64,000 nucleotides of DNA from Eledone cirrhosa. Its lineage: Eukaryota. The stretch spans positions 152,458,001 through 152,522,000 of the forward strand of contig OZ024740.1 in NCBI GenBank assembly GCA_964016885.1, given 5' to 3'. The position numbers and the translations under genes are program-made. How positions within the stretch are numbered: position 1 is the first letter of the stretch; each line of letters begins with the position of its first letter. Positions 1 through 64,000 of the stretch are shown piece after piece. Below the pieces are notes generated by a model, which was given only the letters and a program-made list of their open reading frames with translations, was not told the origin of the DNA and did no database searches.

Positions 1-305
1 AGGCATAACCTGGTTTCTGTCACTGGGGAGTTGCGCCAAGCGTCTTTTGACTGACCATGTGACCTGAGATTCGATGTTCTTATCCTTGAGGTCCCAGATC
101 AAGTCGGCCAGTCTGATTTGGGATCGTTTCAGCCTATGTTTAAAGGAGCTACTATGGTTATACCAGCGCTCCTTAAATGTAGTGGAGGTCGCACCTATAT
201 ATGAGTACTCTTTATTACCAGGTGTGACATCACACCGGTAAACAATGTTTTTAACGAGGCACTCCCGTTTAGTGGGCATTCAGCCCGTTTCTTGCAGTTG
301 CAGTT
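1..305 (-). pseudogene. GIY-YIG endonuclease remnant of the PLE
   Basis: Manual translation of the reverse complement: CNCKKRAECPLNG / CLVKNIVYRCDVT / YSYIGATSTTFKERWYNHSSSFKH..LIWDLKDKNI..VTWSV. Confidence 0.85.
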
Positions 306-511
306 GGGTGTTACCGGTGTGGTGGCACGTTGCCGGTTGGTGGCGTACTGTGTGGAGCTGACATGTGGGTTGTTGTGTTGTGTTGTGTATGTGGTTTCGT
401 TCTGGGTTGTGGTAGTGGTTTGTTGTGGGGCAACCAGGTGTTTTCGTATTTTTGTCCTATTGGTTTGTGCTATTGTGTGGCCTAGATTTGGTGCTGTGGA
501 GAAAGAGAATT

Positions 512-2195
512 TTACAGTGTGTTTATTGAAGAGCTTGTGGTATTTATGTGTGAGTGGAAAAGATTGTTCAAGATCCCTGAAGAAGGTTCCCGGTATATTT
601 GTGGCAACGTGTATAGAATACGGGGCGTTGTACCATGTGACAGGTCTACTTCGGGCTCTGCGGTCTTTAGTGAGGTTTTTGTGGTAGTTGGTAGTATGGG
701 TGCGTTTTGGTCAGGCGTATGTGTCATGGGGGTTCCTAGTAATCTGTTGGTGTTATGTCTTTTGTCTCTATTACTACGTAAATGTGAGCGATAGTTGGAG
801 TCCTTATTGGGGTTGATGAGTATGGCTTTAACTCCTTGACGGTTGTGTGTGACGCTGGCTGCCCTGTCGGCTACAGAGGGTCTTAGGTTATTATTTGTTC
901 TAGGTGTGGTGACCTTTTCTATGTTCGTTTCTAAGGGTACGGTTAAGTTTGGCGGCGTTACGGTTCTATTTGGGTCGATGTAAGAAACCTTCTCATTAGG
1001 TTTGTGGTATGGACGGTAGTGACCTGAGTCTAATTCTAGGGTGACATCTAAAAAGTTCACTGTCCTACTGTTAGGTTCAATTTCTACCGCTAATCCTTGG
1101 GTCTTAAAGATGTACCTAAGTCGTTTGTGCAGTCTATCTAATTGGCTATTATTGAGTCCACGGGTCATTAGTAGGTCATTGTCGCGGTATAAGTCACCGC
1201 CCAAGGAGGGGGTCTCGTTTGTTAATATATTTAGGAGGTATATGCCTACTATATTTGTAACCTGTGCGGAGTCAGTCGATCCCATGGTAATGTCGAAGCT
1301 CTCTGGTCTATTCTGTCGCTCCCACAATCTACCGTCAAATTCTAGTAAAGTTTTCCTAGCTGCTAGTATGATGTCCACTTCCTTTCTAGTGAGGCTTGAT
1401 CTGTTCATGGCTGAGATCAGTGCCTTGTTAAGGATGATTGGGGGATATAGATGCGTAGTATTTCGTAATGTCCAATTGGACTAATCGAACATTCGACTTA
1501 GTTTCAATGCCACAAAACCAGTCGATTACCTCCTTTGTACAAGACCATAGGCTGAATTTAGTTCTAATCCTAAGTTCAGGTATAATCCGGTCAATAATTG
1601 ATTTGCTAAGTCTACCTAGGTCCGATTTAGAGGGGACTATGAGCCTGACCGGTAGTTTTGACTGGAAGTCCGGCTTATGGCCTTTAATGGATAGTCTCAG
1701 TGTCCTAGGGTTGTAGGGATGAGTCCTGTCGTCAATGCTCAATTCCGTCATTATTGTTTTCGCCTGTTTGTTTATGTGTGCTAGGTTTTCCCGTGTTGAT
1801 ATTTTGTATATTTTAGTGATTTCATTTGTAATGCATTTGTTGTATGTTTTGTACTCCAAATTGTATAAGTTTACCGTTTTATCGGCTGGTACGATGATGC
1901 CAGTGCGATTCCTGATCTTTTTTACAGTAGATGCGAGCCCAGACAGGAATGCACTTCTGTGAGGGTTTCGCGGTGGTTTCCTGAATCTAATGGTCCGGAC
2001 CATGGTAATGATCCTGTCCTCAAACTCCTCTAGGAGTGGGTTGTGCGGTGGGTTTTTCGTCGATTTAAAGAGTTTTATGTGGTTGGTGGAATTGTCACTT
2101 GATCCGGGGGCCCTCCTGTTGTTGTAGTGGTAGGCCCTCCAGCGGATCCTCCTGATGAAATTATTTGTCTGCTTTAGTAATAGGTTCATGTACAC
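512..2195 (-). pseudogene. Frameshifted PLE reverse transcriptase (ORFs 1428-2195 and 512-1408)
   Basis: Consecutive ORF pieces carry RT motifs in order; the YRDD motif reads YRDN. Confidence 0.85.
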
Positions 2196-2257
2196 ATCAT
2201 CCTAAGGTATAGGTATGTCCTTTAGGGAGGAAGTGTTGTAGAACTATATATATATAG

Positions 2258-2448
2258 TAATAATTGTTTCTACTTTAGGCACAAGGCCAGCAATTACCCA
2301 GTGCATTACTGGTACTTTATTTTATCGACCGCGTAAGGATGAAAAGCAAAGTCAACCTCGGCGGGATTTGAACTCAGATCGTAAGGGGACGTAACTATAC
2401 TGGAAAGCATGGCGTCCGACCCTCTACCGATACTGCTAATCCACCGCC
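2258..2448 (-). mobile_element. tRNA-derived SINE, full length (family A)
   Basis: Reverse complement begins ggcggtggattagcag, has B box gagttcaaatccc, body gccgaggttgactttg..gtcgataaaataaagtaccagt and an (atta)n tail; several more copies in the window. Confidence 0.9.
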
Positions 2449-2456
2449 ATATATAT

Positions 2457-2800
2457 AGTAATAATAATAAATTTGAAGACTAAAATCCAAAGAGGGCTCG
2501 ATAAGGATAAATATATATCAAATATATAAGAACTGTAGAACAAATATTTATTAAAATAACAGATTAAAGTTTATGTGGAACGTGAGAACAATTACACGCA
2601 AAGACAAAACCACGTTTATGGTATAACTGAAGTCGTAGACTAAAATTCTATTCAGGGAACCGAATGATTCTCGGCTTAAGAGTTAAGAATAATGTAAATA
2701 AATTACAGAGGTAATTGAAATCAACAAAAATTAAATATATACATGCACGCATCCATATACGTTCATACACATGCATACGCAAAAACACCCGCCATGGGTA
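2457..2800 (-). repeat. Dispersed repeat, probably a PLE-type terminal region (other copies at 21328-21990 and 26096-26520)
   Basis: Shared block 'aataaatttgaagactaaaatccaaagagggctcgataaggataaatatatatcaaatatataagaac' follows a TA tract in all three copies; strand inferred. Confidence 0.7.
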
Positions 2801-3193
2801 TGCAAATACAAGCACGAACAAAAAAAAAACACGCTCGCACATTCAGAACCCATGCAACGCATGTAGCCGCACACATACGAACGTATACGCCAAATACACA
2901 TAACAATATATATAAAAAATATATATATATATGTGGGTGTGTGTGCGTGTATACATATAATTATATATACGTATATAAATATACACACACAAATACGTAT
3001 ATAGCGCGCGTACACACATATGTAAATACACATATGTTCGCTAAACGTACGTCAGCACATATGTAAATACACATATGTTCGCTAAACGTACGTCAACACA
3101 TATACACACACCCTACATACGTACGAACCCGCATACTCACACAGACGCAAAACTCACGTATACACATAATGACGTATTATCTTCGTTTTTTCC

Positions 3194-3232
<39 letters not shown>

Positions 3233-3239
<7 letters not shown>

Positions 3240-4475
3240 TGTACTGCATAGGAAAATGCCAGAGATGACTGGAGGTTTATATCGTGACGATATGTTACTT
3301 TTAATTGAAAACCATCGCAATACTGAAATTAATAGGAAAAGGAAATCCATAATACAATTTTTCAACAACTACAACCTTAATTTAGAAATCGAGAATAATT
3401 GCAAAATCGTTAACTTCTTAGATGTAACCTTAAACCTTAGCACAGGTCTTTACTACCCATTCCAGAAAATTAACGAAAATCTACATTACGTAAGTTTCAA
3501 TTCTAATCATCCTAGAAATATAAAAAAACACTATTGTCAATAGCGTCTAACAATGGATTTCACGCATCTCTGCTAATAAAAATATGTTTGATGATAAGGC
3601 AGAATATTACAATGAAGCTTTACATAGAGCAGGATACTCGAATAAAGTTAAATACATAGATAACAATAACATGACAAATCATCCTAGAATTAATTATAAT
3701 AACAATAAACAATTTAACTTAAATACTAAACCAAACAAAAAGCTAGAACTAGAAATAGTATTTGGTACTCTCCCCCATTCTCATTAAGCGTTAAAACACC
3801 TTTAGCAAAGCTATTTTTTAAAGCACTAGATAAATGTTTTCCTAAAGCCCACAGATACCACTCTATTAACAGACACAATATAAAACTATCCTACTCTACT
3901 ACTATGAACATAGTACAAAATATAAATAGAATTAATAATAGAAACTTAAATTTAAACCCTAACCAAACAAACCAAGATAGCAGTAATAATATTTCTAACA
4001 ACAATATTCATAATAATAGTACCGTTTCTAATAAAAACAACTCCAGAAAATGTAACTGTAGAATTAAATCAAACTTTACAAAATAATTGCTTAGACAAAA
4101 CCGTAATTTATAAATGCACAGTTAAAACTAGAGACAAAATATTTAACTATATTGGTGCCACTTCTACAAAATTCAAAGAACGCTGGAATAACCATAAACA
4201 CACATTTAATAGATCCGATAAAAAATCTTCCACTTCACTTACACATTTAATTTCAAATTTAAAAGACAACAATATAGACTATTCAATATCATGGGGAACG
4301 ATTTCGAAAGCACCTGCATACCGAAATATGGCTTTCTCAAGATTCTGTAACTTGTGTATCGAGGACATTTTTTTATATAATTAACTGTCAAAACTCTATT
4401 AATCTTAAAACAGAATTATTTTCTAGTTGCAATCATCGCCAAAATTCAACTTTCAGAAGTATTTTTAATTCATGA
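3233..4475 (+). mobile_element. 5'-truncated Naiad-type PLE (RT C-terminal half, thumb and GIY-YIG), decayed
   Basis: 'GGLYRDDML', 'VNFLDVTLNL', 'SNHP', 'WYSPPFS', 'KLSYS', 'CNCR', 'VIYKC..YIGATSTKFKERWNNHKHTF', 'CNLC'; starts directly after (TA)n. Confidence 0.9.
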
Positions 4476-4652
4476 TATTCATTACACTTGATTATATCTT
4501 ATACACCTTTAAAATGATCCTATTATTTACTGAGTATTTTCTTTAAAAATTTAAATTTAAATTTTTTTAAAATGATTTTCCTTTTTAATTTTTAATTTTT
4601 AATTTTTAATTTTTAATATTTTTATTATTTTTACCATTTGACATAACTTTAA

Positions 4653-4847
4653 TCGAAAGATGTGTGAAAGTTTGAAGATCAAAGAAGTAAATATATTTAG
4701 AGGAGTATCCTCTAAATATATTTTTTTAGATGTAGATTGATAATCTTTAATTGACATTCTGGTAGTTATCCTCTTCACGATAGTTCTTCGAAATGCACAT
4801 TACTTTTTTCCTCTTCTTTGATCTTCAAACTTTCACACATCTTTCGA
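4653..4847. repeat. Nested inverted repeats
   Basis: 35-bp arms 4653-4687 and 4813-4847 enclose a perfect 16-bp hairpin at 4689-4723. Confidence 0.85.
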
Positions 4848-6379
4848 CTAAAATAATATATAATTGAAATTAATCTCACACAAAATAATATATAATTTTC
4901 TCTATATATTTTCTGAGTAAATCATTCATCAAATTTAACGGTTAGAAAACAAGATTGGAGTTATATTTTCCTTTTCACTCGTGCAAACATAAACATTATA
5001 TTATAATATAATATAAACTATATAACTTCGCTAAATTAACAATATTCTGAAAACATTTTCAATGTTGGAACAAAATATTTCAATCTATAAATTGTTCTCT
5101 TCTTACAACTTGAACTACGTGTTTTTTCATGTAAAATGCAGAATCAACATCCTTCGTAACTCATATGAGAAATGTAAACAACTAATAATTTTAACTTATT
5201 TCTATTTCTATAATACTTATACATGCACAGTTATTAATCTATATAGATATTTATATAACCAGTTGTAATGTAATAAGATAAAATCTACTTACAACCATAA
5301 TTCTTCATATAATCTAATTGATTATATATATAATATTATAACTCATAATATAGCTAAATAAATTTTAAATTCTGGAATCATATTCCACCATTCCCGCAAA
5401 TTGTTAATTCCTTTTAAATTAACGTAAATACAAACTCTTCTTTCTTTTTTCTTCTTCTACTTATACATACATATATCCTAATTATTTAAATTCTGCATAG
5501 CGTCTAAAAATAACGTTTTTTCAGCCCTATACCTCAACCTCATTTGCATACCCATCTTAATAATTTGAAATATCTGACTTTTCTTCTCTTTTCCTTCACT
5601 ATCCAGGAAAAATTGAACCGTTAAGGTATTTTTTCTTGGTTATGTCAACGTTTATAAAACAAACTTTGAGAGAGAGAGAGAGACAGTGAGTGGGAGTGAA
5701 GGAGAAATAAGCATGAGACATACATAGTGACTGCCGCTTCACTCATCCTCCTGGGACATGACATTCAATTTGTACAAACGGCATCAGCCAACGCGATAGC
5801 GCCCGTTCTATAACAATATCGTTACAAAATTTAAAATCGAAATCAAACATACAAGCTCAAACCCGCATAAAACTGAATCTTAATCTCGGCTGAATTTCCT
5901 AACGCGATAGATTATGTTTGCAGCGTGATTGTCCCTTTCACTTGTATGTCAGAGACTTGATGCCTTTTTACAAATACGAATCTAAAACATCACAGTAAAA
6001 TCATTCCCAGCTATAGCAGTTCCAATCCTGATTTATCTAAAGATAAATCATCTAGTGTAAAGCAATAAAGATAAAGCATCTAGTGTAAAGCAATAAAGCA
6101 TCTAGTGTAAACACAAATAAAACCAACAACCGAAAACCTCTCCGTAACTATATTCAAAAGTACAACCACAGCGACACCAGGCATAAACCACTCCCCAAAG
6201 GGAAAATTCAATTTTTGCTATAATGAATCTGGCAAAAGAATTCACAAATAGCTTTCTAGCTATCATGCATCACCACTGCCATTATCTAATTGCACAAACC
6301 TACCTAATTGCTTCCAATAAAGATCAGGCATAAAGCAAGTTCGCTGAAACTGCCTAGTCAAATCTCTAATCTAGTATCA

Positions 6380-7050
6380 ACATGTTTGCTTAATGCTGAA
6401 GGTATGAACCCTTGCAGGAAAGCACAAAACTAGAAGCTTCAATTCATTGAGGATCAGGTTGCTGATCACCCACACTATATTGAGACCAACCACAACATAG
6501 AAGCCAAAGTGAAAGTGAGGAATATCAGCACCATTTACGCGGATCATGTTGCTAGAAAAAGGGTGTAGCTGCCATTTCCTCCATGGCTCTATTACCGCAG
6601 AACAATTACCTATTCTATAATGACTACTATAGATCGGTTTCTCTGCTCAACAAAGTCAAGGATTTAATCATAATAGAGCTCTATAAGCCACCCAAAATGT
6701 ATTTACTCTGCTTCAAATTATGCGCCAACATTAAAGAATTTACCCAGCAGTGCCAATCTGGTAACATATTATTGATGGGTAACTTCAACAGCCTCTGTGT
6801 TGAGTAGTCAACAAACAGGTTAGAGTCGGGTAATTGGATCTCAACCTTTGACAAAGCAACTGTAGGGTAACTTTTCAAATTTATGGACGTGTTTTTTCCT
6901 GTCCCAAATCGTGTTGGCGCCCAAAAAATGTATTTTGGACCTAGTGTTAAGTACGATAACACTATCCAAACTATTGCTGTGGAAAAATCTCTCCTCTCAG
7001 ACAACGAAATGGTTTTCTCCAGCTTGAGATTCCATACGCACAAGGAAAGA
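6380..7050 (+). pseudogene. Highly decayed LINE APE endonuclease fragment
   Basis: Remnant motifs 'LNAEG', 'IET', 'LYKPP' and 'LLMGNFN' (GDFN-like) in the expected order. Confidence 0.45.
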
Positions 7051-7473
7051 AATTTAAGAGTAGGAGAATCAGTCGGTCATATCAACCCCAGTATTTGACT
7101 GATACTTTATTATTAATTTATCAACTCTGGGATTATGAAATGCAACGTCCAAAAAGATTTCAATTCAGAATGTACAAAAATGCCGAAACAAATATCGCAA
7201 GGCATTCTCTCTTACACTCTACATTCCCATCAATCTTCCAGCAATAATAATGATGAAGATGATGACGACGATGACGTTGATGATGTTATGACGATGACAG
7301 CGATAATGATGATGATGGTGATAATTATATAATAGGAAGATCATTTGTAGGTTTTCCATCTGTATTTCCTGTTTAAAGGTCTAATAATGAAATACATAAG
7401 CTGCGGCATGAATATTTGCAAGCGAACATCATTACAACAAACAACAACAACAGCAACAACAAAAAAAAACAAC

Positions 7474-7511
<38 letters not shown>

Positions 7512-8407
7512 CAACAACAAAAGATAGGTCCAAGGCTCTTGGCACCCGGAGGAGTTCTGGAAATTACTCCGCCCCCATGGAAAACACAATGCAATACACA
7601 TAAAATCTTCTTGAACCAAAGGGGCCACCTATACTCGAACTCCTTACCTACACTAATTACCAAAATTAATAACACCACCACCACCAAAACTAACAATATC
7701 ACCTACAACATAATCGTAAAAACAACAGTAATTTCAACCAACAGCATTTACAATCTGTACATCCCTATCATGAACAAACCATCACCCCTTCCGCCCCCCT
7801 TCAACAACAACAACACTGCCACCATGACACAACATCATCTTTAGCACTATCTTAATCTCTATCGTCACTTTCAACAAATATATCACCATTCCCATTAAAG
7901 AAACAACTCCAACCTCCACACACACACACATATCTATATATTCTTTCTAAGTATCCGCTGCATATTCAATACTTACTGTGATGATCGCCTATAATACAGT
8001 TGCGGGTGTGTATGTGACCGCTGTGGGTGTATAAATGCCCATATGTACCACGCCTGCGCAAGACATGGACAAGGGTGCGGGGGCCTACAGGTTGAGAAGG
8101 CTGCGACAGGGCGCGAGTGGTTCAATCATACAACCCCTTACCTCCTACAATAGTAATTCCTAATTTAAGAAACTACTTTGATTGACGGGTGGCAAATGAA
8201 AGGAACTAAATATACGACGGCTATGAGTGGCCAAAAATACCGATGACGTGTACAATTCTTGACCACTCATCGAATGACAACAACAGGATCTAAGCGTGCC
8301 TCGAGCTGGTCGCCAGAGAAACGATTGTAATATGTCTAATAAATTTTATTTGTCGCAACACTGATTCTCCGTTTCTTATGTGATATATATATATATATAT
8401 GTATGTT

Positions 8408-8442
<35 letters not shown>

Positions 8443-8443
8443 T

Positions 8444-8490
<47 letters not shown>

Positions 8491-8491
8491 T

Positions 8492-8537
<46 letters not shown>

Positions 8538-8542
<5 letters not shown>

Positions 8543-11500
8543 ATAAATGCTCTGAAATAGCGATATATATGTGAATATAGACATAGAATATTCGAAAATA
8601 TTCTGTATGTTTAAAATAAACATTTTGAAGACCTAATCGCTATAGAATAGAATACGTCACGTATTACAATTAGATTCTCGATAAAAGCAAGGGAAGTAAT
8701 CTACGCGTTTCATTCTCGTTAGAAATCATCAGGACTACATATCCAGTGCTTTTATCGAGAATGACACAGCTAGAGACTTATAGAATACTTAGCTGTGTAC
8801 AGGAACTGGTTTGAAAGAGCGGTTGCCGGTCCGGCAGAAATTAGAAATTGGAATAAATGCTCTGAAATAGCGATATATATGTGAATATAGACATAGAATA
8901 TTCGAAAATATTCTGTATGTTTAAAATAAACATTTTGAAGACCTAATCGCTATAGAATAGAATACGTCACGTATTACAATTAGATTCTCGATAAAAGCAA
9001 GGGAAGTAATCTACGCGTTTCATTCTCGTTAGAAATCATCAGGACTACATATCCAGTGCTTTTATCGAGAATGACACAGCTAGAGACTTATAGAATACTT
9101 AGCTGTGTACAGGAACTGGTTTGAAAGAGCGGTTGCCGGTCCGGCAGAAATTAGAAATTGGAATAAATGCTCTGAAATAGCGATATATATGTGAATATAG
9201 ACATAGAATATTCGAAAATATTCTGTATGTTTAAAATAAACATTTTGAAGACCTAATCGCTATAGAATAGAATACGTCACGTATTACAATTAGATTCTCG
9301 ATAAAAGCAAGGGAAGTAATCTACGCGTTTCATTCTCGTTAGAAATCATCAGGACTACATATCCAGTGCTTTTATCGAGAATGACACAGCTAGAGACTTA
9401 TAGAATACTTAGCTGTGTACAGGAACTGGTTTGAAAGAGCGGTTGCCGGTCCGGCAGAAATTAGAAATTGGAATAAATGCTCTGAAATAGCGATATATAT
9501 GTGAATATAGACATAGAATATTCGAAAATATTCTGTATGTTTAAAATAAACATTTTGAAGACCTAATCGCTATAGAATAGAATACGTCACGTATTACAAT
9601 TAGATTCTCGATAAAAGCAAGGGAAGTAATCTACGCGTTTCATTCTCGTTAGAAATCATCAGGACTACATATCCAGTGCTTTTATCGAGAATGACACAGC
9701 TAGAGACTTATAGAATACTTAGCTGTGTACAGGAACTGGTTTGAAAGAGCGGTTGCCGGTCCGGCAGAAATTAGAAATTGGAATAAATGCTCTGAAATAG
9801 CGATATATATGTGAATATAGACATAGAATATTCGAAAATATTCTGTATGTTTAAAATAAACATTTTGAAGACCTAATCGCTATAGAATAGAATACGTCAC
9901 GTATTACACTTAGATTCTCGATAAAAGCAAGGGAAGTAATCTACGCGTTTCATTCTCGTTAGAAATCATCAGGACTACATATCCAGTGCTTTTATCGAGA
10001 ATGACACAGCTAGAGACTTATAGAATACTTAGCTGTGTACAGGAACTGGTTTGAAAGAGCGGTTGCCGGTCCGGCAGAAATTAGAAATTGGAATAAATGC
10101 TCTGAAATAGCGATATATATGTGAATATAGACATAGAATATTCGAAAATATTCTGTATGTTTAAAATAAACATTTTGAAGACCTAATCGCTATAGAATAG
10201 AATACGTCACGTATTACAATTAGATTCTCGATAAAAGCAAGGGAAGTAATCTACGCGTTTCATTCTCGTTAGAAATCATCAGGACTACATATCCAGTGCT
10301 TTTATCGAGAATGACACAGCTAGAGACTTATAGAATACTTAGCTGTGTACAGGAACTGGTTTGAAAGAGCGGTTGCCGGTCCGGCAGAAATTAGAAATTG
10401 GAATAAATGCTCTGAAATAGCGATATATATGTGAATATAGACATAGAATATTCGAAAATATTCTGTATGTTTAAAATAAACATTTTGAAGACCTAATCGC
10501 TATAGAATAGAATACGTCACGTATTACAATTAGATTCTCGATAAAAGCAAGGGAAGTAATCTACGCGTTTCATTCTCGTTAGAAATCATCAGGACTACAT
10601 ATCCAGTGCTTTTATCGAGAATGACACAGCTAGAGACTTATAGAATACTTAGCTGTGTACAGGAACTGGTTTGAAAGAGCGGTTGCCGGTCCGGCAGAAA
10701 TTAGAAATTGGAATAAATGCTCTGAAATAGCGATATATATGTGAATATAGACATAGAATATTCGAAAATATTCTGTATGTTTAAAATAAACATTTTGAAG
10801 ACCTAATCGCTATAGAATAGAATACGTCACGTATTACAATTAGATTCTCGATAAAAGCAAGGGAAGTAATCTACGCGTTTCATTCTCGTTAGAAATCATC
10901 AGGACTACATATCCAGTGCTTTTATCGAGAATGACACAGCTAGAGACTTATAGAATACTTAGCTGTGTACAGGAACTGGTTTGAAAGAGCGGTTGCCGGT
11001 CCGGCAGAAATTAGAAATTGGAATGAATGCTCTGAAATAGCGATATATATGTGAATATAGACATAGAATATTCGAAAATATTCTGTATGTTTAAAATAAA
11101 CATTTTGAAGACCTAATCGCTATAGAATAGAATACGTCACGTATTACAATTAGATTCTCGATAAAAGCAAGGGAAGTAATCTACGCGTTTCATTCTCGTT
11201 AGAAATCATCAGGACTACATATCCAGTGCTTTTATCGAGAATGACACAGCTAGAGACTTATAGAATACTTAGCTGTGTACAGGAACTGGTTTGAAAGAGC
11301 GGTTGCCGGTCCGGCAGAAATTAGAAATTGGAATAAATGCTCTGAAATAGCGATATATATGTGAATATAGACATAGAATATTCGAAAATATTCTGTATGT
11401 TTAAAATAAACATTTTGAAGACCTAATCGCTATAGAATAGAATACGTCACGTATTACAATTAGATTCTCGATAAAAGCAAGGGAAGTAATCTACGCGTTT

Positions 11501-11941
11501 CATTCTCGTTAGAAATCATCAGGACTACATATCCAGTGCTTTTATCGAGAATGACACAGCTAGAGACTTATAGAATACTTAGCTGTGTACAGGAACTGGT
11601 TTGAAAGAGCGGTTGCCGGTCCGGCAGAAATTAGAAATTGGAATAAATGCTCTGAAATAGCGATATATATGTGAATATAGACATAGAATATTCGAAAATA
11701 TTCTGTATGTTTAAAATAAACATTTTGAAGACCTAATCGCTATAGAATAGAATACGTCACGTATTACAATTAGATTCTCGATGAAAGCAAGGGAAGTAAT
11801 CTACGCGTTTCATTCTCGTTAGAAATCATCAGGACTACATATCCAGTGCTTTTATCGAGAATGACACAGCTAGAGACTTATAGAATACTTAGCTGTGTAC
11901 AGGAACTGGTTTGAAAGAGCGGTTGCCGGTCCGGCAGAAAT
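8538..11941 (-). repeat. Tandem array of 11 x 310-bp hammerhead-containing monomer (retrozyme-like), left arm
   Basis: Exact 310-bp period (gaataaatgc at 8541, 8851 ... 11641); each unit has an HHR on the minus strand; (TA)n at the outer end. Confidence 0.95.
8696..8738 (-). ncRNA. Type I hammerhead ribozyme (first of 11 minus-strand copies, period 310)
   Basis: Reverse complement: gtagtc-CTGATGA-tttctaacgagaat-GAAA-cgcg-TA-gattac. Confidence 0.85.
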
Positions 11942-14900
11942 GTTTATTTTAAACATACAGAATATTTTCGAATATTCTATGTCTATATTCACATATATAT
12001 CGCTATTTCAGAGCATTTATTCCAATTTCTAATTTCTGCCGAACCGGCAACCGCTCTTTCAAACCAGTTCCTGTACACAGCTAAGTATTCTATAAGTCTC
12101 TAGCTGTGTCATTCTCGATAAAAGCACTGGATATGTAGTCCTGATGATTTCTAACGAGAATGAAACGCGTAGATTACTTCCCTTGCTTTTATCGAGAATC
12201 TAATTGTAATACGTGACGTATTCTATTCTATAGCGATTAGGTCTTCAAAATGTTTATTTTAAACATACAGAATATTTTCGAATATTCTATGTCTATATTC
12301 ACATATATATCGCTATTTCAGAGCATTTATTCCAATTTCTAATTTCTGCCGGACCGGCAACCGCTCTTTCAAACCAGTTCCTGTACACAGCTAAGTATTC
12401 TATAAGTCTCTAGCTGTGTCATTCTCGATAAAAGCACTGGATATGTAGTCCTGATGATTTCTAACGAGAATGAAACGCGTAGATTACTTCCCTTGCTTTT
12501 ATCGAGAATCTAATTGTAATACGTGACGTATTCTATTCTATAGCGATTAGGTCTTCAAAATGTTTATTTTAAACATACAGAATATTTTCGAATATTCTAT
12601 GTCTATATTCACATATATATCGCTATTTCAGAGCATTTATTCCAATTTCTAATTTCTGCCGGACCGGCAACCGCTCTTTCAAACCAGTTCCTGTACACAG
12701 CTAAGTATTCTATAAGTCTCTAGCTGTGTCATTCTCGATAAAAGCACTGGATATGTAGTCCTGATGATTTCTAACGAGAATGAAACGCGTAGATTACTTC
12801 CCTTGCTTTTATCGAGAATCTAATTGTAATACGTGACGTATTCTATTCTATAGCGATTAGGTCTTCAAAATGTTTATTTTAAACATACAGAATATTTTCG
12901 AATATTCTATGTCTATATTCACATATATATCGCTATTTCAGAGCATTTATTCCAATTTCTAATTTCTGCCGGACCGGCAACCGCTCTTTCAAACCAGTTC
13001 CTGTACACAGCTAAGTATTCTATAAGTCTCTAGCTGTGTCATTCTCGATAAAAGCACTGGATATGTAGTCCTGATGATTTCTAACGAGAATGAAACGCGT
13101 AGATTACTTCCCTTGCTTTTATCGAGAATCTAATTGTAATACGTGACGTATTCTATTCTATAGCGATTAGGTCTTCAAAATGTTTATTTTAAACATACAG
13201 AATATTTTCGAATATTCTATGTCTATATTCACATATATATCGCTATTTCAGAGCATTTATTCCAATTTCTAATTTCTGCCGGACCGGCAACCGCTCTTTC
13301 AAACCAGTTCCTGTACACAGCTAAGTATTCTATAAGTCTCTAGCTGTGTCATTCTCGATAAAAGCACTGGATATGTAGTCCTGATGATTTCTAACGAGAA
13401 TGAAACGCGTAGATTACTTCCCTTGCTTTTATCGAGAATCTAATTGTAATACGTGACGTATTCTATTCTATAGCGATTAGGTCTTCAAAATGTTTATTTT
13501 AAACATACAGAATATTTTCGAATATTCTATGTCTATATTCACATATATATCGCTATTTCAGAGCATTTATTCCAATTTCTAATTTCTGCCGGACCGGCAA
13601 CCGCTCTTTCAAACCAGTTCCTGTACACAGCTAAGTATTCTATAAGTCTCTAGCTGTGTCATTCTCGATAAAAGCACTGGATATGTAGTCCTGATGATTT
13701 CTAACGAGAATGAAACGCGTAGATTACTTCCCTTGCTTTTATCGAGAATCTAATTGTAATACGTGACGTATTCTATTCTATAGCGATTAGGTCTTCAAAA
13801 TGTTTATTTTAAACATACAGAATATTTTCGAATATTCTATGTCTATATTCACATATATATCGCTATTTCAGAGCATTTATTCCAATTTCTAATTTCTGCC
13901 GGACCGGCAACCGCTCTTTCAAACCAGTTCCTGTACACAGCTAAGTATTCTATAAGTCTCTAGCTGTGTCATTCTCGATAAAAGCACTGGATATGTAGTC
14001 CTGATGATTTCTAACGAGAATGAAACGCGTAGATTACTTCCCTTGCTTTTATCGAGAATCTAATTGTAATACGTGACGTATTCTATTCTATAGCGATTAG
14101 GTCTTCAAAATGTTTATTTTAAACATACAGAATATTTTCGAATATTCTATGTCTATATTCACATATATATCGCTATTTCAGAGCATTTATTCCAATTTCT
14201 AATTTCTGCCGGACCGGCAACCGCTCTTTCAAACCAGTTCCTGTACACAGCTAAGTATTCTATAAGTCTCTAGCTGTGTCATTCTCGATAAAAGCACTGG
14301 ATATGTAGTCCTGATGATTTCTAACGAGAATGAAACGCGTAGATTACTTCCCTTGCTTTTATCGAGAATCTAATTGTAATACGTGACGTATTCTATTCTA
14401 TAGCGATTAGGTCTTCAAAATGTTTATTTTAAACATACAGAATATTTTCGAATATTCTATGTCTATATTCACATATATATCGCTATTTCAGAGCATTTAT
14501 TCCAATTTCTAATTTCTGCCGGACCGGCAACCGCTCTTTCAAACCAGTTCCTGTACACAGCTAAGTATTCTATAAGTCTCTAGCTGTGTCATTCTCGATA
14601 AAAGCACTGGATATGTAGTCCTGATGATTTCTAACGAGAATGAAACGCGTAGATTACTTCCCTTGCTTTTATCGAGAATCTAATTGTAATACGTGACGTA
14701 TTCTATTCTATAGCGATTAGGTCTTCAAAATGTTTATTTTAAACATACAGAATATTTTCGAATATTCTATGTCTATATTCACATAGATATCGCTATTTCA
14801 GAGCATTTATTCCAATTTCTAATTTCTGCCGGACCGGCAACCGCTCTTTCAAACCAGTTCCTGTACACAGCTAAGTATTCTATAAGTCTCTAGCTGTGTC

Positions 14901-16030
14901 ATTCTCGATAAAAGCACTGGATATGTAGTCCTGATGATTTCTAACGAGAATGAAACGCGTAGATTACTTCCCTTGCTTTTATCGAGAATCTAATTGTAAT
15001 ACGTGACGTATTCTATTCTATAGCGATTAGGTCTTCAAAATGTTTATTTTAAACATACAGAATATTTTCGAATATTCTATGTCTATATTCACATATATAT
15101 CGCTATTTCAGAGCATTTATTCCAATTTCTAATTTCTGCCGGACCGGCAACCGCTCTTTCAAACCAGTTCCTGTACACAGCTAAGTATTCTATAAGTCTC
15201 TAGCTGTGTCATTCTCGATAAAAGCACTGGATATGTAGTCCTGATGATTTCTAACGAGAATGAAACGCGTAGATTACTTCCCTTGCTTTTATCGAGAATC
15301 TAATTGTAATACGTGACGTATTCTATTCTATAGCGATTAGGTCTTCAAAATGTTTATTTTAAACATACAGAATATTTTCGAATATTCTATGTCTATATTC
15401 ACATATATATCGCTATTTCAGAGCATTTATTCCAATTTCTAATTTCTGCCGGACCGGCAACCGCTCTTTCAAACCAGTTCCTGTACACAGCTAAGTATTC
15501 TATAAGTCTCTAGCTGTGTCATTCTCGATAAAAGCACTGGATATGTAGTCCTGATGATTTCTAACGAGAATGAAACGCGTAGATTACTTCCCTTGCTTTT
15601 ATCGAGAATCTAATTGTAATACGTGACGTATTCTATTCTATAGCGATTAGGTCTTCAAAATGTTTATTTTAAACATACAGAATATTTTCGAATATTCTAT
15701 GTCTATATTCACATATATATCGCTATTTCAGAGCATTTATTCCAATTTCTAATTTCTGCCGGACCGGCAACCGCTCTTTCAAACCAGTTCCTGTACACAG
15801 CTAAGTATTCTATAAGTCTCTAGCTGTGTCATTCTCGATAAAAGCACTGGATATGTAGTCCTGATGATTTCTAACGAGAATGAAACGCGTAGATTACTTC
15901 CCTTGCTTTTATCGAGAATCTAATTGTAATACGTGACGTATTCTATTCTATAGCGATTAGGTCTTCAAAATGTTTATTTTAAACATACAGAATATTTTCG
16001 AATATTCTATGTCTATATTCACATATATAT
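11938..16030 (+). repeat. Tandem array of 13.2 x the same 310-bp monomer in the opposite orientation, right arm
   Basis: tgtttatttt at 11941, 12251 ... 15971; reverse complement of the left-arm unit; merges into (TA)n at about 16025. Confidence 0.95.
12135..12177 (+). ncRNA. Type I hammerhead ribozyme (first of 13 plus-strand copies, period 310)
   Basis: Helix I gtagtc/gattac, CUGAUGA 12141-12147, helix II ttct-aacg-agaa, GAAA 12162-12165, palindromic helix III cgcg, GUA site at 12171; distal helix I extension 12111-12126 pairs with 12184-12199. Confidence 0.85.
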
Positions 16031-16041
16031 ATATATATATA

Positions 16042-16098
<57 letters not shown>

Positions 16099-16113
16099 AT
16101 GTGTGTCTGTATG

Positions 16114-16153
<40 letters not shown>

Positions 16154-16155
<2 letters not shown>

Positions 16156-16430
16156 AGGTCACCAGTTGGTGCTACTGGTAACATGTATCCCAGTACAACC
16201 TGTCTCATGGTCGGGTCGTTGGCGACTAAACTGGCAACCCCACCAAGGTTTCTTGGTGAGGAGGGTGACTTTGGACATCCTGCAGGACTAAAAACAAAAC
16301 TTGTCAAAGGGCAAAGGAGCTCATAAGAGTCAATGGCCATCCAAAATCACCGGGAGAGATGACCCCTTAGCCTTTGTCAAGGCAGAATTCTAGGAGAAGG
16401 AAAACTCTGATATAACACCTGCAACCCTGA
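16154..16430 (+). mobile_element. Probable 5' UTR fragment of an RTE-type LINE
   Basis: GC-richer segment with 'ggcgactaaa' and 'ctaggagaaggaaaactctga', motifs I recall from RTE 5' UTRs; no ORF support. Confidence 0.4.
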
Positions 16431-17346
16431 TGGTATCCAATGATGTTGACTTGTTCTTCTTTTTGGTAAATATCATCTTGGTTAAGAGAGTGGGACTGAC
16501 TTTGTGCAGTGCCTTTGCTCACTATAAAAGCTTCACGGCACAAGCATTGGTTTATATCTGGAGATCTCTCTGCACTTGTCGTCACATGGTACGATGGGCC
16601 CAGCACTGTGTGTCAATAATTGTCGCAAGTGTAGTGTTTGTACCAGAGTTTTCAAGTCGCTGGCTGAACTAAAAAGCCACACTCGTTCAGCGCATCGGTA
16701 GGGGTTCTCCTATATGGATATAAAGTAGTGGCCGTACTCGAAAACGAGTTGGCAGCCACTATATATATATATATACGACAGTATACACACATATAGTATA
16801 GTCCAGAAATAGCCGTCGAAACGGCTTAAGCTCTGCCGTCGTGGTCCTGATTCTTTTCCTATAAGACAGTATATAGAGAAAAACACACAAAGAGGTATGT
16901 ATTCAATTATAGGGGATAGAATACCACCAGAGTGAAAAACAGTGTCTACGAAAAGGAATGGAGAATACATCTTTATATATATAAAACCGAGGATGTGTGT
17001 GTATCTGTGTACAATTTTGGATACCTAATGCTTTTATAATTACCAACTGAATTTGACCAAATTTTCGGTGCACGTTTCACAGGTCGCTAAGATGGTCACA
17101 TCACAAACATTTTTCCAATCGACCCACGTTGAGCAATAAAAAATCGATATCAAAATTATCGGTAGCAAAATTGATGTAAGGGAGATAACCAACTTTATTG
17201 GCAATCCTTATAAAGAGAGTGAGGTATGGAGACCTTCGTTTTCAATTTTAAAACAACAATCATTGTCGAACGAAATTTCAGAAATATAAACATCAGATTC
17301 ATTTGAAGATAAATCACTAATATTATCGTTTGTTTCTTGTTTATTC

Positions 17347-17785
17347 TTTGTTGCACATTCAAAGTTTAAAAAAACACTTGTTGTTTTAACTTGTTTCACT
17401 ATATTAAGTGTTAATTTTCGCGTTAAGGGCCTAATCTCGCAGCAGTCTCGAATTGACGAGATTTTGATGATGGTGTGTTTATTTTTAGAACAATCGTTAT
17501 GGGACTTACCATTCAAACCATTGAGACCTACAACTTTTACCTTTTTAAAACTTTCATAAGCCATGTTGATACAAAAAAAATTTGTTGCACTTTCAAAGTT
17601 AAAAAAACACTTGTTGTTTTAACTTGTTTCACTATATTAAGTGTTAATTTTCGCGGTAAGGGCCTAATCTCGCAGCAGTCTCGAATTGACGAGATTTTGA
17701 TGATGGTTTGTTTATTTTTAGAACAATCCTTATGGGACTTTCCATTCAAACCATTGGGACCTACAGCTTTTACATTTTTAAAGTA
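17347..17785 (+). repeat. ~234-bp tandem duplication inside the Helitron
   Basis: tttgttgcac..ttcaaagtt..aaaaacacttgttg starts at 17347 and again at 17581, with high identity. Confidence 0.85.
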
Positions 17786-17875
17786 ATTTCGTCCACATTT
17801 GAAGCAGGCATTATCTATGCTTCCAGCTGTATTCGTACACATCAAACTTTTTTGACAATGAAGGAACATACTGAA

Positions 17876-18421
17876 CAGGATTCTTCCTGGATGTCCACGG
17901 ATATATAAATCTCTTGATACTGTATGTGATCCACAGGATGCGGTCAACTATCCAGTTGAATTTCTAAATTCTTTAAATCCTCCTGGTTTACCTCTTAATA
18001 CATTGGTTCTGAAAGAGGGAACGCCAGTTATTTTGCTGAGAAATATCACTCCTCCAAAACTATGCAATGATACACGCCTTGTGGTTAAAAAATGTCTCCA
18101 CTTAGTATTGACGCTACCATTCTATCCGGATGTGGAAAAGGCGAGGATGTGATAATAACAAAAATTAGCCTGACTACATCAGGCGTGGATACTCCCTTCT
18201 CCTTTCGCCGAACCCAATTTCCCCTTCGTGTTGCCTTTGCGATGTTCATAAACAAGTCGCAAGGTCAAACTCTGTCCGTCGCTGGAATTCACTTGGATGA
18301 ACATTGCTTTTCGCACGGACAATTCTACGTTGCCTGCTCACGAGTTGGCAGTCGTGATAATCTCTTTGCGTTTGTTCTGAAAAGAAAAACAAAGAATATC
18401 GTCTATCCTGAAATGATTTAG
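17876..18421 (+). pseudogene. Helitron Pif1-like helicase C-terminus (frameshifted)
   Basis: 'YPVEFLNSLNPPGLP..L.LKEGTPVILLRNI.PPKLCN.TRL', then 'RRTQFPLRVAFAMFINKSQGQTL..AGI.L..CFSHGQFYVACSRV..TKNIVYPE'. Confidence 0.92.
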
Positions 18422-19383
18422 TGTTAACAAAAACACTTATTACATCTCTGCCTTGACTTCACCTTACTCATTACAAAACATACAAATGAATATATCATGC
18501 AGGATATTTTGGATTATAAGTTCAAAATTTAACCATGCACAGCAAAGGATGCTCTCAAAGAATAGATTTTCTCTTATTCTACTCTCATTGTTTTTTTGGT
18601 TTGTATACAACTCTGCTTTCATTACAACTTTTTGTACTTTAGCAAAACTGCCTGTTTTTTTACAGATTTGCAACGTGTATTGTCTTTAATCATTTGTATA
18701 ACTATATCCTGTTCAGTGTTTTCCTTCATTATCAACATAGTTTTATGTGTACAAAGATTGTACTAAATATTCGTTTGCATTAATTATTGAAGACTTCTAC
18801 TTATTTTGACAGGTTGGGGACAAATAATGTTCTTCTTTTACTTCCTAGCTGTATATTCTTAGCATAATTTCAAACCCCGAGCAACGCCGGGTAAATCTGC
18901 TAGTATCAATTAAAAGAATAAATTAAAATGTACAAACCATCCGTTTATAACTACAATGTCCGTTATATAACTCTATATAGATGTTGCATTTCCGCTCAAT
19001 GGTCTTAACACATGTTAATGTGATTTCATACATAAGTGGTCACTACATTCAAGGATAGAGTGCAAACTGCATGCACCAGCGATTGAACTTGCCTAGTAGT
19101 AATGGTTGATCTATCACTGAAATTCCATCCTCGACCATCTTCTGGATTCTTAGTCCCTCGCTTCTATTATTGAGTGACCCATACTACAGACCCCTTAGAC
19201 ACTTCACAGACGTCTGTGTATACACCAACTGAACCTGTGATTTCGAAGGCCCTTCAGCATACCAAACTGATTCCTCCAGTACATCTGTTGAAGCATTTCA
19301 GAACGGCATGCGTTTAAGTCGCTGTTGTTTTTCATGTCCTAGTTCATTTCCGGTACACATATATATATATATGTGTACCGGAA

Positions 19384-19748
19384 TAAGTGGCCGAGATAAA
19401 GGCAGATAGTTGGTCAGTCGTCCTCTTTGTCTCTGTCTCTGATTTTTCGGACGGATGGTTTTTTTGCATATTCCTTTGTTGTATTCCAGTGCCTGATGAT
19501 ATCGCCGGATTCTTGTGGAGCCCGGTCGGTCGTTGAGATGATCATGGTGTGGTGAAACTTTCGGGGATTTGCACCAGTCCAGCCTCCTGTTATTTTATTT
19601 TATGTATAATTAACTCCGTATTCGCACCACAAACTACACAAACGAAGATGGGTGAACTGCACTGCGTTGAGTACTCTTCACAATATTACACCAGGATTGA
19701 CCATACGGAATGACTAGTTCTATCCAGTGGTGAACCAACAAACCTAAA
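19384..19748 (+). mobile_element. Non-coding element with decayed HHR (same family as 34130-34663)
   Basis: Homologous to the reverse complement of 34130-34450; contains ctgatga..gaga-tgatca-tg; ends in (TA)n. Confidence 0.7.
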
Positions 19749-19789
19749 TATATATATATATATATATATGAGTGCGTGTATGTGTGCGG

Positions 19790-19824
<35 letters not shown>

Positions 19825-19945
19825 CTTGTGTGCATGTGGGGGGTTGTATTAATATTTATACCGACGGCAAATAAACGTATTACGTGCATGAAATCAGTAG
19901 TTTTCAATATAATTGAGTTGATGGCACACATTCATATGTATATGC

Positions 19946-20033
<88 letters not shown>

Positions 20034-20034
20034 A

Positions 20035-20065
<31 letters not shown>

Positions 20066-20669
20066 ACATGTCTGTGTGTGTATTCTCAGGAAAATGGAAA
20101 AACACGGCGTATGGAAGCTGTTAAAAACACCAAAATACCGTCGAAGCGGCGTTTGGTAAAATATTACCTAAAAGGACAGCCTAATAACTGAAACCAGTAA
20201 AAGGATTCGTCGTGCATGTTGAGCTTATGTATACCCGCCTGCATGTCTGGACATATATATGAGCCACTACAAATCATGTCTCTCTTTCTCTATTTTACTC
20301 GCTCCCCCCCCCCCCCCTTCTCTCTTTCTCTCTCTAATACACAGACATATGCGCATACACCACCTACATCATTTCTAGGTCAACATTTCATTAATTATAC
20401 TGACCGCTATACTTTTTTGTCATATCACTTTACAAACTAAACCTTCACAATTCATAATTGTCTGCGCTCTTATATCTCTCTCCTACTTTTTCTCTATCTC
20501 CCCCTCCCCTCTCTCCCCCTTTCTCTCTTTCTCCCTCTCTCTCTTACTCACTCTTTCTCACTCCATCTCCCTCTCTCTCTTTCTCTCTATCTCCCCCTCT
20601 CTCCCCCTTTCTCTCTGTCTCCCTCTCTCTCACTCTCTCCCCCTCTCTCTATATATATATATACACATA

Positions 20670-20757
<88 letters not shown>

Positions 20758-20762
20758 AAAGT

Positions 20763-20802
<40 letters not shown>

Positions 20803-21056
20803 TATGAAAAAAACCACAAACCCTCCATCTCAATTCTACTTTTGAAAAGCATAAGAACTGCGAAACCGGTAAAGGAACCAAATAAATATTCTTAAAAAGA
20901 CTCCAGCTGCATTTTCAATTTCATATTTTTTCCTTATATATATATATATATATATAAGGATTAAAATACTGGAGCGTGTTGGAGTTAAACACCCTCTTCG
21001 TATTATAGAAATGACAGTAAAAGGTATAGCTCAATGTAATTAAACAGAGCCGAAGA

Positions 21057-21310
21057 ATTATGAAAATAAAACAAAGAAGCCTTCAATACATCAAAAGTCT
21101 TTATTAGCCAACAATGTTTCGTCCTATTAAGGACTCATCAGGGCAATCAAAACCACAAGAAGTACTATTGGCCAATACAAGCCGGCTTGTATTGGCCGAT
21201 AGTACTTCTTGTGGTTTTGATTGCCCTGATGAGTCCTTAATAGGACGAAACATTGTTGGCTAATAAAGACTTTTGATGTATTGAAGGCTTTTTTGTTTTA
21301 TTTTCATAAT
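21057..21310. repeat. 254-bp spacerless palindrome carrying two divergent HHRs
   Basis: Centre acaa-gccggc-ttgt at 21183/21184; arms nearly identical. Confidence 0.95.
21223..21260 (+). ncRNA. Minimal type I hammerhead ribozyme (mirror copy 21107-21144 on minus)
   Basis: gcc-CTGATGA-gtcct-taat-aggac-GAAA-cattg-TT-ggc. Confidence 0.85.
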
Positions 21311-21327
21311 ATATATATATATATATA

Positions 21328-21990
21328 GTAATTAATAATAATAAATGTGAAGACTAAAATATAAAGAGGGCTCGATGAGGATAAATATATATCAAATATA
21401 TAAGAACCCTAGAGCAAATATTTATTAAAATAAAAGATTAAAGTTTAAGCAAAGAATCGCTGCTTTCACCCTTAACGGGATCTTCTGAAACTAAAAAAAA
21501 TCAATCTGTGAACGCAGAAGGAAATATTTCGAAAAACGTTGCAACCGGAGGAAAACAGAAAGACGATGCTTTGGTTCGTGAAGATGTTCCCTGGCAATGA
21601 ACGGAAAAAAGCGAAGACAATACGTCGTTATATGGAGCAATGAGAACAATTACACGCAAAGACAAAACCATGTTTATGGTATAAATGGAGTTATTAGACT
21701 AATACGAGCTCGTATTCTATTTAGGAAACCGAATGATTCTCGGCTTCGGAGTTAAGAATAATTGTTTCTACTTTTGGCACAAGGCCAGCAATAATCCAGT
21801 GCATTACTGGTGCTTTATTTTATCGACCCCGGAAGGATGAAAGGCAAAGTTAACCTCGGAGTTAAGAATAATGTAAATAAATTAGTTGAACGAAAATTAT
21901 AAAGGTTATTAAATATGCATACACGCATCTATATACGTACATACACGTGCATACGCGAAAAAACACGCCTTGCATATACTAGCACGTACA
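21328..21990 (-). repeat. Second copy of the 2457/26096 repeat family, interrupted by a SINE
   Basis: Sequence similarity to 2457-2800 and 26096-26445. Confidence 0.75.
21763..21855 (-). mobile_element. 5'-truncated SINE (family A) with ~17-bp target-site duplication
   Basis: tcggagttaagaataat at 21746-21762 and 21856-21872 flanks the SINE body. Confidence 0.85.
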
Positions 21991-22120
21991 TATATACACA
22001 AGGAGAGAGAGAGAGAGTTAAATTAACAGTTTAAATTTTGAACCTATTCTTTCTTGTTTTAATTTTACGTTACTTCGCCCTCATGCATACATATATGTAT
22101 TATGTTATATTATTTTATTA

Positions 22121-22224
22121 CGGAGGTTAACTTTGCCTTTCATCCTTACGGGGTCGATAAAATAAAGTACCAGTAATGTACTGGGTAATTGCTGGCCTTG
22201 TGCCAAAAGTAGAAACAATAATTT
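22121..22224 (+). mobile_element. 5'-truncated SINE (family A)
   Basis: gaggttaactttgcctttcatccttacggggtcgataaaataaagtaccag..agtagaaacaata. Confidence 0.85.
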
Positions 22225-22940
22225 TATTACAGGCTACAACCGGCAGGTTAAGGCCATGCTCTGGCAACGCCATTATTGCTACACATTTTATAGCTAACTT
22301 TCTTTAGTTGGTCATTGATACAAAAGGGATATTATTGCTGTCGCCTTAATTTGCGCTCGCCTTGCCAAGGATCTTGGTTGGTAGAATGTCGAGATGTCCC
22401 GTGAAAACATTTACATGCACACAATGTAGATCTCTCAGACTTTTTGACAGTTTATTAAAATGCTGGGGTTCCTTGAACCGCAATTTATTGCAGTATGTGG
22501 TTGTGATTCACGCGACGGATGGAAACTTTGGTACTACACAGTGGCGTCCTGTTTGTGGGTTGGTCCTGCCTTTAATGCCGACATTTGGTGCTAACCCTTC
22601 CAAGATCTTCCATATGTACCACTGCGTATCTTTCCCGTCTTCACTCCAGGGAGTAAAGATTTAGCTTTTTAGCCTCTCCCAGTAGCTTATCTTTTTCTTT
22701 GAGGCGATCCTCTTGGTGAAGCTTCGTTGGATTGCTTCAAGTTCTGCAGTTAATTTGACACAGTGCGGTGACCACAGCTGAGAACAATAGTCTAGTCCGG
22801 CTGAGAACGAAAGCTCTCCAGAGTACCAACATGGTTTCCGGGTGTCTTGTCCTGAAGAACTTCAGAATCCAGGCCGGCAGTCGTCTGCACATTGCTGACA
22901 TTTTGGTGTTGGTGTATCATTGCTCATGTCAATACTCATT

Positions 22941-22945
<5 letters not shown>
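22225..22945 (-). mobile_element. CR1-group LINE 3' fragment
   Basis: Reverse complement encodes 'LDYCSQLWSP..LEAIQRSFTKRI..YWERL..LNLYSLE.RRERY..WKILEG'. Confidence 0.8.
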
Positions 22946-23022
<77 letters not shown>

Positions 23023-23121
23023 TGCTCTGCATACACGCATAGAGCTTAACTAGCTACCGTCACATATTTGGTAGGTCAGACGTGATCATCGCGATTCACA
23101 TACGACCTACCATACATCTTA

Positions 23122-23238
<117 letters not shown>

Positions 23239-23252
23239 CTATCTATCTATCT

Positions 23253-23995
23253 AGGGCGAGTAAAATTCCCGAGATCCATGGATGAGTTCTCTCCAGCGGT
23301 CTCTGTCCCTCATCATCGCTGCCATGTCCTGCGTCTCCAAGAGACCTGTGTTTGTCCTTAGGGCATCAAGATATGTCAACCTCTGTCTCCCTCTTCCAGT
23401 GTGTCCGTGTATGGAATCCCACGGGAGCACTGAGTGCAGTGTCAACTCTGAATGTCGGTGAGCATGTCCAGCTAACCTCAGTCACCTCTGTGTTCCTTTG
23501 GAGCTAACTTTTGGGAGGCGCCCGTACAGCTCTGAGTTTTTCATCCTCAGTGTATACTGATTAATGTTCAGAGCCATCCTCAGCATTCTCGTGTAGCACC
23601 CATCCACCATCTGGGTGAGTTTATTGGTCAGTGTCCAAGTCTCAGACCCGTATAGTAGCACAAACTCCACTGTAGCAACGAAGAGTCGGTTGTTCAGGTT
23701 TATACGAAGGTCTGACTTCCACACTGATCTCAACCACATCATCCTCTGTGTTCCCATTTTTTGCTCCCAGATACAGGAAGTCTTCAACCAAATCTAGCGG
23801 CTTCCCGCCTACATTCATAATCTTCTCTGGCTTCTTAATGTTCTTTACCAGATACATCGTCTTAATCTCATTCATTTTCAGCCCCACACACATCGTCACA
23901 GTCTCCACCTTCTGCATCAACACCTCTGCCTCCTTCACTGTGTTTGTCACCAGAACTATGTTGTCAGCATATTCCGCATCTGATATCTTTTTCGC
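23253..23995 (-). mobile_element. RTE-group LINE 3' fragment
   Basis: 'EYADNIVL', 'FLYLG', '[20 protein letters not shown]', 'GCYTRMLR', 'RGRQRLTY..RDRDRWR'. Confidence 0.85.
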
Positions 23996-24015
23996 CTGTA
24001 TATGTACATGTATAC

Positions 24016-24113
<98 letters not shown>

Positions 24114-24217
24114 GTAGACAACGAAGCGTATGTGCATAAACGCATCTGCACCGTGTCGTATTTGTGACCGTATTGTATAAGCTCAATGTACGAGAACAGA
24201 GCCGTTATATGTAAAAG

Positions 24218-25030
24218 AAATCAAAGAACGCCTACATACTCATACAATTTTTATTTGCTGACAATGTTTCATCCATACCATTGGGCAGGAATCATCAGAG
24301 CTTTATAAACAAAAATACAGTGCTGAGTATAAGCTCTACCGAGCTTAGTCACATGGACATTAGAAATACAATAGAGGGTAACAAGAGGGAGATCGGAAAT
24401 GGCGAGTATGGAGAGAGTGCTTAGTGGGGTTGTTATTCAGCACTACAGCTAAATGCAATGGTACAGGCAGATTATTTCACAAGATGCACAAGCACGTGAG
24501 GGCACACAAAAGCAAAAAGTATAAACAATAGTTAAAACATATAATAATAAAGTAAAAGGAAAATAATAATATAAAGAGATAAAAAAAATTAAATAAGAAA
24601 AAAGAAAAATGTTAAAGCACACAAAAAACAGAGGAAGCTATGCATTGGTCACTATATATAACAGGTGATTTAGTTCTCCATAACTTAGAGTTATAGAAAT
24701 ACTAAAAGACTCCCAAGGTACCTTTAGAAAGCCCAAATGGGATTTTATTCCTCCCCATAGTATACATAATCAAGGTATACTATTAGGTTACGGGATTATG
24801 TGGACCATGGGTGCTAAACCTGTATATAGACAGGCACCACATAAATACAAGCCGAACACAAGCAAAGCGGGGTTATTGCATGACCAACGTAAGCAAAAAT
24901 ACATAACAAAAATGGTTATACTCAGCACTGTATTTTTGTTTATAAAGCTCTGATGATTCCTGCCCAATGGTATGGATGAAACATTGTCAGCAAATAAAAA
25001 TTGTATGAGTATGTAGGCGTTCTTTGATTT
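24218..25030. mobile_element. Non-coding element with 115-bp inverted arms, each carrying an HHR
   Basis: Arms 24218-24332 and 24916-25030 are reverse complements around a ~580-bp spacer. Confidence 0.9.
24947..24991 (+). ncRNA. Type I hammerhead ribozyme (mirror copy 24257-24301 on minus)
   Basis: gct-CTGATGA-ttcctgcccaatggtatggat-GAAA-cattg-TC-agc. Confidence 0.8.
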
Positions 25031-25233
25031 TCTGAAATCCTTTCAGAATTCATTGTCCTGCGCATGTATTGTTTTTTTTGGCGGTAATTTACTTCCTCAT
25101 TTTTTTAATCAGTTTGAGCACTTCTTTAAAACTGCTGGACTGGCAACCTGACAGATAACTCAGGCACAAAGGATGATGATTATCGCTAAATACTGATGTT
25201 GGTTAGATTATCAATATTAGTATTATTGGGGCA

Positions 25234-25360
25234 CCCACTGATGAATTATAGGAGCCCACTTGAATATATATCTATTGATGGTATACAAGCTCCTACATAA
25301 ATTGGTATAATTTCACCAAAATTGTAGGAATCCTATAATGAAACAAGACGTCCGTCTGGG
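25234..25360 (+). ncRNA. Type I hammerhead ribozyme with ~95-nt helix II domain
   Basis: ccca-CTGATGA-attatagga...tcctataat-GAAAC-aagacgtcc-GTC-tggg; helix II base is a perfect 9-bp stem. Confidence 0.7.
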
Positions 25361-25686
25361 AAGAGATATATTAGATATGTCTCATATAAAATAATACAGC
25401 CAATTTTCCACGCAATACTTTTAGTTAGTACCCCGAATGCATAATTGGTAATATAATCACTTATATCCTAATGTTTGTTGAGTGAGTTGGAATTTGGCCG
25501 GAGTATCGCTAAAAAGCTTTCTCCGATATTGTATTTATTTATATATATATATATACCGAAGGAAATGTGGTAAGGAACGAGGTGGACCATAACGCACCAA
25601 AGTACCCAATACTTAGGGTAGTAAAGTGGGTAATAGGAACGAGTAGGAACCCGACGGCTGAGCTCAAGCCGTCGGGGTCCTAATCG

Positions 25687-25741
<55 letters not shown>

Positions 25742-26002
25742 AACATATGGAACAATCACAGGGAATAATCTGTAAATAATGTAAGCACACATAGCTAGGT
25801 AGGTTACCAATTAAAGTTTAACTAACACTTCATTGTTCTATATGTTTATTTTATATATATATATATGTCAATCTATTTCTAGTTGATATGAAATGCTCGG
25901 ATTAGTTCATTGGAATCATTGAGCTTATTCTATAGTGGATATGGCGCATGTCTCTCAGACATGACAACCCTTAATTTAATTTTGGATATATATATATAAA
26001 GT

Positions 26003-26086
<84 letters not shown>

Positions 26087-26095
26087 TATATATAG

Positions 26096-26512
26096 TAATA
26101 ATAATAAATTTGAAGACTAAAATCCAAAGAGGGCTTGATAAGGATAAATATATATCAAATATATAAGAACCGTACAGCAAATATTTATTAAAATAACAGA
26201 TTAAAGTTTAAGCAAAGAATCGCTGCTTTCACCCATAACGGGATCTTCTGAAACTAACAAAGTCAATCTGTAAACGCAGAAGTGGATATTTCAAAAAACG
26301 TTGCAACCGCAGGAAGACAGGAAGACGATACTTTGGTTCGTGGAAACGTTCCCTGGCAAAGAACGGGAAAAAACGAATATAATACGTCATTAATAGGAGC
26401 GGTGAAAAACAATTACACGCAAAGAGAGAACCACTTTTATGGTATAGTTTCAGAAGATCCCGCTAAGGGTGAAAGCAGCGATTCTTTGCTTTAACTTTAA
26501 TCTGTCATTTTA

Positions 26513-26520
<8 letters not shown>
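26096..26520. repeat. Third copy of the 2457 family, with terminal inversion (arms 26181-26256 and 26445-26520) between TA tracts
   Basis: Arms are reverse complements and carry cagaaga-tccc-gctaa-gggt-gaaa. Confidence 0.8.
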
Positions 26521-26608
<88 letters not shown>

Positions 26609-26752
26609 TATAGTTGTTATATAGTAAGGTGCATTATTGGTTGTGTAAAATGGTCCAATAAATTTATGTTAGCAATATTAAGTTCTCCACGCTTTTGTAT
26701 ATCTCCAATTCCATTCAAGGGAACAGCTAGATGATGTAAAACGGAGTATAAG

Positions 26753-30116
<3,364 letters not shown>

Positions 30117-30269
30117 TAAATTATAAATTAATAAATTAATTGAGTTCTTCATACGGATTGGACACTACCGTATATTTTGATAGATTTATCTACACATATA
30201 TATATATATATATAAATCAAGAAAGAAGAGTGACATGGTTTGCTATACAATAAGGTCTTTATTCACATT

Positions 30270-30375
30270 GCTGACAATTGTTTCTCTGAACTGGTAGGTC
30301 TAGAGATCGCTACCCGCCTGATTCTGCCTCAATCGATCACCAATACTTTATTATAACCAGTCTATTCGTCAGAGC
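30270..30375 (-). ncRNA. Type I hammerhead ribozyme with 81-nt helix II domain
   Basis: Reverse complement: gct-CTGACGA-atagactggt...accagttcaga-GAAA-caattg-TC-agc. Confidence 0.7.
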
Positions 30376-30569
30376 ATACGAGAACGAAGGATATACACAG
30401 GCATGGCTTCTATATATAGTAATGGCATAGGAATCACTGCGTACATAGAAATCACCGCGTACTCGCAGCATCACTATGGAAACGTCTTGTTGAGTCAAAC
30501 CCTAACCAAGCGTTAGTAATATCCACTACTCGGAGTACCTAACTACATCTAACTGGACTACCTAAAACA

Positions 30570-30653
30570 ATAATTTGTTATCCCGTATATATATATATAT
30601 ATATATATATATACGGGATAACAAATTATACATTTTCCTATACACACAGACAT

Positions 30654-30742
<89 letters not shown>

Positions 30743-30750
30743 TATATATA

Positions 30751-30840
<90 letters not shown>

Positions 30841-30856
30841 TATATATATGCATATA

Positions 30857-30933
<77 letters not shown>

Positions 30934-30971
30934 GTGTGTGTGTGTATGTCTGTGTGTATAGGAAAATGTAT
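30570..30971. repeat. Two adjacent palindromes centred on (TA)n tracts
   Basis: ataatttgttatcccg(TA)n-cgggataacaaattat (30570-30629) and atacattttcctatacacacagac...gtctgtgtgtataggaaaatgtat (30628-30971). Confidence 0.9.
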
Positions 30972-31092
30972 GACCCCGACAGCAGAGCTCAAGCCATTTC
31001 GACCGCTATTTCTGGACCTATATATTTATGTGTATATATAGATATGTGTGTATGTATATGAATATATATGTCTATATTTTTGTGCATGTATA

Positions 31093-31142
<50 letters not shown>

Positions 31143-31803
31143 CGTGTATGTGTGTGTGTGCGTGTGTGTGTATGCGCGCGTGTGTGTGTGTGCCTTTCTG
31201 TCTTTGTCTCTGTGTACATATGGCTCGCTCTAGCTTGCTTTGCAAGAGGAATGCATGATGAAAAACATGTCTCGAAGCACATCACATCACACGGCATGAG
31301 TAGTCTAGTCGTTGCGTAAGGTTATTGATCTGTGAAGAGGCCAGCGTGGTAGAACTTTATCCTACTCAGTTATATCGAGACGTTCCTCTTCATAAACACA
31401 ATAATAATCCCACCAAACACTGATTAAAAAAATGAAATATTTATATCCACTTAACAATTGCAAGCGTTTCGAAAAATGCCGGATGTGTAACTTTTAAGTT
31501 AAAATTATTTCAATAATGGATGAATCTATTAAAATAAAATGGAATAAAAATTTGATTGATATTCTGGTGGGGTGGCGCAATATTCTGTAAAATGGCTGCG
31601 AAATATCTCTTTTTATCTGTTGTCTCTCATTCGTTCTCCATCTCTTTCTCACTTTCACAATGTTTGTTTGTGCTCGCTTCTATGTCTCTCTGTGTTTGTG
31701 CCTCTCTTTATATTAATGTGCAAATATATCAGTGTACATTTACGAAAGTGTATAGATTTATGTTTGCAAGTGTATTCAGGTATCAGATCTCTCTGTCTCT
31801 CTC

Positions 31804-31989
<186 letters not shown>

Positions 31990-32082
31990 TATATATATAT
32001 ATATATAGTTAGAGGAGATAAAAAACAAAGGTACAAAAAGACTTATTAGTGTCACGCATTATATGGAAAAAGGGGAAAGAAA

Positions 32083-32118
32083 GTTCGACGTATCGGTCTG
32101 TAGCCCTTCTTCAGGAGT
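32083..32118 (-). ncRNA. Degenerate minimal PLE-type hammerhead
   Basis: Reverse complement ctc-CTGAAGA-agggctacagacc-GATA-cg-TC-gaac; GAAA box mutated. Confidence 0.5.
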
Positions 32119-32326
32119 ACAAAATAGAGACAGGATCACAAAGGAGATGCAGAAATAAAAGAGTCCAAGTAAAGAAAAGATAAATTGAATATAAAATGTG
32201 TAAACAAGACAAACCTATATATACATATAAAAAATAAAGATAAAAAAAAAAAAAATAACGGGAAAATAGAGCGTAAGGTTATGGGGAAAATTATTTCCCC
32301 ATACATAACTTTACGTTCTATATATA

Positions 32327-32378
<52 letters not shown>

Positions 32379-32542
32379 TTCAAGAGTAACCAATCTTAAA
32401 GAGAGAGATGGAGATAGGAGAGGAGAGATTGGTGAATTAGTTAGAAGCCAAAGCGTGAAAGCATGAGCTCAATGTGCAATATGCAGTGGAAAGCAGCTAG
32501 GTGGCTGGGTTCATGCAGAAGTTAGGCGGGCAGAACTGGAAA

Positions 32543-33273
32543 TATTCATTAGTTAAGCAAAACAAGACCACACATTTTACAAGGAAGACATTATTAAAAG
32601 ATTGTCAACATATTTTAGTTTGATGTAAGGAATGTAGAGAATAATAATAATAATATTAATAATAATAATGTCCAGTTACCCATAGGCAGATCTCACACAA
32701 TGCAATCTCGACAGATGAATACTGCTTGATTATGGCTGACAATTGATACACCCAGGACACCATAGTGAAATACCAATATATGGAACATTACATTATGTAA
32801 CATTCTCTCCTTATTTTAATTTATATTCCTTTGGAGTTCCGATGAGCCGCTCTGTCTTTAAATATGTTAATTATTTTCAACTGAACCAGATCAATAATGA
32901 TATATAGTCATTTGATCCAGAAATATTTTATGGGGTAGCGAAACAATTGTAAACGGACGTGGATTGGCAAGGGGCGGTGAATTGGCAGTATCGGTAGAGG
33001 GTCGACGTCATGCTTTCCAGCATAGTTACGTCCCTTTACGATCTGAGTTCAAATCCCGCCGAGGTTGACTTTGCCTTTCATCCTTACGGGGTCGATAAAA
33101 TAAAGTACCAGTAATGCACTGGGTGTTTGCTGGCCTTGTGCCTAAAGTAGAAACAATTATTATTAATAATATTATTATTATTCTCTACATTCTTTACATC
33201 AAACTAAAATATGTTGACAATCTTTTAATAATGTCTTCCTTGTGAAATTTGTGGGCTTGTTTTACTTAACTAA

Positions 33274-33280
<7 letters not shown>
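32543..33280. repeat. ~125-bp inverted arms (32543-32668 and 33157-33280) enclosing a SINE
   Basis: aagacattattaaaagattgtcaacatattttagtttgatgtaa and its reverse complement. Confidence 0.85.
32973..33165 (+). mobile_element. tRNA-derived SINE, full length (family A)
   Basis: ggcggtgaattggcag..gagttcaaatcccgccgagg..agtagaaacaattatt. Confidence 0.9.
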
Positions 33281-33332
<52 letters not shown>

Positions 33333-33370
33333 ATATTAAATAAATGGCAACTATATTTATACTATTTTTA

Positions 33371-33426
33371 TTCTATTATATACATTTCAAGGGTACCAAA
33401 ACATTGGTACGCTCTCATCAGATGAA
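33371..33426 (-). ncRNA. Probable degenerate hammerhead; the adjoining sequence recurs inverted at about 5600-5668
   Basis: Reverse complement ttcat-CTGATGA-gagcgtaccaatgttttggtaccctt-GAAA-tgtata-TA-atagaa; helix I imperfect. Confidence 0.5.
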
Positions 33427-33514
33427 ATACAAAGTTTGTTTTATAAATATTGACATAACCAGGAAAGAATAACTTAACGGTTCAAGTTTTTCCTGGATAA
33501 CTATCCCTCAAGTA

Positions 33515-33570
<56 letters not shown>

Positions 33571-33642
33571 GGTAAACATTGTTACAATTCAATTCAAGCA
33601 CTCAACGTACTTTTTCCACATAGGAGTGACGGAGTAAATATC

Positions 33643-34067
33643 GAATAAGTAAAAGCGAAGTAGTTTCGGATGTTCAAGTCCTTTAATAATAATGCTGTGA
33701 TATATATTTCAATGACGACACTGGCTACACTGTTCTGTGTGCGAGTGTCGTGACATCATCAGACAGCTTGTTACATAATAAGGTTGTTTCCGAGGCAATC
33801 CAAATTGAATCGACATGGGAACGGATGAAGTTCGTGCTTTTGGGTTTTTCAAGGGCGGATGAAAAACCCAAAAGCACGAACTTCATCTGTTCCCATGTCG
33901 ATTCAATTTGGATTGCCTCGGAAACAACCTTATTATGTAACAAGCTGTCTGATGATGTCACGACACTCGCACACAGAACAGTGTGGCCAGTGTCGTCATT
34001 GAAATATATATCACAGCATTATTATTAAAGGACTTGAACATCTGAAACTACTTCGCTTTTACTTATT

Positions 34068-34068
<1 letters not shown>
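33643..34068. repeat. 426-bp palindrome (8-nt spacer) with two divergent HHRs
   Basis: Arms 33643-33851 and 33860-34068 nearly identical; TA tracts on both sides. Confidence 0.95.
33944..34017 (+). ncRNA. Type I hammerhead ribozyme with 45-nt helix II (mirror copy 33694-33767 on minus)
   Basis: gctgt-CTGATGA-tgtcacgacact...agtgtcgtcatt-GAAA-tatata-TC-acagc. Confidence 0.8.
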
Positions 34069-34129
<61 letters not shown>

Positions 34130-34130
<1 letters not shown>

Positions 34131-34663
34131 GCTTTGTTGGTTGACCACTGGATAGAACTGATCATTCCGTATGGTCAACCTCGATGTAATATTATGGAGA
34201 GCACTCAACGTAATGCAACTCACCGGTCTTCGTTAGCGTAGTTGGCGGTGCGAGTATGGAGTTAATTATTATAAAATGACAGGAAGCTGGACTGGTGTAA
34301 GTCTTTGAGAGTTTTATTATACTATCAACATGTCAATGACCGGGTTCAGTATAAATCCGGTGAAATCATCAGGTATTCAAAATATAACAAAGGAATATAA
34401 CAGATAAAATCCATGGGGCTTAAAATCAGAGACATGAGGACGACTGACTTGAGGGCGGCCGACAAAGGTAGAAGCTACTAAATAGTCGGTCGTCCTCTTG
34501 ACTCTGATTTTCAGCCCCATGGAATTTATATGTTATATTCCTTTGTTATATTTTGAATACCTGATGATGTCACCGGATTCATACTGAACCCGGACATTAA
34601 AATGATCATGGTATAATAAACTTTTCAAGGATTTACACCAGTAAGCATCCTGTTATTTTATAA
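34130..34663. mobile_element. Older fold-back element with diverged inverted arms (34269-34449 and 34484-34663) and decayed HHRs
   Basis: atac-CTGATGA-..-aaaa-tgatca-tg-gtat at 34557-34614 and its mirror; homologue at 19384-19748. Confidence 0.75.
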
Positions 34664-34673
34664 TATATATATA

Positions 34674-37600
34674 CTAGCTTTTTTCCATCCACTGAATTAT
34701 TTTTGTATTGGATCCCTGTGTCTGCGCATCGCCAGGAATCTTAACCGAAAATTGACTCCCTGAAGAAGAAAGGATTCTCCATGGTCTCCATTTGGAGACT
34801 ATGTATATCCCCTTTCAGAAACTAATTAGTTGGAGTGAAATTTCAGTAAGTGAGTTTATTACTATAATTTTCTTATTTTACGTCTTTTATATAATTGTTC
34901 TACATCTCTTTGTATTGAACCACAAAGGTACTGAGACAAAACCTATATCTCTCCTAGCGTAAGTATGCATCTGTATACATATATTGGTAGATATATTAAT
35001 TCTTTAAAATTATCTCTAAATTATTTTGTTGAGCAAAAATTTGCCTAAATTACTATTGTGGTTCATAGTAGTAAATTTCGCTACTGTCTTTTTAACACCC
35101 ACTCCTCACTGACTAACCTCGATGTCACGTGATTGATTCTATTGAAATTGCTACTGACCATGAAGGCAGTGAAGTTTTCAATGGCTTGGAATTTAGTCCA
35201 CGCTAAATTTTTTCCATACACTGAATTATTTTTGTATTGGATCCCTGTGTCCGCACATCGCCAGGAATCATAACCGAGAATTGATTCCCTGATGAAGAAA
35301 GGATTCTCCATGGTCTCCATTTAGAGACTATGTATATCCCCTTTCAGAAACTAATTAGTTAGAGTGAAATATATATAAGTGAGTTAATTACTATAATTTT
35401 CTTATTTTACGTCTTTTATATAATTGTTCTACATCTCTTTGTATTGAACCACAAAGTTACTAAGACAAAACCTATATCTCTGCTAGCGTAAGTATACATC
35501 TGTATAAATATGTTGGTAGATATACTAATTCTTTATAATTATCTCCAAATTATTTTGTTGAGCAAATATTCCCTTAAATTACTACTATGGTTCATAGTAT
35601 TATATTTGACTACTGTCTTTTTAAGACCCCACTCATCACTGATTAATGTCGATGTCACGTGGTTGATTCTTTTGAATCTGCCACTGAACATGAAGGCAGT
35701 GAAGTTTTCAATGGCTTGGAATTTAGTCCGCGCTAGATTTTTTCCATCCACTGAATTATTTTTGTATTGGATGCCTGTGTCCGCGCATCGCCAGGATTCT
35801 TAACCGAAAATTGATTCCCTGAGGAAGAAAGGATTATCCATGTTCTCCATTTAGAGACTATGTATATCCCCTTTCAGAAACTAATTAGTTGGAGTGAAAT
35901 TTAAGTAAGAGAGTTAATTACTATAATTTTCTTATTTTACGTCTTTTATATAATTGTTCTACATCTCTTTGTATTGAACCACAAAGGTACTAAGACAAAA
36001 CCTATATCTCTGCTAGCGTAAGTATGCATCTGTATACATATTTTGGTAGATATACTAATTCTTTAAAATTATCTCCAAATTATTTTGTTGAGCAAAGTTT
36101 GCCTAAATTATTACTATGGTTCATAGTATTATATTTGGCTACTGTCTTTTTAACACCCACTCCTCACTGATTAACCTTGATGTCACGTGATTGATTCTAT
36201 TGAGATTGTTACTGACCATGAAGGCAATGAAGTTTTCAATGGCTTGGAATTTAGTCCACGCTAGCTTTTTTCCATCCACTGAATTATTTTTGTATTGGAT
36301 CCCTGTGTCCGCACATCACCAGGAATCTTAACCGAGAATTGATTCCCCGACGAAGAAAGGATTCTCCATGGTCTCCATTTGGAGACTATGTATATCCCCT
36401 TTCAGAAACTAATTAGTTGGAGTGAAATTTAAGTAAGTGAGTTAATTACTATAATTTTCTTATTTTACGTCTTTTATATAATTGCTCTACATCTCTTTGT
36501 ATTGAACCTCAAAGGTACTAAGACAAAACCTATATCTCTCCTAGCGTAAGTATGCATCTGTATACATATATTGGTAGATGTACTAATTATTTAAAATTAT
36601 CTCCAAATTATTTTGTTGAGCAAAGTTTGCCTAAATTATTACTATGGTTCATAGTATTATATTTGGCTACTGTCTTTTTAACACCCCACTCCTCACTGAT
36701 TAACCTCGATGACACGTGGTTGATTCTTTTGAATTTATCATTGACCATGAAGGCAGTGAAATTTTCAATGGCTTGGAATTTAGTCCGCGTTAGATTTTTT
36801 CCATACACTGAATTATTTTTGTATTGGATCCCTGTGTCCGCGCATCGCCAGGAATATTAACCGAAAATTGATTCCCTGCGGAAGAAAGGATTATCCATGT
36901 TCGCCATTTGGAGACTATGTATATCCCCTTTTAGAAACTAATTAGTTGGAGTGAAATTTAAGTAAGAGAGTTAATTACTATAATTTTCTTACTTTACGTC
37001 TTTTATATAATTGTTCTACATCTCTCTGTATTGAACCACAAAGTTACTAAGACAAAACCTATATCTCTACTAGCGTAAGTATACATCTGTATAAATATAT
37101 TGGTAGATCTACTAATTCTTTATAATTATCTCCAAATTATTTTGTTGAGCAAATATTCCCCTAAATTACTACTATGGTTCATAGTATTAAATTTGGCTAC
37201 TGTCTTTTTAACACCCCACTCCTCACTGATTAACCTCGATGTCACGTGGTTGATTCTTTTGAATTTGCCACTGACCATGAAGGCAGTGAAATTTTCGATG
37301 GCTTGGAATTTAGTCCGCGCTAGCTTTTTTCCATCCTCTGAATTATTTTTGTATTGGATCCCTGTGTCCGCGCATCGCCGCGAATCTTAACCGAAAATTG
37401 ACTCCCTGATGAAGAAAGGATTCCCCGTTGTCTCCATTTGGAGACTATATATATATTCCCTTTCAGAAACTAATTAGTTGGAGTGAAATTTAAGTAAGTG
37501 AGTTTATTACTATAATTTTCTTATTTTACGTCTTTTATATAATTGTTCTACATCTCTCTGTATTGAACCACAAAGTTACTAAGACAAAACCTATATCTCT

Positions 37601-40600
37601 ACTAGCATAAGTATACATCTGTATAAATATGTTGGTAGATATACTACTTCTTTATAATTATCTCCGAATTATTTTGTTAAGCAAATATTTCCCTAAATTA
37701 CTACTATGGTTCATAGTATTAAATTTAGCGACTGTCTTTTTAACGTCCACTCCTCACTGATTAACCTCGATGTCACGTGATTGATTCTATTGAAATTGCT
37801 ACTGACCATGAAGGCAGTGAAGTTTTCAATGGCTTGGAATATAGTCCGCGCTAGCTTTTTTCCATCCACTGAATTATTTTTGTATTGGATCCCTGTGTCC
37901 GGGCATCGCCAAGAATCTTAACTGAGAATTGACTCACCCATGAAGAAAGGATTCTCCATGGTCTCCATTTGGAGACTATATATATCCCCTTTCAGAAACT
38001 AATTAATTGGAGTGAAATTTATGTAAGTGAGTTAATTAGTATAATTTTCTTATTTTACGTCTTTTATATAATTGTTCTACATCTCTCTGTATTGAACCAC
38101 AAACATACTAAGACAAAACCTATATCTCTGCTAGCGTAAGTATACAACTGTATAAATATGTTGGTAGATATACTAATACTTTATAATTATCTCCAAATTA
38201 TTTTGTTGAGCAAAAATTTGCCTAAATTACTACTATGGTTCATAATATTATATTTGGCTACTGTCTTTTTAAGACCTCACTCATCACTGATTAATGTCGA
38301 TGTCACGTGGTTGATTCTTTTGAATCTGCCACTGACCATGAAGGCAGTGAAATTTTCAATTGCTTGGAATATAGTCCGCGCTAGCTTTTTTCCATCCACT
38401 GAATTATCTTTGTATTGGATCCCTGTGTCCGCGATTCGCCAGGAATCTTAACTGAAAATTGACTCCCTGATGAAGAAAGGATTCTCCGCTGTCTCCATTT
38501 GGAGACTATATATATCCCCTTTCAGAAACTAATTAGTTGGAGTGAAATTTAAGTAAGTGAGTTCATTAGTATAATTTTCTTATTTTACGTCTTTTATATA
38601 ATTGTTCTACATCTCTCTGTATTAAACCACAAACATACTAAGCCAAAACCTATATCTCTGCTAGCGTAAGTATACAACAGTATAAATATGTTGGTAGATA
38701 TACTAATGCTTTATAATTATCTACAAATTATTTTGTTGAACAAAAGTTTGCCTAAATTACTACTATGGTTCATAATATTATATTTGACTACTGTCTTTTT
38801 AAGACCCCACTCATCACTGATTAATGTCGATGTCACGTGGTTGATTCTTTTGAATCTGCCACTGAACATGAAGGCAGTGAAGTTTTCAATGGCTTGGAAT
38901 TTAGTCCGCGCTAGATTTTTTCCATCCACTGCATTATTTTTGTATTGGATGCCTGTGTCCGCGCATCGCCAGGATTCTTAACCGAAAATTGATTCCCTGA
39001 GGAAGAAAGGATTATCCATGTTCTCCATTTGGAGACTATGTATATCCCCTTTCAGAAACTAATTAGTTGGAGTGAAATTTAAGTAAGAGAGTTAATTACT
39101 ATAATTTTCTTATTTTACGTCTTTTATATAATTGTTCTACATCTCTCTGTATTGAACCACAAACATACTAAGACAAAACCTATATCTCTGCTAGCGTAAG
39201 TATACAACTGTATAAATATGTTGGTAGATATACTAATACTTTATAATTATCTCCAAATTATTTTGTTGAGCAAAAATTTGCCTAAATTACTACTATGGTT
39301 CATAATATTATATTTGGCTACTGTCTTTTTAAGACCCCACTCATCACTGATTAATGTCGATGTCACGTGGTTGATTCTTTTGAATCTGCCACTGACCCTG
39401 AAGGCAGTTAAATTTTCAATGGCTTGGAATTTAGTCCGCGTTAGATTTTTTCCATACACTGAATTATTTTTGTATTGGATCCCTGTGTCCGCGCATCGCC
39501 AGGAATATTAACCGAAAATTGATTCCCTGCGGAAGAAAGGATTATCCATGTTCGCCATTTGGAGACTATGTATATCCCCTTTTAGAAACTAATTAGTTGG
39601 AGTGAAATTTAAGTAAGCGAGTTTATTACTATAATTTTCTTATTTTACGTCTTTTATATAATTGTTCTACATCTCTCTGTATTGAACCACAAAGTTACTA
39701 AGACAAAACCTATATCTCTACTAGCGTAAGTATACATCTGTATAAATATGTTGGTAGATATACTACTTCTTTATAATTATCTCCGAATTATTTTGTTAAG
39801 CAAATATTTCCCTAAATTACTACTATGGTTCATAGTATTAAATTTAGCTACTGTCTTTTTAACGCCCACTCCTCACTGATTAACCTCGATGTCACGTGAT
39901 TGATTCTATTGAAATTGCTACTGACCACGAAGGCAGTGAAGTTTTCAATGGCTTGGAATATAGTCTGCGCTAGCTTTTTTCCATCCACTGAATTATTTTT
40001 GTATTGGATCCCTGTGTCCGGGCATCGCCAAGAATCTTAACTGAGAATTGACTCACCCATGAAGAAAGGATTATCCATGGTCTCCATTTGGAGACTATAT
40101 ATATCCCCTTTCAGAAACTAATTAATTGGAGTGAAATTTATGTAAGTGAGTTAATTAGTATAATTTTCTTATTTTACGTCTTTTATATAATTGTTCTACA
40201 TCTCTCTGTATTGAACCACAAACATACTAAGACAAAACCTATATCTCTGCTAGCGTAAGTATACAACTGTATAAATATGTTGGTAGATATACTACTTCTT
40301 TATAATTATCTCCAAATTATTTTGTTGAGCAAAAATTTGCCTAAATTACTACTATGGTTCATAATATTATATTTGGTTACTGTCTTTTTAAGACCTCACT
40401 CATCACTGATTAATGTCGATGTCACGTGGTTGATTCTTTTGAATCTGCCCCTGACCATGAAGGCAGTGAAATTTTCAATTGCTTGGAATATAGTCCGTGC
40501 TAGCTTTTTTCCATCCACTGAATTATTTTTGTATTGGATCCCTGTGTCCGCGCATCGCCACGAATCTTAACCGAAAATTGACTCCCTGATGAAGAAAGGA

Positions 40601-41355
40601 TTCTCCGTTGTATCCATTTGGAGACTATATATATCCCCTTTCAGAAACTAATTAGTTGGAGTGAAATTTATGTAATTGAGTTAATTAGTATAATTTTCTT
40701 ATTTTACGTCTTTTATATGATTGTTCTACATCTCTTTGTATTGAACCACAAAGGTACTAAGAGAAAACCTATATCTCTGCGAGCGTAAGTATACATCTGT
40801 ATAAATATGTTGGTAGATATACTAATTCTTTATAATTATCTCGAAATTATTATGTTGACCAAATATTTTCCTAAATTACTACTATGGTTCATAGTATTAT
40901 ATTTGGCTACTCTCTTCTTAACAACCTACTCCTCATTGCTTACCCTCGATGTCACGTGATTGATTCTTTTGAAATTGCCACTGACCATGAAGGCAGTGAA
41001 GTTTTCAATGGCTTGGAATTTAGTCCACGCTAGCATTTCCATACACTGAATTATTTTTGTATTGGATCCTCGTGTCCGCGCATCGCCAGGAATCTTAACT
41101 GAGAATTGACTCGCTGATGAAGCAAGGATTGTCCATGGTCTCCATTTGGAGACTATATATATCCCTTTTCAGAAACTAATTAGTTGGAGTGAAATTTAAG
41201 TAAGTGAGTTAATTAATATAATTTTCTTATTTTACGTCTTTTATATAATTGTTCTACATCTCTTTGTATTGAACCACAAAGGTACTAAGACAAAACCTAT
41301 ATCTCTGCTAGCGTAAGTATACATCTGTATAAATATGTTTGTAGATATACTAATT

Positions 41356-41362
<7 letters not shown>
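34674..41362 (+). repeat. Tandem array of ~12.6 x ~530-bp hammerhead-containing monomer (retrozyme-like), diverged copies
   Basis: HHR core positions at 34760, 35289, 35819, 36347, 36876, 37406, 37937, 38467, 38997, 39527, 40056, 40586 and 41114; TA tracts at both ends. Confidence 0.95.
34755..34836 (+). ncRNA. Type I hammerhead ribozyme with 51-nt helix II (first of 13)
   Basis: actcc-CTGAAGA-agaaagg..catggtctcca-ttt-ggagactatg..cctttca-GAAA-ctaattag-TT-ggagt. Confidence 0.85.
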
Positions 41363-41437
<75 letters not shown>

Positions 41438-41550
41438 ATGTTTAACCTCGACGGCAGAGCTCAAGCCGTTTCGATGTATATATATATATATACGTTTTGA
41501 TGTATATATATATATATATGTATATATGTGTGTGTTTGTGTGTGTACATA

Positions 41551-41638
<88 letters not shown>

Positions 41639-42169
41639 TAGTTACATTCTCTCATGTAATTATTTGTATTTTTGTTCACCATTGTGTTTATGTACAAGTT
41701 GCGCGTGTGTGCAAGCGTGTGTTTGTATTTAAACTTTATTATTTTTTGTCTTTTTGTTTGTTTACTTTTTCGCCTGTCTGGACATTTAGATACGTATATC
41801 CCAAAATGTGCTTATGTCTGTATACTCACGAAAGTATATGTGTGTATGCATATGTGTATGCATGTGTGTATATGTGTGTATGCTTGTGGGGATGTATGTG
41901 TATTCATATATATATATACATATATATATAATATATATATCCACATATATATATATATATATGTGTTTGTATGTGTGTGTATGTGTGTGTGCATGTATAT
42001 ATATTTTTGTTTTGTATGTGTGTATGCATGTGTATATGTACGTGTGTATGTATGAATGTGTATATGTACGTGTGAATGTATGTATGTATATATGAGTGTG
42101 TATGTACTTATTGTTTTGTGTATGTATGTGTGTGAGTATAAGTATATATGTGGGTGGGTATATATGTGT

Positions 42170-42857
<688 letters not shown>

Positions 42858-42941
42858 AAAAGGTAAACAGAAATAATAACACAATCGGTACAGTATATGG
42901 AAGGTATATATTAGTTAACGCTTGATATAGCAGGAAGAGGG

Positions 42942-42977
42942 TCTTAACGTTTCGGACGCTAGTCCTTCATCAGAAGA
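42942..42977 (-). ncRNA. Canonical minimal PLE hammerhead ribozyme
   Basis: Reverse complement tctt-CTGATGA-a-ggac-tagc-gtcc-GAAA-cg-TT-aaga, downstream of the PLE ORF. Confidence 0.88.
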
Positions 42978-44122
42978 AAGAATGAGATTTAAAATAGATT
43001 CAGGGGACGGGCGGGATGGAATTGGAAAAAAATTTCTTTAGATAAAAATAACAGGTCCATTCATGTTGATATCTCTTGCAAAACTGTTGGTGCTGGCGTT
43101 TTGTGTATGATTTGTTTTTTTTTAGAAAAGTGGAAGATGGAGCGCGTCTACTTGAGATGGAAAAAAAAAATATTTTGTAAAAAGAGCTATACTTGAGCAC
43201 GTTCGTATCATGTGTGTGTGTGGGGGGGGGTTGTTATAGGTTCGTACGAAGCTAAGAAGAAATGTGCGTGTATATGTGAGTAAAAGAGTGTGTGTGCATG
43301 TAAGTACGAATCTATGAGCAAAAGTATGTTAATATAAGGGTGTGTATCGGCATGTATTAGTTGTTCGAGAAGCTGCTAATGATCAAGAAAAAGCGATAGG
43401 AATCTAGAGGTGTGATAATGGACGGGGTATTAGAGAAATTGGGGAGGTGAGTTGCGTCCAAGAGGGGAATAGTATCCAAGACGGTGAATCAGACTTTGTT
43501 CAGTCCTGGTGCGCGAGCCCTGTGATCCATGATGTAAAAGGACACCCAGGACTGAAACATGTAGGGAAGAATGACCAGGAGAACAGAAATAACGGGCGAC
43601 AGGAGTATCCAAACCGAGTCTGATATCCCTCAAATGTTCGGCAAAATGGTCCACCGTACGGCGTACCGTTTGTCCGATATATAAAGACCCGCAAAGGGAA
43701 CACTAGAGGGCATAGACAACGTGGGTGGATGTGCAGGTAAACGAGTGGCGGATACGGAAAGACCCGTTAGGGCCTGTAAGAGTGGTGAGGGTGGAAATGA
43801 AGGGACAAGTGTTGCAGCGGGAACGGGAACAAGGATGAGAGTCGAGTGAAGTCGTGGGAGAGGACGAGAAGGAACTGCGAACCAGGAGGTCGCGGAGGTT
43901 GCGGGCGCGCTTGAAAGCAGTAATGGGTGGGTTTGGGAAAAAGCGAGAAGTGACGAAATCAGAAGAGAGGATACGGAACGAACGGAGGATATGTCGCTGG
44001 AGTGGTAGGGTGAGGGGGTGGTAGGTGAGAGGGAAAGGACTACGGTTGTTTGGAGGGCGCGAGTGAGGTAGAAGGGTTGTGGTACGGTCTGTTTCACGGG
44101 CGCGGGTGAGAGCAGCATGGAT

Positions 44123-44890
44123 CTAGGTGGGGAGATATCCACGCTGGATGAAGCAGGAAGCCATGCGAAGGGAGTGGGTTTCGAAATCGTCTTCCTGGCT
44201 ACAGAGCCGACGAAGACGGAGGAATTGGGAATAGTGTATGGAGTGTTTGGTGTGGGTTGGTTGGGAGGAGGTGAAGTCGAGATTAGACTGGGAGTCTGTT
44301 GGTTTAATGTAGATGGAAGTAGAGAGGGTGTGGTGAGAGTGATTAATAGATAGAAAGATATCTAGAAAAGTGACAGAATAATCGGAGACGGAGGCGGTGA
44401 AATTGAGAGCAGGGTGGAAAGATTGGACAAAAGAAAGAAAGCAGTCGAGCTGTTCTCGTGATAGAGAGGTGGCGTCGATACAGTCGTCGATATAACGACT
44501 GTATAGCTCAGGAGTCGGTCCAGCGTACTGGAAGAAGATCTGGGCTTCTACGTAGCCAACAAACAAGTAGGCATAGTTTGGACCCATTCTGGTTCCCATC
44601 ACTACCCCAGAGACCTGCTGATAAAATTCACCGGAAAAAGAAAAGCCATTGAGGGTGAGAACAAGCTCAGCCAGACGAAGAAGAGTGGTAGTGCTGGGGT
44701 AAAGGGTAGGGTGTAAATCTAAAAAACGTTGGAGAGCGCGGAGGCCGTCATGATGAGGGATGGCCGTATAGAGAGAGGTGATGTCCAGGGTAAAGAGAAT
44801 GCGGAAGGGAACAGCAGGGAAGGAGCAGGAGTTGAAGAGTCTAAGGGCATGATTTGTATCGTGGATGTGGGAGGGCAGATTGCCGACCAA
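44123..44890 (-). pseudogene. PLE reverse transcriptase core fragment
   Basis: 255-aa ORF with RT motifs including YIDD; flanking frames broken. Confidence 0.9.
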
Positions 44891-45399
44891 CGAGGCGAGG
44901 ATGGTGTCTATATATTAAGAAATGATCTCGGTGGGGCAGTTGGACGCAGAAACGATATAACGGCCGGGATTATTTTGTTTGTGTATTTTGGGAAGGAAGT
45001 AGATGGTGGGTGTGCGAGGGGTGCGTACAATAAGGTTGGTGGTTGTGGGGTAGGAGAGAGGAGAAGATGAGCTCGTGGATGGTGGAGGATACGAGTTGTT
45101 GGTAGCCAGGAGTGGGGTCGGAGGATAAAGGGTGGTAAAAAAAGGTTATTGTGAAGCTGGAAGAGAGCTTCAGCCCTATAGAGGTCAGCGATCCAAACCA
45201 CCATCTTTGTCAGCGGGTTTGATGACAATGTCATCGTGACGCCGAAGGCTGCGAAAGGCGAAGAGCTCAGTCCGCGTGATATTAGAGCGACGAGAATGCT
45301 GGTGGAAACGGAACCGATTCACAGTACACCGGCAAGTATCGACAAAGGAGTCGAGGGTGCTGAACTGGCCAGAGCTCGGCATATATGTATATATATACA

Positions 45400-45520
45400 T
45401 GAAGGCTTGTGGCTGAGTGATTAGAGAACTGGATTCGTAATTGTGAGGTTGTGAGTTCGATTCCTGGACCGAGCGATGCGTTATGTCCTTGATCAAGACA
45501 ATTTATTTCACGTTGCTCCT
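45400..45520 (+). mobile_element. tRNA-derived SINE head (family B)
   Basis: A-box-like gtggctgagtga, B box gagttcgattcc, then gtccttgatcaagaca..tttcacgttgctcc. Confidence 0.7.
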
Positions 45521-45680
45521 TCTACCTGGAGTTGCGACCGATAGATGGTATTAACAATTGGAAAGACCAACTGAAACATTGTTTCTTCGGTCCGATTTGA
45601 CGAAAGTCGATCGACAAATATATATACATGCATGCTGGTATATATGATTTATCAAATTGGAACCATCTTACGGTTCTTTC

Positions 45681-45835
45681 GCCATGCTTTCCAGCATAGT
45701 TACCTCCCTTTACGGTCTGAGTTGAAATCCCGCCGAGGTTTACTTTGCCTTTCATCCTTACGAGGTCTATAAAATAAAGTACCAGTAATGTACTGGGTAA
45801 TTGCTGGCCTTGTGCCAAAGTAGAAACAATTATTA
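45681..45835 (+). mobile_element. SINE family A, 5'-truncated
   Basis: Matches 32973-33165. Confidence 0.85.
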
Positions 45836-46708
45836 ACAGAAACGATCCATGGATGTTCTGCAAGCAAGGTAACTTAACACTCCTCAGGTCTTGCTTCTGT
45901 GTATAATTGTGATTAATGCTTAGCAATACGTGGTGGAATTTCTTTTCTCTGCTATGATGAATACCTGGCAGTAAATATAACATTGATATTCTTTTGATTT
46001 TTTTATGTAACCCACACAAAGCATAATAAGACCTTGTTATCACAAATGCATCGATTTATTCTTAATCCACGTTCTACACCACGAAGACATGTGACGTAGT
46101 GGCTCTAGATTCTTCGGCTAGGTGGCGCATTGTGTTCTAGAGTAAGACCCTTCACTTTATGTTGGTTTTCACGACAGCTCGGTTTTCATCATTAAAACAA
46201 CGAATGAACTGGAACCTTGTAGGAGTCCAACAAAACAAGTATAGATGTGAGTAGTAAATTTCATCATTTTGCAATACTCTACAACAGTGGTTACTAAATT
46301 TAGTTTGTCGTTAAAACCTACTATTTCACAAAAATCGCAGAACACAGCCTATAGTTTTTCGACAATTACCATCACTCTAATCTTAATATTAAATGACAAA
46401 AAAAAAAATGTTACAAAAAAAGAATTTATTAAAAAAGTATAAGTAAATAAAAAATTGACATCATATATTTTTATCAAATGTTCTGCTAGTGCAAAACCGT
46501 CGAATATATTCGCGGAAACAACTTTGGGAAACAAATCTACTTCAAATCGTTTGTGTGTGGGACTTTGCTTGTTCAGTGTAAAGTAGTGATGATGATTGAT
46601 CATCTGTCGGTTTAGATGATGAGCATTCAACTTTTCTATAGACAGAACAGATTACATATGAAATTAACGAGCAACTAGTTGAGTTTTCCACAGACACGTG
46701 TAACATTT

Positions 46709-46904
46709 ATGATGATGATGATCATGATTATTATGATGATGATCATGATTATGATGGTGATGATGATGAGGATGAGGATGAGGATGAGGATGAGGACGAT
46801 GGTAACGGTGATGATGATAATTACGTTAATGATTATTACGATGATGATGATGGTGATTGTTCAAACGATAATTATGATGATGACGACGACGATGGTAATG
46901 ATGG

Positions 46905-46950
<46 letters not shown>

Positions 46951-47053
46951 AATGATGATGATGATGGTGATGATGATGGTGATGATGCTGGTGATGGTGA
47001 TGATGATGATTATGATGTAGATGATGATGATGATGGTGATGATGATGATGATG
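46709..47053. repeat. (GAT)n-rich microsatellite
   Basis: Direct reading. Confidence 0.95.
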
Positions 47054-47465
47054 AGGAGGAGGAGGAGAGGAGGGGGATGGGGAGGCAGTAGGAGAGAGAG
47101 GAGTGTGGTACGAAATCAACCCCTACATGTGCGCATGTGTGTTAATGAATGAATATAAACATTCAAACACACTGCTTGCAACCATTTTGACATGCCTGTG
47201 ACAGATTCTTTGAAGTTCTAGCCAAGCAAATATTAGCGGTATCCTCTCATCATTATGTAAATAATCTTAGAGGCAGAGAAGAGGAACAAGACAGGGTGAC
47301 AGAGAGAAAGAGAGAGAGAGAGAATGAGAGAGAGAGAGTGTGTGTGTGTATTGGGAGAGAGATAAGGAGGGATAAATTATGATGGAAATTAAAAAATACT
47401 CTCTGAATCTATTAATTATTATTTTTTTCATTAATTTCATTTCACCCCTTCTCTCTCTTTTCCTA

Positions 47466-47538
<73 letters not shown>

Positions 47539-47626
47539 GTATATATATATGTATATATATATATGTCTGTGTGTGTGTGTGTGTGTCTGTGTGTGTGTGT
47601 ATATACAAACACTCACACACATATAC

Positions 47627-47677
<51 letters not shown>

Positions 47678-48099
47678 CACACACACATATATATATATAT
47701 ATACATACATAGCTATCTCTACACCTCCCTACTAGCTAGCTTTCTCTCCGATTTACCCTCTTTCTCTTTTTCCCTTACTCCCTCCTCTCTCTCTCTCTCT
47801 TTCTCTTATCAGTTCTCTTTTTTTTTCTTTTCCTTTCTTTCGCTGTCTCTTATGCTTTCTATTTCTATATTAGTCTTACTGTCTTTCTAGTTTTCTCTCT
47901 CACCCCTCTCTATCTTTCACTCTGACACTCTGCCTCCTCTCTAAAAAGACAGCATTATAAAAATAATTCTGGAAATTATGGTCAGTTGTAACATTCTTCA
48001 GCCATTTATCAATTCATTCATGAAAACAAACTTCTTCTTTAATTTCCTGCTGTAAAATTCTTGAGGGCCGCAAATCAAGCTCAGAAACAAGCCACTAAT

Positions 48100-48100
48100 T

Positions 48101-48136
<36 letters not shown>

Positions 48137-48442
48137 ATGAAAGAAAGAAAGAAAGAAAGAATGAAAGAAAGAAAGAAAGAAAGAAAGAAGGAAGGAAAGA
48201 AAGAAATTAAAAAAAGAAAAATGAAAGAAAGGGAGAAGGAAAGATAGAATGGTAGAAAAAAGAAAGAAACAAGAAAGAAATGAAGAAGAAAATAAAGAAA
48301 GCAAGAAAAAAAAAGGAAGAAGGAAAGAAAGAAAGAAAAAGAAAGAAAGGAAGAAGAATAAAATAAAGAAAGAAAGAAAAAGAGAAAGTAAGAAAAAAAG
48401 AAAGAAAGGAAGAAGGAAATAAATAAATAAAGAAAGAAAGAA
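48100..48442. repeat. (GAAA)n / purine-rich low-complexity tract
   Basis: Direct reading. Confidence 0.95.
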
Positions 48443-48879
48443 ATATTTTTAAAATGACAATCCAACAAAGTCTACGTCATTTTGTCCGGCATTTGATTGT
48501 TTTTTGTTTTTTATTTTATATTTTTTATATTTTCGTATATTTACTTTTATTTATATTACTTTAATTTTTCGATATGAATTTTTATTCAGTTATTTTATCT
48601 CTTATATTTATGCAATTTCTATTCATATTATTGTTTGTATTTTATTTTTATATTTATCGATAAATATTTTTATTTATTTTGTATTCATTTTATTTATATT
48701 TATTTTACTAATTTTTCTTGATATGTTTATTTGTTTATATTATTTTTATTTGTATTTGATAACAAAAACCTTGTTAAATCTGACTACAATATGTCACTCT
48801 TCATCTCCTAAGAAATGATAAATAAACATTTGAAACGCAAAAATAAGACATTATTTTGTAAAGTAACCATGCAAGAAAG

Positions 48880-49832
48880 AATTTAATAATTCTTCCTTTA
48901 TTGGCCACTAAGGCCGAACCATAACAGGCAATGTAAAAGAATATGGACAGTGGAGGTTTACATGAAAATTCATGAAATCCAAAGATACGAAATCACTCTA
49001 ATTGCCTAGATCATCATAGGAAAGTGCCATTCTCTTCCCCCCAAATCTCTAGTCTACAGGTACACGATCGGAGTAGGCCTATGCACTGGGGCCATCCTCG
49101 CTATATTCACCCAAATGCACATATTTAACAAATGCACTTTGGGCACCATTCCCCTCACCACCCTCACCCACCTTTCCAAAAGGAACTTGAAAAAGTTGAT
49201 GAGGGCTTGGCTGAAGAGGAAAGAGATTGACTTCAGTCCTTTCAGTTGCCCCCCCCCCCCCTCTAAAAAATCACCAGACAGAGGACAACTACCTGCCCTT
49301 CCGATCAGAGGAAAGCGGTGGGGTGGTATTCACAATGGAATCAGCCTACAGCCAGACGCGTCCTACACGCGATAATAGCTGTTCGACAGAATTCTACAAG
49401 TCAGCAATGCACGGAAACAGGACGTGCGCATGCAGAACGGTTTTATAGCTCAGCTTACATCTCGGACAGGTTCTTCTGAGCGATCTTCCGTACCTGTAGA
49501 GTCTGTTTCGAACCGGCATTTCCACCCCACCCGGTAGTACTGTTAGGACAGCGATTTCTGGAAATTTTCCATAGTCCCATGACCGAAAGTCCTGACTGGA
49601 TAGTTTGTTCTCGTTGACGCCAGAGTTTCTCCGAGAACGTCCTCGCACTTGCTCACCACTAGACCTCTACATAACTTTAACATGGAATTTCCACTGACAG
49701 CATTGTCCGATTGGTAGTAGGCTGAGAGTGGTTGACAAGATTCCAGATGAAAGATGCCCAGTCCCGGTTTTCGCTTGACCCAAGACTGCAGGTCATTCAA
49801 GGAGACGAGCTGTAGAATGGTGTGTCTAATAA
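48880..49832 (-). mobile_element. Tx1/L1-group LINE, 3' part (C-terminal Zn finger), decayed
   Basis: 'MPVRNRLYRYG....TCPRC....TVLH....C..DL' resembles the zf-RVT/CCHC domain. Confidence 0.65.
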
Positions 49833-51062
49833 CACTGGTCCACAACATTTTACCTTTTTTCTACTGACTTAAGTTTGACACTTGTTCTTGAGTAATTTGA
49901 GGCCGCTGAGTTAAAAATGACAATAATTTTTTTCTATCACGTCAAGTTTTTTGTCTATGGGCTGGTCCATATTGGCCCCACCCATAGCAACAGGAGATAT
50001 CTTAGGTAATAATTTATGTTGATATATAGTATTTTATCTTTTTATCTAGTTACACCTAGATATATAAATATATTATATCTAATAATAATGTCCCTCTTTT
50101 CAGATTGATTTTAAGAAATAACACATGTGTTTTGTAGCATGGCTTCATTACGAAGAAAATGTTTGCATTCCTCTGACTCTTTTTGCTATATATGCGGTAG
50201 TTTTACAGTGTCAAGTCAAAGAATGAACATTAGTGAAGCTTAAACTTGGTGATCACAAAAATCGTGGGCCCAGCGCAATGTATGTAAACCATGTGTCAAA
50301 TATCTACGTCAATGGACAAAGGGCACAGGGAAATAACTAGCATTTGGCATTTCTATTATATGGAGAGAGCCAAAGAACCATAGAAAAGATTGCTACTTTT
50401 GTCTCACAAAACCTCAGCTTATAGCAAGAACTCAACTGAAAATAAGTCAACCAAATCTGGGTTCAGCAATTCGTCTCGTGGTTCACTCAGATGAAGTACC
50501 AGTACCTGTTTACACAGAATTTCCTTCACTGGAAGATGAAAGTGATGTATCAGATGAAAACCATGAACATAACAGTGATACAGACATTGTAGATACAGCA
50601 GCCAAGGAACGTGAAAACTTCAACCAGACAGAACTGAATGATTTAGTTAGAGACTTAGGCTTATCAAAAGAGTTATCAGAACTGTTAGTTTCTCGACTTA
50701 AAAAGAAGAATATTCTGCAGAAACAAACAAATGTATTTTTATCGGAACAGGGAAAAAGATCTCTTGGTATACTTTAAAACTGAAAAAGATCTCTTTACTG
50801 TTGTGACGTGGCGGGACTGTTGAAAGCGATAGTTGCTCTATAGTATGATCCGCATGAATGGAGACTCTTTATAGATAGTTCAAAGAAGAGTCTAAAATAT
50901 GTATTATTCCAGAATAGAAACTTGTTAGGTGCAATTCCTATTGGTCACTCTGTGCATTTAAAAGAGAAGCATGAAAACATAAAAAAAACTGTATTAGATT
51001 TACTCAAGTATGATGAAAATAAATGGAACATAAGTGTGGATCTGAAAATGGTTAACCTTTTA
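49833..51062 (+). mobile_element. DNA transposon fragment, probably Chapaev (CMC group), 3'-truncated
   Basis: CACTG start; transposase remnants 'DSFCYICG', 'IWREPKNH..DCYFC', 'ELNDLVRDLGLSKELSELLVSRL', 'EWRLFIDSSKKSLK', 'VDLKMVN'; superfamily assignment from memory. Confidence 0.7.
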
Positions 51063-52550
51063 CCTGGCTGCTAACCAACCGATTTGTTTGCAGCCGAGAA
51101 ATGTTTGCATTCCTCTAAGAAGTTGCCGACCACCACAATTTCCGAGGTATTCAACACCATCAGGCATATGCGGACACACCATTTTAATGTACCTGCTCGA
51201 GGGCATGCCGTGCAACAGTAATAACTTCCACAGTAGTGACTCGAGAATCAGTACATACTGAAGGGAGGAGAGAGGACATCCCTGACGGTACGAGCGCATG
51301 ATCTGAAACGGTTTCGATAGGTGGTCATTTACTCTTACCATTCGCTGTGCATTGAAGCAATAAAGCATCTGAAGACGTGAACAAAACCGGCTGCCTTAAA
51401 AACAGCCACCATGTAGCGCTGGTCGACTCTATTGAAAACTTTCGATTAATTAAAATTTATCAGAGCCCCCAGCAAAGCCAAGTTACTCCCTACCGTCTCT
51501 ATGATGTATCGTAAGAGGTTGAGTTTGTTGTGTATTAATCTGGTCGGTTTTCACATGTGTGAGCTTCCTCTACCAAACTCTTGACAATAAGTACCAAACT
51601 TTTTACTTATACCTAGGCCAAAATCTTTAACTCTGTCTTTTCCTTATCAGTGTTACAACTCCCCGGCTTACAGAACTGGGAAATCTCACGTTCTCTTGCT
51701 AGTTACAGTAGAGAGCTGCGAAGATATCACCGAACAATCCTAGCATATCCATGTAAAACTCATAGGATAGACCATCCAAACCGGGAGATCTATAGCTCGT
51801 ACAGCCCCCCAGAGATTCCCGTATCTCGGCTGGGGTTACCAGCTTTTCGCAATATTCTGCACCTCCCATCGTGAATCGTGGCAGGATGTTGACGCAGGAA
51901 CTATACTCCACCACCGTCTCCATCACCTCACTTGCCCCTAACAGTTGCAAAATGTTCCATTGGAGAGCCGCATACATCTTCTTGGAATAGAGCAGCATGT
52001 ACCCATCACGTTTCGTCAAATACCATATTGTGCATTTATTGCCACGCTGAACCTCTGCCACTAAGGTCCATCTAACAGCTTTCATTCCTTCGTCTCTGAG
52101 AGAACCTATCTTAGCTCTGACAATGTAACTGTCGTTTTCGCGTTGAAGAAATGGTCTGCTGCCATTTTCGTAGCTAGAACGTCGATTGCAATGCCACTGC
52201 TAATTGTTTCTTCCAGTTTAGCTACGAATTCTCCCTTCTGTTCTATTTTTTCTATTGCTATTTCTTTACTAAAAGCTATTAATTTTACTATAATTCCTCT
52301 CTAGAGAGTGTAGCGACACCTGTTGTTGACGTTGTCCCCGTCAACTTTGTTACTTAACTAATGAGCTAATCCGGTTTTTGTAGGCATTACGCCCCGGGAA
52401 GGACGAGTTAACCTAGTCTCCCTCTACGCGTTTTATCCAGATCGACTATGCAGATCACAAGTTTGTGGTCTGAATAGGTGACCGTTTGAAGTTGTGGAGA
52501 ACATACGCTATCTATATATGCTAACCTAATGGAAAATCTATCTAAATATG
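51063..52550 (-). mobile_element. Tx1/L1-group LINE RT region, decayed (probably continuous with 48880-49832)
   Basis: 'RSPGLDGLSYEFY', 'VRVNDHLSKPF...RSYRQGCPLS...VL..E.L'. Confidence 0.75.
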
Positions 52551-52558
52551 ATCTAGAT

Positions 52559-52690
52559 CAGGCATGTCAAACATGCAGCCCGCGGGCCGCATGCGGCCTT
52601 TACAAGCACACCTGCGGCCAGCACAAATGTTTTTACAGCGCGAGCATGTTTTATCTTCGTAGTATAAAATTTAAAAACAGAAAGCTCTCA
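52559..52690 (+). mobile_element. hAT (Charlie-like) terminal fragment
   Basis: caggcatgtcaaac..gcccgcgggccgcatgcggcc preceded by 8-bp atctagat, a Charlie-type target. Confidence 0.65.
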
Positions 52691-54690
52691 AGTGGACAGT
52701 CTCCCAACAAGGATGACATTAAGGGGTTTGCCCTCAACTATGATAAGGAGCTCCACTCCTCCCGTGAAGGTGAATGATGAAAAGGATATTATGTATTATG
52801 TCAGGTTTTATGTGGAGTGTCTCCAAACCTAACTCAGACCAATGTTCTCTCAATGTGGTTTACTTCTAGGAGGATATGTATGCATTCTTTATTGCCGGGG
52901 CGATAATCATGAGGGAATCAGCCAATATCCGAACCCATCCTTCAAGAGAGAGCAGCTTCTTGACAAAACTCCACAATACAGAATGGTTTTAACATTCTAC
53001 ATTGCTAGGGGACAGCATTTTCCTGTCTGTAGAACTTGTCTTGAACCGGCAGTATCATCGGGTAGTATTGCCAGAATAGGATTTTCTGGAAATTATCCAT
53101 AATCTCCAGACTGAAAGACCTCTGAGACAGCCTAGTTAAATTCATCATTATTGCTCATCATTAATTTTTACAGAATGTTAAAGTGTAATTTCCAGGGATT
53201 GCATTGTCCAACCGAGTTAAGGATAGGAGCGCCTGGGAAAAGTCCAGATGCCAAGTACCTATTCACGGTTTTCACTTGACCCAAGACTACAGCTAAGTTA
53301 AGGAAATAAACTGCGAAAAGACGCGCTTGGCAAAAGGTAGCCACATTTGTTCTCCGTCTAGGAATTTTTGTAAATGCTGTAGTTTCAACGAATGTTTTCA
53401 CATCATCAACCACGGCATGCCGAGCTCGCAGCACAAAGGTTGTTGACGGCAGATGGATCGCCTGACTAATGGAACCTGCCACTACCACAAGAAATGTAAA
53501 AGCAGGCAATTCAGCCTGGTGAAGCGTGAACTGGGGCAAGTCACAGGGGTCAGGCGTTAATGCATGACGGAAATAGTGTACGCGTTCGCCACTTCTGCTC
53601 AACCTGGATAGCTTTCTGGATGAGATTGACTAGTTTGCTCGTTACCTTGTCGTCCCAGCTTCGTCCCTACTTGGAAGGCCGAACCAAGACGGACCCCGAC
53701 AACTTAATTGATCCTTCTGTCCAGGTTCCCACGAGCGTATAATCTTAAACAGTTGGAATATGTGGTCATTTACTCTGATCACCGAGCAGATTTTCCTGTG
53801 CATTGACATGATCTAGCCTCCTAAGGACAGTCTAAAATCCGCTGCTTTAAGTACAGCATCCAAGTATCAATGACTTACCTATCGAAAGTTTTCGTTTAAT
53901 CTATATTGATCAGAGTCACACTGAAGCCGCATTTACTCGCTTCCGTTTCTATGACGTGTCGCTGGAAACCGAACTTATCGTGCATAGACATGGTCGGAAT
54001 TGCGATCCTCTGTGCCTTACCGACCAAGCTTCCGACGGCAAATGCCAATATCCTTGCGAGTATCTTGACCAAAATCTTATATTCCGTTTTGAGCAGAATT
54101 ATGGGTGGGAAATTCTCAATTATATTCCCTTTTTTTAATACTTTCTCATCATCGCTACAACTTCTCAGCTTTCAGAACTCGGGATTCATCTGTTTTGCTT
54201 CCAGTTACAGTAGACGACTTGCAAGACATAGGCGAACAAGTCTGGCATAACTGCAAAAAGCTTATTGAGTTGACCATCTAAAACTGGTCGATTTGCAACT
54301 CATACGACTATTTAGGGCCTTCTGCATTTTAGGTGGTATTATTGGCTTTTCTCAGCACCCAGTAATTTCCGTAGTAAGTCGTGCTGGGCAGTCGACATTA
54401 GAATTAAAGTCTACCGTTACACCACTAGACTTAAGGAATTGTGCAAAGTGCCGCTGGAAAGCGGCACATATCAATTTGGAATCAAGTAGCACCCGCATAG
54501 CCTGGCCCATTAATGACCGTATTCTGACATTGTTTCCATGGCAACCTTCGTGTTTCGCGTCGAAGAAATTGTCTAGGGCCATTCTTGCAGCTAGAACTTC
54601 GATTGCAAGGCGACTCCTAATCGCCTCTAATAGTTTAAATATTAATTTCCCCTCCATTCTATTTTTTCACTATCGCTGTTCCAGATTAAA
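52690..54690 (-). mobile_element. Second decayed Tx1/L1-group LINE
   Basis: Homologous to 49400-49800 and 51200-52250 (e.g. 'VLAARMALDNFFDAKHEGC', 'KILVKILARILA'). Confidence 0.65.
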
Positions 54691-55353
54691 AAAAAAAATT
54701 CTCGTTCTTTTGACGTTAGAATTATAACACACAAACAATAGAAAAGCAACAACAAAAAGATACTTGTAAATTATTCACATTAGTTTATTATGAGCAATTT
54801 AAATTATTTCAAATAAAACTTCTAACGCCCTCAGGCAGACAAATAACAAAATTAGACAATATCATTTTTTATGTGGAAATCAGAAACAACTGTAACAATA
54901 GCAGCAACAAGTGAACGAAATTAACATAAAGGGAAGTGTGTAAAGGAACGTTTGGAATTCTTCCGCCTATTCCTCCATCACAATTACCATATTCACCTCG
55001 ACAGGCACCAGCAACATCACCACTATGATCCTCGTCATCATCATCATCATCATTGTCGTCGTCGTTGTCGTCGTCGTCGTCAGCATCATCATCACCTACA
55101 ACATTATTACAAGGATCATGATTCTTATGATCATCACCACAACGAGCATCACCGTTGTTACCACCATCACATCCATGCCCACCACCATTCATGATCCTCA
55201 TCACTATTACCAGCGATATCATCATGCTAATATTTACTGATTGCTCAAGGGTATATTTATTCCAGTTTTAGTACAAATGATTATTATTTCACCAAGAACA
55301 TGCTCACACATGTACTCCCGCCAGCACAACCCCGCACACACACATACACTCGC

Positions 55354-55393
<40 letters not shown>

Positions 55394-55422
55394 CAAAACA
55401 TACACACACACAGAAATACACA

Positions 55423-55467
<45 letters not shown>

Positions 55468-55485
55468 TACCAACACGCTGAACTG

Positions 55486-55612
55486 GGAGAGTTGTTAGGG
55501 TGTCGGATTAAAAATGACTTGGTTTTTGCTCCGGCTCATTGCGCTTTGAGTTCAATTCCAGCCGAAGTCAACTTTGCCTGGCATCCTTTCGAGATCGGGT
55601 ACTAAGGTCGAT
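55486..55612 (+). mobile_element. Diverged SINE related to family A
   Basis: gagttcaattccagccgaagtcaactttgcctggcatcctttcg. Confidence 0.6.
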
Positions 55613-55631
55613 GCTCCACATCTTTCTCTCA

Positions 55632-55663
<32 letters not shown>

Positions 55664-57269
55664 CTCACCCCCCACCCACACCTACACACACACATACACA
55701 CACACACATACACACACACATACACCTACACACACACACTCATTATATCTCTTTTTTATATTTCTCTGTAATCGATTGTATTTAGATTTGGAATCTAAAA
55801 TCAGGTTTAAAATTCACCAATCAAGTCATTTGTCACGATTGCACTCGGGCTAATTCATCAAAGGTTAAGTGCTATTTCTTTTCTTTCTTTTCACCTCTCA
55901 TAATCTTTGACTTAATTTTTGTTAGCTCACGTTTTGTACCCGGATGGTATTTGGTTCTACACGCTAATATTTCTGCTACCAATTGCCATTCGTGTCCCCT
56001 ATTCTACTTTTCGATTATTGCAATGCGGTTGATTCTTCATTTTAAAAAATTCAATATCGTAAAAGAAGAAAATCTAATGGACATATTTCAACGATTAATC
56101 AATACAATAATAATTTCTTGCATAGGCACTATGCCAGAAATTTAAGAATTTATTGTGGTCAGCATTCAGTAATCCTCCCTTTAACATTTAAATGTGAGTA
56201 CAATGATGAGATTAAGAACGACAGGATTTGAACTCAGAACAGTGTGTTTGGACTTAGTTTTAGTCCCTGTTTTACTGATTCTAACACCACACTACCTTTT
56301 TGCGCAAATACATCTGCGGCCCGAGGGTTAATTCGAACTCACGGCTTTATTTCATCCGTCTCGCGGACTTCAGTAAGTATAGAACGTTACATAGAAACAT
56401 TCTTTGTTTCCCTTATAAATCTTTAGAATTCGAACAATAAAATTCAGTTTTGAAATGGTTTTATTTAATTAGTTGCCTCAAATAAATAAATGTTTTATAT
56501 GAATTGTTGTGTTTTGAATTTTCGGGCCGATGTAGTCTAGCAACAAAATATTTATTTTAACATAATTAACTACTGTTATGGTGTTAAGGAGTGCCTGGTC
56601 TTTTGGTTAATTTTGATATCTACATTAAATGGTTGTAATGGAAAATATTATAGTGTAGTGATTAAATAACAAGTTATTTTCATAGACTTGTATGATCATG
56701 GTTTCATTTTTATTCGCCTTAACTCGCAAGACATAAAACTTTTCCTTTGCGACCCTCATACCGCCCCCTGCAGTAATTTATTCATTACTCAGTTCATAAG
56801 AAGACCACAAATTTATGAGAGAAATATTTTTAACAGGAAGTTGCAACGTATATCTTTTGAGATTAACAGAATACGCCACACTTAATTCACCACCTCTGTG
56901 TTCACAAATAATATAAACAGCAGCGTTAACTTCATAAAACTCTTTTAATTATAAAGCAGAACAAATGTTTGATTTTATACAAAACTCCTAGTTCTCTTTA
57001 TTACAGCAACATTACAATGTTGTTTGTTAAAACAAATATCGAAGAATTCTCGCAATTACATTTTAACAGTCGTTTGATTAAAAATTATTTGACAATTATT
57101 TCTATTAATTATAATTTCTATCTAATTTTATTTGTATTTATTCCTCCACGTTTCTCTTCTTTTCTTCTTCTTTGGTGTTCTAGGGTTTCACATTGAATTA
57201 AGAAGCTATTAATGTTGCGAAGATTATCTAACAAAATGCCTTACGACGTTTTTTTATGTCATTCTACGT

Positions 57270-57465
57270 ACACAGTTCAAATCCTACTGGAAACAACATT
57301 GTCCTCAATTCTGGAAGGACAATAAGATAAAGATATTTAGGATATATATAACACCCACAAAGTATGAAACCGTCTGCCCTTACGGAGTCGATAAAATAAA
57401 GCACCAGTGAGTACTGAAATCGATTTAATCGACTTTGCCCTTCCCTTCAAATTGATGGCCTTGTG
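57270..57465 (+). mobile_element. Diverged SINE fragments
   Basis: agttcaaatcc..; ccttacggagtcgataaaataaagcaccagt..gatttaatcgact..ggccttgtgc. Confidence 0.55.
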
Positions 57466-57849
57466 CAGTGTGGGTTTTGGTGGTGTTCTATTGTATTGCG
57501 AGTACTCTTCGTATTATGTGTGCGGTGCCTTATGATTATCATTAGCTCGAAGTTTTCTGTATGTGGTGTTGTTGGGTGTTTTCTTTTTGTTTTTGTTTTA
57601 TTGTGCCTGTGTGTTTTCTTTTGGTTGTGCTGGTTGTGGTTGATGGTGGTTGTATTGCCAGTTGGGGTGGTGGTACTGTTTTAGATATGTTTCTGTTTGG
57701 TGTGTGTTTTCTGGAGTGGATGTTGATTCCTGGCAGAGAGTGTTGTCTGACATTTTGTGTGTGAGTCATTTTAAAATTTATTTCGGTTTGCATGTTTCCT
57801 TTTTCCATTCACTAGCAGAGAAAGAGGTGCATTTGTCTGATAAAAAAAA

Positions 57850-58160
57850 TCTGTGCTGCGAAAACTGAGGCACATGTGAATGGCGTTCCACTGAAGGGTC
57901 TCGGGCCCGTGTTCACGAGTGATGGAAGGCAGTAGGCTGAATTAAGTGCAATAATTGCAGGTACTTGTGTAAGAATGCGTTATCTTCAGCATTAGGTAAT
58001 CAGAAGAAGTGAGGTAGGTGCAAAAGCTAAACTCGCTATCTTCAATTCGGTATTCGTGCCAACCCATACCTAAGGTTATGAATATGGAGTAATGGCCGAA
58101 AGAATTGCTCGTCTGGTCTCGCTTGGGAATCTAGCCGGATCATTTGAAGAAGGTTGCATC
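57850..58160 (+). mobile_element. RTE LINE RT C-terminal remnant
   Basis: 'LG.VFTSDG', 'AKLAIFNSVFVPT.T.GYEY.VM'. Confidence 0.55.
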
Positions 58161-58189
58161 TGACTGGACCCACTGGAGGGAGTGTTTGA

Positions 58190-58784
58190 GGACTCTGCCC
58201 CCACGACCCTCTCATGGGTGTCATATATAGCGTTACCAGATTTTCCTGGACTTGGACGGTAAGTTGGTGGTCCTTGATATGAACACTAGCGAAGGTGGGA
58301 CTTTTATACTGGTGGCCATCTACGCCTTGGCCGGGGCTGGACGGCCGGGTTTCTTCAGGCGTCTAGAAGACTTTCTGGGAAGGTATTGCCCTCTACTGTT
58401 AGCGGGCGAGTGGAACATCTTCACGGACGCACGCAAGGAATATGTGGGAGTAGCTGACAGAACCGGAGGTGAAAAGCCTCAAGTATCTGATTAGCCAGTT
58501 TCAACTCTATGACAGGTACCGACTAGAATTCCTTAATGCGCTAATTTTGACTAAGATCGTATATAGATTGGAGATAGAGATAGCATAGGGTATCCACATT
58601 TCCAAACGGACACCTATTCAGATCATAAATTCGTGATCTGCATGGTTGACCTAGATAAAATATTTAGACGGGACCTGGTTGCTGGAAGCTTAACGTGTCA
58701 TTTGCGGTGCGTAAAACCTTCATAGAGAACTTTAGTTATGCAAATGTTGACAGGGAAAATCGCCAAGAGCAGGTGGTAGGTTGA

Positions 58785-58849
<65 letters not shown>

Positions 58850-59230
58850 AAATCAAAGCAATAGTAGCTTTTAGTAAAGAAGTACGAATAGAAAAACTAG
58901 AAAGGAGATGCATTAGTAGCTAAATTATTAGGGGTGATTGGAAGTGACACTGCACCTGACGGGCTAGCGGTGATAATTTCATTAGACCATTTCTTGAACG
59001 CGAAACATTAAGGTTGCATTGTCAGAGCTATGGTGAATGCTCTAAGACACAAGGGGACGACAGCTGTTCGATGAGCCCGAGTGGTAGAGGTGCTCAATGG
59101 AAACAAAACCCCAATTCGGTCTTTGACGACCGAGACGAACGGATGCTGGTCGATTCCAGACAGATGTGTTTGGTTTTTCAGCACAGTTTGCCCGACTGTT
59201 CGGGGAGAGTGGGGGATTGTATCGGACATG
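58190..59230 (+). mobile_element. Tx1/L1-group LINE APE region, decayed
   Basis: 'DGKLVVLD....TFILVAIYA', 'LLLAGEWN', 'SDHK', 'WKLN'; homologous to minus-strand pieces at 52000-52500 and 54400-54660. Confidence 0.7.
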
Positions 59231-60074
59231 CTTCATTTCGCTCTCAGTTTTGCATTATTTGAATTCTGTTTTTACTTTATGCAAACAATGAACTCTAAAA
59301 ACTTTGGACGCCTGCTTTGTTACCTCAGGTTAGATAAAACGTTCTCTCTTTAAACATCTATTTAATTTAAAAATTGTTTGTTTATTTACAAATTCTTTCA
59401 AATGTTATTCTTCCCATCGCCTGAAGAAGTGATGAGAAGTAATATAAAAAAAAAGATAAAGTAAAAAATGATGGAATTGAAACAAATATGCAATTCCAAG
59501 AACAATCCAGACATCTCTTATCAAAACACATAAAAATCTCAAATAAACAATTTTCTTATGTAAACACAAAGACTGGCGATAGCAAAAATCGCAGAAAATA
59601 AGAAAAAGATCCTTGATAATGTCTTAAGCCGAAAGAAATTTTGAATTTGTGATTATCGGAAAGCTGTACGACGAACCAATTTTAACTTTCAATTAGAAAA
59701 GTCACATAATTCTGCTTCTCGAATGACAAAAAGAGCTTTCAGTGTGCCCATTCACCGAGCACGGCGAACAAGAGTGTATGCCAAGATTTCGAAACCAAAG
59801 CATGACATGGTGACAGACTGAGTTGTTATATCACGTCCCTGCCCATAGACGCACATCATAATACACGGAGACATATAATAGAGGGAACACATCCAAGTAT
59901 ATCGCTTTGGATATCATTACATTACGTGACCAGAAAAAGATACCACCACTTCCAACCTCATCAAGCTTACCATCACCTTACAGACGAGGCTTCGGATGAG
60001 CAGCTATATCTATATTATATCGCCTAAGTTCACATGCAACAACAGCTGCACGTCTTTTTGGATGATATTCACTA

Positions 60075-60263
60075 GGATTGGCAGTAGGGGTAGAGGGTCG
60101 GACGCCATGCTTTGCAGCAAAGAGTTACGGCCCTTTATGATCTGAGTTCAAATCCCGCCGAGGTTAACTTTACCTTTCATCATTACGGGGACGATAAAAT
60201 AAAGTACCAGTAATACACTGGAATAATTGCTGGCATTGTGCCAAAAGTAGAAACAATTATTAT
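60075..60263 (+). mobile_element. SINE family A, nearly full length
   Basis: Matches 32973-33165. Confidence 0.88.
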
Positions 60264-60467
60264 TCAGTAATGCATGCACGTTCCAGCAGAGAATATTTAT
60301 GTTCCAACCAGATTTTCCTTTGTTTTGCGAGGACTAACTAGACGTTTCTCGGTTGCGCCAACCCGACTACACAGAAAAGACTGATATTTTTCTAGAAACT
60401 CCCGGTGTTGTAATTGACAATGCTCTTCATAATGGAGGGTACTCAGACATTCACACAGCAAGCGGCT

Positions 60468-60623
60468 GAAGAAGAAGAAGAAGAAGAAGAAGAAGAAGAA
60501 GAAGAAGAAGAAGAAGAAGAAGAAGAAGAAGAAGAAGAAGAAGAAGAAGAAGAAGAAGAAGAAGAAGAAGAAGAAGAAGAAGAAGAAGAAGAAGAAGAAG
60601 AAGAAGAAGAAGAAGAAGAAGAA
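60468..60623. repeat. (GAA)n microsatellite
   Basis: Direct reading. Confidence 0.97.
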
Positions 60624-60803
60624 TGGATGGATGGATGGATGGATGGTATTAAAGGTGGAGGAAGAGCATGTTCAGGAAAAAGAAGAAAAAGACAAAGAAT
60701 ATGTAGAAAGAAAGGAGGAAAGGAAGGACGGAAATGTAGGAGGAATAAATATTAAAAAGAGATGAGGAGGTCGAGGTAAAAGAAACTGAAAGTAAGGAGA
60801 CAC

Positions 60804-60853
<50 letters not shown>

Positions 60854-61200
60854 GGAAGAAGAAGAAGAAGAAGAAGAAGAAGAAGAAGAAGAAGGAATAT
60901 GATAATGACGGAGTTGGTGATGGTAATGAGGACGATACTAGAGTTACTGACAAAATATATTTTTTCATTTGTTTCTTGATAATGTCGACACCAAAAGTTT
61001 TACAAGTAATAAATACAAACTATATTTCTTTTTTCTCCTCCTTCTTTGACAGGATTAATATATGGTGACACTTCTGGAATATGATTGAGTGGCGGATGTT
61101 TTTGACTATTTTAAGCGCATTATTTGGCTGCAAATGGATGGTTGCAAACATTCCATAAAATTACATCACTGGAAATCACTTTGGGTTTGTACATTCACCC

Positions 61201-61323
<123 letters not shown>

Positions 61324-61569
61324 ATCATCTTCTCTCTGTCTCCACACACAGGAATACAACCACACAATCACACACGTGCCTGCATTTACATAAATAGTTG
61401 CTTTTATATCACTCCGGGTAGGTAACTAGCAATCCATCTATCTTTCGCTTGTAACTAAGCATAAACGCTCTATATTTAAGATAGAAGAATGAAAAGTTGT
61501 AACATGATAGAAGAGTTAGTGGGCACAATTTGTTACATGATAAAATCTTGCTTTACTATGTCTACCCTG

Positions 61570-61940
61570 TGATGTACAGATTTTGTTATCTCTTTATATC
61601 TAAACACTGGTCTAGTCAGTATCTGGAGGAGGTTTATAGAAATCGTTGAAATAAATTTGTATCGAATCAGACATTGTTTACCAATGTCTCTTTTTAGTTC
61701 TCAATTTTTTTAATTTTCTAAATTTCGTTAACGCAGGCCTGTGTTCTTCAGTGTCCATTCTGTAAATAGTTTTGTCACTTTGCATTTATTTGTTCGTGTC
61801 AAATACCCTGCCCACTTCCATTTTTTTTCTTTTTAATGTTCTATGGTGCCTGGTGTTTTTGTTTGCTCTCTTATCCATACATAAGTCCTCTGTCCATTTT
61901 AGTAATTCTTAACATGCATATTTTTCATATCCTTTCTGGG
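61570..61940 (-). mobile_element. Decayed RTE-like LINE 3' remnant
   Basis: Reverse complement 'KKWKWAGYLTR......K...EW'. Confidence 0.45.
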
Positions 61941-62523
61941 TGTTGTTATAGACTAAGAAAGGAGTGGCACAAAATAGTAGAGGTATATAACTAAAGACAA
62001 AGATATGGCAGGAAACACTTCATAAATAGAATGAGAGCTCGTTTTGAATCATAACAGACTGAACTGCACACCTAATTTCAAAATTGCTTTAAATGTTTTA
62101 GTAGAGACACATCATATGTGGCCCACTCCTTAAAAAAAGTAGCTCATGCCTAGTCTAGTTCATATGCTACCACTTATCATTTATCGTGCGAATGGTGTTT
62201 CAAAATTCGTTTACCTTTAAAATATTTTCCTTCTCTGAGTCATGAAATACAATATATTTCTGCAATTTCTTTAGTGATACTTTTGCTTTCAATTCGGACC
62301 TGATTGCACTCACGGAAACCATCAAAATACAAACTATTGAAATGAGCTGATCAACGTAATACAGAAAGTCGGAGGTGTAGCATGTATGGTATATTTTTTT
62401 TAATACCTTCAAAAATCCCTGCAAAAAATATTGTAATAAAAAGGGAAAAAACAAAAAAGATATTTCAGAATTAATATAGTTGATTCCATTTTAAAGCCGT
62501 TGTTGCAATTTTTAGCTAGTCTG

Positions 62524-62608
<85 letters not shown>

Positions 62609-62618
62609 CGGCGGCGGG

Positions 62619-62656
<38 letters not shown>

Positions 62657-62712
62657 CGGCAGCGGCGATGGTGAGGGTAGTAGTAATGGTAGTGGCGGCG
62701 GCGGCGGCGGCG

Positions 62713-62752
<40 letters not shown>
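62524..62752. repeat. (AGT)n/(GGC)n compound microsatellite; a similar tract lies at 63330-63590
   Basis: Direct reading. Confidence 0.95.
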
Positions 62753-62754
<2 letters not shown>

Positions 62755-62764
62755 TTGCTGCTAT

Positions 62765-63253
62765 CATTGAAGTTCAAGGATTATGAAGACATCTCTGATG
62801 AAAGTTAGTATCTCCGATAGAGACTGGGAACAAACTGCCAATGATCGACCTCTGTATATAAAGGGAAAGTACAGAAGAAATTATGAAAGATTAAAAAGGG
62901 ATGTGAAGAATGGCTTGAACATGAAATTCCCGGAAAGAGTGGAAAACTATGGGAGAGCCTTCCTCAGCAAAGCTGGATTAAAGAGTCACAAAAGAAGCCT
63001 TATAAAAAGGGTTTAATGCAGATTACGTTGGTGCGTATGGTATAACAATCTGCCATGGATGTGGTAAAGTCTGTCAATCAGCAGAAAGCCTGAAAGTACA
63101 TGACAACCAGCCATCGATTCTTGTTGCCAAAAGCCATATCTATAACATCTGTGCCAGCGAATGTAAGATTCTTGCTTGCCTAAAAGTCACATGCAGAAGC
63201 ATGTTTGAAAATTTCAAGCGATGGCAATACTTGAGCGGGAGATAGCAGCCATT
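62765..63253 (+). mobile_element. RTE-like LINE 3' end with decayed C2H2-like fingers
   Basis: 'KFKD..KTSL....I...WEQTANDR', 'GRAFLSKAGLKSHKR'. Confidence 0.6.
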
Positions 63254-63352
63254 ATATATATATGTATGTACATAATTTTTAAAATGCTGAAGCAATCTGA
63301 TCAGATTTTCAAATGATGGAGTGTAATTGTGGTGGTGGTGGTGGGCGTGGTG

Positions 63353-63437
<85 letters not shown>

Positions 63438-63531
63438 CAGCAGCAGTAGTAGTAGTAGTAGTAGTAGTAGTCATTGTCGTCGTGAACGTAGTAGTAGTAA
63501 TAGCAGTAGTAGTGGTGGTGGTGATAGTAGT

Positions 63532-63584
<53 letters not shown>

Positions 63585-63819
63585 CAGTATGGCAGTAGTG
63601 ATTGTGTTGCTGCTATTACTGAATGCTCTCCATAACCTCTCCGAAAGATTGTGCGCCATATCCCTTTTCACATTATTTATCTCCATTAATACATCTTGAT
63701 CGACAGCGAATATTGCCATGGACCTTTTGGTCGCGGACAATATTTTGTGAATGTAATGATATATGTAGTTAAGGACGTGTGTAGTTACGTATCAATGTAT
63801 ATATGTATATATGTATGTA

Positions 63820-63855
<36 letters not shown>

Positions 63856-64000
63856 TGGATGTATGTATGTATGTATGTATGTATGTATGGATGGATGGAT
63901 GGATGGATGGATGGATGGATGCATGTGTATATGTATGGAGGGATGGATGCATGTGTGTATGTATGGATGGATGTGTGTATGTATGTGTGCACGTATGTAT

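What the first reader, a model, noticed from the sequence alone, without database searches (positions are those of the whole stretch)
8538..16030. 7.5-kb divergent array of 24 near-identical hammerhead-ribozyme monomers (candidate very young retrozyme insertion)
Seen: the 310-bp 'satellite' unit holds a full type I HHR (gtagtc-CUGAUGA-helix II-GAAA-cgcg-UA-gattac). Eleven copies face left and 13 face right, with (TA)n at both outer ends. I saw only five substitutions by eye (9909, 11025, 11783, 12042, 14786). Established: metazoan non-LTR retrozymes are tandem HHR repeats of a few hundred nt that yield circular RNAs; minimal HHRs with palindromic helix III cleave as dimers; PLE insertions often have an inverted 5' copy. 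Inference: one recent event in which a 310-nt circular RNA was reverse-transcribed round and round and inserted with a PLE-style inversion, giving a multi-kb palindrome. I do not know of such a bidirectional retrozyme concatemer being described.
Basis: partly seen in the sequence, partly recalled or inferred. Interest (0 to 1): 0.9.

Follow-up and report, generated by a model that had tools for sequence, protein, structure and literature searches.

The report
Two-armed hammerhead retrozyme, Penelope footprint
This array is one large insertion of a young 310-base repeat carrying a self-cutting RNA motif, found as back-to-back arrays at well over a thousand places in this animal genome, and its ends and shared mutations suggest that a Penelope-type jumping-gene enzyme likely copied one small RNA, probably a circle, from both sides of a DNA cut.

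Summary
The array is real: 11.0 left-facing and 13.2 right-facing 310-bp units, five substitutions, one type I hammerhead each. It is not unique: the genome holds about 19,400 units and over 1,400 of each end type. Of 130 loci, 108 are clean head-to-head pairs, none tail-to-tail; 104 of 104 resolved pairs have one short and one tailed end in (TA)n, like 14 of 14 coding Penelope loci here. Both arms share one haplotype in 83 of 85 loci (shuffled mean 10). All 24 window units carry a variant found in 46 units genome-wide. Hammerhead variants that spread are structure-compatible (10 of 10, versus 2 of 14 single-copy). Best reading: a non-LTR retrozyme copied by Penelope machinery from both DNA ends on one RNA, mostly a monomer circle. 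Six loci point to multimer templates or switching. Cleavage, circles and the partner enzyme are untested. This scan already reported this family on other DNA of this genome, and similar families elsewhere.

The parts
8383..8538 (.). (TA)n-rich microsatellite, left half of the target
   Evidence: an empty (TA)n site exists in paralogs of another locus (L051 versus L143/L147)
8537..11941 (-). Left arm, 10.98 units; outer (3') end at unit position 165 = tailed end; inner end at position 171 (position 1 = first base after the predicted cut)
8537..8562 (-). 26-bp tail present only on this arm
   Evidence: tail concept from PMC8557442, PMC3846280, PMC11167929
11938..11941 (.). Centre joint, 4-nt microhomology AAAT, head-to-head
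   Evidence: family-wide microhomology excess
11938..16030 (+). Right arm, 13.20 units; inner end at position 77; outer (3') end at position 139 = short end, whose ATATATAT merges into the (TA)n
12135..12177 (+). One of 24 type I hammerhead motifs; predicted cut after 12171
   Evidence: sequence; variant pattern; stem I in predicted fold; activity untested
12172..12481 (+). One 310-nt monomer, cut site to cut site; non-coding, self-paired
   Evidence: fold z -4.2 linear, -3.4 circular
12259..12259 (+). Rare variant T at unit position 88, present in all 24 units of both arms
   Evidence: 46 units genome-wide against 19,330 with A
16023..16152 (.). (TA)n-rich microsatellite, right half of the target

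Best explanation
The array is one insertion of an abundant, young, non-coding 310-nt hammerhead repeat (non-LTR retrozyme) that was likely written into a (TA)n tract by a Penelope-like reverse transcriptase working from both ends of the cut DNA on one RNA, probably a monomer circle. Shown: head-to-head arms, one short and one tailed end per locus, one haplotype per locus, the same footprint in coding Penelope elements. Inferred steps: array transcripts self-cleave (likely as dimers) and monomers are circularised; the enzyme cuts both strands of (TA)n; one 3' end primes at the AUAUAUAU stretch (positions about 131-139, by pairing), the other 26-33 nt downstream (165-172, little pairing); both copy the same RNA for a random number of turns; the two cDNA ends are joined by microhomology and filled in. 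Odds: two-ended Penelope-type priming 0.85; monomer circle for this locus 0.7.
For: 108 of 130 loci head-to-head, 0 tail-to-tail; 104 of 104 resolved = one short + one tailed end (52/52). 9 of the first 10 loci listed by an end-independent pattern are minus-then-plus. Two coding RT+GIY-YIG families show the same rule in 5 of 5 and 9 of 9 loci with both ends readable. Same haplotype in both arms in 83 of 85 loci; permutation mean 10.2, max 20. 18 variants private to one locus are in every unit of both arms (17 of 108 loci, 0.16 per locus), matching 0.16 single-copy variants per unit (170 in 320,797 bases), as expected if each locus samples one unit. Only 3 of 108 loci share single-copy variants in register, against about 49 variants expected if templates were transcripts of arrays like today's. 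Inner ends do not pile up at the cut site (5 of 216, 5.6 expected), so templates are not mostly cut linear RNA. Centre microhomology mean 2.2 nt against 0.75 by chance, 44 of 66 joints; 22 have inserts. Propagated hammerhead variants 10 of 10 tolerated against 2 of 14 single-copy ones, p 7e-5; A>G is 11 of 36 propagated against 17 of 170 single variants, p 0.003. PAc cuts both strands, starts at two internal sites that define the tail, and is a predicted dimer (PMC11167929).
Against: 6 of 108 loci cannot come from one unchanged monomer circle: in-register single-unit variants in both arms (L084, L131, L095), out-of-register ones (L070, L123), haplotype change within an arm (L113); L034 and L033 from the first search also show this. 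The longest arms (L067, L070, L071, L193/194) carry recurring variants that fit local DNA duplication. 21 of 130 loci have one arm only (15 short, 6 tailed; some lie at or near assembly gaps). L033 has two short ends. No coding Penelope element with the retrozyme's conserved block was found. Helices II and III are weak in the predicted monomer fold (0.13-0.15 and 0) and Rfam misses the motif. In a published test 8 of 9 Xenopus retrozyme dimers did not cleave; PAc starts without homology and needs no cleavage in vitro. If most single-copy variants arose after insertion, the 49-versus-3 contrast weakens.
Confidence: 0.68

Rival explanations
1. Same two-ended Penelope-type priming, but the template is mostly an uncut linear multimer (or multimer circle) transcribed from an existing array.
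For: In-register or offset single-unit variants in both arms at L084, L131, L095, L070, L123, L113 and L034; period-2 variant in part of L033; weak helix II/III; axolotl accumulates multimers (PMC7229834); PAc uses unprocessed RNA in vitro.
Against: Cannot by itself fix a new variant in every unit of both arms (18 cases; the window's T88); only 3 of 108 in-register cases; selection for an intact ribozyme; no centre joint shared between loci among 66, apart from one duplicated locus that was dropped.
Confidence: 0.2
2. A short Penelope-type stub with an inverted copy inserted first and each arm then grew in place by slippage or unequal exchange (local amplification as proposed in 10.64898/2026.07.22.740005).
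For: Recurring variants in the longest arms, e.g. a 45-unit arm; a duplicated centre at L058.
Against: The window's five variants are all single; 170 single variants against few recurring ones; stubs shorter than one unit could not regenerate full units; arm lengths look close to exponential from below one unit upward (p 0.10).
Confidence: 0.07
3. One synthesis followed by fold-back or self-priming makes the inverted arm (self-priming idea of PMC3846280), or the palindrome is a sequencing fold-back chimera.
For: Head-to-head geometry; palindromic joints are described for rotifer Penelope elements.
Against: Neither arm bounds the other (49 of 104); the phase difference at the joint is uniform (p 0.47); variants are not mirrored; the two flanks differ and 108 loci have their own joints.
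Confidence: 0.04

Closest known systems
Metazoan non-LTR retrozymes (Cervera and de la Pena 2020, PMC7229834, parts 2-4 of 6 read; review PMC7761336, passages; Li et al. 2026, 10.64898/2026.07.22.740005, parts 1-3 of 5 read)
   Same: Tandem 150-450-bp non-coding units, GC under 50%, one type I hammerhead per unit, self-paired monomer; the U-U at the base of helix II is also in axolotl HHR_Amex2; Penelope elements proposed as movers and a circle as template.
   Different: The parts read describe tandem arrays only; no head-to-head arms, fixed internal ends, tail or (TA)n targeting. The review says the repeats show no motif that points to the mover. Cleavage and circles are shown there, not here. 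Supplements of these papers were not seen.
Endonuclease-bearing Penelope-like elements (PMC8557442 and PMC3846280, passages; PMC11167929, parts 1-2 of 4; PMC4209133, passages)
   Same: Inverted 5'-truncated copy, 30-40-bp tail often at one end only, microsatellite targets, two internal start sites, both-strand cutting; hammerhead pairs on opposite strands 100-700 bp apart were noted in Schistosoma.
   Different: No ORF; each arm is many turns of one unit; the one-tail rule is strict (104 of 104) and both arms trace to one RNA, which these passages do not report; the short end pairs with the target, unlike PAc.
L1 twin priming (recalled, not read here)
   Same: Both target ends prime on one RNA, giving an inverted 5' part joined by microhomology.
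   Different: In L1 the two cDNAs cover different parts of a linear RNA in a minority of insertions; here both start 26-33 nt apart, cover the same sequence, and this is the majority outcome.

Membership tests
non-LTR retrozyme | Tandem non-coding units of 150-450 bp, GC under 50%, no LTR | tested here: met
   310-bp units, GC 0.34-0.35; PBS/PPT were not searched for
non-LTR retrozyme | Complete type I hammerhead in each unit | tested here: met
   24 of 24 by motif reading; variant pattern; Rfam negative
non-LTR retrozyme | Dispersed multi-locus family | tested here: met
   1,426 and 1,444 ends; about 19,400 units
non-LTR retrozyme | Stable self-paired monomer | tested here: met
   z -4.2 and -3.4; the antisense circle folds at least as well (-76 against -68 kcal/mol)
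non-LTR retrozyme | Self-cleavage | not testable with these tools
   indirect only: 10 of 10 against 2 of 14
non-LTR retrozyme | Expressed as circular RNA | not testable with these tools
   no RNA holder listed
non-LTR retrozyme | Target-site duplication when present | tested here: inconclusive
   hidden by (TA)n at both ends
Penelope-mobilised element | Inverted 5'-truncated copy, head-to-head | tested here: met
   108 of 130 loci
Penelope-mobilised element | Tail at one end | tested here: met
   104 of 104; 26-33 bp; one exception outside the set, L033
Penelope-mobilised element | Shared terminal sequence with an autonomous element | tested here: inconclusive
   none in two coding families or about 1 Mb of fetched DNA; other families not sampled
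Autonomous Penelope-like element | RT plus GIY-YIG ORF | tested here: not met
   array is pure 310-bp units

The most novel reading that the evidence does not exclude
A Penelope protein dimer loads the two ends of a cut (TA)n tract onto two start sites 26-33 nt apart on one circular RNA, and both reverse transcriptases run round the circle one behind the other. The arrays would be a genomic record of double rolling-circle reverse transcription, and would explain the Penelope tail and inverted pLTR as one mechanism.
Probability: 0.45. Interest if true: 0.85.

Novelty: new variant of a known kind. Interest (0 to 1): 0.66.

Why it matters
Two steps are proposed but, in the papers read, not shown: that animal retrozymes are reverse-transcribed from circles, and how Penelope elements make inverted copies and one-sided tails. 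A family with over a thousand near-identical insertions, each recording start sites, arm lengths and template haplotype, makes both directly testable with a 310-nt substrate. It also shows a non-coding ribozyme RNA adding about 6 Mb (19,400 x 310 bp, 0.2% of the genome) of multi-kilobase inverted repeats.

Tried and rejected
Public runs: 20 of 24 listed runs under 17 organism labels hold at least 54% of the monomer's words; no RNA holder listed. Three give a closed 340-nt contig, but X1, X2 and X10 also hold this genome's LINE at similar or higher depth, so trace carry-over of this animal's DNA is the simpler reading; not evidence for circles or horizontal spread (X3 was not given this control). 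X5 holds both at great depth, consistent with a DNA run of this or a close species. X24 raw reads: 0 laid, no test. Partner search: family A (82 stop-free matches at 99%) and family B (150 matches) share the footprint but not the sequence (output cut; 51; 81); 30 loci of a 317-nt sister family have no adjacent intact ORF. The single T88 unit in L034 is not a clean source of the window's lineage: it carries a core change the window lacks. Rfam gave only hairpin miRNA matches below gathering score and nothing for the 272-bp filler of L071. Fold-back, local amplification as the main route, and run-off at the cut site were tested and not supported. Rows dropped: L111 (same joint as L077, taken as a duplicate), L193 (merged with L194), 12-14 bases at arm ends, indels in the spectra. 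Paper searches that found no description of head-to-head retrozyme arrays: (listings; only the papers named were opened); subscription journals and supplements are not covered.

Full report
Observation. The array is as described: 10.98 units on minus (8537-11941) and 13.20 on plus (11938-16030), five single substitutions, (TA)n outside. Each unit has a type I hammerhead: 6-bp stem I, intact core, 4-bp helix II on a U-U, palindromic helix III (ACGCGU), predicted cut after 12171. Rfam misses it. The monomer folds better than shuffles (z -4.2; circular -3.4); stem I is predicted, helices II and III are not, which fits the dimer-type motifs described in PMC4209133 (passages) and PMC7229834. I number unit positions from the first base after the cut.

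Family. A DNA search found identical or close units on other contigs, nearly all in head-to-head pairs. Exact patterns give 19,330 plus 46 units, 1,426 short ends (position 139 or just before, then TA) and 1,444 tailed ends (165 or 167, then TA). I took every locus listed by either end pattern in the first 197 Mb of C1: 60 pairs and 71 unpaired ends, 130 loci after dropping one duplicate, the window included. 108 are clean head-to-head pairs, one has three pieces, 21 have one arm, none is tail-to-tail. 104 of 104 pairs with both ends resolved have one short and one tailed end; four have an end outside the stretch or at a gap. One locus outside this set has two short ends (L033). The window is large (3 of 104 are as long or longer; median 2.4 kb) but otherwise typical.

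Who moved it. The inverted copy, one-sided tail and microsatellite target are known Penelope features (PMC8557442, PMC3846280, passages); PMC11167929 shows both-strand cutting and two internal start sites that define the tail. Two coding RT+GIY-YIG families in this genome follow the same rule in 5 of 5 and 9 of 9 loci with both ends readable (seven of the second family's loci were picked for having two arms, not for end type). Neither shares the retrozyme's conserved block, so the partner is not identified. One chimeric locus joins a family-B short end to a sister retrozyme's tailed end (L051); a single case.

Two syntheses, one RNA. The short-ended arm is the longer in 49 of 104 loci, so neither arm is a copy of the other; lengths correlate weakly (rho 0.29, p 0.002). 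The phase difference at the joint is uniform, against fold-back, and joints show microhomology (mean 2.2 nt against 0.75) or inserts (66 loci), as expected when two cDNA ends are joined (end-joining logic recalled). Yet both arms carry the same haplotype in 83 of 85 loci, against 10.2 under permutation.

Circle or multimer. For a monomer template: 18 private variants fill every unit of both arms in 17 of 108 loci, the rate expected if a locus samples one unit (0.16 against 0.16); only 3 loci share single-unit variants in register, where about 49 variants would be expected from transcripts of arrays like today's; inner ends are not enriched at the cut site (5 of 216, 5.6 expected). In the window all 24 units carry T88, seen in 46 units genome-wide: this locus, two others fixed for it, an older locus and one stray unit. 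Against: six loci need multimers or template switching, two more from the first search do too, the longest arms show local duplication, and the rate argument weakens if most single variants arose after insertion. I read this as mostly monomer circles with a minority of other routes.

Does the ribozyme matter? All 10 hammerhead variants that became fixed in loci fall in the free core position, loop II or keep pairing; only 2 of 14 single-copy variants do (p 7e-5; the classes rest on my pairing model). A>G changes are enriched among propagated variants (11 of 36 against 17 of 170, p 0.003), which fits RNA editing or selection for G-U pairs; I looked at this after seeing note e1-8803865. Cleavage and expression remain untested; the run searches gave no test.

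Known and new. The element meets the sequence criteria of non-LTR retrozymes (PMC7229834; 10.64898/2026.07.22.740005), for which a circle template and Penelope movers are proposed. The texts read describe tandem arrays, and seven searches found no account of head-to-head retrozyme arrays with two fixed starts; supplements and subscription journals were not seen. Earlier notes of this scan report the same family in this genome and like families elsewhere; my reading was written before I opened them and they are not independent support. Verdict: real, a new variant of a known kind, valuable as a testable record of Penelope and retrozyme copying.

Noticed in passing
window 34675-41358: Second array: 13 units of about 529 bp, 90-95% alike, one direction, ending in (TA)n; many units carry a type I hammerhead-like motif with long stem II and a 10-nt palindromic helix III. 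Likely an older retrozyme family.
   Followed up: no
window 20957-21329, 24218-25030, 26614-30036, 33568-34070, 34128-34672: Five more head-to-head elements with CUGAUGA cores on opposite strands, most flanked by (TA)n; 26614-30036 holds what reads by eye as a GIY-YIG-like fragment near 27900-28300.
   Followed up: partly
L055, L056, L052, L054, L098, L163-L192: Sister families about 70% like the unit (one of 317 nt) keep the block around both start sites and, in most two-armed loci read, the same short/tailed ends.
   Followed up: partly
L051:7728-9234: Chimera: coding Penelope family-B arm with short end, switching into a sister retrozyme, opposite a retrozyme arm with tailed end; a lead to the partner enzyme.
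   Followed up: partly
L138-L162 (e.g. G000:C3:86985792): Very young coding Penelope family, 82 stop-free matches at 99%, many with 777-codon frames, degenerate hammerhead-like motif near the 3' end.
   Followed up: partly
L040-L045 (G000:C28:43.30-43.36 Mb): One small two-armed insertion repeated 12 times inside a larger tandem segment: later DNA-level duplication.
   Followed up: no
L071:1450-1721: 272 bp of unrelated sequence captured at the centre joint; no Rfam match.
   Followed up: partly
L064, L089, L091, L097, L124: Haplotypes with a one-base insertion 2-3 nt after the cut site, in all units; could be a ligation scar or a stem I bulge.
   Followed up: no
L193/L194 (G000:C1:97.46-97.48 Mb): 45-unit arm with irregularly recurring variants, a sign that long arms can grow into satellite-like arrays in place.
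   Followed up: partly
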